A stretch of DNA of 64,000 nucleotides. It comes from Trypanosoma brucei (Eukaryota). The stretch is from contig CH464491.1 of assembly GCA_000002445.1 (NCBI GenBank), positions 1,472,001 through 1,536,000 on the forward strand, read 5' to 3'. Shown in pieces: positions 1 to 64,000 of the stretch. How positions within the stretch are numbered: position 1 is the first letter of the stretch; each line of letters starts with the position of its first letter. Position numbers and translations under genes: made by a program. The notes under the pieces are model-generated. The model had not been told where the DNA came from. It saw only the letters and a list, made by a program, of their open reading frames with translations, and did no database searches.

Positions 1-47
1 GCAGTCCGCAGGAGGAGAACAACGGGTGGAAACCTGACGGGAAGGTC

Positions 48-3000
48 ATGTTTTTGTCGCAGCGCATGTTCTTGTTGATGGAACTTTACAGCGAGGTGTT
101 CCATCTTCGTATACCATGGTTGAGTGCCCTCCCAACGCGGCTTCCAGTGTTCCGTCCCTGTGATCAACCAATCGTAGATGCTTTGCGCCGTGGCGAGGTG
201 GTTGTTTCGAGGTGGCCAGCTCCAGGTATTGCTGCGCTCTGTTCGCTCCTTGTGTCATCTCTCTCCCGGGGTGTCTCAATGACAAAAATGCACCATATTA
301 CCATGAGCTCCCCAACGGGTGGTGTTCAGGAGTGGCCGTTGCTCCTGAACGTGGTGGCATGGGCCATCAAGCACCGAGACGAACCGAGTGAGGAGATTCA
401 ATTTGCCCTTGCTTGGGTTGCGCGTCTACTTCAGTGGACTGTGCATAGTGTAACTGTGCGTTTTGTGTGCGAGTTGGAGGAGGCCTACTTGTGGCTTTCA
501 GTGTTGAATGAGGCAACACTTCCCTGCTTTTTGCATATGATCAACAACTTACTCCAGCGGAGTTTATCAAAAACTGCGGACCGTGTAACACAGGAGTTAG
601 CGCATGGGGAACACGGTGTGCTTGTTAACGCTGCGCGTACATTTGCAGCTAAGTTTGACGCAAAAACCTCGGGGAAGGACGATGGGGGTGGTGAAAATGA
701 CATTAAATTCCTGAAAAGTGATGACAGCGGGGGCGTAAAGCGGGAGAAGAATAAAAGGGACGGGAAGAAGTTCGTGAAGGATTTATGGGTGCTTGATATG
801 CAGGAGAATATGGCTTTGTTTAAATTAGTCATCGATCGTGTTGAACGAAAATGGTGCAACCGTGTGGATTTAATGAGGGAGCACCTACACTCTGTTTTTA
901 CCGTATGCCATGAAGAGCATGGGAAGCGTCGAATCGCGCTTACGGTCTTGCAAGCAGAAAGAGAGCAGCGCGCGCTGCAGCCGCTGCACGATCAAGTGAT
1001 TGGCTTTTGCCGCACATTGACTCCTCCAACGCTAGTGGTTGATACGGAGGAGGCAGAAGTTCAACTCCTCTCATTCATTCGTGATTGCGATGTGAGGGAG
1101 GGACGGCAACGCGCGAAACTCATCCGGCGACTTAGCAAACACAGTAGTCCTACTCTGTGGTGTCGCTATCCAACGGTATGTTGGGAATTATCAGCACTCT
1201 TCTTGGTTCGGATTAAAACTCGCAGTGGAGAAAGGGACAATGATGCGATGAGCGAGACTACTGAAGTAAGCGACCTTGAGGATTTGAGTCAGGCCTTACT
1301 TCAGCTTGTAGGAGGAGAAATTGGTGATATCACGAAAGTGCTTTTGGAAAATAGCTCCAATGAAGGAAATGCCGTCGCATTCCTGTTCCTGCTCTTAGTT
1401 ACTGTTTGGACACTCTTGAAGGAGCATTCTAGTGTTTCCCATTATAGGAGCAGTACACGCACGACTATTGACGTGAATTTGTTCGCGCCCCTTTCAGTTC
1501 TGCTTCTGCGTACGTATTCGGGTACTCTGTCAATGGTGGACCGTATACGGTACTGCACGCTTCTATCTATGAATTACTTCCTTCGCGCGCAATCACAATC
1601 AAATCCACTGGTACCAGATGGGAATGATCCAATGGACTTGGAATCAACTCCCGAGGAGAGCGACAAATCAGAGGAAGCGGATGATGAGGGCTGTTGCGGG
1701 GACTCCCGTTGTTACGACAATTCAGCAGTTTTTAGTGGTATCGATGTACTGCAGTTTCTGACGGAACATCGCTTTCTTATAATGGACCATCAACGTGCTC
1801 CCCAAGTCACGCCTGAAGTCGATATGTTGTCTCTCCTCGTCGATGCCTGGACCCACGAGGAAGTGGCCACGGCAGCGTTACAGTGCCCTGTGAGGCTTCA
1901 CAATAACATTTTACTTTCACGGAGGGGTGATGTGGGCTGGGAACTGTTGCGCACCGTGTTCCCTGAATTCAACACGCCAAAGGACGTCGAGCTGGCCTCT
2001 TTTGACACGGTAGTTTCAGCCAATGTGATGGATCCTCGGTATCTTGTTCCTCTTCTTCATACTGTTCTCGCGATGCCGGCTGAACAGTTGCCACGACGGA
2101 ATGTTGGCACGAAGTGCATACCTGTTTTGTTGCGTTCTCTTTCCTTCACGGACTCGCACCTACGGCGCATGGGAGCGGCAGCGTTGGGTTCTGTGTGGAC
2201 GCCGAGTGGGCCGACGCGTATTGTTGTTGGATATACCCGGTTGAAGCTGACACAGTTGGCTGCTAAGAGGGAGCGTCAGTCCGGTAGTGGGAGCCGGCTT
2301 GAACGGCAGCAACAAACAGAAACTAGTGCTGAATGGAACTGCCCACTGCTACCAACACCTATATCTGCCTTCTTGGTCATGGCAATGGCTGTACTTGGAG
2401 ATGCACGGCATCCAATGTATCACGATGTTATGCATTTCTTGCTGGCAACAAAGGCAGCATTTTCGGACCCAGTACCGCTTCATCGGTTCCTGCTGTCGTT
2501 TCCACTGGCATGCATCACGACGCCAATTATGATCAAGCGCCACGAAGATATGAGAAACAAGGCAGACAAAAGTTCTATGGTGGCTGCTTCAGCCGAGGGG
2601 TTACTTGATCAGCTGCGTTCTGAAGGTCCAATCCACCTTGAGTTCGTCACCCGCCTCGTTGCACATGGATGTCAAACCTGTAGCGACATGAAGGCGATTC
2701 TGCATTCTGAGTCCCTGTATTCCCTCACCATGCTGATCTCTATGCTTGCTGCCGCGGATGACATTCGGCTTATGATGCTGCGATCTGTACACGCAATTTG
2801 CACTACATCCACAACTGTTGGCATAATGGCTGTATCCGACGGTCATATACTTCAGTGGTTGTTGGGATTTATACAACAGCTGACAGCGGAATACGGCAAG
2901 GACGTTCATTCATATGGAGGAGTGCTCTTTATGGAAGCTTTGTGTTTCTTGCAGAAACTCGCTTCACTCGCGTTTATGCTGCCGCTATACGGGCAACATG

Positions 3001-3251
3001 TGCGGCAGCAAGTGTGCATCATCCGTCGCGCGCTCACAGTGAACGGCGTGACAACTAAAGCTGTATTGGATGCTGTGGATACCGTTGCCGGGCAGTTAGA
3101 CGGCGAAGCGGAACTCACAGCGTCAGGAGCGTCGATGCTTCAAGGAAGGAGACGAAAAGTTCCTTTCCGTGGTCCTACCAATGGACACAACAATAGCCGA
3201 ACCAGTAGAGGCGGGTATGGCAGTCGTTCAGGGAATCGTCGACGGCGCTGA
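48..3251 (+). CDS. Large (about 1067 aa or more) conserved hypothetical protein. The reading frame is open from nt 3 to the first ATG at 48, so the true start may lie upstream of the window.
   Basis: Uninterrupted 3.2 kb + strand ORF; no recognisable catalytic motif; Leu-rich, possibly helical-repeat; same orientation as all neighbours. Confidence 0.6.
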   Translation: MFLSQRMFLLMELYSEVFHLRIPWLSALPTRLPVFRPCDQPIVDALRRGEVVVSRWPAPGIAALCSLLVSSLSRGVSMTKMHHITMSSPTGGVQEWPLLLNVVAWAIKHRDEPSEEIQFALAWVARLLQWTVHSVTVRFVCELEEAYLWLSVLNEATLPCFLHMINNLLQRSLSKTADRVTQELAHGEHGVLVNAARTFAAKFDAKTSGKDDGGGENDIKFLKSDDSGGVKREKNKRDGKKFVKDLWVLDMQENMALFKLVIDRVERKWCNRVDLMREHLHSVFTVCHEEHGKRRIALTVLQAEREQRALQPLHDQVIGFCRTLTPPTLVVDTEEAEVQLLSFIRDCDVREGRQRAKLIRRLSKHSSPTLWCRYPTVCWELSALFLVRIKTRSGERDNDAMSETTEVSDLEDLSQALLQLVGGEIGDITKVLLENSSNEGNAVAFLFLLLVTVWTLLKEHSSVSHYRSSTRTTIDVNLFAPLSVLLLRTYSGTLSMVDRIRYCTLLSMNYFLRAQSQSNPLVPDGNDPMDLESTPEESDKSEEADDEGCCGDSRCYDNSAVFSGIDVLQFLTEHRFLIMDHQRAPQVTPEVDMLSLLVDAWTHEEVATAALQCPVRLHNNILLSRRGDVGWELLRTVFPEFNTPKDVELASFDTVVSANVMDPRYLVPLLHTVLAMPAEQLPRRNVGTKCIPVLLRSLSFTDSHLRRMGAAALGSVWTPSGPTRIVVGYTRLKLTQLAAKRERQSGSGSRLERQQQTETSAEWNCPLLPTPISAFLVMAMAVLGDARHPMYHDVMHFLLATKAAFSDPVPLHRFLLSFPLACITTPIMIKRHEDMRNKADKSSMVAASAEGLLDQLRSEGPIHLEFVTRLVAHGCQTCSDMKAILHSESLYSLTMLISMLAAADDIRLMMLRSVHAICTTSTTVGIMAVSDGHILQWLLGFIQQLTAEYGKDVHSYGGVLFMEALCFLQKLASLAFMLPLYGQHVRQQVCIIRRALTVNGVTTKAVLDAVDTVAGQLDGEAELTASGASMLQGRRRKVPFRGPTNGHNNSRTSRGGYGSRSGNRRRR

Positions 3252-4374
3252 GGTCGCAATGGTGTGAAGGACGCTGCTGCTGCTTTTTGGGGTTCCTCGT
3301 TTTAGTGGAAGAGAGGAAGTGTGGTGGCTTACAGATGAGAAGGGCAATAGTCAGCGTGCGTGAAAGGGTGACAAGGGATATGGTGGCGAGTAGTGGTCGT
3401 TGTTAATAGTATGCGAGACGATGTCCCTAAGAATATGGAATAAAGGATGGGCGATACGAGCATTTTAACACCTATTGCTGAAGACGATTAAACGAATAAC
3501 TAGCTGAAATGTGAACTTATGTGCCTGCACGCCAGGTGATAAGAGATGTGTTGGCACAGGAAAGGGGAGATAACGTTGCGTTGCGGGTTGAAAGAGGGAG
3601 GTGTGTGATATGGGAGGAGATAAAAAGGTAACTGTGGGTGTTTGAAAAACATGTATAAGGAAACGGGCACACCCACACGGAAACACGCAAATATCTGTTC
3701 TCAACTACACTCTTCCGTCGCGTGAAACGGAACCCTTGGGTTTCACATACCTCACTTTCTGAAGTCACTGCGCAATCAGTGCTGGTACCGGTTGTAAATA
3801 ATCTTTTGTCTTATTTAGGGGGGGGGCTGGATCCCCATCTACTCATCTTATCGGACAAGGCGTTACACCCCTGTGCAAGCGTACTACTGGTGTTCACTCT
3901 AATGAGGACATTGCGACTAAATGTTTACTTCTAAGTTTTGACCACTTCTTTGTTTTAGCCTTTTTTGTCTTCACCTTGATTGCTCGTTTCCATATATATT
4001 TGTTTTGCCGATTGCCCCACCTATTTTCCCTTTTATTCTCTCATTTTTACCCGTACCGCCTTATGATGCACAAGTGTTTTTCCACGCAGTAGGTAGCGGC
4101 TGCTATTGCGGGGGGAAGGAAGTACTGAAAAAGTGACGCGAGCCAATTATATTAATACATATAGAGGAGTGGAAAGAGGAAGCCATAATAAAGAATCATA
4201 AAGCGTGGAGAAAAACTATTTGCGGCAGGTTACCCAAAGCACACGTGGACAAGCAGAGGCTTGTATATCCATATACATATATGGATATACGTCGATTTGC
4301 GTTTAGAGTACAATAAGTTTTTCTCTAGTTGTATCAGGGGGTTGCTTACTCCCGTTACGTTTCTTTAACCTCTC

Positions 4375-7281
4375 ATGAATTGCAACTGTGGCACACCAGT
4401 GCGTTGTGTAGTAGACAAAAGTGGCAAAATCTGTTACGTATGCCAATATCACAGATGCCGCTTTTGTGCCAACTCCCCCATTCAGGCAGAGGGTTGGCGT
4501 CGTATTGTTCCTCAACCTCCACCAAGAAACGGTTCGGGAGCTGTTTCCAGTATGGAGACATGTGCTATTCTGCGATTTGAAGCCCTTCTGCATCCGGAAA
4601 AAAAGGTGATGTATTGCACCGCCACACCGACCGCGCCGATGTGCAAGGAAGTGCTGGCGGTGTTGGAGGACGAACAGTTCAAACCAATGTGGTATGTGAA
4701 AAGGATGGCGTATGTTTACCCGATAGAATCATACGAACGTTTGATTCTTGCGCTCCGAAAGTTCTCTTCACATCAGCTGCAGGTAGAAAAGATACCACCG
4801 TTTTTCTTCAGTTGTGTACAAGCTGCGAAGGACAACGTACTTGAGCATGAGAAGCAGGTGAAGGTGAATCTGTCTCAGGGTCCAGATCCAGATGATGTGG
4901 TTTACTCTCAACTACACCCTTTTCAAAAACGAGGTGTGGGATTTGTTATTGCTCGTGGGGGTCGTGGGATGATTGCAGATGACATGGGTCTTGGTAAGAC
5001 AGTCCAAGCGATTGCCTTTGCCCATCACTACCGTAACGAGTGGCCACTGCTTATCATTTGCCCGCTTTCCTTGGTAGACAATTGGGAAAAGGAAATAATC
5101 CGATTTTGCTCGATACCGGTAGGGCGGATAGCCACGGCACACACAACAAAGAGGTTTCGCATCGATGGAGTTCATAGTATTGTTATTGTACCGTACTCAT
5201 CTTTAAAATGTCTCGAGGGTGTCTCGGTGACCTTTAAGGTTGTTATAGTGGATGAGTCGCACTACATAAAATCAGGCACCGCTCAGCGAACTACAGCAAC
5301 ACTTAAACTGTGTCGTGCAGCCAAACGAGTCCTGTTGCTTTCAGGAACTCCTGCTATGTCTAGGCCTGTCGAACTATATTCTCAGCTTCAGGCCTTCGTA
5401 AACCCTTCATGCATGCCGTCAAAAACACAATTTTGCGCGAGGTACTGCAATTCTTTTCAAGGCCGCTTTGGTGTAGACTGCACCGGACACTCCAATATCA
5501 GCGAATTGCATGCGTTAATACAGCATTTTGTTGTCCGTCGAACAAAAAGTGAACTGGCGAACGAGTTACCGTCAAAGAGCAGGCATTTGCTCTATCTGTA
5601 CATTACACCAAAAGAAAAAGCAGCCCTTGAAAAGGATATTACAAAACTGCGTGAATGCCTGAGAAATGGTTTGGCATTGCCGGGTTTGACAGATCCCCTG
5701 ACACCTTCTGCGTTTGCGTCAGATCCTCATGGCACTCCTGGTGGTCCTCCATCGCAATACTCAGCAGGTAAGCAACTAAATATTCTCGAGCTGCGCACAG
5801 CAACAGCGAGGGCAAAAACAACGGCTGTCCAGGACTACATACGTGGCGTAGCAGAGCAACTCGTTGAAACAAATGAAAAAATGATCGTTTTTGCCCACCA
5901 CCGTGTCATGTTAGATGGCATTCGCGATGCCATTGAATCTGTCAACCCGCGAAAGCCCCTAGACTATATTCTCATTTGTGGAAATACGGCCGCCGCACAG
6001 CGTGAGGAATTGCTTAACCATTTCCGTACATCACCCACCTGTCACCTTGCTGTATTGTCTATGCTCGTTTGCGGAGTGGGGCTAAATTTGACATGCGCAA
6101 CGATGGTTGTCTTCACTGAACTTGACTGGAACCCATGTACACATTTGCAGTGTGAGGATCGTGTGCATCGCATCGGGCAATCGTCATCATGCTTTATCAA
6201 GTATCTCCTAGCTGAAGGAACCTCTGACACCATCATTTGGCCACTGCTTCAAAACAAGCTGAGTGTCACAAAGGCACTACTGGAGGATGGCGCTGCTGCC
6301 AATGGTGTCAACGGTAGGTCTGACGGCCTTGTCAGCAAAAACACTAATGTGGAAAGTGTCCGTCGTTCTGATCTATCGACGACTCCACCTCTTCCGAAGG
6401 GAAGGCAGCTAACACTAGGAGAATGCAAGAGCAGTCAAACTTCAGGTCCTAGCACACCACGCACACCTTGCACAGAGCGTGCGGAGGAAACCCCTTCTTC
6501 TGCCGCTGAAGGTGATGGTAACAAAAAGACCAACGCCACGCAATTGCCTTCGCAGGGAGGTCAGACGGCGAAATCAGAAGAGAAGCCTGTTTTTATCGAT
6601 ATACCAACACTGCAGAAGCAGCGTCAAGAGAGGCAATCGAGTCTTGTTGTCCTGCAATCTACATGCAGCGGGGGGCAACCTGCTCCTAGTGTAGTGATTC
6701 CCGTTGCTGTTTCCCCTCAAATTTCTCCATCGGGTTCAAAACCACCCGTGACGACTGTGCTGTTGGGAAAGGGTGTGGTCAGTAACGAACCGCAGATAAG
6801 CACAGCGGAGAAACAAGTATGTATTGCTTCTTCTGCCGCGCTTTCGCCAATGCCAGACCTTGCTGCTAATATAACCCCTGCTGCTGCCATTACCTCCCCC
6901 CGTACTACTACTACTACTCAGGGTGTTACTAAGTTGGTTGAAAGTCCTGCCACCGGCCCTATTTGTTCCCCGTCTACTCAACTTCGACCAACGCCGCCGT
7001 TTTGTTCTCCCTGCGGTACTGTGAGGAGAACACCTTTTGTGCTTAGTCCCGCAATTGCGATATCTGCTCCTTCAAGCGTATCTCAGGGTGTAGGTGGGAC
7101 ATGTGTGTCTGCAGTTCCCTCCAACAGGGATGTGGATGATGGTGTCTTGCTTTCAAATGCATCAGCAGTGTCACAATCTGAGGCCTTACGCAGTTACAAC
7201 TCAAGGCGCACGCGATTTACCGTAGGAAGTGTGGGGGAGAAGCGAGTGCGAAACAACAATGAAACCGGTGAGACTCAGTGA
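4375..7281 (+). CDS. SNF2-family DNA helicase of the SMARCAL1/HARP (annealing helicase) type. It has an N-terminal Cys-rich zinc-finger-like segment and a C-terminal S/T/P-rich low-complexity tail of about 330 aa.
   Basis: The sequence LHPFQKRGVGFVIARGGRGMIADDMGLGKTVQAIAFAHHYRNEWPLLIICPLSLVDNWEKE closely matches the SMARCAL1 helicase motif I region. DESHYIKS (motif II), LSGTPAMSRPVELYSQL (III) and the C-terminal helicase motif QCEDRVHRIGQ are present. CNCGTPVRCVVDKSGKICYVCQYHRCRFC lies at the N-terminus. Confidence 0.85.
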   Translation: MNCNCGTPVRCVVDKSGKICYVCQYHRCRFCANSPIQAEGWRRIVPQPPPRNGSGAVSSMETCAILRFEALLHPEKKVMYCTATPTAPMCKEVLAVLEDEQFKPMWYVKRMAYVYPIESYERLILALRKFSSHQLQVEKIPPFFFSCVQAAKDNVLEHEKQVKVNLSQGPDPDDVVYSQLHPFQKRGVGFVIARGGRGMIADDMGLGKTVQAIAFAHHYRNEWPLLIICPLSLVDNWEKEIIRFCSIPVGRIATAHTTKRFRIDGVHSIVIVPYSSLKCLEGVSVTFKVVIVDESHYIKSGTAQRTTATLKLCRAAKRVLLLSGTPAMSRPVELYSQLQAFVNPSCMPSKTQFCARYCNSFQGRFGVDCTGHSNISELHALIQHFVVRRTKSELANELPSKSRHLLYLYITPKEKAALEKDITKLRECLRNGLALPGLTDPLTPSAFASDPHGTPGGPPSQYSAGKQLNILELRTATARAKTTAVQDYIRGVAEQLVETNEKMIVFAHHRVMLDGIRDAIESVNPRKPLDYILICGNTAAAQREELLNHFRTSPTCHLAVLSMLVCGVGLNLTCATMVVFTELDWNPCTHLQCEDRVHRIGQSSSCFIKYLLAEGTSDTIIWPLLQNKLSVTKALLEDGAAANGVNGRSDGLVSKNTNVESVRRSDLSTTPPLPKGRQLTLGECKSSQTSGPSTPRTPCTERAEETPSSAAEGDGNKKTNATQLPSQGGQTAKSEEKPVFIDIPTLQKQRQERQSSLVVLQSTCSGGQPAPSVVIPVAVSPQISPSGSKPPVTTVLLGKGVVSNEPQISTAEKQVCIASSAALSPMPDLAANITPAAAITSPRTTTTTQGVTKLVESPATGPICSPSTQLRPTPPFCSPCGTVRRTPFVLSPAIAISAPSSVSQGVGGTCVSAVPSNRDVDDGVLLSNASAVSQSEALRSYNSRRTRFTVGSVGEKRVRNNNETGETQ

Positions 7282-8742
7282 AAACTCTAGTTGTTTTATA
7301 TTTGGTTAAAATATATTTACTTGTTTTTGCTTTTACGTTCTCTTCCCTTGTGTACCGTTAGCGGTGTTTTGTTTACATATGGCAAATGGTGGTCAGATGA
7401 GGTGAAGCCAGTTCCCTTCCTTGTAGCCACAAACATATAGGTGCAGTTCTTAATTCATGCGGAAAAAAAATCAATTATTTATGTGCAGTGTTTTTCTGAG
7501 TTTTGTATACTCGGTCGCTTTTTTTTTCTTTTTTTTTTGCGGCGGGTGAGGGAGCATGAATACGTCGGTGTCGTTTGCAGTGACACTTTATAAGTATGTG
7601 CGGTGCCCTCATATGGATTGGAGTTATGGTTCATGAAACACGGTAAATTTGTTGATTCTTTTTACATTTGGAGTTCTTTGGCATAAGAATGGATGCGTCA
7701 GAGGGGGGAAGGAAAGGTGGAGGAGCAGAAGGAGGAGGAGGAGAACTTTGAGGGAAAATGTTATTTGTGGTGGTCCCACGGTGGGATTTATGCAAATGAC
7801 CGCTCTGCTGCGCGACCCATAAAAGTGGTAACCACCATCTCTTCGGGATCTCTTATCTTTTTTTTTCTCTTTGCTTTTGTTTTCGTTGAGAGGAGTATAG
7901 TCCAACGGCAGTCCCCTAAATGTTTGGGGTTGTATTTTAACACTTGTCATAATTTTTTTTCTTTACATTGTTGCACAATTCTGTGCTAACTAGTTCCTTA
8001 CCCGCCGCCTTGTATTTCAGTAGCCTGAATATGTGTCTCTTTGCATGCGCGTACTTGGTGGGTGAGAAAACAACGAAAGGTAACTTATGCAGTAAAAAAA
8101 AAAGAAATAAGAACATTTGTGCTCGTCACCGCTCACTGCGCCTGATTACCTCTTTTTGCATCTCTATCTCCTTTTTTTTTGTTTTAATCTTCTCTTTTTG
8201 TTACCTCCCATTGCCTTGCATATAGACGCGGTACTCCCCTCATCTTTACAATATATTTAAGCACTTTTAGAAATCGTACACTTGCAATCGGGGGAGAGTT
8301 GAGTGAGATCAACGGAGCGATTTCGATTTTTTTTTTTCGTTGTTGTTTGAGGAGTAAGGACAGGAAAAAAAACTAACCGGGGAAAAAGGGGAAAATAGTT
8401 AATATATTTATAGTTAGGTGTATAGTCGAAAAGGGATATTGGGGGCGAAGAAGCGGAAAGCACAAAAGGAAAGAAGGAGGGAAGTGAAAAGGAATTTTAG
8501 GGAAAGCGTAATAACAAAGAAAATAAAAGGGAAAAAGTAGAAATCTAACCGTATAATTTGGGTGTAAAGGGTGCGACGTGGGCCATTACCGGCGCGAGGG
8601 GATCGAGGTATTTTTCTGAACGCGGGAATAAACTAGTGGGGAATTGAACAGGAGGGAAGGGGGAGGAAATAATTTTGTATACCTCAAGGAAGAGTAACGA
8701 GATACCTGTGTAAGATAGCGGTGGTCACAACTCTGTGAAATA

Positions 8743-11040
8743 ATGGATATCGTTAATAACAATGGTTCTTTTGTGACACGCACTACTGTTTCCCGTCCCA
8801 TTCCGTTTGAGCGCTATCGTAAACCGTGCATCGCCACTTACCCGAGAAGTGCCGTTTTTCTCAACAAGCGCCGCGCGAATGAGCTACATTGCAGTGGCGC
8901 ACCCGGAAATGAAAATGGAAGTGATGACAATGCGTCTTCCCTCGCCTTTGGTGAAGATAATGGAAAGAATGAGGCGGCAGACGATGACGACCCGCTGAAC
9001 ATCGACCCAGAAACAATGCTTTGCTCCGATGAGCAACTAAAACAAGTGCTTGCTCTCCGCTGGCGCGACGTTGGTCCTAACGGATGCGGGTTGCAGAACA
9101 TGGGAAATACATGCTTTATCAATTGCGTGCTTCAAGCGATAGCGTATACACCTGCTCTTTCGCAATACTTTTCGACTACTTTCCGTTCTCCACACACAGA
9201 CCGGGTGTTGAATGCGCCATTTGACTACGCTTATGCTTTGGGAGAGACAATTCGTAAAATACACACTCCTTCGAGAAACGCATATAAACCAACCGTAATC
9301 ATCAGCAACATTAAGGTGCTTTCACCACACTTTCGCCTTGGAGTGCAAGGTGACGCGCATGAATTTGCCGTGCACCTGCTGCATGCGTGCCACCGTTCAA
9401 TTTTGTTTAGGCAAGTGGGTTCTCGTAAGCTGCCGCAACACATCGAACAAACTTCGACATTACAGCGGATCGTTGGTGGTTACCTTCGTTCCACTGTCAC
9501 TTGGAGTAGGCGGGAGGAGATTCATTACTTGTTAAAGGAGGGGAACCTTCAGGAAGCAAGTAACTTAAAGATGAACGCGAATTCGCGCAAAAGTGATAGT
9601 GATGATGGACACAAGGAACTCATCTCCAACACATATGATCCATTTGTGACGCTTAGCCCAGAGATCTGTGGTCAAACGCTCGAACACTGTTTGTCCAAAC
9701 TCTGCGCGAAGGAAAGGTTGGAGGGACGGGTGTATATAACGCCTCGCGGCGTTACCGTGAACGCTACTAAACAATTTATGTTGCATAAGTTACCGAATGT
9801 TTTAATTATCCATTTGAAACGTTTCAATGAGTTCGGGGCGAAGGTTGGGAAGTTTGTACGATACCCGAAGATACTGAACGTGGGGCCCTTTTGCACGACC
9901 GATGGAACGTTGAAAAAGCTACGTAACCACAAGAGGAGGGGTTACAAGCCCTCGAATGGTCCCGCTAGTTGTGACAGCAGCATTTATAATAGCGAAGCGA
10001 GCAATAGGTCAGTTGAGTGCCTATACGAATTGAACGCCATTTGTGTCCACCAGGGTTCCTCGCTCTCCCATGGGCACTACTTCAGTGTTGTTCGCGCACG
10101 CAATGAATCGTGGATTGAGTGCAATGATGGCCACATTTCACATTGCAGCGAGGACCATGCCCTATCGCAGTCAGCGTATATGCTTTTCTACTCCCGAGTA
10201 GCGGAAAGCTCTGCCACGCCCGATATCAAGTGCAGTCGAGACAATCATACAACACACAGGGGCATGGAACTATCATCGGGTCGTGTTAAACCCTTTACGG
10301 GAAGTACACCACGTAAAATAGTGGGTGAGTGCCCTACTAGCGATGTAGGTCGTGAGTTAACCGACCAAGAGGCGCTACGACTTATTGGAAAGAAGAGAGA
10401 AGTACCCCAGCAGCAGTTAGTACAGACGAACGGTGAGAAGAGAGTTCAACATGTTGGTCTTCCAGCTAGGTTGAAAGGACTCAACACCAAGTCGTCATCA
10501 TCTACTGCTGTACGGGACAACAGCTCCAACAACTCACTGTGGAGTGAACAGGAGACGTGTTCATCTTCCTACGCTTCCTCGGCGGCTTTCGACAGAGAAG
10601 AGAATTCAGTTTGTTCTTCTCGGAAGAATAGTGCACCCGACAGATATTGCGGAATAGTGAAAGCCCTAAAGGTAAACGGGTCGAGGGATGTTGGAAAGGG
10701 AGGGACTTCTCCAACTGACCCTTTGGGGGGCCACAGAAGCAGCGTTGTGGGGGAGGAGGTGTTGAGGGCTATGGAAAAGCATAAGCTGGAGGCTCCATTG
10801 ACTGTTATGCGTCAACCCCATGCGCCAAAGTTTCGACAGCAAGTGCGAGATCCTTTGTGGGAGCAGGAGATGGATCGTGGCCGTACAAAGCGATCAAGGT
10901 TGAAGCGGGATGAAAGCACGGATGAGGAGAACAAATTTCAGAAGGCAGACATTGGGTTTGACAGCCGTGGAAGGCGTCTCCTGAACCAACGAAATGAACG
11001 AGCTAACGGCCGGAGTTTCGCCCACGGAAAATTCTCGTAA
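8743..11040 (+). CDS. Ubiquitin carboxyl-terminal hydrolase (USP/UBP family, C19 peptidase)
   Basis: Cys box GLQNMGNTCFINCVLQAIAYTP. His box HGHYFSVVRARNESWIECNDGHIS. A low-complexity tail follows the catalytic domain. Confidence 0.85.
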   Translation: MDIVNNNGSFVTRTTVSRPIPFERYRKPCIATYPRSAVFLNKRRANELHCSGAPGNENGSDDNASSLAFGEDNGKNEAADDDDPLNIDPETMLCSDEQLKQVLALRWRDVGPNGCGLQNMGNTCFINCVLQAIAYTPALSQYFSTTFRSPHTDRVLNAPFDYAYALGETIRKIHTPSRNAYKPTVIISNIKVLSPHFRLGVQGDAHEFAVHLLHACHRSILFRQVGSRKLPQHIEQTSTLQRIVGGYLRSTVTWSRREEIHYLLKEGNLQEASNLKMNANSRKSDSDDGHKELISNTYDPFVTLSPEICGQTLEHCLSKLCAKERLEGRVYITPRGVTVNATKQFMLHKLPNVLIIHLKRFNEFGAKVGKFVRYPKILNVGPFCTTDGTLKKLRNHKRRGYKPSNGPASCDSSIYNSEASNRSVECLYELNAICVHQGSSLSHGHYFSVVRARNESWIECNDGHISHCSEDHALSQSAYMLFYSRVAESSATPDIKCSRDNHTTHRGMELSSGRVKPFTGSTPRKIVGECPTSDVGRELTDQEALRLIGKKREVPQQQLVQTNGEKRVQHVGLPARLKGLNTKSSSSTAVRDNSSNNSLWSEQETCSSSYASSAAFDREENSVCSSRKNSAPDRYCGIVKALKVNGSRDVGKGGTSPTDPLGGHRSSVVGEEVLRAMEKHKLEAPLTVMRQPHAPKFRQQVRDPLWEQEMDRGRTKRSRLKRDESTDEENKFQKADIGFDSRGRRLLNQRNERANGRSFAHGKFS

Positions 11041-11487
11041 GCGGGTGTATATCTCGGAAGCAGCTACCCAACGTTATTTGCCTTTTGTTAATGTGGTTGA
11101 TGGCAAGGTTTTTATTTGTTAGTCGAGTGATGGCTGTAAGAGTTTGGAGGGGGGGGAGTCTCCCCCTTTTTTTTACTTGCAGTAGATGTGTCGCATCACC
11201 ACTATCAGTGTATATTTAATAATAGCTCGGTTATTGACTAAATGAGAAATGCTACATCGCTAAACGGACTAAGAAATATGTACAGTCATTCCGTTAACGA
11301 AGTCTGTATTTGCCTCTTTGCTCCTTTACCTACGTTTTCCATGATTGAAGGAAAGGGGAGCAAACTCGTCACAGCGTTCTGCTTGTATGTTGTTCTCTCC
11401 CTAATCCTTTACTGCTACGCGCCTCGTCGGTTGGTGCGTTGAAATCACATGGTATTCCGCTCGTCGAAGCATGTTCTCTCGCCTTCT

Positions 11488-11569
11488 TCACTGTCTTCCA
11501 TTTGTCGAAAACCACTACGTTTTAGAGTCTCACCACAAAACAAAAGTTTTTCTTTATTTACACACCAAG
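11488..11569 (+). promoter_or_regulatory. Poly-pyrimidine tract immediately upstream of the ATP synthase c start; candidate trans-splicing acceptor region
   Basis: ctctcgccttcttcactgtcttccatttgtcg...tttttctttatttacacaccaag precedes the ATG; a kinetoplastid SL-addition site needs a polyY tract followed by AG. Confidence 0.4.
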
Positions 11570-11926
11570 ATGATGCGCCGCCTTGCCCTTCAGTCCTCGC
11601 TCCGTCGCGTCACGCCCGCTGCCGTTTCTGTGATGACTCCTGCAAAAGTTACGAGCCCAATTGGCCACGCTATCGCCATTCGTCAGGCCTCCACTGTGGC
11701 CATATCTGTGCAGGGCCTGCATTACGTCGGTACGGGTCTCGCTGCCATTGCTCTTGCAGGTGTGGGTCTCGGCATCGGAACCATTTTTGGTAACCTGCTG
11801 GTCGCTTGTGCTCGGCAACCCAATTTGACAAAGATGCTCTTTAATTATGCAATTCTTGGTTTCGCGCTCACGGAAGCTATCGGCCTATTCGCACTCATGC
11901 TTGCGTTTCTGATGCTCTTCTCGTAG
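11570..11926 (+). CDS. Mitochondrial F-type ATP synthase subunit c (proteolipid). It is nuclear-encoded and carries a long N-terminal presequence.
   Basis: The C-terminal 75 aa, [70 protein letters not shown], form the canonical subunit-c hairpin with the conserved carboxylate (E in TEAIG). The ORF track start at 11471 is an upstream in-frame ATG lying in a pyrimidine tract. The MMRRLALQ start at 11570 gives a 118-aa precursor. Confidence 0.85.
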
Positions 11927-12694
11927 AGTAGTTAGTTGAAACAACGAGTTGCATGGGAAATGTGCAAAAAAAAAAAGTGGCGGAGGGGGGAGAGGGAGAG
12001 GGAAGTGGAGGTGCTGTTGGTTCTCGTTGGTGCATTTATGGTATTGTAACCAACATCCCCCACCGAGGCTGCCTTTTCTAGTTGTACCGTAATTGAATGA
12101 ATGAATAAATGGGGTCTGCATGCTGAGACGGGAAATTCTTATAAGTTTCACCGCGCCCACCCATGCGCAGCATACTTTTGTGTAATGAAGAATGCCACAA
12201 TGGAATGATTATCAACTGGGGGTGGTGGTGGTTGAAAGGTGAGTAGGAGTAAGAGGTGGAGTAATGAATGCAACAGAGCACACTCACCGTATTACGTTAA
12301 GTGGTGTTTCTGTAGTTTCCGCATAGGATAGGAAAGTAGGGATTTTCTCGCGTTTCTTTTGGTCGTTGGTGGCGTCAAATGGGTGTTACTTCGTTCGGTG
12401 TTGTTTTACGTCCCCATCTTCTTGGGTGTAATGAGTGTCTGCAGCGATAGTATATATTTTCCTGCATCCCTGTATTCATTACAATAATTTCTGGTATCAT
12501 TAGAAAAAAAAATCCTTCTCTTCCCCCATTATCTCTTTCTCGTGCGACCCGTTATTGCATTTGTTGATTTTTATTACAGCTGACAAAGTATTCAAAGCTT
12601 TTACGACAAACTGAGGGTGACTGTGGTGTTAGCAGTTTATACATTTTTTTTTTGACATCAAAACTACTGGCTGTTGTGGTAGACAGGAACAAAT

Positions 12695-13543
12695 ATGGAA
12701 GTTGTTGTAAGTTTTTTAAGTGGATGGGCCGGTGGCATAAGTAACCTGCTCGTCGGTCATCCCTTTGATACCGTAAAAACCTTGATGCAAGGCAACAAAG
12801 GGGAATATAAAAATTCTCTTCATTGCGCGAAACGTATTGTGATGGAGGGAGGACCCTTTGCCCTCTATAAGGGTGTTATTGCTCCAATGACGGGAACAGG
12901 TGTCGTCATGGCTCTTTACTTTGTTGCTTACGACGCCACCGAAACCCTAATCCGTAAACTGAAGGGTGTGGATTCACTCACTCCATTGTCTATGGGTGAA
13001 ATCATGTTGTGTGGCGGCAGTACTGGAGTGCTTGGGTCCCTGGTGCTTGGACCTGCAGAACTCCTGAAAGTTCGACAGCAAACCGCACTAAGCTCCGGTG
13101 CCCGTGGGTCATTGCGTGATGTTATTTTAAATATTTATCGGAAAGAGGGACCATTGGGTTTCACACGTGGGATCGGTGCCACTATGCTGCGTGATGTTCC
13201 TGGAAGTATGGCCTGGTTTGGGGCCTATGAATACACAAAGTTGCTGTTGTGTAAAAACCCAAAGGATCCTTCTGTAGGTGAGGCACTTTTTGCCGGTGGG
13301 ATGGGAGGTATAGCCGTATGGTCCTTCTCACTTCCTCTCGATTGCATTAAGACACGAGTGCAGGCAAGCCCTGTACCCCTCACTCCAGTGGTTGCATTTC
13401 GTGCTATTTTGAGTGAGCACGGAATCAAGGGATTCTATCGAGGCATCGGTCCAGCATTACTTCGTGCGTTTCCTGCAAATGCTGCCTGTTTCGCAGCCCG
13501 TGATAAAACGAAGTCCACACTAAACAATCTCTGTGGGATGTAG
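12695..13543 (+). CDS. Mitochondrial carrier family protein (SLC25; carnitine/acylcarnitine- or ornithine-carrier-like)
   Basis: Three tandem Px[D/E]xx[K/R] signature repeats: PFDTVKTLMQ, PAELLKVRQQ and PLDCIKTRVQ. About 282 aa with six predicted TM helices. Confidence 0.85.
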   Translation: MEVVVSFLSGWAGGISNLLVGHPFDTVKTLMQGNKGEYKNSLHCAKRIVMEGGPFALYKGVIAPMTGTGVVMALYFVAYDATETLIRKLKGVDSLTPLSMGEIMLCGGSTGVLGSLVLGPAELLKVRQQTALSSGARGSLRDVILNIYRKEGPLGFTRGIGATMLRDVPGSMAWFGAYEYTKLLLCKNPKDPSVGEALFAGGMGGIAVWSFSLPLDCIKTRVQASPVPLTPVVAFRAILSEHGIKGFYRGIGPALLRAFPANAACFAARDKTKSTLNNLCGM

Positions 13544-13736
13544 CGTATTCCTGATGATGGTGGAATGTGGACCCCGCTATTTTTAACGGTTATTTATATA
13601 TGTGTCGTGCCGTGAAAGCGTGATGTGAATTGTCGAATCACGCTGACAGTTTGGCAGGCAAAAGCACTTTGCATTGTCACGTCACGTGTAGGGTTTCAGT
13701 TCATCATCTATATTTTGTTCTTTCAATTTTTTTTTT

Positions 13737-13915
13737 CGTCATCTACCGTCCCGTTTCCACTTTCCTTTCCAATTGTCAGTGTTTTCTCCCTCTCCCTGTT
13801 ACCGTTGTCCACGGTTTCGGTGCTGGATTTCGGTGATGTAGTGCACTTGATTCCTCATTGCATTCACCCCTCCCCCTTTCCCCGCCTTCCTCTCTCTCTC
13901 TCACACACTCACATG
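13737..13915 (+). promoter_or_regulatory. Extended CT-rich tract in the mitochondrial-carrier/kinesin-13 intergenic region; candidate polyadenylation/trans-splicing coupling element
   Basis: ttttctccctctccctgttaccgttgtcc ... cccctccccctttccccgccttcctctctctctctc. Confidence 0.4.
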
Positions 13916-14470
13916 CACATACCATCATTTTTCATAACCCTCAATCAAAAAAAAAAAAAATAATAATAATCTTTTTTCCTCATTGGTCAATTTCTACCCT
14001 TGTGTTTAGATTGTTGAAGAACCCTCTGTACTTACTTCACTGCGTAGCAACAATGTTTTCTTGCAAGAGGTATTTGGTGTGTTTTTGTTGTTCGTGGGGA
14101 GGGGGAGGGGGGCACAGGTGCTCCACACCCTTTAATTTTTTTCCTGCTACTCATTTTTTTTGAATTTAAAGAACAACAGCAAAAACAACAACAACAAAAC
14201 AAACAAACAAACTTTAAAGCTACCGGGTGACAAGCAATATCGGGGTGTTAGGCACAAAAAAAAACATTATACTTTTTCTCTTCTATACCCATCGCTCCCC
14301 CCTTTTTTTGTGGGAACAACGTGCCTCTGCGTGCGAGTGAAAGTTTGTTTTACTTGATTCTTTCTTTCTTGGAACCAAAAGTGGGTATAACAGAATACAG
14401 GTCCACGAATAGGACGCACACCTAAAGCGTATTTTAACTGATAAGAAAAGGAGACTATTTGCATTACCGG

Positions 14471-16171
14471 ATGAATAATAGCCGCATTTGCGTTGCGGTG
14501 CGTAAACGCCCAATAGTTGATGTGGACAAGGATATTGTTGTGGCGCAGTCCCCGCATTTGGTTGTTAATGAACCAAAAGTGAAGTATGATCTGACGCCAT
14601 ACACGGAGCGGCATCAGTTCACCTATGACTGTGTACTGGATGAGAATTCCAACAACGCACTAGTGTATCAGCACTGCTGCTCAAAGCTCATTGATACTAT
14701 ATTTAACCAAGGTAACGCTACGTGTTTTGCATACGGTCAGACTGGCAGCGGCAAAACACACACTATGCTGGGTAATGATCACGAGGCAGGTCTCTACGCT
14801 ATTGCCGCAAAGGAGATATTTGCACGATCTGCCCCACTGAATTCTGACGTTTATGTTTCATTTTACGAGATTTACGGTCGGAAGATATTTGACCTTCTGA
14901 ACAACAAAGAAAAGTTAGTTGCCCGTGAGGACGCGGACAAGGTCATAAACATATGTGGGTTAACGGAACACAAGGTAACAGACATTCAGGGGCTTTTTGA
15001 CATCATTTCACGTGGAAGTACTTACCGTGCGGCTGGCCAAACAAGCGCTAACAACGAGAGTAGCCGGTCACATGCCGTACTACAGATAGAGGTACGTGAC
15101 CCTAATAATCGACGTGGTAAATCTATTGGGCGTATATCTTTTATTGACTTGGCTGGAAATGAGCGAGGAGCGGATACCTTTGACTGCGACCGCAAGACGC
15201 GTATGGAGGGAGCGGAGATCAACAAGTCTCTCCTTGCCTTAAAAGAATGTATTAGGGCATTGGGAATGGGCAAGTCGCACGTTCCATTTCGTGGCTCTAT
15301 TCTCACAGAGGTGCTGCGGGACTCATTTGTTGGTAATAGCCGTACAACAATGATCGCAACCATTTCTCCCACGTCAACTCACTGCGTGAACACCCTCAAC
15401 ACACTTCGGTACACTCAACGTGTAAAGGATCTCGGTGGTGAGGCAAAAGCAGCGCCGAATGAAAAGGCAGAGCGCCGTCCCGTGAGGAGATCGAAACTAT
15501 TCGAGGCACCGCCACCTCTCAAGGCTCGCCCAGAATGGGTTGACAACTTTAGCGCTAACGATGAGGAGCGCGGCGCGGAAGAGGAGGCTAACAGCCAAGC
15601 TGATGTCTCGAAAGCACCACCAAAACCTCGTGCCAATAAAATGGTCGGTAGCGGAGCAACTGGAGGCGGGGCACCGTCGGCTGGCGGCGCCAACAGGGGT
15701 CGGCCACCAAAGCGTGAGGTGGTTGTAAGGGACCCGAAGATCGCAACGATTGTTCAAAATCACATCTCAGCTCTTGATGATGATAGTGATGAAACTGATG
15801 AGGATGAAGAAGAGGCGCCAGCAGCAGGTGCTGTGCTAGATGCCTTGGCCAAGAGTGAAGAGAAGCAGGTGCGCAAAGTTCATGCCCATGTTGTGGAAGA
15901 AATCGCCAAAGCAGAAGAGAAACTGGTGGCTCTGCACCGTCGACACATTGACGCTAAAATGACAGGCATTAAGGATGAGATACGTGCCATCCAGGCTTTT
16001 GAAGAGTCTGACTCTGTAGATGAGTACGTGGGTCGTGTTCGCACTCTGCTGGTGAAGCAAAAGCAAGATGTGGAAACAATTCTTGATTTGCTTAACGGTA
16101 TCACTGGCATGCTCCGTGAGGAAGAAGAACTTTCTTGCACCCTGAACTCTTCCATGAAGAGACGCAATTAA
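14471..16171 (+). CDS. Kinesin-13 family motor protein (MCAK-like microtubule depolymerase)
   Basis: ICVAVRKRP (kinesin-13 neck/start of motor). P-loop FAYGQTGSGKTHTM. Switch I SSRSHAVLQIEV. Switch II FIDLAGNERGADT. The track ORF start 14459 is TTG, so the first ATG at 14471 is used. Confidence 0.88.
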   Translation: MNNSRICVAVRKRPIVDVDKDIVVAQSPHLVVNEPKVKYDLTPYTERHQFTYDCVLDENSNNALVYQHCCSKLIDTIFNQGNATCFAYGQTGSGKTHTMLGNDHEAGLYAIAAKEIFARSAPLNSDVYVSFYEIYGRKIFDLLNNKEKLVAREDADKVINICGLTEHKVTDIQGLFDIISRGSTYRAAGQTSANNESSRSHAVLQIEVRDPNNRRGKSIGRISFIDLAGNERGADTFDCDRKTRMEGAEINKSLLALKECIRALGMGKSHVPFRGSILTEVLRDSFVGNSRTTMIATISPTSTHCVNTLNTLRYTQRVKDLGGEAKAAPNEKAERRPVRRSKLFEAPPPLKARPEWVDNFSANDEERGAEEEANSQADVSKAPPKPRANKMVGSGATGGGAPSAGGANRGRPPKREVVVRDPKIATIVQNHISALDDDSDETDEDEEEAPAAGAVLDALAKSEEKQVRKVHAHVVEEIAKAEEKLVALHRRHIDAKMTGIKDEIRAIQAFEESDSVDEYVGRVRTLLVKQKQDVETILDLLNGITGMLREEEELSCTLNSSMKRRN

Positions 16172-17850
16172 ATTTTCGAGCTTTCTTCAATTTCAATGCT
16201 CTCAGTTGAAAGGTAAATATATATGTTTATACATATATAAAGGGGTATAGAAGTTGCCCCTAGAGGTGGCGAACGGTTGGTATTTTATTGGGGGTGGGGC
16301 GTGTGGTTCTTTTGTTTTTTTCTCTCCCCCTTCTTAAGTTTCATTCTTTTTCTCTTACGTTCTATTTTCGAAAAAAAAAACCTCTCGGAGCTTCATTAAT
16401 GTTATTGTTATTTCGTTTCACATATTCTGGAGTTCTGACTTTTTAAAGTTTTCCCGCCGGGAAGTACGGCATCCGACGTTTAACGCAGGATGACGTGTTT
16501 TACTATGATGAGAGAAGAGAAGGTTGCCCAATTCCTCTTCCAAGGGAAATAAGGAAACAGAGAGGCAAAAGGGGGAGATAAATGCATACAACCATTTATT
16601 ATTGAACGTGAAGGGGTAGAGTGCGAAATTGTTACCTCCCTGTGTGGTGCGTATCTTTCGATATCTTGAAGTAATGATGCCGTTCGCGCACGCTCACATC
16701 GTTCACGAAAATGCAATCAATCAATACATTCACATCGACACCCACGTAGCGATAGGAATGACAGCGGGCGGGGGAGAGTAAAAAGAAATATATTGAACTG
16801 AATTAAATGGAAGGAAAAGAATGACGGAAAACAAAAAGAAGGAACGGGAGAGATATTAGTGCGAGTTAGTTGGGTGTTAGTCATGTTGAAAAGTGAAGAA
16901 GAGTATGGTTGACGGAGGAGGAGGAGGTTGGAGGGTGGAGGAAGTAAAAAAGGATATGGATGTTGCGATTTGATGTTTTCGTTTCTTCCTTATATTTTTG
17001 TGCACCTACTCGAGTGCGCGTGAAGCCACGAGTAGCGTGTTGGGCGAAGGAAAGAAGGGAGGAGGCAAATACGAAGGGAGTACGTTAGTATATGAAGAGA
17101 AGGAAGTGGGTTTGTAAATGCATGGATCACTAATGTTTGACGATAAGGTCCCTTGTTCTGCCCATTTTATTGTCCTATATTTATTGACTTGCTTTCCCTT
17201 TCTTTTGCGTTCGTTTTAGAGCCAAACCCACTGACTTCTGTCCCTACTAAATTGGATCGTTACACTTCTTCCTGGACGCAATGGACACGCATTTCAATGT
17301 TACACAACGTTTTTATTTTGTTTGTCGTTTTAGTAACACCGTCCTTCACTTTCCCGTACTTAGCACTGGTGTAGCCAGTGTTGGATATCTACTGTCGCGC
17401 GGGACACGATTGCACGTGTTTGGCTTCCCTTTTCCTCCAGATCGGTACCCCTCTTTTACGTAATTATTCCTCCTCCCCCTTCCCTCTTCTCGTGGTTCAC
17501 ATGACTTCCGAGTTCGATGCCATTTCGTCTCAACACGGACTGCTGCGATTGACTGTTGCATCTGTTATCGCTTCCACCGTCGCTGTTCCCTGTTAACGCA
17601 AACCTGTAAATACCTTACATTATCACTTCTTTTTATTTTTTTAATTACCGTCCTTTTCCTTCTCTCCCTTCGTTTTTCTACTGTATGGTCCCTATTCGAT
17701 TACGACTGCTGACTGAACGGAAGCTACGCTTTGTGTAGGGTTGGTTGAGGCAAACCTGCCACCGAGCGCGGTGTGTTGTGTTGCTCACTTACCTAGGGAA
17801 GGGACTGCAAGGTGAACACCAAGGGCGTTTGCGTTTGAGGGAGAGATAAT

Positions 17851-19821
17851 ATGCCTCTCTGCTGTTGTAAAGATGAAAACAACAGTACTGTTGATAAGAT
17901 ACCGGACACCATTGAAACAGGTGAAGTGGTGCTGAAGCGTTGTGCCCCTCCGGTGCTTACGCGTGATGATTTTGTCGAGGTTCAAGTACATGTCAATGTG
18001 TATAGTCTTCTGAAGCGAAATGGCTGCTTTAAGAAAATAGGTATGGGAGTATTTCACTGCGGTATCGTTGTCTACGGAATCGAGTGGGGTTACGGTGAGT
18101 GTATGGATCCCAACACTGCATCAGGTCTTTTTTGCGTCTGTCCCGGTCATGCAGCTGGGTCGCTGTATCGCACTATATGTCTAGGCGTCACTACCCGCTC
18201 CCCAGAGCAGGTGGACACAATTCTTCACAGACTAGAGAATGAGTGGCGCAGTGCGGACTATCACATCCTTGCTCACAACTGCAACCACTTTGCACAACGT
18301 TTCTGCGACATGCTTTCTACTGTGCAAAAGTTACAGTTACCTGCATGGTGCAATCGTGCGGCACGTGTGTGCAACAAGGTCGTACCGCGACGACTAGCTT
18401 CATATATTCATCGTATGATGGACGAGCCCCCTCCTAAAGCGACACCTGCAGCACCGTCACGCGTAAGGGAACTTCCAACCTCGGTCATACCACCATTATG
18501 GTATAATTATTACTGTGTTTCGAAAAACCCACGGTACGTTACACTACAAAACACGGAGTCGGAGAGGCTGTTCTTCATGCGAGAGAACGGAGATACACCG
18601 CAAGACAAAAAACGATTTGGCGTACAACAGCCTCGTGTGCCTAAGACGAGGGCAGCCGTTCCCAAAATATCCATCGTGCGACGAGGTGGTGTCGGCGTAG
18701 CAGAATGGAGCACGCTTCGTGAAGGTAGTGCCCCACCACCAGCTCCCAAACGGCGTGGTACAAACGTTACGGACAGTCTTGCTATGAAAGATAAAAGTAA
18801 CGGAGTCTGCAACGGTGAGTCTTCTTCTGCTTCAGATAGTGAACCTTCAGGGGTTCTAGATAAACACTCGACGTCTGTAAGGGTTGTTGATTCCCTACGG
18901 TATATTCGTGGTGGAAGTGTGTCTGGTGCGAACACGGATCGTAGAGCGCCAAGTGGCTCGTCGAAGGAGACCCCAGGAGACCGAATCGATCCAGAAGAGA
19001 GCGATGATGAAGATGATGCATTGTATAGCTCCGAGGATGGGGCGACCATAAGGATAGAAAGAAAGCTCGAAACAGGAAGTTCTCGTACAGATACATCAAG
19101 TACACCAACGGATGAGCATCGCGCTTTCGAAGGGGGTGTTGTTCTCCCCAATGGCGTGTTAGCCTCAGACTTCTCATCTGCGGAGGCTTCTCTAAACGAT
19201 GCACGTGAGTGTAGGGAGGGCTTTAATGGAGCGGAGCAACTCATGAGAAGCAACGACACCGTCAGCCACGTGATTCATGTGCATCATGGTAAAATACTTA
19301 GGAGTGTCGACCAGAGTCAAACACGGGATTCTGCAGGTGAGACATCATTCGTTGACTCATCAAGAGGCGTTACAGCAATGAAGACGATTGCACCGTCACT
19401 GACAGTCACATCCACATCTCAAGCATATGGTTCAGGAGATCGTACACGCAACGAAATATCTCGGAGTAGTATTGGCATGCATGGCAGCAGTTGTGGTCTC
19501 GGAGACCTCTCGTTGCCATCAACCAGACGATGTGGAGAAGGCAGTGATTTACCTGATGGCGGGGTTGTAGGTTTTTCTTCTGCACCCGCGAGTCGGGCAA
19601 TGTGTAGTGATAGCGTGACAGTGGAGTTGCAGCATGAGGAGAATGGCGATTTGTATAGTGATCCTGGAGGTGGGAGGATTGCAGGGGTTGATAGCTCGCT
19701 ATTTCACACATCGGTATCGTCGACAAAAGGAGGTTCCCTCTCAAATAACTTACCAAATCCGCTCCTAGCACTAAATAAGAGACTTGGACCTCATATGAGA
19801 ACTTACTCTTCGCCATTCTAA
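17851..19821 (+). CDS. PPPDE/DeSI-type putative (de)SUMOylating or deubiquitinating peptidase with a long disordered Ser-rich C-terminal extension
   Basis: PPPDE motifs VFHCGIVVYGIEWGYGE (His region) and YHILAHNCNHFAQRFCDML (catalytic Cys). The C-terminal 400 aa are S/T/G-rich and low-complexity. Confidence 0.8.
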   Translation: MPLCCCKDENNSTVDKIPDTIETGEVVLKRCAPPVLTRDDFVEVQVHVNVYSLLKRNGCFKKIGMGVFHCGIVVYGIEWGYGECMDPNTASGLFCVCPGHAAGSLYRTICLGVTTRSPEQVDTILHRLENEWRSADYHILAHNCNHFAQRFCDMLSTVQKLQLPAWCNRAARVCNKVVPRRLASYIHRMMDEPPPKATPAAPSRVRELPTSVIPPLWYNYYCVSKNPRYVTLQNTESERLFFMRENGDTPQDKKRFGVQQPRVPKTRAAVPKISIVRRGGVGVAEWSTLREGSAPPPAPKRRGTNVTDSLAMKDKSNGVCNGESSSASDSEPSGVLDKHSTSVRVVDSLRYIRGGSVSGANTDRRAPSGSSKETPGDRIDPEESDDEDDALYSSEDGATIRIERKLETGSSRTDTSSTPTDEHRAFEGGVVLPNGVLASDFSSAEASLNDARECREGFNGAEQLMRSNDTVSHVIHVHHGKILRSVDQSQTRDSAGETSFVDSSRGVTAMKTIAPSLTVTSTSQAYGSGDRTRNEISRSSIGMHGSSCGLGDLSLPSTRRCGEGSDLPDGGVVGFSSAPASRAMCSDSVTVELQHEENGDLYSDPGGGRIAGVDSSLFHTSVSSTKGGSLSNNLPNPLLALNKRLGPHMRTYSSPF

Positions 19822-21653
19822 TGGGGTACAGCAGCATTCTTCCTTTTCTTCCCATCCTTCTTTAGTCCTCCATGATGCATGTACCTTCTCGCTCCTGTTA
19901 TATGCTAAATTTCCCAACCCCCAACCCCCTACCCCCACCTCCACACTCCTGTAGAGTATTGCTGTACTGCATGGAAAGCTTCCACTGCTGTGGTGTCCAC
20001 GGCAATTTTTTTTTGTTTTTGTTTTTTCTTTTCTCTCTTCCTATTGCTTGTGTTTCTTTTCACACGATTGGGTATGATTATTGTGTTTTGTATCGGCTCC
20101 GTTGATATCACATCTCTCAGTAGGTATTATATCCACGTTGAGTAGGTCTGGAATGTGGGGCAGAGATGATTTGTTGCGACTGATATTCGTCGAGGGAAGA
20201 TGGAGGGAAAGGTTGGAAAAAAAAATGTGTAATAAATATGTGTTTCTGTGCGTAATTTAGATGAGTATTGAATGTTAGTCGTTTATTCTGTGCGCTGGTT
20301 TGCCTTCTGTAGTGAATCCGTTTCTTTTACATTTTTCGTGTAAATAAATATATATATATATATTTGTATACACGTGGGTTAGTTATTTTGCCTTATTGTT
20401 GGCGGATGGCTGCAGTAGTGTGATCCGAAAGGAGATTGAGGAAACAAGACACTCACCAAAACCTCGTCCTTTTCACCATACAAGGATAAAAACATTTTTT
20501 TTTTTACCAACGTGCTTGCATGAACAAACAGCAGAAAAAAAAAAAGATGTATTTGTCGATTTCGTGTGCATGTTGATGCGTGCTTCTTTATGTAACGCAG
20601 AAAAATTTCCATCGTTGAGGTACTTGTATGGTTTCTGAATTTTCTTTAAAGATGTGGGGGTTTGTTTAATCGCCAATGGGGGAGCAATTATTCCTTACCA
20701 TGCCGCACGGCTCCATTTTTTTCTTTTTCTCACCGCTATCATGCCTCATTTTGTGACCTTCTTTTGATTTCTTTTTTGTTGTTGCTGTTCTTCTTTGAAC
20801 CACTTGCCGAGAGAAAAAAAAATGAAGTGTAACTCTATAATGAAGCCTTCCCCCCACACACTTTTTTTGAAGGGGGTTGAAAGAAGGGAGGGTGGGAGTC
20901 GGAGGAGAGTACATTTGGGAACGAAGATCAGGAGTTTGGAAAGATTTACCTTTAAATGAGATGTCTTTGGGCGTGAAGCGTGTAATTATACCTGTTTAGA
21001 AATAAATATGAGTCAGTATGTGTGCCGCTGCGTATTCATTATGTTCTTTCCTTATTCATGAGTCTGCCAAAGCTGGAGAGAGGGCTAAAGTATAATAGAG
21101 CAAAATAAATGAGTAGAGAAGAAAGCAATCAATAATGGCAAATGGTTAGTAATTTATGCAGACAGAGACACACAAACAGCAAATGTACTTTCATACCCCT
21201 GTGGCACTGCTTGAGATTCAACGTTTCGCTTGAGATTTAGCCAACTTTTGATGTTTGTTTGTTTGTTTGGTTGGTTGATTGTTCTTTTCCCTTTTTTTTC
21301 TTATTTTTCCCGTTGTAAAGCCTTTGGGTTTGGCCGCGTTTAATACGCGGGGCATAGTCAAGGGGAGGCTCTTTTTTTGTCTGTGCAATGCGTTTGTGTG
21401 TGTTTGTGTGTGGAAGTGTGTGGAAGTGTAGCGCAATGAGATTCTCAATGCCTTTTATGAGAATGGATAGGCGGCCGTTTCCAAATATCCTCGTCGTCCA
21501 GCCCCCAGTTATGAGTTCCCATGTATTGGAAGTAACTCTTAATTTCTTTTTGTTATCACTGTTTTTTTCTTTTTCTTTTTCTTTTTTTGTGATGGGGAAA
21601 GTGCAGCTGCAAAACAAGGAGAAAAGAAATAAGAGATATTGTTTGTTGATAGC

Positions 21654-21665
21654 GGGGGGGGGGGG
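21654..21665. repeat. G12 homopolymer
   Basis: agcgggggggggggggaaag read directly. Confidence 0.9.
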
Positions 21666-21879
21666 AAAGAAAGTGGAATTACGGGTATTTTTTTCCACTG
21701 TTTCTTACTGTGGAAGAAGAGGTTAGATGGAGGAAGGATGAGTTGAAGATGCCGTCAGAGGGAATGTACGTTTTTGATATATAAATAATGAGGTATTACA
21801 AATGCCTGTGAGCCTCTTTGAAATGACTTATTATTCCCTCTTGGATCCCAAGCATTGTGAATGTTTTTTTTTTTTAATT

Positions 21880-21995
21880 TGCAGTTGCACGTCTCCAATT
21901 TTTTCGATGCGTCGCCGCAGCTTGCACCGTCTTTTTTTTTTCTGATGTTTTAACCGCAAAACCTTTTTGTCTTTTTTAGCGTTAGCTATACACAA
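21880..21995 (+). promoter_or_regulatory. Poly-pyrimidine tract upstream of the CDS at 22017; candidate splice-acceptor region
   Basis: ccaattttttcgatgcgtcgccgcagcttgcaccgtcttttttttttctgatgttttaaccgcaaaacctttttgtcttttttag. Confidence 0.45.
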
Positions 21996-22016
21996 CTGCC
22001 TGCGAAGTCAGTCCCC

Positions 22017-24329
22017 ATGAGTTGGCTTCAGGCTCTCGGAAATCTTCAAAGACGAGTTATAGTTTTGGACCGGGGGCGCACCCCGCTTCCCACAGCTGCT
22101 GTTTACAATCGTGTCATGACTCCCAGCAACAGCAGGAGATTAAACTTGGCGGAGCATCCATCAGCTTCTGCCACCGACGAATTCGTTGAACCCTCGACAG
22201 CAGCGCTCCGTTGCACCAGTGATACATGGCAAGGGGCACTTGATGTTGTACATTTTTCTCAGTCAAATCTCCAAGAAGATGTGAATTCAACCATGCAGCG
22301 CTTCCCGCCCTTATTGGCAGCTCAATGTATTGCCATACTTCTAGAGGCAGGGAAGAGTGACCAAGCACTGGAACTTCTTAGAACGTGGGAGATGAACCAA
22401 GGAGAATGCACGGTACGTTTAGCGGTGTTTAAACCACATGTAAAGCTCAGTGTCACACGGCGTTTACGTAAAGCTATCAAGACGTTAGGCATCATTGGAG
22501 ATGTGGAAACTCTACGGGCATTAATTGCGGTTCTTCATCAATCTTTACTGGAGTGGCGAGACAACAGACGATATTTCGCTTTATCCCAATCCTCGTCGTC
22601 AAGTATGTCACCTTCGCGGTTTGCAGGAAGCGGCCTAACACAGCGAGAGGGAAGAAGCAGTGGTTTTCTTTCACATTTAGGACGCCAGCGCATGAGGGTG
22701 CTACTCGTGGATGCCACTCATGAACTTGTCAGGCAAGATGAGAGTCTCGTCTCCGTGAGTGAAAAACTTACGTGGATCAATGAGACAACGTTGGTGGTGC
22801 AAGTGCCATGCACTCAGGTACCGTGTGTCATTCCCTATAAATTGCAGGATGACTTTAGGAAGCACATCGAGTGTAGTTCTTCATATAATGAGAATGCTTT
22901 GCGGTTAGTAGGACCAACGTTTGCGGAAGGTTTTGTGAGCCCTGCACAATCTAATCTGATAAGTCTGCTATGTACCCCACGAAGCGAAGTGCGGTGGGTA
23001 CGTGACAACTGCTCTGTTGGAAAATTTGGTGAGTTGTGGGGAGCGGTGAAGGACCTTGTGTTGCCTCATTCTGAACTCATAAACAACTATGTTTTGGTTG
23101 AGTCCCTAATGAATGCCATGCTTAGTCCCGTTGGAGCCAAAAAATCTTGGCGCCGTTGTCACAGGAGGCTTCGGAAGCTTCTTCCAACGGAGCGGAAGTT
23201 GCGCAGCTTCATATGGAGTCAGTTGAATTCAACACGATCTTCTCAGCGGCGTTTGTGGAGTCATACCTTGCTGCGCCACCCCAGGTTGATGTGCAAGTTA
23301 GATATGTCGCCGCTGGTGATATTTAGCGTCTTTGCTCTGACTTTCCGCAGTAGGTCCACTCATCTCCCGTTCCTTCGCTGTTGTCTCCTGTCGATGCAGC
23401 GCATGCGTCGTATAGGTCGTGAAGAAGAAGCTGCGCGACTTGTGTGGAACCACGTTTCCCATTGTAGTAGCGCACTGCTCCGTCAATGCATCCGTCGTCC
23501 AAACCTACTTGAGGAAGTTACAGTGGCTTTGTGTCGCACAATGCACCGCGGCATATCGGGTCGTAAAGATTCGTGGATGGGTCATCGATCGCTCGCGGTA
23601 CTTCGCTCCGGCGCGGCTCTACGTCAGTTCACACCTGCGCTTTGCATTCCTCTTTGCGCGGCAGCACTGGACTGCGGGGTGCATTTCGCCACCGTTCAAC
23701 AACATGTTGCGGAGATCTATCGGTGGGACGAGCGCACTGAACGGTGGGTTCTCAACATGGTGCGACTCATAGCTGACTGTCACAGTGCTCTCATGCGTGT
23801 TCCCCTTAATTGCTCACTGCACTCTTCATACATGCGGGGGTTGGTGCAGAGAGTTGCGTATGAGCTTCCAACGCTTAGTTCCACCTGCTCTATTGAAGTT
23901 CAAGTGCCCTCCCGCAATAAATTACTGGCTCTTTGGACTATAGTTAACGACGATGTTGCAAATGGCAGATTGCGGCAACTAACTTGTCAGCTGTTTCTAG
24001 ACCCGGTGGCACGAAGCGCCTTCAAAGAGATGCGATTGGCGGATGAGGTGGATAACTGTAATTCTGGCACTGATGGAGGTGGTGGAAGCAAATGTAGGGT
24101 GCCTCGGAGCACCTTAAAAGGTTTACTAAATGAAGAAGTTTTTGTTTCTGTTGCCGTTAACTGTACCACAGAGCATGCTTTTGCAATTTTCATGAATGCA
24201 TTCCTTTCGACACGTCAAGCTCGCGACAAATTGAGATACATGCACTTGGTGCTGAGTGAGATGCCCTTCGAGTCGACCGATATTTGTCCGCGTTGCACCA
24301 CTGAAACCGGGAATTGTGAAGTTTCATGA
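22017..24329 (+). CDS. Hypothetical protein (770 aa, Leu/Cys/Arg-rich); no recognisable domain
   Basis: Long uninterrupted ORF in the sense orientation of the cluster, preceded by a poly-pyrimidine tract (21880-21995). Confidence 0.6.
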   Translation: MSWLQALGNLQRRVIVLDRGRTPLPTAAVYNRVMTPSNSRRLNLAEHPSASATDEFVEPSTAALRCTSDTWQGALDVVHFSQSNLQEDVNSTMQRFPPLLAAQCIAILLEAGKSDQALELLRTWEMNQGECTVRLAVFKPHVKLSVTRRLRKAIKTLGIIGDVETLRALIAVLHQSLLEWRDNRRYFALSQSSSSSMSPSRFAGSGLTQREGRSSGFLSHLGRQRMRVLLVDATHELVRQDESLVSVSEKLTWINETTLVVQVPCTQVPCVIPYKLQDDFRKHIECSSSYNENALRLVGPTFAEGFVSPAQSNLISLLCTPRSEVRWVRDNCSVGKFGELWGAVKDLVLPHSELINNYVLVESLMNAMLSPVGAKKSWRRCHRRLRKLLPTERKLRSFIWSQLNSTRSSQRRLWSHTLLRHPRLMCKLDMSPLVIFSVFALTFRSRSTHLPFLRCCLLSMQRMRRIGREEEAARLVWNHVSHCSSALLRQCIRRPNLLEEVTVALCRTMHRGISGRKDSWMGHRSLAVLRSGAALRQFTPALCIPLCAAALDCGVHFATVQQHVAEIYRWDERTERWVLNMVRLIADCHSALMRVPLNCSLHSSYMRGLVQRVAYELPTLSSTCSIEVQVPSRNKLLALWTIVNDDVANGRLRQLTCQLFLDPVARSAFKEMRLADEVDNCNSGTDGGGGSKCRVPRSTLKGLLNEEVFVSVAVNCTTEHAFAIFMNAFLSTRQARDKLRYMHLVLSEMPFESTDICPRCTTETGNCEVS

Positions 24330-24758
24330 AGTAGTGAAGCCTACTGTAGCAACTGTTGCAAACAATAGCGATGGGTAGACGTTTCTGAAACTTTGTCTGA
24401 TGTTTTGCGAAACATTATATTATTATTTTTTTTTTTTAAATGGTGCCTGCGCCGCTGCACATCATCAACTGTAACGTTCGTTGTCTGTTTTTGAGTGAAA
24501 AGTATTCCTACGTTTACTTGTTTATTTTTTTAAAAATTTTCTCCGTTCCCTTTTCCTTATTACAGGAGGTTGCTCTGCCACGAGTGCGCAGCAGTGGCAC
24601 TCCGTCCACTTTGTCGTTGTGTTTAGTTTGGCGAAGTGATGAGATACTCTAACGAGTAATTCTTTTGGTATGCGGGAATTTAAAAAAAAATTACCCGCTT
24701 GTTTGTGCGATATCGATTCCTCCACTCGTGTTTCCCAACTAACTTGGTCACACGAACG

Positions 24759-24784
24759 ATATATATATATATATATATATATAT
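24759..24784. repeat. (AT)13 microsatellite
   Basis: atatatatatatatatatatatatat read directly. Confidence 0.95.
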
Positions 24785-25163
24785 GTCGTATTTGATTTAA
24801 TCCTCAACATTCTTCTTCCACTTGTATTTGTCATCACAAGGGAGGGAGAAGTGCAGTATCTTTTCCCTCTGCAGGGATACCTTCCCATAAACATACGGAT
24901 ATATAAATATATTTGTTTCACATATACATAAGGACGTAGTAGAGGTAGAAGAAGGTTCACAAGCACACCCACTTAACCAGAAAACCCGCCTACAGTTTTC
25001 CATCCCTGTGAGCAACGGTTTAGACATTTTTATTATAAGAAACTGGAGGAAAATATAAAACGGGAAGAGGGGTGAACAAAAGGAGGTGGTGAAGGGAGAA
25101 TAGATATAGTTTGCAAAAGTAGAGAGTGAAAGTGCCCGTTTAACAGTTGAAGGTAAGAGAATC

Positions 25164-27185
25164 ATGAGGGTGATGAGACACCTCTCAAAAGAGGTTGAGA
25201 CAGAGTTCAATTATGAGATTAGTAAAGTGAAGCTTGGTTCTGGTAGTAGTGGTGTGGTGTTTCTCGCACGGCACCGCGTAACTCATGAACTCGCCGCCGT
25301 GAAACGTCTTTACATGCGTGGAGCCCCCGAGTGTATGAAGATCTCGCAGCAACATAACAGCCAGTCTGATAACACCAATGACGCACATATTGGAGGAAAC
25401 ACTTTGGCACCAGCATCACCCGCCAAGAGTAGTTCGCACAGGATGCAGACAAGCGATAAGAACAGTAACCCTGTTAGCGGCAACCGTTCAAATGAGCTTT
25501 GTGAAGAAAAAATTTTTTCTCACTACACAAGTATGAAGCGTGAACGAGCACTTTCCGAAGACACTTCACCTCCTGCAGCCATTTGTCCTCCGTGGTTACC
25601 GTGTGAATACGCTAGCATGAAGTATCTTGGCCCCCATCCGCATATCGTTCGGTTCCTGGGAAATTGTGCGGATGTAAACGGGGTTTCGTACTTTGCCATG
25701 GAACTCATGGATAGTGATCTCGGGAAGGAACTGCGTGCTGGAAACGCAAGTTTTATGGAGGAGGAGGCCATCAGACCACTGCTTTATTGCGTAAGTTCTG
25801 CCATTGTTCATCTCCACGAGCGAGGCGTTGCACATCGGGATATTAAACCAAGTAATGTTCTTCTTAAGTTTGTTGGGGATATGTGTCCCACAGAGGAGGA
25901 GCACGGGATGCCTAACGGAGGCGACAAGGCCTTTCCATCGTCGGACGAGACAAAAGATGTTGGTTCTCTCCGAACAAAACATGTAAAAGCGTCGTTGGGT
26001 GACTTTAGTACAGCTCATTTTGCAAGCCAAAGCGAGAGTGTCGGTGGATTCTGCGGCACACTTTACTACAAGTCCCCGGAGCAGCTGCTTGGTCAGGCTA
26101 AAGACTTTCTCGCATGCGACATGTGGGCCCTCGGTTGCACAATGTTTGAAATGATAACAGGATCGGTTGCTTTCCGAGGATCAAATGATTTGCAGGTTTT
26201 TCACCAGATTTGCTCACAACTCGGTACGGACTTTCAGCAGTACCCGAAGAATACACATGAACAAACCATGTTTGACGGAATTTCTGGTGTGTCTACGGAG
26301 TTCATTGACTTGCTTAAGGGACTTCTTGCACTAGATCCGTGTGAACGCTTGAGAGCGGAGGAAGTTCTGAGGCATCCTTTTTTTCGTTCCATTCATCAGG
26401 GATGTGGAACCCAAGAAACCGCAGCGGAGTTGACTTTTCCTATGAAAATTTATTGTGCAGTGCCTCCAGGGGTGGTTCGGTTGGCGAGATTCAAACCTAT
26501 TATTTGTGCACACACCACACGTTCTGGAACGACGAAAGTTAGTGGTTCTACGGAAACTAAATTTGGTATGAGTCAGTCGGATAGTCAAGCTTCGAGAACT
26601 CTGCATGGAAGCGATGTGTGGCCGTCGCTTATCAGCGGCATGCCGAGCCCTCTCCAACGATCCGCTTTGCAACCTTCCAGCGATGGCAATGAAGGTCCTC
26701 TCCGTCGTTTTACGTCAACCCTCAGCTGTGGGAAAAAATATTCAGTCACCCGGCGTCTCTCCGTTTCTTCGTCCGTTACTATGATGAGCAATGGGGCTGT
26801 ACAAAAACCGGATGACTTTACAGGTATTTCCGACATCAGTGCATCACTTGCGGCGTTGAATTTTAGTCCAATTCCTTCAGTCGCAAAGTGTTGTGGCGCT
26901 ACTTCTGCGGAGCGAAGCTTCTCCCCTCTCGGCACACATGTGTCAGCGCCAGGTTCATGTCATCCGGCGCCAATTCCACTAAAATCATCGCATAGTTTTG
27001 CTACAAAGAGCCGTCACCCAGAGCATCAACACGACTCAACGTTTGCTAGTAATGGCTATCCGCCGCCACGGCGTGTGTTATTTGACAGTGATACCACTGA
27101 TGGTAATGATGTAGATGAAAGCGTGAACTTAATGCTTCACAACAGTGGAGACTCCCCAAAAGTTCGCAAGGTGCTGTTTGAGTGA
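25164..27185 (+). CDS. Serine/threonine protein kinase with large inserts, a DFS variant of the DFG motif, and a Ser-rich C-terminal tail
   Basis: Gly loop GSGSSGVVF. AAVKRL (VAIK). Catalytic loop HRDIKPSNVLL. DFSTA in place of DFG. SPE in place of APE. Subdomain IX DMWALGCTMFEM. An insert of about 130 aa lies between subdomains II and III. Confidence 0.85.
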   Translation: MRVMRHLSKEVETEFNYEISKVKLGSGSSGVVFLARHRVTHELAAVKRLYMRGAPECMKISQQHNSQSDNTNDAHIGGNTLAPASPAKSSSHRMQTSDKNSNPVSGNRSNELCEEKIFSHYTSMKRERALSEDTSPPAAICPPWLPCEYASMKYLGPHPHIVRFLGNCADVNGVSYFAMELMDSDLGKELRAGNASFMEEEAIRPLLYCVSSAIVHLHERGVAHRDIKPSNVLLKFVGDMCPTEEEHGMPNGGDKAFPSSDETKDVGSLRTKHVKASLGDFSTAHFASQSESVGGFCGTLYYKSPEQLLGQAKDFLACDMWALGCTMFEMITGSVAFRGSNDLQVFHQICSQLGTDFQQYPKNTHEQTMFDGISGVSTEFIDLLKGLLALDPCERLRAEEVLRHPFFRSIHQGCGTQETAAELTFPMKIYCAVPPGVVRLARFKPIICAHTTRSGTTKVSGSTETKFGMSQSDSQASRTLHGSDVWPSLISGMPSPLQRSALQPSSDGNEGPLRRFTSTLSCGKKYSVTRRLSVSSSVTMMSNGAVQKPDDFTGISDISASLAALNFSPIPSVAKCCGATSAERSFSPLGTHVSAPGSCHPAPIPLKSSHSFATKSRHPEHQHDSTFASNGYPPPRRVLFDSDTTDGNDVDESVNLMLHNSGDSPKVRKVLFE

Positions 27186-27759
27186 CCGGTGTCCTCGTCA
27201 TCGTACCCCCCTTATCTGTGTATTTTCGCATGGCCATTACTTGGCATAATTTTGGTGCGATGTTTTCGGTGAAGCCGGCGGTGACGGTAAGTGGAATTTC
27301 CATGGAAATTAGGAAGGCACTGAATACGTATGCTCTCTTTTCTTTTCTTTACTTCAGTGGTTTAGCGGCACTTTGATAGATTCTTTCTTTAATTTTCCTT
27401 TTTACATTTCTTTTTTTTTACATAAAAAAAATGAATCATCAGATTGATACCGCCTCACTACGTGGTCATTCGTAACGTCCAGTAGAAAATTTTTCTTTTA
27501 TTCTTTTTTTGTGCACACAAGAGGAGCGGCCTTTACTTTTGTAGCGCGCATACAAGCCCGAGCTTGTACTGCATCTGCGTCTAACTTTAAAGTGAACTTG
27601 CGGTGTCACAAACCCACTATTAATAGGATCATATTTTCTATAATATCAACACAAACGGTAACACACGTGCAGAGAAATGGTTGCTGGAGGTGTGAAATTC
27701 ACGAAAGGATAATATGTTCCTCTAAGTGATGCCGATACCACTTAGAACCCATACCACCC

Positions 27760-27850
27760 TTTTAATAGATAGAAATTCCTTTCTTTTTTTTTTACTTTTT
27801 TACTTTTTTTCAGATTTTGCTTTTCTTCTTTCTTCCATGTTCATCAAAAT
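27760..27850 (+). promoter_or_regulatory. Poly-T/pyrimidine tract in the kinase/MFS-transporter intergenic region
   Basis: ttcctttcttttttttttacttttttacttttttttcagattttgcttttcttctttcttcc. Confidence 0.4.
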
Positions 27851-28256
27851 AAATAAATAAACAAGATAATATATTCCCATCAAGAGTTTTGCTGCTGCTG
27901 TTTCTCATTCCTGTTGTCACGTGCGCCAACTCTCATATTCTCTTTATATGTCTCTTTTAAATCTTATATATATATATACGTGCATATGTATTGTTACATA
28001 TTTCGAAGTCTATTACGCGGGAGAAAGGATAAAAAATTGGGAAAGAAAAAGGGCTACTGGTAAGCACGGGGCGGGAGATAGATTTGTCCTGATACATTGT
28101 CTACATTCGTATCAAGTAATATTTGTTGGCGGGAAACCTCAAATAAAGTAAAAAGCAAATAAAAAGCGATATAGTAGGAAGAGTGATACGAGTTCGATAA
28201 CACAAACAGGGTGAGCGAGGGGAAAACGTAGGGGATCAGGTCAAGTCAGTGGAAGC

Positions 28257-29708
28257 ATGAAGTGGCGCGTGAAGATATTTGCTGCACTCGGTGGGTTTCT
28301 TTTTGGATACGACACCAGTGTAATAAATGGCGCTCTCTTTCAAATGAAGGAACATTTCGATTTTCCAGCACATTCATGGATATCCGGCCTCATTGTCAGC
28401 ATTGCCATAGCGGGGGCGTTCGTTGGCGCATTTGCATCCGGCTTCATTTCAGTACGGTGGGGTCGACGGTCGTGCATCGCCTTGGCTGATATATTCTTCA
28501 CTTTGGGCTCTATCATGATGGCTTTTGCTCCTAATGTGGAGGTGATATTTGTCGGACGCGCCATTGTGGGTTTAGGCATTGGTATATGCTCTGCAACAAT
28601 TCCAGTGTACTTGGCAGAAATTACGTCAGCCGGTAACCGTGGGTCTAGCATTGTGTTTAACAATGTATGTCTCACTGGGGCGCAATTCATTGCTTCAGTT
28701 GTAACCGCGCTGCTTGTGCAGTTCACCGGGACAAATTTTGGCTGGCGTGTAGCTCTTGGTTTGGGCGCCGTTCCGTCGGTAATACAGTTTGTCGGTTTGA
28801 TATTCTTTCTCCCAGAAAGTCCGCGGTGGTACCTTGCTACTGGCAGAGTTGAGAAGGCACTGAAAACATCTGAGATGTATGATATTGATATTGTCGATTG
28901 TGCGGAAGGAGGGGGACTCGTTATTGATTATCGTGCCCTCTTTTCAACGGTGATGCGGCGACGACTACTAATTGGTTGCATGCTCCACATATTGCAGCAA
29001 ACCTCAGGCATTAATACAATTATGTATTATAGTTCTGTGATACTGTATGACGCAGGTTTTAAAGATCCTAAAACACCAGTATTGTTGTCGATTCCGCTCG
29101 CTGCAATCAACACACTCTTCTCACTCTTCGGTGTCTTTACTGTTGATCGCTGGGGTCGTCGTCTGCTACTTCAGATTAGCGCATGCGGTTGTTTCGTCGT
29201 TACGGTTGGTATGACAGTTGTTGGTTTTATGCTTGACAAACAAATTCCATACGAAATCGGTGGTTGGATATTTCTTTCTCTACTTGGTTTCTACCTTGTG
29301 TTCTTTGCACCTGGTCTCGGTGCTATGCCATGGGTTGTCATGGGGGAAATATTTCCCAACACGCTTCGTACATCTGCGGCTTCTGTTGCAACAATGTGCA
29401 ATTGGGGTTCGAATGCTCTTGTTTCACAGGTGTTCCCAATTGTTTTGGGAAGCATAGGAGTTGGTGGAACCTTTAGTTTGCTATGTGCATGTATCATTGC
29501 CGCGGTATTATTCATACAATTCTTTGTGGTGGAAACAAAGGGGCTCACACTGGAGGAAATTGAGGAAATGTTCGACCCGAGAGCGCGCCACAGGGGGAGC
29601 GACGGTTCCCAATGCAGTGAAAGTTGTAGCAAAACGGAAAGAGAAAATGAAGGAGAGGGAACGGATCATGGATTGAACCAAGCGGAAACCGCCCGTGCGC
29701 CCATTTAG
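28257..29708 (+). CDS. MFS sugar-porter family transporter (myo-inositol/hexose:H+ symporter-like)
   Basis: GFLFGYDTSVINGAL, RWGRR, PESPRWY, LQQTSGINTIMYYS and DRWGRR sugar-porter signatures. Twelve predicted TM segments. Confidence 0.85.
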   Translation: MKWRVKIFAALGGFLFGYDTSVINGALFQMKEHFDFPAHSWISGLIVSIAIAGAFVGAFASGFISVRWGRRSCIALADIFFTLGSIMMAFAPNVEVIFVGRAIVGLGIGICSATIPVYLAEITSAGNRGSSIVFNNVCLTGAQFIASVVTALLVQFTGTNFGWRVALGLGAVPSVIQFVGLIFFLPESPRWYLATGRVEKALKTSEMYDIDIVDCAEGGGLVIDYRALFSTVMRRRLLIGCMLHILQQTSGINTIMYYSSVILYDAGFKDPKTPVLLSIPLAAINTLFSLFGVFTVDRWGRRLLLQISACGCFVVTVGMTVVGFMLDKQIPYEIGGWIFLSLLGFYLVFFAPGLGAMPWVVMGEIFPNTLRTSAASVATMCNWGSNALVSQVFPIVLGSIGVGGTFSLLCACIIAAVLFIQFFVVETKGLTLEEIEEMFDPRARHRGSDGSQCSESCSKTERENEGEGTDHGLNQAETARAPI

Positions 29709-30306
29709 ATGGTTTTCGTTATTTTTATTTTTGGTTATGATGTTTTTCTTTTCTTTTTTTAAAGATGAAGGAATGGAAAAAAAAAATAATTATAAACAAG
29801 CTTTCGGTAAACTGGTGGACACGCGCACACACGCACGGTTTTGCAAATGTAGTGCAAATGTATCCGACCGTTAACGGAACTGGTTGGTTTAATATCACCA
29901 CTGCCTTTTGTCGGGCATCATCTCGCACTTGTGGTCGCTTCGTGGAATACTCGAAAGATGCGAATAAAAGTTGGTTTGTGCCCGGTTGTTCCCGAAGCTA
30001 CATTCAACATTGTTCTATCGTTATGGTTAGTGGTTTTGTTTTGTTTTTTTCTTTTTTTTTTCTTTGTTCATACTTTTCCATGTAAGTGCTGTTGTTATTT
30101 GAGGCGCCGCTTGGCGGATGTCTGTAATTTGTTGTTGAGTGCTGAAATTACATTGGATGAGACAGAGCCGTGTAGTGCCGCAATAATTCGTGAAGGTTAA
30201 GTTGAGTTGAGTTGGGTGAAATGAATTAAAAGACAATAAATGTCGTGACCGAAGTGGAACGGGGGAGTGTAACTGAGGCGTTTTAATTGAGTTTTTTTTG
30301 TTTATT

Positions 30307-30326
30307 TGTGTGTGTGTGTGTGTGTT
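30307..30326. repeat. (TG)9 microsatellite
   Basis: gtgtgtgtgtgtgtgtgtgt read directly. Confidence 0.9.
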
Positions 30327-30813
30327 TTTGAGGGAAGAACTTATTGAGGGGATGGGGGAGGAAGTGGATTATCATCGGTTGGGGTTTACTGGTAAAAAGC
30401 ATGTCGCTTAGAAGGAGTATGGTTTTCCTCATCTTTTTTGTTTCTTTTTGTCAGTGTTTTTTCCCCCCTTCATTTTCATTTTTTTTCTTTTTTCATTCAG
30501 CCATTTTGGCATTGTTGTTGTCATAAGAACGCATTACCCCTCTGTAAGTTCGCTTACTTCCTAATGTTATACCCACCACTAGACAGTTGTATGCTCCAAC
30601 ACAACATGAAAGAAAAAGAGAAAAAAAAAAGAAACAACGCACAAATACACGCGCAAACACAAACACATACTTCTACATATACAACTGCATCTTTGCGCGT
30701 GGAATTAAAATTTCAGGTTTTCTCAACACGCGCAACGCCGTACTTTCCACACGAGTGGTTAATGTAATTACATTGCATTAACTGCTTTGATGTTGCTTCT
30801 GCCCGTTTATCTT

Positions 30814-30840
30814 TATATATATATATATATATATATATAT
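30814..30840. repeat. (TA)13 microsatellite
   Basis: tatatatatatatatatatatatatat read directly. Confidence 0.95.
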
Positions 30841-31610
30841 CTTTTCATTTATTTGTTTTGCCATGTTTCTTCTTTTTTTTTTCTTATTTTACCACACATC
30901 ACTATTTTGATATTGAATTGGGCCCTGCTTTTCTTCTTCTTCTTTAATGGACATGACGGAGTTAAAGCAACTGAGGGTCAAAAATATTTATGGGAAAGAA
31001 GGACAATAGAGAGAAAGAAAAAAGAAAGGGATAAAGAGGAAGAGAAAAGGAACGTGGTTTTCGTATGTTGAAGGAATTATGTGGGACGAAAAACGGTTCA
31101 GATGATGTTGAGTGTGAGTGTGTGTGCAACTAATAAAGCAAGAAAGTGGTAAGGGTTGCTGAAGCATTTATGTTTTATATTACTTATTTATTTATTTCTT
31201 CTTTTTTTTCTTCTTTATTTGAATAGCATGCGGTTCGTTTTTTTTTCTTTTTTGTGTGTATGTGTGACTTTAGGAGGTACGTCTCACCAGTCGCTTTCCC
31301 ATCCGTCACTCGTTCCATATGAGTTCACTCACAAGGTTTTTTTTTGCGTTTGTGACATATCGTTTCAGCTTTTTCTTTTCTTTTCTTTTCTTTTTTCGTT
31401 TCTGCGGGTTAACACTTTCGTTGATAGTGTCCTTTCATCAAAGCCAGTTGTTGCCCAAGGGCGTCAGGAACATAATAAGCAAAAAAAATAAAAATAAAAT
31501 AAAATTGGAAAACGACGAACGAAAAAAATGAACGCTGACACTTGAAGCAAACCCCATAACTGTCAAAAGTACAAAAGCAGTAATCGGGCACTGCTATATA
31601 TTTCTTCTTT

Positions 31611-31641
31611 TATTTTACATTTTTCTTTTTTTTTTTTGTAG
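31611..31641 (+). promoter_or_regulatory. Poly-T tract plus AG upstream of the aldo-keto reductase gene; candidate SL acceptor
   Basis: ttttacatttttcttttttttttttgtag. Confidence 0.45.
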
Positions 31642-31850
31642 GACATATTCGAAAACTAAATACACATATCACTACTCCCCGCTGCTCCCGCTTCTCCATA
31701 CACTTGCGCTTGCCGAAGGCGGCAATAGGGAAAAGGATAATCACTGATTGGGGTAAGGGATAAATATCATTAACAATATCGGAGTCTCTGGGAAATAACA
31801 ATACCGCTTTGACATATCCCTTTGCGTTCAGTAAAACCTTCCAGGAACTA

Positions 31851-32789
31851 ATGGACCGTATTCCATATTTGGTTTCATCTGGTGGGATGCAAATTCCTCA
31901 TATGGGTATTGGCACCTATGAGTTACGTGGTAAGGAGTGCGAAGAGGCAGTTTTATCAGCATTAAAACTTGGGTTCCGTCTAATCGACACAGCTGCTGGA
32001 TATAGAAACGAGGAATATGTTGGAGCCGCTATTCGAGCAAGTGGCGTGCCCCGCTTTGAGCTTTTCATTGTCGTGAAAATTGCTCCAAAGGTAACAAGAA
32101 CGGAGGAAGCCGTCGAGACATGCATCCGTGAGAGTGTGCGGAAACTTTGCATTGATTACGCCGATTGTGTATTAATTCACTGGCCCGGTTGCGGTGGGCG
32201 CATGCCACATGAAACAGAGGAACACAAAGCCGCACGCCGCCGCTGCTGGAAAGTAATGACAGCCCTTCAGCAGGAAGGGATCGTTCGCCATTTGGGCGTG
32301 TCAAATTTTGCTGGAAGACATTTTGCTGCACTTTCTGAAGATGGGTCGGAGGCAACACTGTTTGCGGAAGGGAAAGTCAACAAACCAGTGGTGAATCAGA
32401 TAGAGTTGCATCCCTTGTGTGTGCAGAAAGATGTCTGTGACTACTGTAAGGAACACGGCATAATACTTCAACAATACTCTCCTTTAGGACAGTGCAACGC
32501 CAAACTTATCGAACATCCGGCTCTTTGCTCCGTGGTGAAGGACACATTCTCTGGGTTTTCTGTCCATGATGTACTGTTGTTGTGGGGACTGAGCCAAGGC
32601 TTTTGTGTAATCGTCCGAAGCAAATCAAAGAAACATATTGAGCGTAATTGGGAGGTCGCGAAAAGTTTCTTCTCGGAGGGAGCCCTCACTAAGGTACATT
32701 TAGAACGGTTACGGGACTTGAGGGAACTCATGAAAGTTGAGGGAACGGAAGACCACCATTTTTGTTGGCATAGCAACACGATAGATTAA
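31851..32789 (+). CDS. Aldo-keto reductase family oxidoreductase
   Basis: IPHMGIGTYELRG...LGFRLIDTAAGYRNEE...IVVKI...IHWP matches the AKR catalytic tetrad context (D, Y, K, H). The track start 31809 is TTG, so the first ATG at 31851 is used. Confidence 0.82.
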   Translation: MDRIPYLVSSGGMQIPHMGIGTYELRGKECEEAVLSALKLGFRLIDTAAGYRNEEYVGAAIRASGVPRFELFIVVKIAPKVTRTEEAVETCIRESVRKLCIDYADCVLIHWPGCGGRMPHETEEHKAARRRCWKVMTALQQEGIVRHLGVSNFAGRHFAALSEDGSEATLFAEGKVNKPVVNQIELHPLCVQKDVCDYCKEHGIILQQYSPLGQCNAKLIEHPALCSVVKDTFSGFSVHDVLLLWGLSQGFCVIVRSKSKKHIERNWEVAKSFFSEGALTKVHLERLRDLRELMKVEGTEDHHFCWHSNTID

Positions 32790-33740
32790 GGGCTGTCGAA
32801 GTAAAGGGGCGATATTCCCTCACCTGCAAGTCTTCAACTTCTGAATTATGCTGGATGCACTTCGGAAGGAAAGACCTAGGACCCTTGATAGTTGCTTGTA
32901 TTCTACCGCTCGTCTAACATTGCGGTGATCGCAAACGTGCTGAGAAATGCGCAAAGGAGGCTAAGAAGGAAAGTGCTCGCCGTGTAGACTTTTTTAGTAT
33001 CGTCCGTTCGTTGCATTTTAACGTTTTGAAGTGGTATTCATTTTGATGAACTTTCCTGCAGTTTCTTCACATTTGAAGGATGGAGAAAATTTATTCCGTG
33101 TGGTGAAGAACGTAAGCGCTGTGGGTTCTCTCTGGTGAGGGTTCTTGACTCAAGAAACTATAATACTGCGGAGGTTCTTTCGGTTGAAACCAAGTCTGTA
33201 AAGTAATGATGTTCCAGTGGAGCGGTTTGTGATATACACACATATGTATATTTAAGGTAACCATTGGCCGCTGCTTGTACTCCACAGGAGTCGATGACAT
33301 TGTTATTTCGAATGTCATGTCATCTACGCGATTAGGGCCAAATCAGAGCGTTGTTCAAAGTTCACGTGCGTGTGATACTTCCTCACTGTGTGTCGTGAAG
33401 TGCGGTTGCATTCAACGTGAGTACAACGTGGGAATTAGGTATAAACTTATTTACCACTTTAATTCACGCGAATCTGTTGTACCCCGAAACACCACTAGCG
33501 CCGTGTTTTATGATAATCATGTTTGCATTTGCGTATGTATGTGTGTGTACACACATACGTGCGGTTGTTCTGTTATGGACTCGTGATTGTTATTGTTGTG
33601 GTTTATTTTTAAGACAGTGTGGATCCTGCGCTGTGGTGCACTCTACTACCATCTTTTATGCAATGTTATCTGTCGCTCCACTACTTTTCATCAAGTGTTA
33701 TTGGTAGGATTATATCAGCACCTTCTAGTTTAACTCAGAG

Positions 33741-33777
33741 GTCGATACTTTCTTTTCTCTTTTTTTTTCAAACAGCG
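33741..33777 (+). promoter_or_regulatory. Poly-pyrimidine tract plus AG directly abutting the start codon of the small 94-aa CDS
   Basis: ctttcttttctctttttttttcaaacag|ATG. Confidence 0.45.
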
Positions 33778-34062
33778 ATGTTCCGGCAGCGGCTTCTGTT
33801 CTCCGCTGTGAAACCTTCCCGTAACCTCCTCCGGGATTGTGGTCGCGAGAAGCGTCTTATGGAATCTGAAGGTGATTTTGTCGATCGACATCTGGCATCT
33901 CTTGTGGCTGAACGAGAAAAGGCTTATGCGGGACTGTTTGGTGGGTCCCTTGCCGCCACGTGCCTTACGTTTGTTTCAATGGGACTGTTTGGTTTGACAT
34001 TTGGCTATCATGCTGGAAAAGCAGTCATAGACGCCTATGGAAAAACGCGAATATCGGCTTAA
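33778..34062 (+). CDS. Small (94 aa) putative mitochondrial membrane protein with a glycine-zipper TM segment (Mic10-like?)
   Basis: The ATG sits immediately after a pyrimidine tract plus AG (ctttcttttctctttttttttcaaacag). The N-terminus MFRQRLLFSAVKPSR is Arg-rich. FGGSLAATCLTFVSMGLFGLTFGYHAG is a glycine-rich TM helix. The track ORF start at 33619 is GTG. Confidence 0.5.
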   Translation: MFRQRLLFSAVKPSRNLLRDCGREKRLMESEGDFVDRHLASLVAEREKAYAGLFGGSLAATCLTFVSMGLFGLTFGYHAGKAVIDAYGKTRISA

Positions 34063-34447
34063 AGATGATGGAAAGCAAAGTCGGAATAATTTCTCTCCTC
34101 CCTGTGAAAGCTCCGGTTGGGCATACCACTAAAAGAAAATTCATTGTTTTGCGCAGTTATATATACTACAATCCGTCTGTTTTTTTATTTTCTCCCCCCC
34201 CTGTGCAAATGTTGTTTTAACGATTAAAAGTTATCTATTTCGTACTTTCGTTTCGTCACTTCTTGCGTTCCCTCCATATTTTTTCACTTTCGGTATGTCC
34301 CACGAGTGCCACTAACGCGAAGGTTGAGCAGTTAGGGCGTACGCACGGGCGTAAGATTCGTCAGTCACTTATACATATAGAAGTATTATACTAGAGAGAT
34401 CACGAGTCCATCTTTGTAATTGCTAATATCTCTTCAGAGGAATAACA

Positions 34448-36520
34448 ATGTTAAGAACGAAAAGCACAACCGCTGCTGGCCGGCAGGATAAGATGTTAAA
34501 GCACCAAAGAGCATCGGCGCGTGGGGGCGAGACGGGGTCAGGGACTCGTACCCCTGAAGGTTTATCTCCATCGCGTGAAGTGCTGCGTCGCAGTGAGCCC
34601 CTGGCTACGTACAGAAGATATTCCGACAGCATTGGAGAGGATGGGTACAGTGACTCTGGGAAAATATACTGTGAACAATATCAGGCCGCTTGGACGAGAG
34701 TAACAACAGGGTGTATGTCGGGTATTGCATTCGTCCTAGTTGTTGCGGTCCTCTATGCCCTATATATACTCTGCAGTTCTTACATTTACAGTGTTGGCTG
34801 TGCTGTGGTCCTTTCTATCGCTCTCCATCCAAATCGTTGTGGTGGAGAAAGTCGTAATTGGAAAGGACGGTATATCGAAAGAATGCGCTCAACGCGCGAG
34901 AAATGGACGGGACGTTCGAGAGTTTTTGGTCTACTGGGTTCCCTTCTTTCCTTAACTCACTTTTTTCGGTATGCACTCGGGCGTGGTGTCGCCTTTTCTG
35001 GCGTTGACAAGCTACTTGGCAGAGCCGGTAAGAGAGGACGCAAGTTTGTCAAAATATGTGATCCCAGCGCTGGTAGTAACTCGGGGAAGGATTCAAAACT
35101 TCAGCAGAAACCAGCCAATGTTTTGCCTGCTGGAGACGCCAATTCTTTGAAGTGGCAGGAAGAAAGCACGCTTTCTTGTATTCTGTTGGTGGTCCTCATC
35201 TGCTTTGTCGCCCATTTGATGTTCGGCATACTGTTATTCCTTGGTATACATTCCATACTCATCGCCTTGTTCATCATCACCGTCCCTTTCATGACACCGG
35301 ATCGCTTCATGTCTGTGATGTGGCGCGTGTGGCTCTTAGCCATCACTGTCTTCTTCTTTGTTGGATTTTCATATAATGTTGCATTGGACGTCATTTCCAT
35401 CAGCGATGTCGTGAAGCAAACAACATCAGTTGTGGTTGAAGCGGGGGAAAAGTGGACGGGTGGGGTGAAGGAAGGCAATCGTACAAATGTAGCGGCAAGT
35501 TTTGCCAACGGAACTGCAGCCTCTTCCTCTTCCTTCGCTGAGTTTGTGAACATGACGCGGTCGAAACTGAACAAAATGTTTTTACAAGAGCTTGCTTACG
35601 CAATGAACCACACAAATGCAACGGAACTTGCCTTGACCGTGCAGCACGCAGTTTCTCCCTTGATGTCCTCCCTTTCGTCCGATATTAGCGTTCGTTCACT
35701 GCTGAAGAATGGCGGGAATATTCGGGGTAATTTTGCGCAACTCAAGAAGTTGTATGAACAAGTAGTATGGACCGATGTCGCACAAAAACTCATGGAACGG
35801 TGGCAAGAACTCTTTGTCTATGCAAATCAACTCTTGATGAAGCTGGGATCTAATGTTTTGAACCTCTTTGACTCTGTGTACGCAGTTATGTTATTGTTTG
35901 TCGTCATGCATCATCTATTGCAGTTGGAGCACACCGTGCTGTACTACATACTGGCGAAGTTGCTAAAAGTGCTAGATCCCCAGTGCGGTGAGTATCACGC
36001 ACGTAAGATTGAGACTGAGATAACGAACTCTTTCCACACTCTATTACAATCATTTTGGCATAAGGCATGTTTTCGATTTTGCATTACTTTTTGCCTTTTT
36101 AAATGCTGGTCGTTTCCAACGCCGTTACTGTTTGGTGTGGTTTCTGCCGTTATTGCACTTTTGCCACTCGCACCTAAGTGGATATCTCCTGTGGCCCTTA
36201 CATTCATGTACAAACTCTTCTGCGCGGCATATGGTGATGGGTTTGCAGCGGCTCTCGCAGATCCTTGTTTGTGGTGTTGCTTCTTGGCTTTTTGTGCAAC
36301 GTACATGGATGAGCGGTTGCTTTGTGTGTCGCAAGGGTTTCTCGACGATCGTTCTTCGGTAGCGTCTGCACCAGGGCAGTGGAAGCTGCCAACTGCTGTT
36401 ATCAGTACCGCACTTGTGTTGGGGTTCTTTCAGTATGGTGTATGTGGTATCTTTCTTGGACCGATGACAGTTGTCTTGGCAAAAGTTTTATACGATAACT
36501 GGGATACGGCAATGGAGTAG
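34448..36520 (+). CDS. Polytopic membrane protein, possibly AI-2E/TMEM245-like transporter family
   Basis: At least eight strongly hydrophobic segments. The C-terminal segment ALLPLAPKWISPVALTFMYKLF...GFFQYGVCGIFLGPMTVVLAKVLYDNW resembles the conserved C-terminal region of AI-2E (PF01594) family proteins. The family assignment is tentative. Confidence 0.6.
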   Translation: MLRTKSTTAAGRQDKMLKHQRASARGGETGSGTRTPEGLSPSREVLRRSEPLATYRRYSDSIGEDGYSDSGKIYCEQYQAAWTRVTTGCMSGIAFVLVVAVLYALYILCSSYIYSVGCAVVLSIALHPNRCGGESRNWKGRYIERMRSTREKWTGRSRVFGLLGSLLSLTHFFRYALGRGVAFSGVDKLLGRAGKRGRKFVKICDPSAGSNSGKDSKLQQKPANVLPAGDANSLKWQEESTLSCILLVVLICFVAHLMFGILLFLGIHSILIALFIITVPFMTPDRFMSVMWRVWLLAITVFFFVGFSYNVALDVISISDVVKQTTSVVVEAGEKWTGGVKEGNRTNVAASFANGTAASSSSFAEFVNMTRSKLNKMFLQELAYAMNHTNATELALTVQHAVSPLMSSLSSDISVRSLLKNGGNIRGNFAQLKKLYEQVVWTDVAQKLMERWQELFVYANQLLMKLGSNVLNLFDSVYAVMLLFVVMHHLLQLEHTVLYYILAKLLKVLDPQCGEYHARKIETEITNSFHTLLQSFWHKACFRFCITFCLFKCWSFPTPLLFGVVSAVIALLPLAPKWISPVALTFMYKLFCAAYGDGFAAALADPCLWCCFLAFCATYMDERLLCVSQGFLDDRSSVASAPGQWKLPTAVISTALVLGFFQYGVCGIFLGPMTVVLAKVLYDNWDTAME

Positions 36521-37094
36521 ACAATGTTTCTGCTCATTACGATTGTACACTGTATCTTTAAATTTTAAATATTGAGGACTCAATGTCCTGGTGTTGTGCC
36601 CCCCCCCTCCTCCTTGCATGTACCGTACACGTTAGGAATAGGTATAGCAACGGATCGGGAAGCAGGGAAGATAATAAAGAGAAATATGGAACAAAAGTCG
36701 GTGGAAGCAGTTGAGATACGGTAAGACGTAGTGGGCACTTCATGGTGTGGAATTGTTTTTCGATAAACTGTAATCTGCCCTTGCTCCTACGTGCTTTATC
36801 GTCATCGCTGATCCACAAGGTGACAATATACATGTATGTACACATGTACGGAAAACCACTAAGTAATAAACGAAGCGACCGTCGGTGTCTTGACGACGTA
36901 TTGCTTGTTACGTTGATTATAGTGATAACCGCACATACTCGTTCATGGAAGCTTTTGCTCTTCTATTCCCCGTGGACCCTTCGTGGTAACTCGTGTTGTG
37001 TGTTGCCTCCTGCGGACGGTCTCTGTCCATCCGTTCTCCCCTTTTGATTATGGTTGTTTGATAAAGGTGAGTCTATTCATACTCTTTCTCCTTC

Positions 37095-37943
37095 ATGAGA
37101 TGCAGCCGTGTCACATTTTGTAGACTTGAAATTCACAGGCAACTTGAGGTTTATCTGCGTCACTATAAGTGCAGCAGCCATTCTTCCGCTGCCATTCCCT
37201 CGGCGGTTGCTGCAACGCCTGTGCCATTGGTGCTCAAACCAACCTTTTTAGTGAGCGCCTGCCTCTTAGGAGAGCCTGTCACGTATCGTGGTGAGAGTAT
37301 TAAACCACGTAACCCGTGCTGCACGCCAATCGGATTTATCGTTGATTTCTTGTGGCGTCGGTGTGGTTTGATTGACTGTATTGCAGTGTGCCCTGAGATG
37401 GATGTTTTAGGTATGCCGTCACCACGGCCCCCATTACGTTTAGTACGCGATGCAGCAACTGGGCAGCGCTCAGCGTTATCGTCTGATGTTGCTGTGAGGT
37501 TGCCTCTGACACCATTCACTGATAACTGGACGGATGATAGCGGACTTAAGCAAAGGTTGACGCTTAGGGATCCGCGATTGGTTGAGGAACTTCTGCAAAA
37601 GCGGCTGATGGGTGTCGACGGTTGCGTGCTTAAATCCCGTTCTCCAAGCTGCGGTGTGGGCGATGCAAGACTTTACAACAATGTGGCGGGAGGAAAGTAC
37701 GTGAAGACGGATGGTTTTTTCGTGGAGTCGTTCATCCGTTCCTTTCGTTCGGATGGTGAGGCACCTTTACCGGTTGTAACAGAGAAGTCATTGTATTTTG
37801 ATGATGACAAGGTGCGAACAAGAATGAACGAAGCGAAGAAAAGTTGTAATTGTGGTGTGCTCGCTTTTTTAAATAGTGCGTTGAAGCGTCACGAAGCCCG
37901 AAAAGGCAACAGTGCTCTTGTTTCTCACCGGTATCCCTACTGA
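37095..37943 (+). CDS. DUF523 / TudS-like [4Fe-4S] protein (bacterial 2-thiouracil desulfidase family) with a eukaryotic N-terminal extension
   Basis: LVSACLLGEPVTYRG, CPEMDVLGMPSPRPP and LKSRSPSCG reproduce the three conserved Cys-containing motifs of DUF523 (SACLLG..RYDG / CPE..GLPTPRPP / SPSCG). About 55 aa N-terminal to the domain are unrelated (targeting peptide?). Confidence 0.75.
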   Translation: MRCSRVTFCRLEIHRQLEVYLRHYKCSSHSSAAIPSAVAATPVPLVLKPTFLVSACLLGEPVTYRGESIKPRNPCCTPIGFIVDFLWRRCGLIDCIAVCPEMDVLGMPSPRPPLRLVRDAATGQRSALSSDVAVRLPLTPFTDNWTDDSGLKQRLTLRDPRLVEELLQKRLMGVDGCVLKSRSPSCGVGDARLYNNVAGGKYVKTDGFFVESFIRSFRSDGEAPLPVVTEKSLYFDDDKVRTRMNEAKKSCNCGVLAFLNSALKRHEARKGNSALVSHRYPY

Positions 37944-38237
37944 TCACACGAGTCGTTTCGCATTGATTCTAAAGCACTGTGCTCTATGTCATGAAGTGTT
38001 CTTATTTGCTGGTGGGGCCACCGGTCTCCTGTTTTCGTAACTTCCGTATGTCTTTTAGCTATTTGCATTTGTGCATGCGTTCTGTTTCCGCTGCCGTGTA
38101 GTCTGAATTCCAGTATCCAACTGTAGGTCACTTTTACCTTCTCGCTTTGTTATATATTGTCCCTTTTTACCTCTTTTGGACACTTCTAGGAGTGTTTTCG
38201 TTAAGTTCGGATATCGCAAGAGTGGTGCGCTGTATTC

Positions 38238-38489
38238 ATGAATCAGTCTAGTTCATTATGGGGCGAGGAGTTTGAGGTGCTCAAGCAAATGCAGGAGGAT
38301 CGCATGAACTTCGCCAACAACATGACGTGCCACGAGCGCTGTGTCTCGCAATATTGGTTCAACAACTTCTACGGACCGGAGCACCGTTGCATGAGGAACT
38401 GCTTGGAGAAGTTAAATCAGGTGGGCGTTATCACAAATATTGTTTTCACAAAACATGAACAGGGTAAGACAGGAAGCAAAGGAAAGTAG
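38238..38489 (+). CDS. Small Tim-like protein (twin CX3C, mitochondrial intermembrane-space chaperone family)
   Basis: 83 aa. CHERC-(15 aa)-CMRNC is a twin CX3C arrangement with the typical spacing. Confidence 0.7.
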   Translation: MNQSSSLWGEEFEVLKQMQEDRMNFANNMTCHERCVSQYWFNNFYGPEHRCMRNCLEKLNQVGVITNIVFTKHEQGKTGSKGK

Positions 38490-39013
38490 GATGCCGGGCA
38501 TTTAGTTGGCATAGGCCTTTCCTTGGATATTTTCCTAAAGGCAAAGTGCAGAAGGGGGTCATAGTGTGCCTAAATCGCTTGAGGGGTAAAGGACACCGGC
38601 AATTCGGCGGTTGCTTTTGTTACTCGTTGTACCAGTTACATCATCAATTTTCTAATCATTCTGCGAATAGTCAAGGAGAAATACTGCTGTACGTACATTT
38701 TTTTAAACTTGTCTTTCACATGTATTAGCACACGCGAATGCAGGTTTAAGTAGGCGATTCACTTTTCGTTGCGCACTTTCCTTCTTTTTGTTAATTTCTA
38801 TTGAGGTATGTTCTATCGTCAGTATCTTCTGCGTACGCTTGTGTGGTGTTCGCTCCTCTTTCATATCCGTATCGGAAAAAAAAATAAGACAGAGGGAGAA
38901 CATTATGCCGAAATGCGAAAGGCAGGACTCCTTGATGTCTGGTGGTTAAAAAGAAACTAAAAAACATCACTAAGCATATCTCATCGGTGTTTTCGTTAGT
39001 CAATACTTCACAA

Positions 39014-39018
<5 letters not shown>

Positions 39019-39045
<27 letters not shown>

Positions 39046-39046
39046 A
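39019..39046. repeat. (TG)13 microsatellite
   Basis: tgtgtgtgtgtgtgtgtgtgtgtgtgt read directly. Confidence 0.95.
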
Positions 39047-39391
39047 TTGGGATGTGGGGTAGGGAGGGGGTGATCAAACACAGGAAGAAGAAACAGTAAC
39101 ATAAAACGTAACATTGAGACGGCTGCGAAAATGAAATTTGCTGGCACGTTATTCATTATCATCATAAAACACATTACAGTTGTGTGTGTTGTCCTTCTCT
39201 GTCATTCCCAGCGCAGGGAAATAGCAACATATGCATATGTGACTATGAACGTACTAATGAATAACCGCATTTGGCGTTTTCACATGTAGATATATTTGTC
39301 TTTTGACTAACAAATAAACTCCAAAACTTTGTGGTTTGTATTTACTTTAGTAAAGGAAGGAAAACTCTTTGAACAGAAAAGATTGTGGAAG

Positions 39392-40855
39392 ATGGTGTTA
39401 GCAGAACTCGGACAAAAGATCGGGGCGGCGATCTCCAAAATGTCATCCAAGTCGTTTGTCGGCGAGGATGACGTGAAGGAGTTTTTAAATGAGGTTGCTC
39501 GAGCACTTCTTCAAGCCGATGTGAACGTCAAAACGGTGAAGGAGCTCCAGCAAAATGTCCGTGCCGAAGTCGCCATTACGGCAGAAGCAGCGGGGCTAAA
39601 CAAACGCAAGATGCTTCAGACCGCCGTTTTCAATGGAATCAAAAAAATGCTTGACCCTGGTGTGAAGCCATTTATACCTGCCAAGGGTAAGACAAGCATT
39701 GTGATGTTTGTGGGGTTGCAAGGATCCGGGAAAACGACGTCATGCACTAAGTACGCTGCATACTTCCAGCGTAAAGGCCTAAAGACGGGTTTAGTGTGTG
39801 CCGACACCTTCAGAGCCGGAGCCTACGACCAATTACGCCAGAATGCAACAAAAGCAAAAGTACGCTTTTATGGTTCGTTGACCGAGGCCGATCCGGTCAT
39901 CATTGCCAAAGAGGGAGTGTTGGAGCTGAAGAAGGAAAAATATGATCTCATTATCGTCGACACTAGTGGGCGCCACAAGCAGGAATCGGCACTGTTCGAA
40001 GAGATGAAGCAGGTGCAGCAGGCAGTGAAACCAAATGATATTGTTTTCGTAATGAGTGCAACAGATGGGCAGGGTATAGAAGAACAAGCGCGACAGTTCA
40101 AGGAAAAGGTGCCTATTGGTTCCGTCATCGTTACAAAGCTTGATGGTCAGGCAAAAGGTGGTGGTGCCCTTGCGGCTGTAGCAATGACAAAGAGCCCTAT
40201 TGTGTTCATTGGAACGGGTGAACACTTCGACGATTTTGAACTGTTTCAACCAGAAAGTTTTGTCAGCCGAATGCTTGGTATGGGCGACATGCGGGCATTG
40301 GTAGACAGCATGAAGGACGCAAACATTGACACTGATAGCGAATTGTATAAGCGCTTTCAAGATGGACAATTCACCCTACGGGACATGTACGAACATTTAC
40401 AAAACGTTCTCAAAATGGGGTCGGTCAGCAAAATTATGGATATGATTCCTGGTATGTCAGGCTTTACTGGGAATGCCGGTGACGCTGGTGACGTGACACT
40501 AAAAACGTTTATCCACATGATGGACAGTATGACCGCTGCTGAACTTGACGACTCTCGAGTAAAAAAGACAATGACTCCGACCCGTATTCACCGAATTGCT
40601 AGGGGAAGTGGTCATACCATTCTGGAGGTGCACAACCTCATCACTAGCTATACCAAATTCGAGGATGTGGTAAAAAAAATGGGGAAGGTGAACTTTAAGG
40701 CCATGACGCAAGATTCCAGTACCGCCTTCTCTGGAAAAATGGGGCAGCAGCAGGTACTGCAGTTAGCAAAGGCGCTTAATCCCACAATGCTACGCCAGAT
40801 AGGTGGACTTACAGGCCTCCAGGACATAATGAAGCAACTTCAGAGCATAAAGTGA
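39392..40855 (+). CDS. SRP54: Signal recognition particle 54 kDa subunit
   Basis: N domain MVLAELGQKIGAAISKM. GTPase motifs GLQGSGKTT, DTSGR and TKLDG. A Met-rich M domain. The track start 39329 is TTG, so the ATG at 39392 is used. Confidence 0.92.
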   Translation: MVLAELGQKIGAAISKMSSKSFVGEDDVKEFLNEVARALLQADVNVKTVKELQQNVRAEVAITAEAAGLNKRKMLQTAVFNGIKKMLDPGVKPFIPAKGKTSIVMFVGLQGSGKTTSCTKYAAYFQRKGLKTGLVCADTFRAGAYDQLRQNATKAKVRFYGSLTEADPVIIAKEGVLELKKEKYDLIIVDTSGRHKQESALFEEMKQVQQAVKPNDIVFVMSATDGQGIEEQARQFKEKVPIGSVIVTKLDGQAKGGGALAAVAMTKSPIVFIGTGEHFDDFELFQPESFVSRMLGMGDMRALVDSMKDANIDTDSELYKRFQDGQFTLRDMYEHLQNVLKMGSVSKIMDMIPGMSGFTGNAGDAGDVTLKTFIHMMDSMTAAELDDSRVKKTMTPTRIHRIARGSGHTILEVHNLITSYTKFEDVVKKMGKVNFKAMTQDSSTAFSGKMGQQQVLQLAKALNPTMLRQIGGLTGLQDIMKQLQSIK

Positions 40856-41701
40856 GTAATTTGTTCTTGTTAGTGAAACTTTGTTTGAATCGGCGGAAAT
40901 AGTCCAAATTATTGCAGATGTGCCAATGAAGGTAAAATGGAGATGTGATAGGGAGATCAAAGGAGAGGGAACAAGTTGTAGTGGCGGGAGGGGGAAGAAA
41001 TCAGAAATCTGCGATAGGGAAAAGTAACAAATGGGGAAATGTTTGCAACTGTGTGGTTTGCGGTGTGTTTGTATTGTGGCAGACTTGCTCGTGGCGTGAA
41101 CTTGTTGTCTTTTTTTTTTCTCCCTGTGAAACGTAAAAATACCACCACATCTGTAGTACTTCTGTTATCTGTTTAGTTGCCATATTTCGTATCACTGTCA
41201 GTTGTGCTCTGTACCCCTTATAAAGACTGTCATAACGAATTGAGTGTGTGCAAGTATTCACACTTTCCTCTCGAAGTCGCGTGATGCAAGTGGTATAACG
41301 GCACTGGTGTGTGTGCGTACTAGCGCTTAAACATATTTCTTGTTTTCATTCTCCTTCATTAAGTTTCTTCAATTGTTTCTTTTTACTGGCGCTCTGCTTT
41401 TCTTGGGGAAACTGCCCGGCAATATCTGCGTCTTCAGTTCCTTCACACGTTGCCTTTCTCTCCCATTATGTCTGTTCTCCTTGGGGAAGCAGCTTACTTC
41501 TACACCTTCCTAGTTTCGGAGGATAGAGAAACATAGATAGAAACGACCGCGCGCATATACATAGTGTAGCATATACGACTTTTGTCTGCAAAAAAAAAAA
41601 ACATATATATATACATACAAACGAGGCTGCACACAAATAACTTTTCAAAAAAAAAAAAACACACGCAGGTGCATCAGGCGTGTTGTGTAATCGGACATTC
41701 G

Positions 41702-43654
41702 ATGATCGAAAATGTTACCGCAGTGTGCTGTGAGCAGACGGTTTCCGCGTCCGACAAAGTAGAGGATATGATTCCTTCCAGTGGTGCTGCAGCAGACACA
41801 GACACTTGTAGCGTGTCGAATAGTGCATTGGGTGGCGACAACGAGAACCGAGCTAAGGAAACCGTTCATTTCCCCCGGACACCCGTTCGTGTGGTAACCC
41901 CTCTGCAGAGAAGATCCCCACTGGGGCATTTAACTCCACCTGCCACCCCGCTATGTCGTACACCACCTTTAGCAGTCCCCTGCACTCCGGACGGCGAAAG
42001 GCTCCCGCCTAATCACAGTAAATCACTATGCCCAAATGACCAAGATGAGCGTTTTCAAACACCCACAGTGAAAACGCCGATGCTCGCGGCAGATCAAGAG
42101 AGCCCAGTAAAGCATCGCCATCAGAGGCGCAAGTTCCTCGATAACTATTTCTTCTTGAAAAACCTTAACGCACTACCGCTGACGCCTGAGCGCAAAAAGG
42201 AGCGGGACGCCGGGCCTTTTTGCAGACGAGCGCTACAATTTCCCTCCCCCAACACCTCAATGCACTCCGTTGGAATGGATGCCATCTCTTCTCCGCTACC
42301 ACCACTATCACCGTCGACGCCAGTAACCCGACCCCCTCAACCATCTGCAGAAGGCAGTGATGTAACGGAGGTTCAAACAGCTGGTAGACGGTTTGTACGC
42401 TCATTCACCACACAGTCCGCTGAGCAAAGTTACACTAAATCAGGCGATATATTATCCGTGCCTGAGGGGGAACGGTGTGAGAGTGTACAGGCATCTGTGA
42501 AAGAGATTTGCCCCGCGGCAGATGCTTCTTCACGTGCAAGCAGTTCGCTGGGTGAACAAAACGACAGGGGTCGTTCGCCGTCGCCCATTGCAGTGGATGA
42601 GGAAGGTGAGGTCACTCGCCCACCGCATGAAGTGGCAAGGACGGTGACACCCTGCCCCCTAAGGTCAAGTGAAGTGGGCGGAAAGGCAGAGGATTTTCCC
42701 CCTGATGCTCCGATAGATGCACAAGAGCAAGGTGTGCAGCCGTTGGACAATAGCGGCTTCGCACCAATTGGCGTAAACGACGTTTCCCTTCATATCACTT
42801 CAACGGCTTCGTGCCAATCAGGTGAACAATCGACCCTCTGTGAGGGGCATGATTGCCCGGAGTTGGGGGTTTTAAATACAAAATGCGTTACTGTTGGTGC
42901 ACGTACGTCTTTACGAACGGATGGAAGCAAATCAGGAGGAAGAGTAGAAGAGCTCTCCCTAGATCAAAGGAAATTGTTGACGGAGCAACCCACACGTTCG
43001 CGGGGTGGCGCTGTCTTTCCAACAGAAGAATCTTTACGCGGCTTTTCTGATAAACTTTTCGACCAGTACCAAAATAAACTTGCTCATTTGGCCTTTGATG
43101 TTCTTTATACACGGATGGTGGCTTCTCCGAACACCCAAATGTTGGAGAGTCATGGACGGCGACTTATATGCATGCGGCGCGATGCGTGGATCAGGGAGTT
43201 GATTGAGTTGGAAAGGCTTCTCCTTCCTTTAGTAAGGGGCCGATCCCGAAGTCGCGGAGGAAATAAAAACTCCGCCAGAAGTAAAAGCAGTAAACGTGCG
43301 GAAAGTCCGCGCAGCGACGGGAGCTCAAAACGATCACGCAGTGCTCGCTGCTACATTCTCCCGACCGTACACGATGACAAAGGGTACACACGTGATTATT
43401 TGGGTGACGGTCCCAGCTGCAAGGGGTTCAACAAGAATGTCACACAGAGTGTTGTTATTATGGATGCAACAGATGTCGTGGAGGAAGAGGAAAAGCCAAA
43501 AGCACACACCACAGCACCTGATCCAATCCTGTCATCACACCACAAGGTAGTCAGCAGCGGTGGGTGTTTTCCATTTGTTCACCGACTAAGTTCCCGTGGT
43601 GGAAGGCGAAAGGAAAGGCAGTCGCGTGGTGCTACTACAATACCGGCTGAATAG
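41702..43654 (+). CDS. Hypothetical Ser/Pro-rich protein with many S/T-P sites and an RS/SR-rich basic C-terminal tail
   Basis: Long ORF. The track start 41582 is TTG inside A-rich UTR-like sequence, so the first ATG at 41702 is used. Repeated TPP, SPL and TPV motifs; the C-terminus is RGRSRSRGGNKNSARSKSSKRAESPRSDGSSKRSRSAR. Confidence 0.6.
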   Translation: MIENVTAVCCEQTVSASDKVEDMIPSSGAAADTDTCSVSNSALGGDNENRAKETVHFPRTPVRVVTPLQRRSPLGHLTPPATPLCRTPPLAVPCTPDGERLPPNHSKSLCPNDQDERFQTPTVKTPMLAADQESPVKHRHQRRKFLDNYFFLKNLNALPLTPERKKERDAGPFCRRALQFPSPNTSMHSVGMDAISSPLPPLSPSTPVTRPPQPSAEGSDVTEVQTAGRRFVRSFTTQSAEQSYTKSGDILSVPEGERCESVQASVKEICPAADASSRASSSLGEQNDRGRSPSPIAVDEEGEVTRPPHEVARTVTPCPLRSSEVGGKAEDFPPDAPIDAQEQGVQPLDNSGFAPIGVNDVSLHITSTASCQSGEQSTLCEGHDCPELGVLNTKCVTVGARTSLRTDGSKSGGRVEELSLDQRKLLTEQPTRSRGGAVFPTEESLRGFSDKLFDQYQNKLAHLAFDVLYTRMVASPNTQMLESHGRRLICMRRDAWIRELIELERLLLPLVRGRSRSRGGNKNSARSKSSKRAESPRSDGSSKRSRSARCYILPTVHDDKGYTRDYLGDGPSCKGFNKNVTQSVVIMDATDVVEEEEKPKAHTTAPDPILSSHHKVVSSGGCFPFVHRLSSRGGRRKERQSRGATTIPAE

Positions 43655-45138
43655 CCTCGCAAAACTTCAAACAACCCTATTAAGTTACCTGTTGAGATTG
43701 TTCTTGAGAGTGTCACAACTGCTGTAAGGGTCCATTAACACAACGGCTAAATGGTTCGATGATGTGAGTGAAATATCTTTACCAAGACTGCCATGTATTG
43801 TCCTTTTAATTCTTAAAACGCAAATCTTTCCCCCTCTTCATTCGGACCCCTCAGGCCCGTGTCAACTGCAAGTGTGGCCTCTTCCCTATATTTTGAACAT
43901 GCGTCCATTTTTTTGTGCAAAAAAAAAATCCATCTACTTGGCCGTGTGCGTTGTGTGGTTGAGCCGGCTTCTGTCAGTAGTGGCTGCTCTGTTGTTTTTT
44001 TCGTCAATTTTTTTGTGGCAATATTTTCTGCTTCCGCCGCCACTTTGTTTTCATTTGCTTTGGGGATAAACTATGTTATTTTGTTTTTAGTCCTTTCTAC
44101 CTGCGGTGCTCGTGTGATTGGGGTGGGGGCGGTTGTCGCTGGTGGTGTGAGGTGGAACACGGCTAGAGTTCGCAAGGCGGCTAATGGTTGTAGGTGCCAA
44201 TGTAAGTACAAGTACATTTTTCTTTACTTTTATGTACTTATTTGTGACATGTGGCCACGTGCGTGTTGCAATATGTCGAATAGGGAGAACGTAGTTGAGA
44301 GGGGGGGGGGAAGGTTCATTCGGCGTGTCCGAGGTGACGCTCCCACGCAAAAAGGGTTCATATCTTTTCAACTAACTAGCAGAGGTGTACAGCAACTTTG
44401 TAGTGCTCTGCGGCAAATTTCTTTCTCCTTCGCTGAACAACTTGTGGTTGCAAATCATAGAGAAATTACATTGAGGAATACACATATATTTATATATAGA
44501 TATGATTCCGGCTGCTACAGAATTTTGCCTTTACAGGAAGTAAGGTGGTATCGTCTGCGTCTCTGTTCTTTTATCGTCTTGTGAGGGTTGTTATTTTAAT
44601 ACTTTTTTATTTTCCTTTACTCGAGATACTTGTTGTTTTACTCTTTCTCTCCTCCCGTTTTAGTTGTTTTTCTTTTTCTGTTACTTGTGTGAATGTCGGC
44701 CGTTTTGGTGGACGGGGCCCACTGAGTCAAATTGGTTTCTGGCACAACTTCGTCCTGTCAGGTTATAAATAGGCTTGGATGAACCCGTATAGAGAGTAGG
44801 AGATGATGGAAGGGAGCTGTTATTAAATATTGAAGGAGGCAAAGAACTGACGCATTAACCTATGAAACATATCATTTATAATGAAGAATGGTCCTCTATC
44901 TTTCCTTACACTTACTGTTATGATGTCAATTTTTTGTGTGTCTTTTTTAAAAAAAAAAAGAAAATTTTCTTACTATAAACGGCTGCCACTAGAGTAGCAT
45001 TCATAAATGAAAGCTACTACGGGATGTCTGCAACTGTTGTTTTATTTTCAACTGTCTTTTTTATCTACCTGTACATTCGTACCTTCACCTTTTTATCCGA
45101 AGCGCCCTTGTGTGGTGTAGGGGTAGTTTCACAGATTG

Positions 45139-46131
45139 ATGACCCAAGCTGTAGAAATGGCGCAATGCGATCGCGTCGTTATATTTTTAGACGTCGACGG
45201 CGTACTTTTGCCTGTACCACGTTTCACCTTTGGTGGAGGTGATCTCTCTCCTCAATGTGTTGGATACCTGCTGAAGATTGTTGACGCTTGTGGTACGGCA
45301 GAGAAAGTCACCATTATTCTTTCGTCCACGTGGCGCAACTTCCCTGCGCAGGTGCAGCGACTGAATAATTTCTTCGCTAAAACAGTAGGTGACGCCGTTC
45401 CACCAATTGCTGGTGGAACTCCAAACGGCACACCGAAGGTGACAGTGGTGTCGTATTATGCCGATGACCCAAGCGAACAACGTCTCGTCCGTGATCGTGT
45501 TGATGAGATAAAACGGTGGATAAACACGAACATGCGTGAACACCCTGAAGCCGTAGGCGGGCGCTGGTTCGCCATTGATGATATGCAGTTGGATGTGGAT
45601 GAACGTATGCGAGGTCATTTCCTGAAGACAACAACTGAAATCGGCTTGGTGGAAGATGATATCGAAAGAGCAAGGGAAATTATTGCTGCTTTTCCTCCAC
45701 CTGAAGAGGCAGCTCGTAATGCAGCAGCGGCCCTCGTTGATCCCGCTCTTAAGGATGAGGAAATCGATATATTAGAAACGCGTTGTCGAAATCTCTCAGA
45801 GACCGCGGAACAACTGAAGAACGACTTGGCAGAAGCACACGAAGAGATACGCCGCCTTCAAGGAGAGCGCACTGTGAGGGAGAGGGATATGAAGGAGTTG
45901 ACAAGACGTTTTGAAGATGTCAGTTATCGCTTAGCCCAGTATGATTTTTCGAAGAAAAACGCTGTGCTTCGCTCAGCAATAGAAGCTCTTGCGTCAAAAA
46001 CAGGCAAGGAGCGTCGGGAGTTGGAGGACCGCATAAAAACACTGGTGAATCTTCTGCGCCATAAAAAGGAGTTGGAGAAGATGGCGGCAAAAAATAGGAA
46101 GAAAGAGGGTCAAGCACAAGTAAAGAATTGA
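45139..46131 (+). CDS. Hypothetical protein with an N-terminal HAD-like phosphatase-type motif and a C-terminal coiled coil
   Basis: VVIFLDVDGVLLP (DxDG-type motif I) and ILSSTWR (motif II-like). The C-terminal 130 aa are heptad-rich (EEIDILETRCRNLSETAEQLKNDLAEAHEEIRRLQGER...). The track start 45136 is TTG. Confidence 0.6.
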   Translation: MTQAVEMAQCDRVVIFLDVDGVLLPVPRFTFGGGDLSPQCVGYLLKIVDACGTAEKVTIILSSTWRNFPAQVQRLNNFFAKTVGDAVPPIAGGTPNGTPKVTVVSYYADDPSEQRLVRDRVDEIKRWINTNMREHPEAVGGRWFAIDDMQLDVDERMRGHFLKTTTEIGLVEDDIERAREIIAAFPPPEEAARNAAAALVDPALKDEEIDILETRCRNLSETAEQLKNDLAEAHEEIRRLQGERTVRERDMKELTRRFEDVSYRLAQYDFSKKNAVLRSAIEALASKTGKERRELEDRIKTLVNLLRHKKELEKMAAKNRKKEGQAQVKN

Positions 46132-46926
46132 TGGGAATCGAGTCACATGTGTTCCCAGTCTGTGTCGTTCTAGCTCACAGGGGTTTGAGGTTGTTAATTG
46201 AAAAATATTGTGATGCCATTTATCTGTTGTTCAAAAAAAAATTAATTGACTATTCAAATGGAGTGATGTCGCGAGCTTTTACGCGGTCAAACTAAACATA
46301 ATATATTGATGCTGTCGGCTTCCAGCTACCGTCCAACTGATTATTCAATTCTTTTCTTTGGTGCGGTAATTACCGATTTTTGGGTCTCCTTTTTTTTTTT
46401 AAATTATTCATTCTTGTGGGCGCTCGTTCGTGTTTACTTACCAATTTCAAAAAAAAAAAAACGAGGCTCATCCGAATGACGTGAGGTGTGAGTAAGCCAA
46501 AAGGGAATGAAGTGGGGGTGACACTGCTTTTGTGCCTTTGTTTTTGGACGGAAAGGAGTTGAGTTGGCTGCATGTTATCGTTCCTTGGCGACGATGTTGC
46601 ACCCGGGAGAAACGTTTTTTTTGTTTGGCTCTGGCGCTGCACATTTTGTTTCATATTCATCCTGATTCCCCAACCTACTAAATCATATTCGACGAATTAA
46701 GCAAGGCATTGTGATGCCACTAGCAATATTCTGGTACTACTCGTTGCCTACTGTTGTGTTAACTGTTCTGTACATGCCATTTGTATTCGGTGTTTACTTC
46801 AGGTACATCAACTTTTGTTGCTTGATTTTTATTCCTCATGCACTTTCTTTATTATTTGTCTTTCACACCTTTGATATTTGACGGTTGTATTCACTGCTGG
46901 TTGGACTTGTTGGAAGGAGCTCCGAT

Positions 46927-49900
46927 ATGCCAGTTTTTCGTAATTCCACTGGTTTTGTCACTCCCTTTCGAATTCCGAGTGCGGTAAGCAGAGAAGACTC
47001 ATCGTCAACCACAACAACACCTCGCTCTTCTACTGTGTTGCAACGACAAAAGCGGGAGGTGGTGTACCCAGATTCCAGAGGCAGTTCAGGCAATGAAGTA
47101 GTTGCAGCGCGTCTAGCTAAACGCGCAAACATTGATTACCATCAACCAATAAAAGAGAACAAAACCTTTCCCAACCATGGAGGGCCCAATACTGAAGTTC
47201 ACGATGATAACGCCAGTGAGAAGACGACAGAAGAAGGCCCAGTTTCGTCGAAGCCGTCTGTTCCTCCGACAAGTGGTGTGCAACAGCAACAACCACAGGA
47301 AACGGCACCTGTTTCTACGGATGCTGCGGGAGCGGATGAAGGAAGTGTTGAGAAAAGTACCGAAATTGTTTCTCTGTATCCGGTAAGTCCCCATGGCTGT
47401 CTTTATTTTCAAGTGGAAACAGAGGCGGCCACCCGTCACGACTCAGTCGGTATTATTGTCATCAACACGGAACTTCTGGGTGTCATGATGTACGACTGTG
47501 CAGGAAGACAATATGGCAACAGACCAGAACCCGGCTACCCTATATCGGAAGAAGATATGAAGAGCGCTAAAGCCGGTGCCAAACTTAAGGTGGGGCAAAA
47601 AAGTGTACTTCTCGTTACTGCGCTATTGGAGGAATCATTCCGAAGCGGTGAGTTCTTCCTTCGGTCTGAGCACCTTTCTCGTAAGAGGGAAGAGGACAAA
47701 AAGGCGAAGGAAGAAGCAGCTGCAGCAGCTGCTCCTCGGCGAGTAGTGCCAAAAATGACATTGGGTGAAACTTTACTAGGGAATATGTTTGCCTCACCCA
47801 TTTTCCGTAAGCGACCGCGTGAGGGTCAAACTGGGTTCGTTGTTCCAATTGCTGGACGTGTGAAACCTGGAACCAGCGGAATTGGTGCTGAGTTGAAGTC
47901 TTTGCACGATCCTGACCGAGAAGGAGCAGTGGTACTTTTTCATGCTCACTACAAACGGGACGTTAATGGCCGTCTGCAAGTTTCGGTTGTTGTGGATCCG
48001 ATTATTGGTGACAAACTTCGACCGCATCAGCGAATCGGGGTGAAGTTTCTTTTCGATTGCATTACGGGTCAGCGGATGCCCGGCTACCACGGTGCCATCT
48101 TAGCAGATGAAATGGGTCTTGGAAAAACCATTCAAACAGTTGCTACCGTTTATACTTGTCTCAAACAAGGGAGGTATGGGGTACCCACAGCACGAAAGTG
48201 TTTGATCGTTACCCCATCTTCCCTAGTGAAGAATTGGTGCAACGAGTTTGACAAATGGTTGGGTGTGGGGGCTGTTAAATATCTCTCTATATCGGAGTCC
48301 ACACCAAAAGGCGATCGCATCATTTCTCGCTTCGATGGCGACGGTGATGTTCTCGTCATTTCGTACGATCAGCTACGCAAATACATCAGTCGCATTTCGA
48401 CGCTGAAGTCGGTTGAGTTAGTTGTCTGCGATGAGGGACACAAACTGAAAAATGCAGAGGTGAAAACAACGAAAGCAGTTGATATGCTCCCTACGCGGAA
48501 CCGCATCATCCTTAGCGGTACACCCATTCAAAACGACTTATCAGAATTTCATGCCATGGTGGGGTTTGTTAACCCCGGTATCTTAGGCACTCGTGATGTC
48601 TTCGGTCGCGTATTTGAGGAACCCGTGACGCTTGGACGGGACCCCGACTGTCCTGAGCATCTCCGGATGTTGGGAGCCGACCGCGCACATTACCTTTCCA
48701 CTTTAACCCAGCGCTTCATTCTTCGGCGCACGCAATCCATTAATGAGTCGTACCTCCCACCGAAGGTTGATCTTACAGTGTTCGTACGACTGGGTGAAAA
48801 GCAGCGCGAGGCGTATGAGAAGATTTCTGCTATCGTGGAGAGCTCGCAGTGTACCCCGCTTGTTCTGATCTCGTCATTGAGGAAACTTTGTAATCACATG
48901 GATCTCTTCCACGAGGCGGTGGTTAGCTCCAATGGGGATCAGAAGGGTAAGGGTGGTGGAATTCCCAAATCGGTGCTTCCGAAAGGCTACAAGGTTGGGA
49001 CTCTTTCCCAAGAGGTGGGCAGCAAGATGCAGTTTGTTTCCCTCATGCTAGACGAGTTATGCAGTAATGGGGATCACGACAAACTAGTGATCGTTTCGAA
49101 CTTCACTCAAACACTGGACGTCATTGCTGCCATGTGTAAAACCAAAAAGATTAGTTTCTTTCAGCTCGACGGTAGTATGCCCATCAAAAGGCGGCAGGAG
49201 GTGGTTGATCGGTTCAATGTCCCCAATTCTCAAGAGATTGTTTTCTTGCTTTCTTCCAAGGCTGGTGGAGTAGGCCTCAATCTTATTGGAGCGAATCGGC
49301 TAATTCTATTTGATCCTGACTGGAACCCTGCTAACGATGCACAAGCTATGGGTAGAGTGTGGCGTGATGGACAGAAGAAGCGTGTCTTCATATATCGTCT
49401 TTTAAGTACCGGTTCAATTGAGGAGAAGATTTACCAGCGACAGGTCAGTAAGCAAGGCCTCTCTGCAAACGTTGTTGATATGCAAACAGACTCAAAGCAA
49501 CACTTTACACTGGAAGAACTTCGGTCACTTTTTCGTTTTCGGAGTGACACCGACTCAGAAACACACGATCTTCTGCATTGCACGAGTTGTGAAGCGGTTA
49601 TGAATTCAGGGGGTGGCAGGGCCTCTGGAAGAGCAAGATTAAAAGAGCAGGAAGCACCAATGAAGTTCCGCCCTGTAACTGTGAAAAAGAGCGGACCCCG
49701 TATGGACGAACTAAAAGGGTGGAGGCATTTCTCTCAGTGTGCAACTTTCCCCTTGGACAAAGTTATACGTGCCATAGCCACGGCAGCACCGGGCATCTGC
49801 AGTTTCATCTTTGCTGATGAGCGTGACAACACCGCGACGACCGCATCGAAAGATGGCAAGGGAGGTAAGAGTGGTGGTGCCAAGGTTGAACCCGTGATGA

Positions 49901-50040
49901 AAGTGGAGCGGGCTTTTGCTGAAGACGAGGAAGCAATTATATGCATGAGCCAAACAGAGGAGATGGTAAGAGAGTCTCAACTTGAGATTGAGATCCATGA
50001 GGATGATGATGATGATGATTATCCCTCTGGTGACGATTAG
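46927..50040 (+). CDS. RAD54: RAD54 (SNF2-family DNA repair/recombination translocase)
   Basis: LRPHQRIGVKFLFDC...ILADEMGLGKTIQTVATV. DEGHKLKN. ILSGTPIQNDLSEFHAMVGFVNPGILG. SSKAGGVGLNLIGANRLILFDPDWNPANDAQAMGRVWRDGQKKRVFIYRLLSTGSIEEKIYQRQ is canonical RAD54. The track start 46885 is TTG; the first ATG is at 46927. Confidence 0.9.
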   Translation: MPVFRNSTGFVTPFRIPSAVSREDSSSTTTTPRSSTVLQRQKREVVYPDSRGSSGNEVVAARLAKRANIDYHQPIKENKTFPNHGGPNTEVHDDNASEKTTEEGPVSSKPSVPPTSGVQQQQPQETAPVSTDAAGADEGSVEKSTEIVSLYPVSPHGCLYFQVETEAATRHDSVGIIVINTELLGVMMYDCAGRQYGNRPEPGYPISEEDMKSAKAGAKLKVGQKSVLLVTALLEESFRSGEFFLRSEHLSRKREEDKKAKEEAAAAAAPRRVVPKMTLGETLLGNMFASPIFRKRPREGQTGFVVPIAGRVKPGTSGIGAELKSLHDPDREGAVVLFHAHYKRDVNGRLQVSVVVDPIIGDKLRPHQRIGVKFLFDCITGQRMPGYHGAILADEMGLGKTIQTVATVYTCLKQGRYGVPTARKCLIVTPSSLVKNWCNEFDKWLGVGAVKYLSISESTPKGDRIISRFDGDGDVLVISYDQLRKYISRISTLKSVELVVCDEGHKLKNAEVKTTKAVDMLPTRNRIILSGTPIQNDLSEFHAMVGFVNPGILGTRDVFGRVFEEPVTLGRDPDCPEHLRMLGADRAHYLSTLTQRFILRRTQSINESYLPPKVDLTVFVRLGEKQREAYEKISAIVESSQCTPLVLISSLRKLCNHMDLFHEAVVSSNGDQKGKGGGIPKSVLPKGYKVGTLSQEVGSKMQFVSLMLDELCSNGDHDKLVIVSNFTQTLDVIAAMCKTKKISFFQLDGSMPIKRRQEVVDRFNVPNSQEIVFLLSSKAGGVGLNLIGANRLILFDPDWNPANDAQAMGRVWRDGQKKRVFIYRLLSTGSIEEKIYQRQVSKQGLSANVVDMQTDSKQHFTLEELRSLFRFRSDTDSETHDLLHCTSCEAVMNSGGGRASGRARLKEQEAPMKFRPVTVKKSGPRMDELKGWRHFSQCATFPLDKVIRAIATAAPGICSFIFADERDNTATTASKDGKGGKSGGAKVEPVMKVERAFAEDEEAIICMSQTEEMVRESQLEIEIHEDDDDDDYPSGDD

Positions 50041-50666
50041 TATCAGTTAGTGAAATATTTGTCGTTAGGTTACTTCTGGGTCAACTCATACGTGCGCCCA
50101 GTTGCTCCACTGCTAAGTTTTCACAAGGGGTGCTATTGCGTACGTGCGTCACCGACACACGTGCTCTATATTAGTACGCAGGGTGAAGAAACTGGGGAAA
50201 TAAAGGCGTTATGCCAATGCGCCCGGGGGAATCATCGTATTGCATTACCTTGTTGTGTTTCATTTGCTTTCTTTTTATCTGCGTCAAATCCCCAAAAGCA
50301 AGAGGATGGGGATGCCGCACAAAACTTTATTTGCCAAGTCATAACTTTAGTCTTTCCATAGTTCTCACGCGCACATTCACATTTGTTTGTCCCCTCCTCT
50401 CGTTCCAATGCCAGACTTACTGCCTAGGTGCTGTGGGGAGGCAGTACATACGAGGTTCAACTCTTTCTAATTATGTTTCCGCACATCTACTAACCTACCC
50501 CTCTCCAAAAGAAGAAAAAAGACTAATACGTCATTTTAGATTTTAATCTTTTGTACCTTGGGCACCAGAGGAACACGGACAGTGTAAAAGAAGGTGAATA
50601 ATCATTTATATCTATATCACCACGCAAGCGATACGTATTCGTCTGTACACAGATTTAGCTACTGAC

Positions 50667-52361
50667 ATGACGCATCAATCAACTGATGTGTCCGGGCCGT
50701 GTGGCGCTGCCGTTCTAACAAATCGTTATCTCAACAGAGGAACCGCCTTTACCATTGAAGAGCGCAAACAGTTGCATATTCTCGGGCAGCTTCCTACAGT
50801 TGTTGAAACCCTGGAGCAGCAGGTGAAGCGTGCGTACAATCAGATGAAGAGCTGTGGCAAGCCCATCGATCAGTACCAACAGCTTGCTGCACTTCACGCT
50901 ACAAATACAACCCTTTATTACGCGACCATCTTTGCGCACCTTGAGGAAACACTTCCCATTATTTACACACCTACAGTGGGAGAGGCTTGCCAACGGTACA
51001 GCAGCCTTTTGTTTCGTGAGCGCGGGCTGTACTTATGCCGCACGTACAAGGGTATGTTCCGTACCATCATGCGCGATTCAGGGTACGAGAATCCGAAAGT
51101 TGTTGTAATAACTGATGGTTCTCGCATCTTGGGTCTTGGTGACCTCGGAGCAAACGGTGTGGGCATCAGCATTGGCAAATGTTCACTATATGTTGCCGGC
51201 GCCGGAATCAATCCAAAGAATGTTGTCCCCGTTGTACTTGACGCAGGGACAGATAATGCGGCTATGTTGAGTGACGATAATTATATCGGTGTGCGCCAAA
51301 AACGCCCCTCTGACGAGGATTTCTACGCTTTGTTGGATGAGTTCATGGAGGCTGCGAGTGAAGCATGGCCGGAAGCCGTTATACAATTTGAGGACTTCAG
51401 CAACAACCATTGTTTTGACATGCTTGAGCGGTACCAAAACAAGTATCGATGCTTCAATGATGATATTCAGGGAACTGGTGCTGTAATTGCTGCAGGCTTC
51501 CTAAATGCTGTGAAGCTTTCAAAGGTGGATCCCCTTGACCATCGTATTGTTGTGTTTGGCGCTGGTTCCGCTGCTATTGGTGTGGTGGACAATATTGCGG
51601 AGCTCACTGCACAACTGTACAACCTCAAGTCCGATGATGTGAAGAAGACATTTTATCTCGTTGACACAAAGGGTCTCGTTACCACTACGCGTGGCGACAA
51701 GTTGGCCTCCCATAAAGTGTCACTGGCTCGTACCGATGTCTCTGCAGAAGATTCAGCGAAATTGAAGACGTTGGAAGACGTTGTAAATTTTGTGAAACCG
51801 ACAACGCTCCTCGGACTTGGCGGCGTGGGCCCGGTATTCACGGAGAGCATGGTGAAGGGTATTCTAAACAACACGAAACGGCCAATTATATTTCCACTTT
51901 CCAACCCCACCAGCAAATCTGAGATCACCGCAGACAACGCCTTCAAGTGGACCGATGGTAAGGCAATTGTTGCCTCAGGAAGTCCCTTCCCGCCCACAAC
52001 TCTGAACGGCAAGACATACAAGGCATCCCAAGGTAACAATTTGTATGTTTTCCCCGGTATTGGACTTGGTTGTGCCATCGCGAAACCGGCGTATATTCCC
52101 AATGATTTACTTATTGCCGCTTCTCGCTGCCTTAACGGCCTTGTTTCAAAGGTGGGGCTTGAAGATGGATCTCTGTACCCTCCTCTGAGTGATATCCACA
52201 ACATTTCTGCCAACATTGCTACCGATGTCATTATGGAAGCACAGCGCTTGAAGATTGACAACAACTCTTCGTTGCCCCGCACACGAGCGGAGTTGATGGA
52301 TTATGTGAAGCATGCCATGTGGAAGCCGGAGTATCCAACAGGCATTCTCCCTGACGAGTAA
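50667..52361 (+). CDS. Malic enzyme (NADP-dependent), upstream paralogue without an N-terminal targeting extension
   Basis: IYTPTVGEACQ, FNDDIQGTGAV and GAGSAAIG (NAD(P) binding). Full-length 564 aa. Confidence 0.9.
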   Translation: MTHQSTDVSGPCGAAVLTNRYLNRGTAFTIEERKQLHILGQLPTVVETLEQQVKRAYNQMKSCGKPIDQYQQLAALHATNTTLYYATIFAHLEETLPIIYTPTVGEACQRYSSLLFRERGLYLCRTYKGMFRTIMRDSGYENPKVVVITDGSRILGLGDLGANGVGISIGKCSLYVAGAGINPKNVVPVVLDAGTDNAAMLSDDNYIGVRQKRPSDEDFYALLDEFMEAASEAWPEAVIQFEDFSNNHCFDMLERYQNKYRCFNDDIQGTGAVIAAGFLNAVKLSKVDPLDHRIVVFGAGSAAIGVVDNIAELTAQLYNLKSDDVKKTFYLVDTKGLVTTTRGDKLASHKVSLARTDVSAEDSAKLKTLEDVVNFVKPTTLLGLGGVGPVFTESMVKGILNNTKRPIIFPLSNPTSKSEITADNAFKWTDGKAIVASGSPFPPTTLNGKTYKASQGNNLYVFPGIGLGCAIAKPAYIPNDLLIAASRCLNGLVSKVGLEDGSLYPPLSDIHNISANIATDVIMEAQRLKIDNNSSLPRTRAELMDYVKHAMWKPEYPTGILPDE

Positions 52362-52503
52362 TGTAAGGGACGTGAAGGGAGCGATTGACACTCCGTGCTT
52401 ACACCAATATCGGTGAGCGAAGCATCCCTTTTACGAAGAAATTTCAGGTGAACACCCTTTTATATACTAAAAACGTGTGTCTTGTATATCTTCTACAGAC
52501 AAA

Positions 52504-52505
<2 letters not shown>

Positions 52506-52537
<32 letters not shown>
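52506..52537. repeat. (AT)16 microsatellite in the intergenic region downstream of the first malic enzyme gene
   Basis: atatatatatatatatatatatatatatatat read directly. Confidence 0.95.
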
Positions 52538-52540
<3 letters not shown>

Positions 52541-54131
52541 CGTTTCATGTTTTGTTTATTCATTTCGTCTTCATTTTACGTTCGCAGCAGCATTTTTTTT
52601 GTTTATGTTCTCTATTTTTTCTTTTATATTTTATTCGTCGCCTCGTTTCTGAGGTCTTTCGCCACTTTTACCCTTTGTTGGGGGCTGTTTGCAGTATGGT
52701 GAAAGTCTTTTACTGCTAGGATAATGAAATTGTGTATCGCATAACTGCGTGTAGAAAACGAACGGAATAAATTGGACATGAGCCAGTTACCGAGGTTTAT
52801 GAAAGAATTAACCACAGTTGTGGAGTGCCGTATACAAATGATGAAACGTATCGAAACGTGAAGAGAGAAGAAGTAGGCACGAGAGGGGATAAATTTTTTT
52901 TTTGTGATATGAAGGAGACGTTCGTAAGTTTTTCTCTTTTTTAGCCTATGAGCGTGTGTGCCGCAGCACAGGCTCTAGAGTTTCGTGAAGTATGAGGGTT
53001 CGAATGAGTTCCCGTACTTTTTCATATTTGAGAAACATTTTTTTTTTCATATGTGTCTGGTGGTTCATATTTGTTAGCCACTTTTTCCCCCTTCCTATGT
53101 TTATGGTGAACGCGTAAATAACAATTACTGTTGTAATCGCTCATCACACCGTGGCGGGTTGCGGTAGCCAAACTTCTCACGAAGAGGGTGGAGCTGCGGG
53201 GAGCGGAGGATTAATTGATAACGTCATGATAGTAAACAGGAGACACTTTTTTCATCAGTGTAAAATTCACGGTTCCGCAACAATACACGCCGAAGAGCCT
53301 CTACTTTTTTTACTGCAGTAATTAATTGCTGAGGAAAAGCAAATGCTTTTATATTGCAGGGAAAGGGGGGGATGCAAGGGGGAAAATATTGATATTGCAA
53401 TCTTTTTCTTTTTAGGGGGGGGGGAGATGCGGTGTAAGAGCGTAGAGGGACAGAGGTACATCAATGAAACACCAACTTTCAATGCGCTGTGGTTGCTTCT
53501 GTTGTGTCGGATTATGTTCGTCTGTTAATTGAGTTGGATGTGGTGCCTGTGTGTGTCGGGTTTTGAATTACAACTTCCAGATGCTCCTGTGCTTCATTGT
53601 CGATATATGTTTTCATTTATTTCTATCTTTATTTTTGTTTTGTATGTTTTGCCGTGTGTGCGTTGTGATTCTGTGATGAACTCATAGTTTTTGAAGAGAT
53701 AGGGTGGGCTCAGTGGGAAAATATTATATTCAAAATAAACTAGGAGGAAGAAATAACTTAAGGAGAAAGCACAATCAACGAGGAGGAAGACGTTCAGAAA
53801 CGCAAAAGACACACGAGCAGATCCAATATCATCATATCGCTTATCACTACGAGAATAAACTGTCACTTTTATTTGTTCCCCCCTATTAACGTTGAGCGAA
53901 AGGAGAAAAGTAAACAAATTGAAAGGGAGTAAGTTGTCATTTGGATGACGAAACTACACTTGTTTTTGGCATCCCTCTTCAAATTTTTTTCCACTTTCGT
54001 TTTATGATTTAAAGAATTGTTATAAAAAACAAGATAAGGACGTGTTGACGAGTACAAACAAAAAAGGAGGAAACTAAGGTTACTTAAGCAAGTCATACTC
54101 TGCTTTGAAGAAAAATCAGGTAACAGGTGCG

Positions 54132-55847
54132 ATGTTGGGTCGTTCGTTTAAACTTTGTGTTTCCACAAACGCCCGTGGGATCGATTTTCTCCGCAACCGT
54201 TTCACCAATAAGTCAACCGCGTTCACACGGAAGGAACGAGAACACCTCGGTGTTGTTGGGCTACTTCCACCCGCGGAGGAGACACTTGACGACCATGTCA
54301 AGCGCTGCTGGACACAATTGACCCATTTGGAGTACCCAATCAACAAATACCAACTCTTACAGGGAATTCTCAGCACTAATACTGTTCTTTATTACAAGAT
54401 TGTGGAAACCTACATGAAGGAAACACTTCCAATTATTTACACACCTACAGTGGGAGAGGCTTGTCAAAAATACGGAAACATCTTTCAAAGAGACCATGGA
54501 CTCTACATAAGCATGAAGGAACGTGGGGTGATCCGGCAGACCCTTGAAAACCTTCGGAAACCTGAGGTTGAAGTTATTGTAATAACTGATGGTTCTCGCA
54601 TCTTGGGTCTTGGTGACCTCGGAGCAAACGGTATGGGCATCAGCATTGGCAAATGTTCACTATACGTTGCCGCCGGTGGAATTAACCCGAGCCGCATCCT
54701 ACCAGTTATGATGGACGTGGGGACAGATAATGAAGGACTTCGTGCGGATCCTCAATATCTTGGTTTGCGCCAAAAACGCCCCTCTGACGAGGATTTCTAC
54801 GCTTTGTTGGATGAGTTCATGGAGGCTGCGAGTGAAGCATGGCCGGAAGCCGTTATACAATTTGAGGACTTCAGCAACAACCATTGTTTTGATATGCTTG
54901 AGCGGTACCAAAACAAGTATCGATGCTTCAATGATGATATTCAGGGAACTGGTGCTGTAATTGCTGCAGGCTTCCTAAATGCGATCGAGGCAAGCGGCAT
55001 TCCTGCAGAGGATCATCGAATAGTGTTTTTTGGCGCTGGTTCCGCTGCGACAGGTGTGGCCACCTGCATTGTTGACTTGGTTGCCGCAAAGTACAAAAAG
55101 ACGTTCGCAGAAGTGCAGAATAACGTATATCTTCTTGATACCAAGGGTGTCATAACAACCACGCGTGGCGACAAGTTGGCACCACACAAGGTCCCGTGGG
55201 CCCGCACTGATATTTCAGCCGAGCAGAGCAAGTCGCTTTCCACATTGGTGGATGCTGTGAAGTTTGTAAAACCAACAGCGCTGATCGGCCTTGGAGCCCA
55301 AGGTGGTGTTTTCACTGAGGATATTCTAAAGTTTATGCGATCATACTGCGAGAAGCCTGTGATTTTTGCACTTTCCAACCCCTCAAGCAAAGTGGAGGTT
55401 ACTCCAGACAACGCCTTCAAGTGGACCGATGGTAAGGCAATTGTCGCAACTGGCAGTCCCTTCCCGCCCACAACTCTGAACGGCAAGAAATATGAGGCAT
55501 CCCAAGGTAACAATTTGTATGTTTTCCCCGGTATTGGACTTGGTTGTGCCATCGCGCAGCCGAAAAATATCCCACAGGAGGTACTCCAAACAGCGGCCGT
55601 CACCCTCAGTAAGTTAGTGGATCGTAATGTCATGGCTTCTGAGGGAGCACTGTATCCATGTATTGATGAAGTGCGTGAAGTGTCGAAACAGGTGGCAGCT
55701 GCTGTGATTGAAAAGTTGCAAGAGATGGGTTTGGCAAAGGAGGGGTTGCCCACAAGCAAAGGGGAACGATTGAAATTGGTGGAGGAACGGATGTGGACAC
55801 CCAAATATCTTGAACCGGAATATTACCTGTCGAAGAAGCTGGAGTAA
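54132..55847 (+). CDS. Malic enzyme (NADP-dependent), downstream tandem paralogue with an N-terminal mitochondrial-presequence-like extension
   Basis: IYTPTVGEACQ, FNDDIQGTGAV and GAGSAATG. The N-terminus MLGRSFKLCVSTNARG is basic and hydroxylated. The track start 54105 is TTG; the ATG is at 54132. Confidence 0.88.
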   Translation: MLGRSFKLCVSTNARGIDFLRNRFTNKSTAFTRKEREHLGVVGLLPPAEETLDDHVKRCWTQLTHLEYPINKYQLLQGILSTNTVLYYKIVETYMKETLPIIYTPTVGEACQKYGNIFQRDHGLYISMKERGVIRQTLENLRKPEVEVIVITDGSRILGLGDLGANGMGISIGKCSLYVAAGGINPSRILPVMMDVGTDNEGLRADPQYLGLRQKRPSDEDFYALLDEFMEAASEAWPEAVIQFEDFSNNHCFDMLERYQNKYRCFNDDIQGTGAVIAAGFLNAIEASGIPAEDHRIVFFGAGSAATGVATCIVDLVAAKYKKTFAEVQNNVYLLDTKGVITTTRGDKLAPHKVPWARTDISAEQSKSLSTLVDAVKFVKPTALIGLGAQGGVFTEDILKFMRSYCEKPVIFALSNPSSKVEVTPDNAFKWTDGKAIVATGSPFPPTTLNGKKYEASQGNNLYVFPGIGLGCAIAQPKNIPQEVLQTAAVTLSKLVDRNVMASEGALYPCIDEVREVSKQVAAAVIEKLQEMGLAKEGLPTSKGERLKLVEERMWTPKYLEPEYYLSKKLE

Positions 55848-56464
55848 AGCCGAGGGCCTCTGTCGTTTAACTCATTGGTGTTGCATATTCTCTTTTATTT
55901 TTCTTTCTTATCTTTTTTCTTCGACCTCCGTGCTTTATTATGTTTCCGTTGTTGTGATAGTTTTTTTTGTTATTTATTTGAATGTGAGCCAATGTAAGAC
56001 ACGCGGTGATCTTTCACATGGTGACTGTTTGTTTCTTCTCACTTCATTTTTATCCGACATTTCTTTCGATAATTTGCGTCGATTGATCCGTCTGTTTGCT
56101 TCCAAACACAAAACTAATGGTTAGTAACAATAATAGCAATAGTGACAGACACAAAGAGGGGAGGGAGCGTTTTCAAGGGGGGCTGGGGTGAATTGAACAG
56201 GTAGGAGGGAGAATGTGGGGAATACGATAGGCGGATATTACATTGATTTGTTCAACCGCCAAGCAATAGATTTACTTTTTATTACTATTATTGTTTTATT
56301 ACTATACCAATATCTTTTTCCCCCCATATCTACAATACAATTCCTTGGTGGACATCGATTCCCACAATAAAGTATGCACACGCCACCGCATTTTCTTTTG
56401 TTTCGCAACGACTGTGTTCACGTGCGAAGTTAGTTCCGCACCCCTTCCTGCACGTACACACTAA

Positions 56465-56494
56465 CACGCACACACACACACACACACATATATA
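56465..56494. repeat. (CA)11 followed by (TA)3 compound microsatellite
   Basis: cacgcacacacacacacacacacatatatat read directly. Confidence 0.9.
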
Positions 56495-57063
56495 TTCGCA
56501 TACATGCAAGGGATCACACTTATAGTTTACCTCGCAACTCGTCTGTTTTTGTCACTTACGTACCAACTGGGAGCAGCGATGAGGAGTGCTTTGCATAGGT
56601 GTTTGCGTAGAGAAAAAAAAAACGTATGTGCCTAGGTGTGCACGCTTACGTAAAAAGCAATGTTATACGTAAATGTGGCTGCCGTTTTCTTTACAATTAT
56701 TTTCCATGTTTTTATCCCGTTGATTGTCACATGCGAATAGCACATTTTTTTTCGTTCGTAGCGGGTGAATACCGCAACGAGTGAGAGGTAGGAGTTGGCA
56801 CTCGGAATATCGCGTCGCAATGGGGTCAAGTAATGAATTATGAGAGGAAAAGAATTGTACTGCCGTAATTTTAGTTGGATTCAGTTTAGCTATCAAATGT
56901 GTCAAATGCTTCGCTGTCTTCACTGCTCCCTTGCATGCACTAAAAAAAATTTTGTGACCTGCTATACAACCACCTGTTTGAGTCTCCGCACAACCACATA
57001 TCAAGAATTTGTTCTGTTACCTGTCGTAGTTTTTAGGGGTGATTTGTTCCAGGGGAAAGTTAA

Positions 57064-57726
57064 ATGACAAATTCCCCAGATGACGATGTGGACGACAATA
57101 TGTTCGAGTATGTCTCCTCATCGGCTAAATCACGGACTGGCGACACGCCGACTGACGGTGGCAGGAGGACTAAGAAAACGGTATATGAACTAGAGCGTGA
57201 GGCGCGCATTAACACTATTTTGAAGGAGGGAGGTTTAGTTTTACCTCCACCATCGGGTGAAGCAACTGTACCAACGGTGGCGATATCGCAAGGCATCTCG
57301 TCTTCAAGTGTTTGCACACCTGTTGCTGCGTCATGCCTTTCTCCTGCATCGCCGCCGAACATCAGTGGTGGTATGGGGCCCGTTTTAGGGATATCTGGAG
57401 ATAGTGAAGCAACCAGAAAGGCAGCGACGCAACGCAGCTCTGCAGAGGAAGCACAGCGACTAAAGGATCAGCGTTACGCTATTTTTCGTCGAAACAAGGC
57501 TTTGAATCAAAATGCTCTTAGAGAAGTGGATCCTGACACGAAACGATATGTTCAAATAGCATACACGCCAGCTGATGGCGGACCCCGACAGTTACGAGGT
57601 ATGGGAAGAGGAAGCGGTAGAGGTACCGGCCGCGGAAATTATGGTAATACCTCCAATGGGATGTCCCGAGGCGCTCGGCGGCCTATGGGGCGTGGCGGAC
57701 GGGGGTTTAAGCGAACGCGGGATTGA
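57064..57726 (+). CDS. Small RGG/RG-box protein (putative RNA-binding)
   Basis: The C-terminus is RGMGRGSGRGTGRGNYGNTSNGMSRGARRPMGRGGRGFKRTRD. The N-terminus is acidic. Confidence 0.6.
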   Translation: MTNSPDDDVDDNMFEYVSSSAKSRTGDTPTDGGRRTKKTVYELEREARINTILKEGGLVLPPPSGEATVPTVAISQGISSSSVCTPVAASCLSPASPPNISGGMGPVLGISGDSEATRKAATQRSSAEEAQRLKDQRYAIFRRNKALNQNALREVDPDTKRYVQIAYTPADGGPRQLRGMGRGSGRGTGRGNYGNTSNGMSRGARRPMGRGGRGFKRTRD

Positions 57727-58069
57727 AGTGGATGATGTGAGTGAAAGGAACCTAAAAGTCTGAGGTTCCCTCTTCTTCTTGTGTGCGACAAACCGTTACG
57801 GACGATATACTGAAGAGAGAAATGTGTGTAATATTTGGGATCTTCCAATTTAAGTGAAATAAATGTCCAAGTGAGGACGGAAGTGTGATTCTGTTCAAAA
57901 GTTTTCATGATTTTAACGCCCATTTTTCCTTTGACAGGTGACGTTCTCTCGATTCGTAACTCTTTGTATTTTTTTTTCTCTGTTGTAATCACTGCTCAGG
58001 TACGAAAGGAGGAAAAGAGAAAAAGGAAAGACAGAGTAGCTGAGGGACTGAGAGTAGGAAATAAACCTA

Positions 58070-59323
58070 ATGTCTTTTTTTGAAGATAGCGCAGACGAAC
58101 CCCCAAGAAAAAGAAGCCATGCTGAGCGGCAGTCATCTGTGCAAGGGCAAAGTAGCGGTCGAAGCTCTCAGAACCGGGTTCGGGGTTGTGAGACGGAGAG
58201 CGATGATGAGGATGCGGCACCAGTGTTTTCTCGCGATGCAAGCGGACGTGTTGGTTTGCGATTACTGCAGCAAATGCAAAAGTCTACTCCACAGGTGGGG
58301 AGTTCCCCTTCAGTCTCAACTGGTGTATCAAATACTGGAAAATTACTTGTGGTAGAGGATTACGTACCGCTATCTGTTGGTGGTTTCATGGAAACCTCGA
58401 CCGAGTCTGCAGCGAACAGCCTTGACAACATTAAACCAGGCGATATTATGTGTCTGCGGTGCCCTTCTGATTTTCGGGCTGAACCAAATGGTAATGTGAA
58501 ACGTTCTAAAGTCTCGAGTAGCACATCGTGTGGCACAACGGCGGGTATTAACTTTGTCAAGGAAACAGAACTAACAGCGGAGGAAAGGCAGTATGGGCGC
58601 CGCTTGACATGTGAAATGATGAATGAAATGTTTGAAGTAAGCCGCCTTGATCGTGCCACAAACTCTCTGGAAGCCGTTTTCCTTGACGGGACACGAAAGA
58701 AACTTAAAACTTATGCAGTTCGTCCTGCGGGTTTTGTTGAATCTGACCTATACAAACGATGGAAGGCTGATGAAAGTTCGCGGCCCGTACGGGTCGTATA
58801 CGCGGCGCAGAAGCTTCAGGTTACCGAGTCCTCTGGAGCCAATTCTGGAAGCAGCAGGGATGTTGATGGCAAAACCGCCGCAAGTGCGGTGCAATCCGCG
58901 GTGTGGTGGGTTGTGCCCCAACTTATCGTGCGTCTTGTGGAAGAGAGTGCCGGAGACCTTTTTGGAAAGAAGTTTGTTGTGAAGTCTATAGCGCGGAAGG
59001 ATGGAAAGATACGTCTTGAACCGCTCCGTGTTCCGGATGTTACCGTTTACAAAGATACCAGAGACCATGCTTTGCCCAACAGAGGGACGGAACACTCGGC
59101 TGTGGATGTCTTCGGTTGTGCAGCACTCGAAACTGTGATACCTCGTTTAGGAGAACAGGGGCTTATTGTTCAGGGCCCTATGCGTGGCGAACTCGTGGTC
59201 GTTACATCACGTGTGCGGAGTCCAAATGGGGGTCTTGAGGAAGTTAAGGTGCGCTCAACATTGACGGAGGAGGAATTCTCTGTTGAACCGCATATGTTGT
59301 GCATGATGGTTACTCAGCGGTAG
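58070..59323 (+). CDS. Hypothetical protein with two KOW-like motifs
   Basis: 417-aa ORF. GKKFVVKSIARKDGKIRL and GELVVVTSRVRSPNGGLEEVKV resemble KOW elements. No other domain recognised. Confidence 0.55.
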   Translation: MSFFEDSADEPPRKRSHAERQSSVQGQSSGRSSQNRVRGCETESDDEDAAPVFSRDASGRVGLRLLQQMQKSTPQVGSSPSVSTGVSNTGKLLVVEDYVPLSVGGFMETSTESAANSLDNIKPGDIMCLRCPSDFRAEPNGNVKRSKVSSSTSCGTTAGINFVKETELTAEERQYGRRLTCEMMNEMFEVSRLDRATNSLEAVFLDGTRKKLKTYAVRPAGFVESDLYKRWKADESSRPVRVVYAAQKLQVTESSGANSGSSRDVDGKTAASAVQSAVWWVVPQLIVRLVEESAGDLFGKKFVVKSIARKDGKIRLEPLRVPDVTVYKDTRDHALPNRGTEHSAVDVFGCAALETVIPRLGEQGLIVQGPMRGELVVVTSRVRSPNGGLEEVKVRSTLTEEEFSVEPHMLCMMVTQR

Positions 59324-59520
59324 TTGTTCATACATCACGAATGAACAGGTGGTAAATTGCCCTGCGTAGCACCTTAATTATTTTTCTGTGCGTTTGGGAA
59401 GGTTCGTTATTTTCTGGTGAGTATTCATTGTGAGTTTATTGTACGTTTTTCCCCTTTTATTTGCGTCCGTCGTTTGGTTTCGTTTAGGATACCGATCGCG
59501 AGGTTTCTAAAACCATTTTG

Positions 59521-59531
59521 CCCCCCCCCCC
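59521..59531. repeat. C11 homopolymer 40 nt upstream of the exonuclease-Tpt1 start codon
   Basis: ttttgcccccccccccctggaag read directly. Confidence 0.9.
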
Positions 59532-59570
59532 TGGAAGTGTACTCAGTACCTTGTGCGATTTTGTGGATAG

Positions 59571-61193
59571 ATGATGAACATATCACCTCAATTTAAACGG
59601 TGGGGACAAAACACCCGGAATTTGCAACAGCAGGAAGCATATCCCTTGCGGGAACCTCCCTTCGATACATACATGGTGTTAGATTTTGAAGCTACATGCG
59701 AGCGTCACCAACGTCTTGAAGTGCCGGAAGTTATTGAATTTCCTATAGTCCTCGTAGATGCGCGGAATGGTAATACCATTAGTGAATTCCAGCAGTACGT
59801 GCGACCGGTAGTTAACCCTCAGCTCTCTCAGTTTTGCACTGAGCTTACGGGTATAACGCAATCAGTGGTAGATAGAGCAAGCACATTTCCCGACGTATTT
59901 ACCGCTGCGATGAACTACCTTCACCAAAATAATTGTGGTGAGAGAGAAATTAACAAAAGATATCTCCCCGTGACATGTGGTGACTGGGACCTCAAGACAA
60001 TGCTTCCTATTCAGGTTAAAGCGTGTATCCAACAGGGGTTTACGGTCAACGTGCCTCCATCCCTTCGCCGGTGGTTCAATATCAAACAGTACATGCAAAG
60101 AGTTTTATCTCCGGGTTTGGGACAAACGGTGTCACAACCTATACGCGATCTTCCAGATATGATGTCTGTACTCGGTCTGGAGATGAAGGGCAGGCACCAC
60201 AGCGGGATAGATGACTGCAGAAATATAGCCGCTGTGCTATGTGAACTTATCAAACTTGGCCATGTTATTACCCCAACAACAGACTACAATAGTGAGCTCA
60301 CACGGGGTACCTCGTGGGTTAGTGTCGGTGCAACTACGTCCTTGAAGCCCAGTGCAGGTTTAGGGAAGTGTCAGCAAATGCCTCACTGCCGAGAGGAGGG
60401 TTCGAACAACTCTGCCATGGGACGGAAGAGGGCTGCTAGTGACACAGTGAACAATCAACAGAGCATGATCAAGAGGATTCATATTAACGTGCTTGAAAAT
60501 GAAGATCCGCTACAAGACTTGCTAAACTTGAAGACTGATGACAGAAACAGGATGGGTAGTGAAGACATGACAAAGGAAAAGGTGGTTACATATTCTAAGG
60601 CCCTCTCCCGTATTCTCCGACATGGAGCAGACAAAATGAAAATTACAATCTCGGATGCCGGGTATGTGCTAGCCGACGATTTAGTACGCTGTGCGCCCTT
60701 CTCTAACGATAAGGCAGCGCTGACCCATCTCGCCTGGGTGGTTTATTCCAACGACAAGAAACGATTTAAAATGGCTTACGATGAAAACAGGCGTGTATAC
60801 ATACGCGCTAACCAGGGGCACAGTTTGTCTGGGATTAATCCCGAACTGGTTCCAATCACTAGCGAGACTCAAGTCCCTTTTGCCGTGCATGGCACGTATT
60901 ATTCTGCGTGGGAACGAATACGTGGCTGTGGTTATCTTTCAACAATGGGACGACAACACATTCACTTCGCCAAGGGGATGCCAGGGTCCGACGGCGTTAT
61001 AAGTGGAATGAGAAATACCTCAGAGGTGCTTTTAGTTCTTGACGTGCCGTTGCTTTTGAAGGAATCTGTGGAGTTGTGGGAAAGTGCCAACGGCGTGCTA
61101 CTTACCCCTGGTGTAAGTGGCACGGGTCGACTGCCTTTGAAGTATATCAGTTCTGTGGTCGACCGCCGGACAAATGATCTACTACCACGGTGA
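59571..61193 (+). CDS. Bifunctional fusion of an N-terminal ERI-1/3'hExo-type DEDDh 3'-5' exoribonuclease and a C-terminal Tpt1/KptA RNA 2'-phosphotransferase
   Basis: Exonuclease domain: YMVLDFEATCE (Exo I), EVIEFPIVLV...FQQYVRPVVNPQLSQFCTELTGITQSVVDRASTFPDVF, VTCGDWDLKTML (Exo II) and GRHHSGIDDCRNIAAV (Exo III, DEDDh). Tpt1 domain: YSKALSRILRHG, DKKRFKMAYDENRRVYIRANQGHS, AVHGT, GRQHIHFA and ANGVLLT align with E. coli KptA SKFLSFVLRH / [21 protein letters not shown] / LYHGT / ERHYVHLS / ENGVWLT. Confidence 0.88.
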   Translation: MMNISPQFKRWGQNTRNLQQQEAYPLREPPFDTYMVLDFEATCERHQRLEVPEVIEFPIVLVDARNGNTISEFQQYVRPVVNPQLSQFCTELTGITQSVVDRASTFPDVFTAAMNYLHQNNCGEREINKRYLPVTCGDWDLKTMLPIQVKACIQQGFTVNVPPSLRRWFNIKQYMQRVLSPGLGQTVSQPIRDLPDMMSVLGLEMKGRHHSGIDDCRNIAAVLCELIKLGHVITPTTDYNSELTRGTSWVSVGATTSLKPSAGLGKCQQMPHCREEGSNNSAMGRKRAASDTVNNQQSMIKRIHINVLENEDPLQDLLNLKTDDRNRMGSEDMTKEKVVTYSKALSRILRHGADKMKITISDAGYVLADDLVRCAPFSNDKAALTHLAWVVYSNDKKRFKMAYDENRRVYIRANQGHSLSGINPELVPITSETQVPFAVHGTYYSAWERIRGCGYLSTMGRQHIHFAKGMPGSDGVISGMRNTSEVLLVLDVPLLLKESVELWESANGVLLTPGVSGTGRLPLKYISSVVDRRTNDLLPR

Positions 61194-61391
61194 TACTTGG
61201 GCGAAATCGTGCTCTGGTGACAGCTGAGAGTTATCCGTATTGAACACTGTAGACATCCTTTCTTGCATCACATTGACTATTAATGTGTTTAGTTCTAACT
61301 TTCTCCCGTTGCTAAACTTCTCCCAGCTCTTTGTTTTTTTTAAAAAACGGTGATTAGTACTTCCCCTGTCTTCCCCGGGTGCCAGTGGGGA

Positions 61392-64000
61392 ATGATAGAC
61401 AGTGATTTGCAGGGTCACCGTGACAGTGGACAACGATGCTCACCGTGGGTAAATTGTGATGCATTCCTGCAACCGGAGATCACTAAACCACTTAGGAACA
61501 TTGTTGTCTGTGACCTCCCAGCACAATGTTACATTATTGGCACGAGTTCCAAAAAAAACATCGAGCAGAAAGAAGTGTTGTTGTTTAATAAAAGTGATGG
61601 TGGTCCTCTTGTCTATAGCTATAGCAGATCATACACGGCGGACGAAGTGGACTCGCTTACCGCTTGTGCATCGAAAGAGGGGCGGCTGCTACATGTCAAA
61701 GCACTACTGGGATGCGTTCGCTTTACTAGTGGTTATTACCTACTTCTGGCAACTAGGCGGCAAACGGTAGCGCGTATAGGCTTTAATCGCATTTTCGAAG
61801 CTCTCGATATTGAACTTGTTTCATTGTGTCTTCCAAAAATGATAGCTTTAACGACCGTAGTGGCCACAAAGGCGGCGACGGTGTTGGGAGTAAAGGGGCC
61901 GGCGAGCTCGTCAATACAAAAAGCTCGTCTTCAAGAGGAGGAGTATTGTCGACAGTTTCTTTCATCGGCACATAAACAAAACCTGTTTTACTCGCGCACA
62001 TATGATTTGACAAACACGCTGCAGTCCAACATGACCATCCCCAGCCAGAGACGGCTTGTGCGGACAAAGTTTGTGTGGAATGAATTTCTTTTGGAACCGT
62101 TATTCACTCTACAGGAGACGGAATCTGTTCGGTGCGAGAGAGAATCTGCTCAAAATGGTGGCCAATCATATGAGGCAGCACCGCTGTGCCCTAAGGATTT
62201 GCGGCGGTGGTTTGTCTACGTTGCGCAAGGGTCTATTGTCCAGCGTGCCGTGTGGTGTGGGTCCCGACCACTGCTCTTTACACTGATAGCCCGCACAAGT
62301 AAAAACTACGCTGGTGCCCGTTACTTTCGTCGCGGTGTGAATGGGAACGGCCACGTTGCAAACCATGTTGAGATCGAGCAAATTATCTCCGACGAATCAA
62401 CGTTGCACGACTATGGGCGAAGAGGCAGTTTTACATCTTACGTCCAGGTACGTGGTTCGGTACCCCTTCACTGGTTTCAGCCACCTACACAACTCCCTAA
62501 ACCACCTATTAAATTGGGCATGAGTAATTTTTATTGCGTCGACACATGCAGACACTTCCAAGAACTTCTAGGGGACTATGGTGCACCAGTTATTGTTGTG
62601 AACTTGCTACGAAAGCGGGAGAAACACCTCCGTGAAGGTGCTCTTGGCAGTGAGTTTAAGAAAGCTGTGGAAACTTTAATTGGATACACAAAAAAGGATT
62701 TTTTAGGTGGGTGCGAAAGCTCATCAAACGTGTTGATCTACAGGGAATATGACATACGGGCCAGTGCACAAGACGCCTGGAACAAGACAACATCGCTGGC
62801 GGAAGAGGTGTTTGCCAAGAACGGTTTTTTTGTATGTGGTACTGACGCGAGCACTGGTGTCGACACTGGTTGTTATGGTCGGTGTTGCATTCATAGTAAT
62901 GGTTATGATGCAGAACGGAGTGTAAGACTACAACAGGGTGTAACTCGCAGCAACTGTCTTGACTGCGTTGATCGAACTAATTTAGCCCAGTATTTCTTTG
63001 GTTTGCATGCACTCGGGTATCAACTGCATGCTCTTGGTCTTCTCCATTCACCAATAGATCTCTCTCTTTCGCCCCAGGTACGCGAGCAGTTCCTGCACAT
63101 GTACCTATTGATGGGAGATATCATTGCCTTGCATTATGGCGGGTCGGCACAGGTGGGGGCTGGTGTGCTAAACCGAGGAACGGGGTGGGACAAAATGATG
63201 GGTATCAAGCGGTTGTACAACAATATCCTCGGTGATCGCGAGAAACAGTTGTTCATGAACCTCTTTCTCGGTCGGTTTCAGCCATGTCCAAATCGGTGCT
63301 CCCCTTCCCAAAACCCAGTGATGCGCATCCCTGATGGTGAACAACAGGGCACTGGGAGCGATGGAAAAGGCAATGAGTCCAACGAATCAACTAATTCCAG
63401 TAAACAGGTTGCTTGTTTAGCAGACCTATCTGAGGGAGCATCTGACTACTACTTAGTGGTCAATGGTGGCCCATCGCTCCCCGATCCCACTGAACTAGTC
63501 GGATGGTGGAAGAAGCCATTACAATTCTTTAGTAGCTTCTTCCAGCCTCGCCAACGGTCCTTGCTGGACGAGAACGCACCTTCCTCTCCTGTGTCCTTCG
63601 GTTTCGTACCGCACGAGGGCGGGAATGGTAAAGGATCTGCAGATGATGAGGAAGAGTACATTGTTCGAGAAATATGCATTGATGAACGTGCGGCAGCCAT
63701 TGATCCATATACGAATAGGGGGTTGGTCGGCGCAGGTGCAGGTGAGTTGAAAGAGGAAGGTTCAGCCGTATTGTTGCAGCGAACAACAGCGGCCACGACA
63801 TCACTTAACCGGAAAACACGGACCCTTCTAACCGCCGCGCACACCGAACCGTCACCACAGATTTTATGGTTCGTGCAGGATTCCTTGTGCAATGAGCAGC
63901 ACCAGGAAGCTGAATTTCCACAGAGCGACGTTGCGTCCAACAAACGTGACATCCCGACAGAAAAGATGCCTGATGATTTACTCTACCATGATCATCTTAC
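61392..64000 (+). CDS. SAC-domain phosphoinositide phosphatase (Sac1/Fig4-like); the 3' end lies beyond the window
   Basis: The frame is open from the ATG at 61392 to the window end (read by hand; absent from the ORF track because no stop is reached). N-terminal SAC region LLGCVRFTSGYYLLLATRRQTVARIGFNRIFEA. RGSVPLHWFQ. Catalytic CX5R(T/S) motif in RSNCLDCVDRTN (about nt 62952-62981). Long insert-rich C-terminal region. Confidence 0.82.
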   Translation, partial: MIDSDLQGHRDSGQRCSPWVNCDAFLQPEITKPLRNIVVCDLPAQCYIIGTSSKKNIEQKEVLLFNKSDGGPLVYSYSRSYTADEVDSLTACASKEGRLLHVKALLGCVRFTSGYYLLLATRRQTVARIGFNRIFEALDIELVSLCLPKMIALTTVVATKAATVLGVKGPASSSIQKARLQEEEYCRQFLSSAHKQNLFYSRTYDLTNTLQSNMTIPSQRRLVRTKFVWNEFLLEPLFTLQETESVRCERESAQNGGQSYEAAPLCPKDLRRWFVYVAQGSIVQRAVWCGSRPLLFTLIARTSKNYAGARYFRRGVNGNGHVANHVEIEQIISDESTLHDYGRRGSFTSYVQVRGSVPLHWFQPPTQLPKPPIKLGMSNFYCVDTCRHFQELLGDYGAPVIVVNLLRKREKHLREGALGSEFKKAVETLIGYTKKDFLGGCESSSNVLIYREYDIRASAQDAWNKTTSLAEEVFAKNGFFVCGTDASTGVDTGCYGRCCIHSNGYDAERSVRLQQGVTRSNCLDCVDRTNLAQYFFGLHALGYQLHALGLLHSPIDLSLSPQVREQFLHMYLLMGDIIALHYGGSAQVGAGVLNRGTGWDKMMGIKRLYNNILGDREKQLFMNLFLGRFQPCPNRCSPSQNPVMRIPDGEQQGTGSDGKGNESNESTNSSKQVACLADLSEGASDYYLVVNGGPSLPDPTELVGWWKKPLQFFSSFFQPRQRSLLDENAPSSPVSFGFVPHEGGNGKGSADDEEEYIVREICIDERAAAIDPYTNRGLVGAGAGELKEEGSAVLLQRTTAATTSLNRKTRTLLTAAHTEPSPQILWFVQDSLCNEQHQEAEFPQSDVASNKRDIPTEKMPDDLLYHDHL

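Follow-up and report, generated by a model that had tools for sequence, protein, structure and literature searches.

Tb927.11.5380 of Trypanosoma brucei, a divergent TudS (DUF523) protein and candidate mitochondrial thiouridine desulfidase

The gene and its surroundings

The analysed stretch of T. brucei DNA, here called the window, is 64,000 nucleotides long. An ORF scan of the window identified a reading frame on the + strand that extends from ATG to stop exactly at 37095..37943 and encodes a kinetoplastid-type TudS/DUF523 protein of 282 amino acids. The translated sequence is identical to XP_828613.1 (UniProt Q385N0) of T. brucei brucei TREU927. The gene is almost certainly Tb927.11.5380 (old ID Tb11.02.3060, chr11:1509095-1509943), since TbTim8/13 could be anchored in the window and Tb11.02.3060 is listed just before TbTim8/13. 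By primer and coordinate match TbTim8/13 (Tb927.11.5390, chr11:1510238-1510489) corresponds to window positions 38238-38489, and the order of MCP9 (5290) and the malic enzymes (5440/5450) agrees with this anchoring by gene number.

Tb927.11.5380 is one of a series of ORFs on the same strand, as is typical of trypanosomatid polycistrons, and the gene order DUF523/small Tim/SRP54 is conserved among kinetoplastids. A sequence scan displayed a polypyrimidine tract at 37034-37045, with two AG dinucleotides downstream of it at 37065 and 37070; judging from the general structure of trypanosomatid genes, this stretch (37034..37071, + strand) is likely to be the spliced-leader acceptor region. An upstream ATG at 37050 opens an ORF of only three codons. 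The gene is single-copy and kinetoplastid-wide. The only other ORF of 282 amino acids considered as a paralogue within the window (12695-13543) encodes an unrelated mitochondrial carrier.

A TudS domain with the catalytic residues in place

The first-pass annotation had recognized a DUF523/TudS-like protein from three cysteine-containing blocks, and this identity was borne out by the profile search. Residues 52-216 match Pfam PF04463 ("2-thiour_desulf") at 65.2 bits (E = 8.6e-18), where the gathering score is 34.7, and the match covers profile positions 2-132 of 141. A phmmer comparison with TudS 6z92 gave E = 3.5e-5. Sequence identity to 6z92 is just 26-29%, and the protein has the three-dimensional fold of TudS. 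All three blocks are present, as SACLLGEPVTYRG (C56), CPEMDVLGMPSPRPP (C99), and SPSCG (C186), although the second reads CPE-x4-G and not CPE-x3-G as first spelled, because the kinetoplastid type has one residue more than bacterial TudS there.

In TudS three cysteines hold a [4Fe-4S] cluster, while Glu45, Ser101, and Ser103 are catalytic (PMC10611767). As the annotation had expected, the three cysteines fall on the cluster ligands, C56, C99, and C186 aligning with C10, C43, and C104. The residue roles given below are those reported for TudS (PMC10611767), and all features are on the + strand. Block 1, LVSACLLGEPVTYRG (amino acids 52-66, 37248..37292), contains C56 (37260-37262) and Y64, which equals the base- and sugar-stacking Tyr18, but has T63 in place of the phosphate-binding Arg17 and R65 in place of Asp19. 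Block 2, AVCPEMDVLGMPSPRPP (amino acids 97-113, 37383..37433), contains C99 (37389-37391) and E101, the counterpart of Glu45. Block 3, GCVLKSRSPSCGVGDARLY (amino acids 176-194, 37620..37676), contains C186 (37650-37652), S183 and S185 at the positions of Ser101 and Ser103, P184 at that of the stacking Pro102, and Y194 at that of the sugar-stacking Tyr110. In the 16 kinetoplastid and bacterial sequences that were aligned, C56, C186, E101, S183, S185, Y64, and P184 are invariant, and C99 is kept in all but T. vivax, where a glycine is found at the second ligand position. Y194 is invariant inside the kinetoplastid-type clade.

From this conservation it is very probable that the protein has TudS-type desulfidase chemistry. 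The cysteines at the positions of the cluster ligands would, by sequence and model, hold a [4Fe-4S] cluster with one iron left free. By analogy with TudS, the thiouracil ring would be stacked between Y64 and P184 with its sulfur on the free iron, and E101, S183, and S185 would aid a hydrolytic exchange of sulfur for oxygen via a [4Fe-5S] intermediate, after which the uridine moiety would be released. The [4Fe-4S]-dependent tRNA thiolation enzymes of the TtuA/Ncs6 type display the same chemical logic in reverse; in these, three cysteines hold the cluster, and its free iron bears the sulfur in a [4Fe-5S] form (Shigi, 2021; PMC8584467). Their fold and family are unrelated to those of the T. brucei protein, and no sequence or structure match between them was found. 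The TudS-related putative desulfidases of the CD3072 family (NCBIfam NF045597) give a weak local match around the SPSCG block (residues 174-218), but the score is 13 bits where the cutoff is 130, so that the protein is not a member.

Alternatively, the fold and the three-cysteine cluster could have been kept for another purpose, such as an Fe-S or sulfide carrier, a different C-S lyase, or a structural subunit, or the protein could be drifting toward loss of function. The gene evolves fast, with eight differences in 282 amino acids between the T. b. brucei and T. b. gambiense orthologues and 42-52% identity within Trypanosoma. The glycine of T. vivax and a relative (P0058) reading SSSLSCG in place of the SPSCG block point the same way, as does the fact that the protein was undetected among the proteomic-table entries listed. 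We nevertheless regard this explanation as improbable, as there is strict conservation, from Bodo to Trypanosoma, at nine of the ten active-site positions of TudS. The one position that has changed shifts in concert throughout the clade, which points to purifying selection on the catalytic pocket and not to decay.

A kinetoplastid-type subfamily and its origin

At the Arg17 position the kinetoplastid-type proteins differ from all other relatives that were compared. None of the 51 clade members has an arginine at the Arg17 position, while 50 of them carry Arg, His, or Lys two residues further on (+2). Arg17 is kept, together with Asp or Asn at +2, in 106/106 bacterial-type relatives and in 65/65 fully motifed loci obtained by a pattern scan of the 185,579 prokaryotic species genomes in GTDB, so that the clade signature is absent from both sets. 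The position of R192 is Arg in 46 of the 51 clade members, and mostly Pro or Lys in other relatives.

Two loops are also larger. The one following block 1, ESIKPRNPCCTPIGF (amino acids 67-81, 37293..37337, + strand), adds about 12 residues between the first two cysteines, whose median spacing is 44 in the clade and 32 in bacterial TudS as well as in RudS. A clade-specific insertion between blocks 2 and 3 (amino acids 118-170, 37446..37604, + strand), seen as an hhalign gap opposite RudS and including helices at 151-168 in the model, accounts for a median Cys2-Cys3 spacing of 90 against 66 and 63 in these two bacterial groups, which is about 25 residues more than in stand-alone TudS. A further kinetoplastid-type-specific insertion (about amino acids 234-253) is found just ahead of the C-terminal helix (amino acids 254-279, 37854..37931, + strand). 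According to alignments and model this helix, which carries the family-invariant F258, is the last helix of the TudS domain and thus not an unrelated tail. Judged from these alignments, the substrate pocket has, compared with bacterial TudS, been remodelled by the loss of Arg17, the basic residue at +2, the gain of R192, and the two enlarged loops, and Tb927.11.5380 is by the same reading a member of a divergent TudS subfamily with a diagnostic active-site change.

Orthologues are found in Trypanosoma, Leishmania (Mundinia), Leptomonas, Phytomonas, Angomonas, and Bodo saltans. The supplements of the Euglena mitochondrial proteome contain no DUF523 entry. The first-pass annotation had suggested a bacterial-type gene acquired by ancient transfer. 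This was not demonstrated. The subfamily is a divergent one whose signature is missing from the prokaryotic loci mentioned above. A neighbor-joining tree including bacterial TudS did place the kinetoplastid-type clade apart from all bacterial-type sequences (46% bootstrap), but no sister group was supported and no donor lineage was resolved: bootstrap values below the clade are too weak, and GTDB holds only ordinary Arg17-type DUF523 proteins (31-41% identity) and no close relative. A recent import from bacteria was rejected, since the GC content of the gene (~0.49) is the same as that of the adjoining coding DNA and the gene is present from Trypanosoma to the free-living Bodo. One relative of 1012 amino acids (P0163) combines an aldo/keto reductase with DUF523; it is probably a merged gene model, because the fusion mirrors the gene order of the window. 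Relatives of 714 amino acids display no further Pfam domain.

A further known system for comparison is RudS, a fusion of TudS and DUF1722 that erases s4U8 from bacterial tRNA (PMC11417400). The TudS half aligns with 99.9% hhalign probability to a 16-sequence RudS profile (RudS positions 7-175 of 324), and the best-scoring named prokaryotic matches to the kinetoplastid profile are RudS-type proteins. Both types are basic, with a median pI of 9.0 for the clade and 9.6 for the tRNA-acting RudS, compared with 6.5 for stand-alone bacterial TudS; a basic pI is not specific for RNA binding, since it is common among mitochondrial matrix proteins as well. The RudS study implicates loops 18-33 and 116-135 of RudS_KT in tRNA recognition (PMC11417400). 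Placed via Tyr25/Glu51/Ser113, the loop enlargement behind block 1, the replacement of Arg17, and the DARLY change all map to these two loops. In contrast to the kinetoplastid clade, RudS keeps Arg17 and Asp/Asn19. Its target is 4-thiouridine at position 8, a modification that to our knowledge is not found in trypanosome tRNA. DUF1722 (PF08349) gave no match at E ≤ 1 in the T. brucei protein, nor was any other recognizable RNA-binding domain found, and hhalign, where the alignment ends at RudS position 175 of 324, ruled out that the extension at either terminus hides a remnant of DUF1722. In bacteria RudS requires its DUF1722 (PMC11417400) and stand-alone TudS is inactive on tRNA (PMC10611767), and in this respect the domain content speaks against a tRNA substrate.

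Predicted location and possible substrate

Stand-alone bacterial members have the first cysteine at a median position of 12, compared with residue 56 in T. brucei. The difference is due to an N-terminal extension (amino acids 1-47, 37095..37235, + strand) that is unmatched in hhalign, absent from bacterial TudS and RudS, and 40-170 amino acids long across the clade. It must be translated, because M1 is the only methionine ahead of C56. The extension opens with a short basic stretch (MRCSRVTFCR) and includes a linker of low model confidence as well as an amphipathic, aromatic helix, LEIHRQLEVYLRHY (amino acids 11-24, 37125..37166, + strand), which according to the N-terminal alignment is conserved throughout the clade. 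Its equivalents read LLDAY-RRG in other Trypanosoma species, AAWWRQHGLQERV in the Leishmaniinae, and MLQWLQEH in Bodo. The AlphaFold model places the helix at residues 13-24 (block pLDDT about 85), and the hydrophobic moment peaks at residues 13-23. The extension of about 55 residues proposed in the annotation is thus real, but it is not simply unrelated sequence.

An organellar signal had also been suggested, and the predictions are divided on this point: Tb927.11.5380 is listed as positive by TargetP and negative by MitoFates (Peikert, 2017; Suppl. Data 2a). The net charge across the first 25 residues is +4. The N-termini of the Phytomonas and Angomonas proteins and of two further orthologues (P0155 and P0152) are rich in arginine and have no acidic residue among the first 25, as in classical presequences. 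TriTrypDB carries a "mitochondri" annotation on Tb927.11.5380, and the orthologue of L. pyrrhocoris bears the name "putative mitochondrial." Any presequence in Trypanosoma would be very short, since merely about ten residues precede the conserved helix. The protein is unmarked in the earlier mitochondrial proteomes, and no entry for it turned up in the table of Zikova (2017), in the TrypTag supplements searched, or among the importome-table entries listed. Inspection by eye revealed neither a PTS1 at the C-terminus (-YPY) nor a PTS2 match near the N-terminus. On balance, the protein is predicted to be mitochondrial with somewhat better than even odds, its basic N-terminus presumably driving import; this also sets it, as a eukaryotic and predicted mitochondrial protein, apart from stand-alone TudS (PDB 6Z92/6Z96).

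The most likely function suggested by these features is that of a mitochondrial [4Fe-4S] thiouridine desulfidase. The annotation had named 2-thiouracil as the substrate of TudS; the characterized TudS enzymes favor 4-thio-UMP and do not bind 2-thio substrates specifically (PMC10611767). This preference rests on Arg17, which contacts the 5'-phosphate of the substrate (PMC10611767). The remodelled pocket therefore suggests that the physiological substrate would not be free 4-thio-UMP. Trypanosome tRNAs bear 2-thio modifications, and the strong preference of characterized TudS for 4-thio speaks against a 2-thio substrate.

In trypanosomatids all mitochondrial tRNAs are imported from the cytosol. 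According to Bruske et al. (2009), as cited in PMC4394434, thiolated tRNAs are imported into the mitochondria of T. brucei and are stripped of their sulfur once inside, the imported tRNA-Glu being one that is dethiolated. The link to mitochondrial tRNA thiolation drawn in the first-pass annotation can reasonably be sharpened to tRNA dethiolation after import. We propose that an imported TudS-type enzyme with an altered pocket desulfurates the 2-thiouridine of these tRNAs, that is mcm5s2U34 of tRNA-Glu/Gln/Lys and possibly s2U33 of tRNA-Trp, and we assign a probability of about 0.4 to this proposal as a whole. Taken separately, tRNA as the substrate is a tentative assignment. The more detailed version, in which the phosphate contact has been exchanged and tRNA-recognition elements of its own replace DUF1722 in erasing the 2-thio group, is rather doubtful. 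Should the proposal hold, Tb927.11.5380 would be the orphan "dethiolase" implied by the work of Bruske et al. (2009), as far as this is cited in PMC4394434. Our literature search returned no paper that pairs DUF523 or a desulfidase with trypanosomes and no named enzyme for mitochondrial dethiolation, and the TudS/DUF523 family is missing from a survey of T. cruzi tRNA enzymes published in 2026.

A competing possibility, which also deserves a tentative place, is that the enzyme works in the manner of stand-alone bacterial TudS and takes the sulfur from thiolated bases, nucleosides, or nucleotides in free form, returning the products to the uridine pool and preventing misincorporation. Such compounds could come from the turnover of the cell's own s2U tRNAs or, in kinetoplastids that feed on bacteria or live in the gut, from the uptake of bacterial RNA rich in s4U. 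In bacteria, a lone TudS domain that lacks DUF1722 is a salvage enzyme, all catalytic and base-stacking residues are conserved, and the family reaches back to the free-living Bodo, which feeds on bacteria. Absence from the mitochondrial proteomes also fits another location or a low abundance. However, the sole residue that gives TudS its nucleotide preference is replaced in every clade member, and a small-molecule substrate leaves the clade-specific helix, the enlarged loops, and the basic pI unexplained. C5-modified 2-thiouridines would yield no salvageable uridine, the predicted mitochondrial targeting offers no obvious place for pyrimidine salvage, and we know of no s4U synthesis in eukaryotes. 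Even with a free nucleotide as the substrate, the kinetoplastid-type proteins form a new TudS subtype, defined by the shift of the phosphate-binding arginine throughout the clade.

For the preferred reading, post-import dethiolation, Tb927.11.5380 is a concrete candidate for the enzyme that removes sulfur from the tRNAs imported into trypanosome mitochondria, and it has no human counterpart. If the more detailed version is correct, it would be the first eukaryotic eraser of a tRNA thio-modification and, within the TudS family, the first member specific for 2-thiouridine. According to the RudS study, targeted removal of tRNA modifications in eukaryotes is known only as demethylation (PMC11417400).

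A special case of the tRNA proposal is that the enzyme removes s2U33 of mitochondrial tRNA-Trp and not the wobble mcm5s2U, and would thereby control the proportion of edited to unedited tRNA-Trp. We consider this unlikely, as the sequence offers nothing to tell position 33 from position 34 and the literature search found no report of tRNA-Trp dethiolation. The arguments from predicted location and remodelled pocket apply here as they do to the wobble position. The gene is found directly downstream of the TrpRS gene in two bodonid-like contigs, an adjacency that is absent in T. brucei, and polycistronic gene order is in any case no functional evidence. In favor of the idea, tRNA thiolation controls the editing by which trypanosome mitochondria read UGA as Trp, with s2U33 as a negative determinant of C34-to-U editing of tRNA-Trp, and the ratio of edited to unedited tRNA matters (PMC8677022).

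The DUF523 gene and its chromosomal neighbors

The gene at 37095..37943 (+) is a clean 282-residue ORF running from ATG to stop, and all long ORFs in the 64-kb window share the + strand, an arrangement typical of trypanosomatid polycistrons. The protein is 100% identical to XP_828613.1 / EAN79501.1 / UniProt Q385N0 of T. brucei brucei TREU927, labeled 'hypothetical protein, conserved', and the T. equiperdum copy is labeled 'Protein of unknown function (DUF523)'. The gene is visible in databases as 'DUF523' already, but is unstudied. The ORF directly downstream (38238..38489, +) encodes TbTim8/13, 83 amino acids with a Tim10/DDP zinc finger. Its start is matched by the published cloning primer ATGAATCAGTCTAGTTC, and a published supplement places it (Tb927.11.5390 / Tb11.02.3065) at Tb927_11_01_v4:1510238-1510489(+). 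Primer and coordinates together place the window at T. brucei chr11:1,472,001-1,536,000, and the DUF523 gene is thus found at chr11:1509095-1509943. From consecutive numbering it is almost certainly Tb927.11.5380 / Tb11.02.3060. The same gene order fits the mitochondrial carrier MCP9 (Tb927.11.5290; 12695-13543, +) and a tandem pair of malic enzyme genes (50667-52361 and 54105-55847, +), one of which is Tb927.11.5450 in the mitochondrial reference set. MCP9 also has 282 residues, yet is an unrelated carrier.

Upstream lies a 690-residue multi-pass membrane protein (34448-36520, +) whose only domain match is a sub-threshold one to AI-2E_transport at the C-terminus; from its number it is probably Tb927.11.5370. 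Since Tb927.11.5370 and 5390 both appear in the mitoproteome table of Zikova 2017, the DUF523 gene would then have genes for mitochondrial proteins on either side. A further RNA-repair-associated domain type is found in the polycistron at 45136-46131 (+), where a 331-residue ORF matches HAD_SAK_2 ('HAD domain in Swiss Army Knife RNA repair proteins', 89.9 bits).

Ahead of the ATG come a polypyrimidine tract (37034-37045, +) and two AG dinucleotides (37065 and 37070, +). No methionine other than M1 occurs upstream of the first cluster cysteine, so translation has to include the N-terminal extension. Between T. b. brucei and T. b. gambiense, 8 of the 282 positions in the protein differ (K25S, S27G, V188A, V203L, S217P, V239G, R240Q, and M243K), which seems high for these subspecies, and none of the changes touches catalytic residues.

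Active site and the kinetoplastid subfamily

The first-pass annotation assigned the protein to DUF523 from three Cys-containing blocks and read it as an anciently transferred thio-nucleobase or thio-nucleotide enzyme; the observation is confirmed, while the interpretation is supported in part only. PF04463 ('2-thiour_desulf', formerly DUF523) matches residues 52-216 (65.2 bits; cutoff 34.7), and the sole solved relative is TudS 6z92 (E = 3.5e-5). All three blocks are present, although the spacing in block 2 is CPE-x4-G and not CPE-x3-G. In the 6z92 alignment and an alignment of 16 kinetoplastid and bacterial members, C56/C99/C186 correspond, as proposed, to the [4Fe-4S] ligands C10/C43/C104 of TudS, E101/S183/S185 to the catalytic Glu45/Ser101/Ser103, and Y64/P184/Y194 to Tyr18/Pro102/Tyr110, which sandwich base and sugar (PMC10611767). 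TudS-type desulfidase chemistry can be predicted with good confidence: the free iron of a [4Fe-4S] cluster held by three Cys would take the sulfur off the thiouracil ring.

Two relatives deviate. The T. vivax Y486 orthologue has Gly at the second ligand (GIGPEM vs. VCPEM; equivalent to window 37389-37391), but retains the trypanosomatid-conserved Cys that lies four positions before it; a sequencing error, a ligand swap or a loss of function could each account for the Gly. A Leishmaniinae-type protein from a Logan assembly reads SSSLSCG at the active-site block, with Ser for Arg and Leu for Pro, and has PRAP in place of PRPP; the gene may be decaying in this one lineage.

The protein is a previously undescribed variant of the known TudS family. 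In a word-indexed search with a kinetoplastid profile, clade members scored at least 146 bits and the best prokaryotic proteins, mostly RudS-type fusions, at most 84. An NJ tree (157 sequences, 173 columns) supports Trypanosoma at 92% and a 51-member group containing every named kinetoplastid at 46%; deeper branching in this tree was not resolved. At the position of TudS Arg17 no group member has Arg (T/A/S/N/Q/V instead), and at that of Asp19 50 of 51 have R/H/K, while the other 106 sequences all have Arg plus Asp/Asn. In these sequences the change is a perfect diagnostic character of the group. The variant motif was not found in 185,579 prokaryotic species genomes scanned with two patterns, one designed for it; only ordinary DUF523 (31-41% identity) was recovered, and all 65 complete-motif loci were of the Arg plus Asp/Asn type.

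The clade also differs in median spacing from stand-alone TudS and RudS, with 44 residues between Cys1 and Cys2 (32 in both), 90 between Cys2 and Cys3 (66 and 63), and 83 (range 41-172) before Cys1 (12 and 19). Its median pI of 9.0 lies between those of stand-alone bacterial TudS (6.5) and RudS (9.6), and the residue at R192 ('GDARLY') is an arginine in 46 of the 51 members. Anchored on RudS_KT Tyr25, Glu51, and Ser113, the Arg17 swap and the enlarged loop following it correspond to RudS_KT loop 18-33 and the DARLY segment to loop 116-135, both implicated in tRNA recognition (PMC11417400). Unlike RudS, the kinetoplastid protein lacks DUF1722; hhalign (99.9% probability) spans only residues 7-175 of the 324 in RudS and leaves T. 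brucei residues 1-47 unmatched.

Location and substrate

The extension was suggested to be an organellar signal. It is more than a featureless transit peptide, as an aromatic amphipathic helix is conserved clade-wide (LLDAY-RRG in Trypanosoma, AAWWRQHGLQERV in Leishmaniinae, MLQWLQEH in Bodo), with pLDDT ~85 in the predicted model. In Phytomonas, Angomonas and two further members (P0155, P0152) the helix follows a long Arg-rich stretch, and the first 25 positions hold no acidic residue, as is typical of a mitochondrial presequence; T. brucei has only ~10 basic residues there. Tb927.11.5380 is in the mitochondrial reference set of Peikert et al. 2017 (Suppl. Data 2a) through TriTrypDB 'mitochondri' annotation and a positive TargetP score, but MitoFates is negative and the entry carries no mark for detection in earlier mitochondrial proteomes. 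It was not found among entries listed from experimental importome tables, in the Zikova 2017 table, or in the TrypTag supplements searched, and the mitochondrial location is thus a prediction.

A role as a mitochondrial tRNA dethiolase is given a probability of about 0.3-0.35. The review PMC4394434, citing Bruske 2009, states that T. brucei takes thiolated tRNAs from the cytosol into its mitochondrion and dethiolates them there, and U33 thiolation of imported tRNA-Trp gates C-to-U editing (PMC8677022). As of 2024 no enzyme erasing tRNA thio-modifications was known from eukaryotes (PMC11417400), our literature search found nothing linking DUF523 or desulfidases with trypanosomes, and the family is missing from a 2026 survey of T. 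cruzi tRNA enzymes. Since the Arg17 phosphate contact is lost, the RudS-equivalent loops are remodelled and the pI is basic, a polynucleotide substrate fits better than 4-thio-UMP. However, stand-alone TudS does not act on tRNA (PMC10611767; PMC11417400), RudS requires DUF1722 (PMC11417400), TudS strongly favors 4-thio over 2-thio substrates (PMC10611767), and the location is a prediction. The main rival, about equally likely, is nucleotide salvage or detoxification, which is what single-domain TudS is known to do; the remaining probability falls to other roles. For tRNA dethiolation, an activity without an enzyme since the 2009 report, the gene is a directly testable candidate.

Distribution and origin

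Orthologues occur in T. congolense, T. vivax, T. cruzi marinkellei, T. conorhini, T. rangeli, T. melophagium, T. grayi, Leptomonas seymouri, L. pyrrhocoris, Leishmania (Mundinia) species, Angomonas deanei, Phytomonas, and the free-living bodonid Bodo saltans. The order DUF523 / small Tim-type ORF / SRP54 is kept in a kinetoplastid Logan contig, and the GC of the gene (~0.49) equals that of its coding neighbors. Together this indicates that the gene predates the bodonid/trypanosomatid split and is fully 'domesticated'. Bacterial ancestry of the family, as first proposed, is plausible because TudS is overwhelmingly prokaryotic, but the NJ tree, GC, and the scan of prokaryotic genomes (GTDB) do not demonstrate horizontal transfer, donor or timing.

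Among named sequences the subtype is limited to kinetoplastids. An exhaustive search of 1.84 billion representatives gave 3930 relatives, including an intermediate tier of environmental sequences bearing clade signatures. The contigs of two divergent clade members (L001 and L003) are eukaryotic, as an F-box-like gene and a eukaryote-type TrpRS lie on the DUF523 strand. In these environmental bodonid-like contigs the TrpRS genes (L001:3588-5885, L003:1499-3774) are of eukaryote/archaeal type and 62% identical, with DUF523 ~100-140 bp downstream; the order F-box-like, TrpRS, DUF523 is common to both and absent in T. brucei. The adjacency is curious, since tRNA-Trp is the tRNA whose editing is gated by thiolation, but the order of genes in a polycistronic genome does not count as evidence of function. 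In a 1012-residue EukProt clade member an aldo/keto reductase forms the N-terminal part and DUF523 the C-terminal part. This parallels the window order of aldo/keto reductase (31809, +), membrane protein (34448) and DUF523 (37095); the protein is probably a merged gene prediction from a relative with the same synteny rather than a genuine fusion.

Follow-up and report, generated by a model that had tools for sequence, protein, structure and literature searches.

Near-identical coding tracts shared by the tandem malic enzyme genes of Trypanosoma brucei are consistent with recurrent interlocus gene conversion across kinetoplastids

Introduction

In the tandem PGK A/B/C array of Trypanosoma brucei, gene conversion has given rise to chimaeric or mosaic copies (Le Blancq et al. 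1988, as summarised in PMC1855330; see also the review PMC7729029), and chimaeric copies attributed to putative partial gene conversion were reported in 21/47 T. brucei tandem arrays analysed (Jackson 2007, PMC1855330). Shared internal sequence is known as well from FRDg and FRDm2, where a block of 1450 bp is 100% identical, and from AQP2 and AQP3, which share repeats of ~80 bp; homologous recombination uses these blocks as substrates (PMC8065229).

The tandem genes for cytosolic (MEc) and mitochondrial (MEm) malic enzyme (ME) are an undescribed example of this classical trypanosome phenomenon, seen previously at PGK, FRD and AQP2/3. As in the PGK array, isoenzyme genes lie in tandem within one polycistron, their products serve different compartments (glycosome and cytosol for PGK, mitochondrion and cytosol for ME), and the targeting parts stay distinct. 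PGKB and PGKC, however, are almost wholly homogenised (99.5% identical in Leishmania), whereas the ME pair has 57% amino-acid identity and shares four short islands. As with FRDg/FRDm2 and AQP2/AQP3, the ME genes are tandem paralogues of differing localisation with an internal block of identity that could act as a substrate for homologous recombination, although the ME tracts (≤217 nt) are shorter than the FRD block. Crossover or deletion leading to a single chimeric gene under selection is documented at the FRD and AQP2/3 loci; at the ME locus, by contrast, it is non-crossover conversion that we infer, and no deletion chimera of ME is known.

The ME pair is array 123 in Table S3 of PMC1855330; the word ‘malic’ is absent from the main text of that paper and, in the supplementary files examined, the pair appears only as this catalogue row. 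The searchable literature yielded no comparison of ME genes across kinetoplastids, and an earlier remark on the shared sequence is possible (Allmann et al. 2013; Leroux et al. 2011).

Results and Discussion

The malic enzyme locus

The window, a stretch of 64,000 nucleotides, comes from chromosome 11 of T. brucei brucei TREU927. MEc (Tb927.11.5440) occupies positions 50667-52361 of the forward strand and encodes 564 amino acids, matching XP_828619 exactly; MEm (Tb927.11.5450), at 54132-55847 on the same strand, encodes 571 amino acids and is an exact match to XP_828620. Both open reading frames are as given in a preliminary description made from the sequence. Each protein is a full-length malic enzyme, with both Pfam domains far above the gathering threshold of ~23 bits for PF00390 and PF03949: MEc scored 213.8 bits for PF00390 (amino acids 78-257) and 279.5 bits for PF03949 (amino acids 267-525), and MEm scored 235.5 and 285.9 bits, respectively. 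MEc also matched PDB 6w29, one of a series of structures of a close homologue, at E = 4e-278. As proteins, MEc and MEm are ordinary members of the malic enzyme family, and the interest of the pair lies in gene evolution rather than in the enzyme.

In a codon alignment the two genes agreed at 1120/1689 nucleotides (66%), slightly below the earlier figure of about 70%, and their proteins were 57% identical. Only the downstream copy has a basic, presequence-like N-terminus, MLGRSFKLCVSTNARG (54132-54179, forward strand), a putative mitochondrial presequence; the localisation itself is taken from PMC6522824, which places Tb927.11.5440 in the cytosol and Tb927.11.5450 in the mitochondrion, and from an L. 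major preprint (10.64898/2026.07.14.735955). The proposal that the genes form a cytosolic/mitochondrial isoform pair agrees with the localisations in PMC6522824. In all taxa, downstream orthologues start with ML or MF followed by basic and hydrophobic residues and lack acidic residues at the N-terminus, while upstream orthologues have a polar or acidic start. An SNF2/RAD54-like helicase reading frame upstream (46885-50040, forward strand), which lies outside the conversion, provides a synteny anchor: the order helicase, MEc, MEm is kept in T. b. gambiense, T. equiperdum, T. vivax, T. cruzi, L. pyrrhocoris and L. infantum.

Four in-register tracts shared by MEc and MEm

The near-identical DNA blocks reported previously within these diverged paralogues were recovered as four in-register tracts, collinear and separated by a single offset of 3474 nt, all on the forward strand. 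Tract 1 (MEc 50944-50989, MEm 54418-54463) spans 46 nt with 1 mismatch, encodes ..ETLPIIYTPTVGEAC and holds a 32-nt exact run (50958-50989) encoding IIYTPTVGEAC. Tract 2 (MEc 51097-51198, MEm 54571-54672) is 102 nt long with 3 mismatches and encodes VITDGSRILGLGDLGANG.GISIGKCSLYVA; it had been placed at 51101-51194 and 54574-54670, coordinates a few bases off and out of register. Tract 3, the core (MEc 51292-51508, MEm 54766-54982), comprises 217 nt with 1 mismatch (51419/54893), encodes RQKRPSDEDFYALLDEFMEAASEAWPEAVIQFEDFSNNHCFDMLERYQNKYRCFNDDIQGTGAVIAAGFLNA and spans the junction between the two Pfam domains. Tract 4 (MEc 51931-52082, MEm 55405-55556) is 152 nt long and encodes DNAFKWTDGKAIVA.GSPFPPTTLNGK.Y.ASQGNNLYVFPGIGLGCAIA; it had been noted at 51931-52083 with about 6 mismatches, where we count 8. 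Exact runs between MEc and MEm measured 127, 89, 62, 56, 40, 34, 32 and 31 nt. Among degenerate codons at which the amino acid was identical, the longest run of identical codons was 41, a length reached in 1/20000 permutations, and the clustering of identical codons is far beyond chance.

Silent sites inside and outside the tracts

The tracts hold several malic enzyme motifs, which we take to be YTPTVG, GKxxLY, FEDF, NDDIQGT and QGNN, and the core (..VIQFEDF..FNDDIQGTG..) is presumably the metal-binding catalytic core. Purifying selection on highly conserved catalytic motifs, possibly aided by codon bias and without any exchange of DNA, might be invoked, and the tracts are indeed the most conserved segments of the protein, with many columns invariant over 19 kinetoplastid sequences. 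Silent sites, however, tell against this. At degenerate codons specifying identical amino acids, the same codon was used in 152/159 cases within tracts compared with 71/162 outside (Fisher p = 1.9e-26), and 4-fold sites matched between MEc and MEm at 55/59 positions inside tracts and 23/68 outside; synonymous and 4-fold sites are thus ~95% identical in the tracts against 34-44% elsewhere. Well-conserved protein stretches outside the tracts lack such identity in the DNA; that at 51678-51737, for instance, matches at 16/20 amino acids but at only 8/20 third positions. The NG86 dS between the T. brucei paralogues was 0.03 in the core and 1.6 in the flanks, the reverse of tract synonymous sites no closer than the rest, which the preliminary description had held to be the mark of selection acting alone.

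The same contrast was seen in other species. Paralogue NG86 dS in the core was 0-0.03 (T. brucei, T. vivax, T. melophagium and T. cruzi), compared with 0.8 to saturated in the flanks, whereas orthologue dS in the core ranged from 0.97 to saturated among Trypanosoma species. In keeping with this, orthologues had no exact run >26 nt in the core, where paralogues had runs of 127-331 nt. Because the silent sites of orthologues are saturated in the core, purifying selection and nucleotide-level constraint are ruled out as the source of the identity, and we give selection without DNA exchange next to no chance of being correct. For GC-biased conversion, no consistent rise in GC3 was seen between flanks and core (core and flank values, respectively: T. 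brucei 0.50 and 0.53; T. vivax 0.82 and 0.60; T. cruzi MEc 0.68 and 0.77).

The same core across kinetoplastids

Nine genomes were compared (TREU927, DAL972, T. equiperdum, T. vivax, T. melophagium, T. cruzi CL Brener, L. pyrrhocoris, L. infantum and B. saltans). The core was near-identical between own-species paralogues in 9/9, with the background of third-position identity being raised in Leishmania and Leptomonas by their high GC3 (0.8-0.97), and the tract being weaker in Bodo saltans (126 nt, 4 mismatches, exact runs of just 30-38 nt). Over a 111-nt shared core, the nearest neighbour of every gene was its own-species paralogue (p = 0-0.036, against 0.08-0.17 to other species), whereas in the flanks nearest neighbours were mostly orthologues. 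In neighbour-joining trees of the core, all 7 species pairs had 100% bootstrap support and the split between cytosolic and mitochondrial copies had 0%; in the flanks that split, Bodo included, received 96% and species pairs 0-3%. Core and flank phylogenies therefore conflict, as they do under interlocus gene conversion. The protein core gave a matching picture, with lineage-specific residues common to both paralogues in T. congolense (for which the evidence of concerted evolution comes from protein only), T. rangeli, T. cruzi and T. vivax, and with 1-6 differences between paralogues compared with 8-17 between orthologues. Paralogues of T. cruzi, T. vivax, L. infantum and L. pyrrhocoris are near-identical over the region of tract 2 as well, and those of Bodo show a weaker form of this. 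Conversion had at first been called ‘recent’: conversion itself is supported, but it was no one-off event, the central tract having been affected repeatedly across Kinetoplastea.

Two further explanations were considered. The first is that the identity is an assembly artefact, a collapse or chimeric consensus of similar paralogues. There is precedent for trouble at this locus, as the upstream ME gene was absent from the first L. major assembly, for which flanking repetitive SIDER elements, known sites of short-read assembly collapse, were blamed (preprint 10.64898/2026.07.14.735955). The mosaic, however, is present in nine independent assemblies, the T. brucei tracts (≤217 nt) fall below the length of a Sanger read and have unique sequence on both sides, and the tracts carry single differences specific to individual genomes, which would not be expected from a collapsed consensus. 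The collapse of which the preliminary description had warned is excluded by recovery of the same mosaic in three T. brucei-group and six other kinetoplastid genomes, and artefact is accordingly a most improbable reading.

The second is that the genes were duplicated recently and independently in each lineage, with fast-diverging flanks and the core left as the remnant of a young duplicate. Fresh tandem duplication does occur here, as T. melophagium has three identical MEc copies. Yet the flanks separate upstream from downstream copies with the bootstrap support given above, synteny and the type of N-terminus are conserved, and paralogue dS in the flanks is 0.7 to saturated; lineage-by-lineage duplication is consequently so poor an account of the data that we set it aside.

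The limits of the core differed in their constancy. The 3′ boundary was nearly constant (51499-51511 in T. b. brucei MEc coordinates) in T. brucei, T. melophagium, T. cruzi, L. infantum and Bodo, and coincides with abrupt protein divergence, MEc continuing after FLNA with VKLSKVDPL and MEm with IEASGIPAE; the 5′ boundary varied from 51291 to 51399. In T. vivax the tract is much longer (exact runs, 331 and 199 nt) and reaches 300 nt further; in both copies the extended tract is clearly closer to the mitochondrial gene (74-76% identity to T. brucei MEm, compared with 61-62% to MEc). For T. brucei, diagnostic amino acids offered 2 informative sites, too few to call the direction of conversion.

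A near-constant 3′ boundary in five taxa, and persistence of the tract in all Kinetoplastea sampled, might suggest that the core has a function at the nucleotide level, for instance as an RNA structure or as a shared regulatory or small-RNA target, which would have to be identical in both mRNAs of a cell and would co-evolve under selection, with conversion as just the means. Against this, silent sites are not conserved between species, the 5′ boundary shifts by the range given above, with T. vivax 300 nt longer, and the drop in protein similarity at the 3′ boundary alone accounts for that boundary mechanically. We consider such an element very unlikely.

Changes within the T. brucei group

Consensus assemblies of T. 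b. brucei, T. b. gambiense and T. equiperdum were compared for evidence at closer range. In tract 4, T. b. gambiense MEc has 5 changes in 10 nt (51971-51980), 5/5 of which are the MEm bases, while the MEm sequence opposite is unchanged in all three genomes; conversely, T. equiperdum MEm has three clustered changes (55489, 55493 and 55494), 3/3 of them to MEc bases. At site 51314/54788, both gambiense copies have T and both copies of brucei and equiperdum have C; at 51419/54893, brucei has C/T, gambiense C/C and equiperdum T/T. Tract 1 of T. b. gambiense is without mismatch, its MEm having the MEc base at 54431. Both genes are kept, with unchanged spacing, in all three genomes. These few clustered sites, read from consensus assemblies, point to non-reciprocal transfer, in which the recipient would gain donor bases while donor and copy number stay unchanged; T. 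brucei being diploid, a haploid consensus may mix alleles, and some of the apparent differences between subspecies are perhaps allelic. As clustered changes copying the paralogue occur in both genes, conversion appears to be ongoing and bidirectional.

Proposed mechanism and significance

Taking these comparisons together, MEc and MEm very probably represent an ancient tandem pair subject to recurrent interlocus gene conversion over short, in-register tracts. The duplication is older than the split between bodonids and trypanosomatids, with the cytosolic copy upstream and the mitochondrial copy downstream. Strong protein constraint on catalytic motifs could keep the DNA similar enough to act as a recombination substrate; each conversion would then restore the identity of the tract and make the next conversion easier, so that the tract would be self-perpetuating. 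Conversion tracts may end where the proteins diverge sharply because mismatches stop the extension of heteroduplex, and homogenisation of isoform-specific residues may also be selected against at tract ends, both the mechanistic and the selective cause of the boundaries being compatible with these data. The pathway might be RAD51-dependent or short-substrate repair with short-patch mismatch correction. Minimal efficient processing segments in T. brucei are ~100 and ~31 bp, with an exponential penalty for mismatches and with short-patch mismatch repair (PMC1904282), and the lengths of the exact runs between MEc and MEm are consistent with these substrate sizes.

A stronger proposal, towards which we lean with some reserve, is that the central 120-220 nt may be a self-perpetuating conversion island, homogenised continuously since before bodonids and trypanosomatids diverged. 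If so, one module evolves as though it were a single-copy gene inside two ancient and independently evolving isoenzyme genes in every kinetoplastid lineage, which would make this an instance of partial concerted evolution with unusual longevity and stability of position, and the island could give rise to deletion chimeras like those of the FRD and AQP2/3 loci. In T. brucei, recombination across the 217-nt block could plausibly delete 3474 bp and leave a chimeric MEc-MEm gene.

The ME pair offers a clean natural case of gene conversion alongside functional divergence, the targeting and isoform-specific regions having been independent since before Bodo and the trypanosomatids diverged while the catalytic core evolves in concert within each species. 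Trees and orthology assignments drawn from the ME core will be misleading; any RNAi fragment, guide RNA, PCR primer or mapped short read that falls within the tracts will match both isoforms; and inhibitor-binding residues encoded by the tracts will be the same in both isoforms of any one species.

The intergenic spacer

Repeats found in a search of the locus were all in-register coding tracts, with no non-coding homology, and no larger tandem repeat scoring ≥80 was found within the window. The spacer between the genes (52362-54131, forward strand), comprising the MEc 3′ UTR, the MEm 5′ UTR and processing signals, is unique, as stated beforehand, having no copy in the rest of the locus. It contains the (AT)16 microsatellite also reported earlier (52506-52537; TRF period 2, 16 copies, 100% match), and similar (AT)n runs are carried by other spacers of the window.

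Tandem malic enzyme genes with near-identical internal tracts

Two plus-strand open reading frames, MEc (Tb927.11.5440, 50667–52361) and MEm (Tb927.11.5450, 54132–55847), exactly match XP_828619 (564 aa) and XP_828620 (571 aa), recorded as ‘malic enzyme, putative’ from T. brucei brucei TREU927 and lying on one 5.26-Mb contig. Both malic enzyme Pfam domains were present full-length in each gene, and MEc matched the PDB 6w29 malic enzyme series (E = 4e-278); published work assigns Tb927.11.5440 as the cytosolic and Tb927.11.5450 as the mitochondrial isoform (PMC6522824).

The genes share 57% amino acid and 66% nucleotide identity (codon alignment). Four near-identical tracts, each 3474 nt apart between the two genes, coincide with the enzyme's best-conserved motifs: tract 1 (MEc 50944–50989/MEm 54418–54463; 46 nt, 1 mismatch), tract 2 (51097–51198/54571–54672; 102 nt, 3 mismatches), tract 3, termed the core (51292–51508/54766–54982; 217 nt, 1 mismatch at 51419/54893), and tract 4 (51931–52082/55405–55556; 152 nt, 8 mismatches). 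Exact runs measured 127, 89, 62, 56, 40, 34, 32 and 31 nt. The blocks are thus as reported in the preliminary description, whose coordinates and counts were off by a few bases at most. It was also correct in calling the spacer unique with an (AT)16 repeat: a repeat search found no homology between the spacer and the rest of the locus, and the (AT)16 lies at 52506–52537.

Gene conversion, which that description had proposed for these blocks, is supported by synonymous sites, which were far more alike inside the tracts than outside. Where both proteins have the same amino acid, the codon was identical in 152/159 cases inside the tracts compared with 71/162 outside (Fisher p = 1.9e-26), a difference that speaks against purifying selection as the only cause; four-fold degenerate sites matched at 55/59 and 23/68 positions, respectively. 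The longest run of identical codons, 41, was reached by 1/20000 permutations. Outside the tracts, at 51678–51737, 16/20 residues are identical, yet only 8/20 third positions are. Protein is therefore conserved there without conservation of DNA, and purifying selection on protein cannot explain the tracts.

Concerted evolution of the core across kinetoplastids

Orthologous loci were compared from T. b. gambiense (L001), T. melophagium (L002), T. vivax (L003), T. cruzi (L004), Leptomonas pyrrhocoris (L006), the free-living bodonid Bodo saltans (L007), Leishmania infantum (L008) and T. equiperdum (L009). Gene order (SNF2/RAD54-like helicase, MEc-type, MEm-type) was kept wherever the contig extended far enough, and own-genome paralogues were near-identical over the same central region in 8/8 of these genomes. 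The longest exact paralogue runs in or around the core were 211 nt in T. b. gambiense and T. equiperdum, 331 and 199 nt in T. vivax, 179 nt in T. cruzi, 170 nt in L. infantum, 149 nt in T. melophagium and 105 nt in L. pyrrhocoris, and the core tract of B. saltans was 126 nt with 4 mismatches; no exact run between orthologues of different Trypanosoma species exceeded 26 nt. Recurrence in nine independent assemblies, together with genome-specific differences inside the tracts, refutes assembly collapse as the source of the identical blocks.

Core dS (NG86) was 0–0.03 between paralogues in five Trypanosoma genomes and approximately 1 to saturated between orthologues, which, with the codon counts, refutes pure purifying selection. 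That the core might be a functional nucleotide element is unlikely, given that comparison between species shows no conservation at its silent sites and that its 5′ boundary is variable.

Within the 111-nt core common to all taxa, the nearest neighbour of each gene was its own-genome paralogue (p = 0–0.036, versus 0.08–0.17 to any other species); for the flanks (ME coding sequence outside the core) nearest neighbours were mostly orthologues. Core and flank NJ trees were in complete conflict, with 100% bootstrap support for 7/7 species pairs in the core, and in the flanks 96% for a split of all upstream from all downstream genes and 0–3% for species pairs. The flank split refutes recent independent duplication in each lineage. 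T. congolense and T. rangeli too, at the protein level, have lineage-specific core residues common to both paralogues. Tree conflict and shared residues together indicate a duplication predating the bodonid/trypanosomatid split, with the core homogenised separately in each lineage. The same catalytic-core tract is thereby in concerted evolution in every kinetoplastid examined, which adds to the preliminary description.

Recent exchange within the T. brucei group

Few sites differ among the three T. brucei-group genomes, and many of these are tract positions at which one gene has taken on the base of its paralogue. Five substitutions clustered in 10 nt of T. b. gambiense MEc (51971–51980) are 5/5 to the MEm base and replace Ser with Thr; clustered changes in T. 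equiperdum MEm (55489, 55493 and 55494) are 3/3 MEc bases. MEm bases occupy 51296–51297 in T. b. brucei MEc, but not in the other two genomes, and MEc bases occupy 54431 and 54665 in T. b. gambiense MEm. At 51314/54788 both T. b. gambiense copies carry T, and both copies in the other two genomes C; at the sole core mismatch, brucei reads C/T (MEc/MEm), gambiense C/C and equiperdum T/T. Paralogue-copying accounted for 8/12 MEc differences between brucei and gambiense. These differences thus indicate conversion that is recent, bidirectional and in short patches, with the core still exchanging among T. brucei subspecies.

Mechanism and tract boundaries

Judged from the alignments, transfer between MEc and MEm is non-reciprocal, in register and confined to coding tracts, and would proceed by homologous-recombination repair between the tandem copies. 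Minimal efficient processing segments in T. brucei are ~100 bp (main pathway) and ~31 bp (short-substrate pathway), and recombination there shows an exponential mismatch penalty and short-patch mismatch repair (PMC1904282); the ME exact runs (127 down to 31 nt) are compatible with those lengths. Protein constraint would hold conserved motifs similar enough for recombination, each conversion resetting the tract to identity and so sustaining the island.

In most taxa the core ends 3′ at 51499–51511 (T. b. brucei MEc coordinates), where identical protein sequence (..FLNA) gives way to unrelated residues, VKLSKVDPL for MEc and IEASGIPAE for MEm. A boundary here is expected if mismatches limit heteroduplex extension, and selection against homogenised isoform-specific parts may be an added factor. 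The limit is not absolute, because the T. vivax tract is long.

Tandem isoenzyme gene conversion is classical in T. brucei, with PGK the standard example (PMC1855330; review PMC7729029). FRDg/FRDm2 and AQP2/AQP3, like the ME pair, have internal identical blocks, there drivers of recombination (PMC8065229). The ME pair is array 123 in the supplementary catalogue of Jackson (2007) (PMC1855330), whose main text has no occurrence of ‘malic’; a 2026 preprint on L. major enzymes (10.64898/2026.07.14.735955) describes the genes as tandem without mention of conversion. Within the searchable literature, nothing relevant linked malic enzyme in trypanosomes to either gene conversion or concerted evolution. 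The pair is a newly recognised case of a known process, the observation confirmed and the interpretation supported.

Species peculiarities and other features

The T. vivax converted region is much longer, aligning to 51291–51822. Its extension 3′ of the core (51510–51824) resembles the mitochondrial gene in each of the two copies, which makes T. vivax MEc a larger chimera with an MEm-derived NAD(P)-binding segment. In GCA_021307395.1 (L003:4561–6254) the MEc frame is broken near L003:5520 and called as two fragments, probably an assembly indel because other T. vivax records (P0009, P0012) have intact 564-aa proteins.

T. melophagium has three MEc copies (L002:3005–9686), identical in coding sequence at 2498 bp spacing, with a single MEm downstream (10742–12463); tandem amplification or unequal crossover therefore affects the locus too. 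On L. major chromosome 24 the upstream ME gene was missing from the original assembly and recovered in the revised one, a gap put down by the authors to flanking SIDER repeats (10.64898/2026.07.14.735955); the shared tracts may have contributed.

Throughout the 64-kb window GC skew is positive and ORFs lie on the plus strand, as expected of one polycistronic unit. A 111-aa ORF between the helicase gene and MEc (50211–50546), annotated in T. b. gambiense (L001:2086–2421), is doubtful as a gene because it had no Pfam hit. (AT)n microsatellites occur in several intergenic spacers (24759–24832, 30807–30896 and 52506–52537); besides these and the ME tracts, a repeat search of the 64 kb found no notable repeats. 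Low-complexity (TG)n/(CA)n-rich arms at 39023–39072 and 56439–56488, 17 kb apart, scored as an inverted repeat (76%); here two microsatellites have probably matched by chance.
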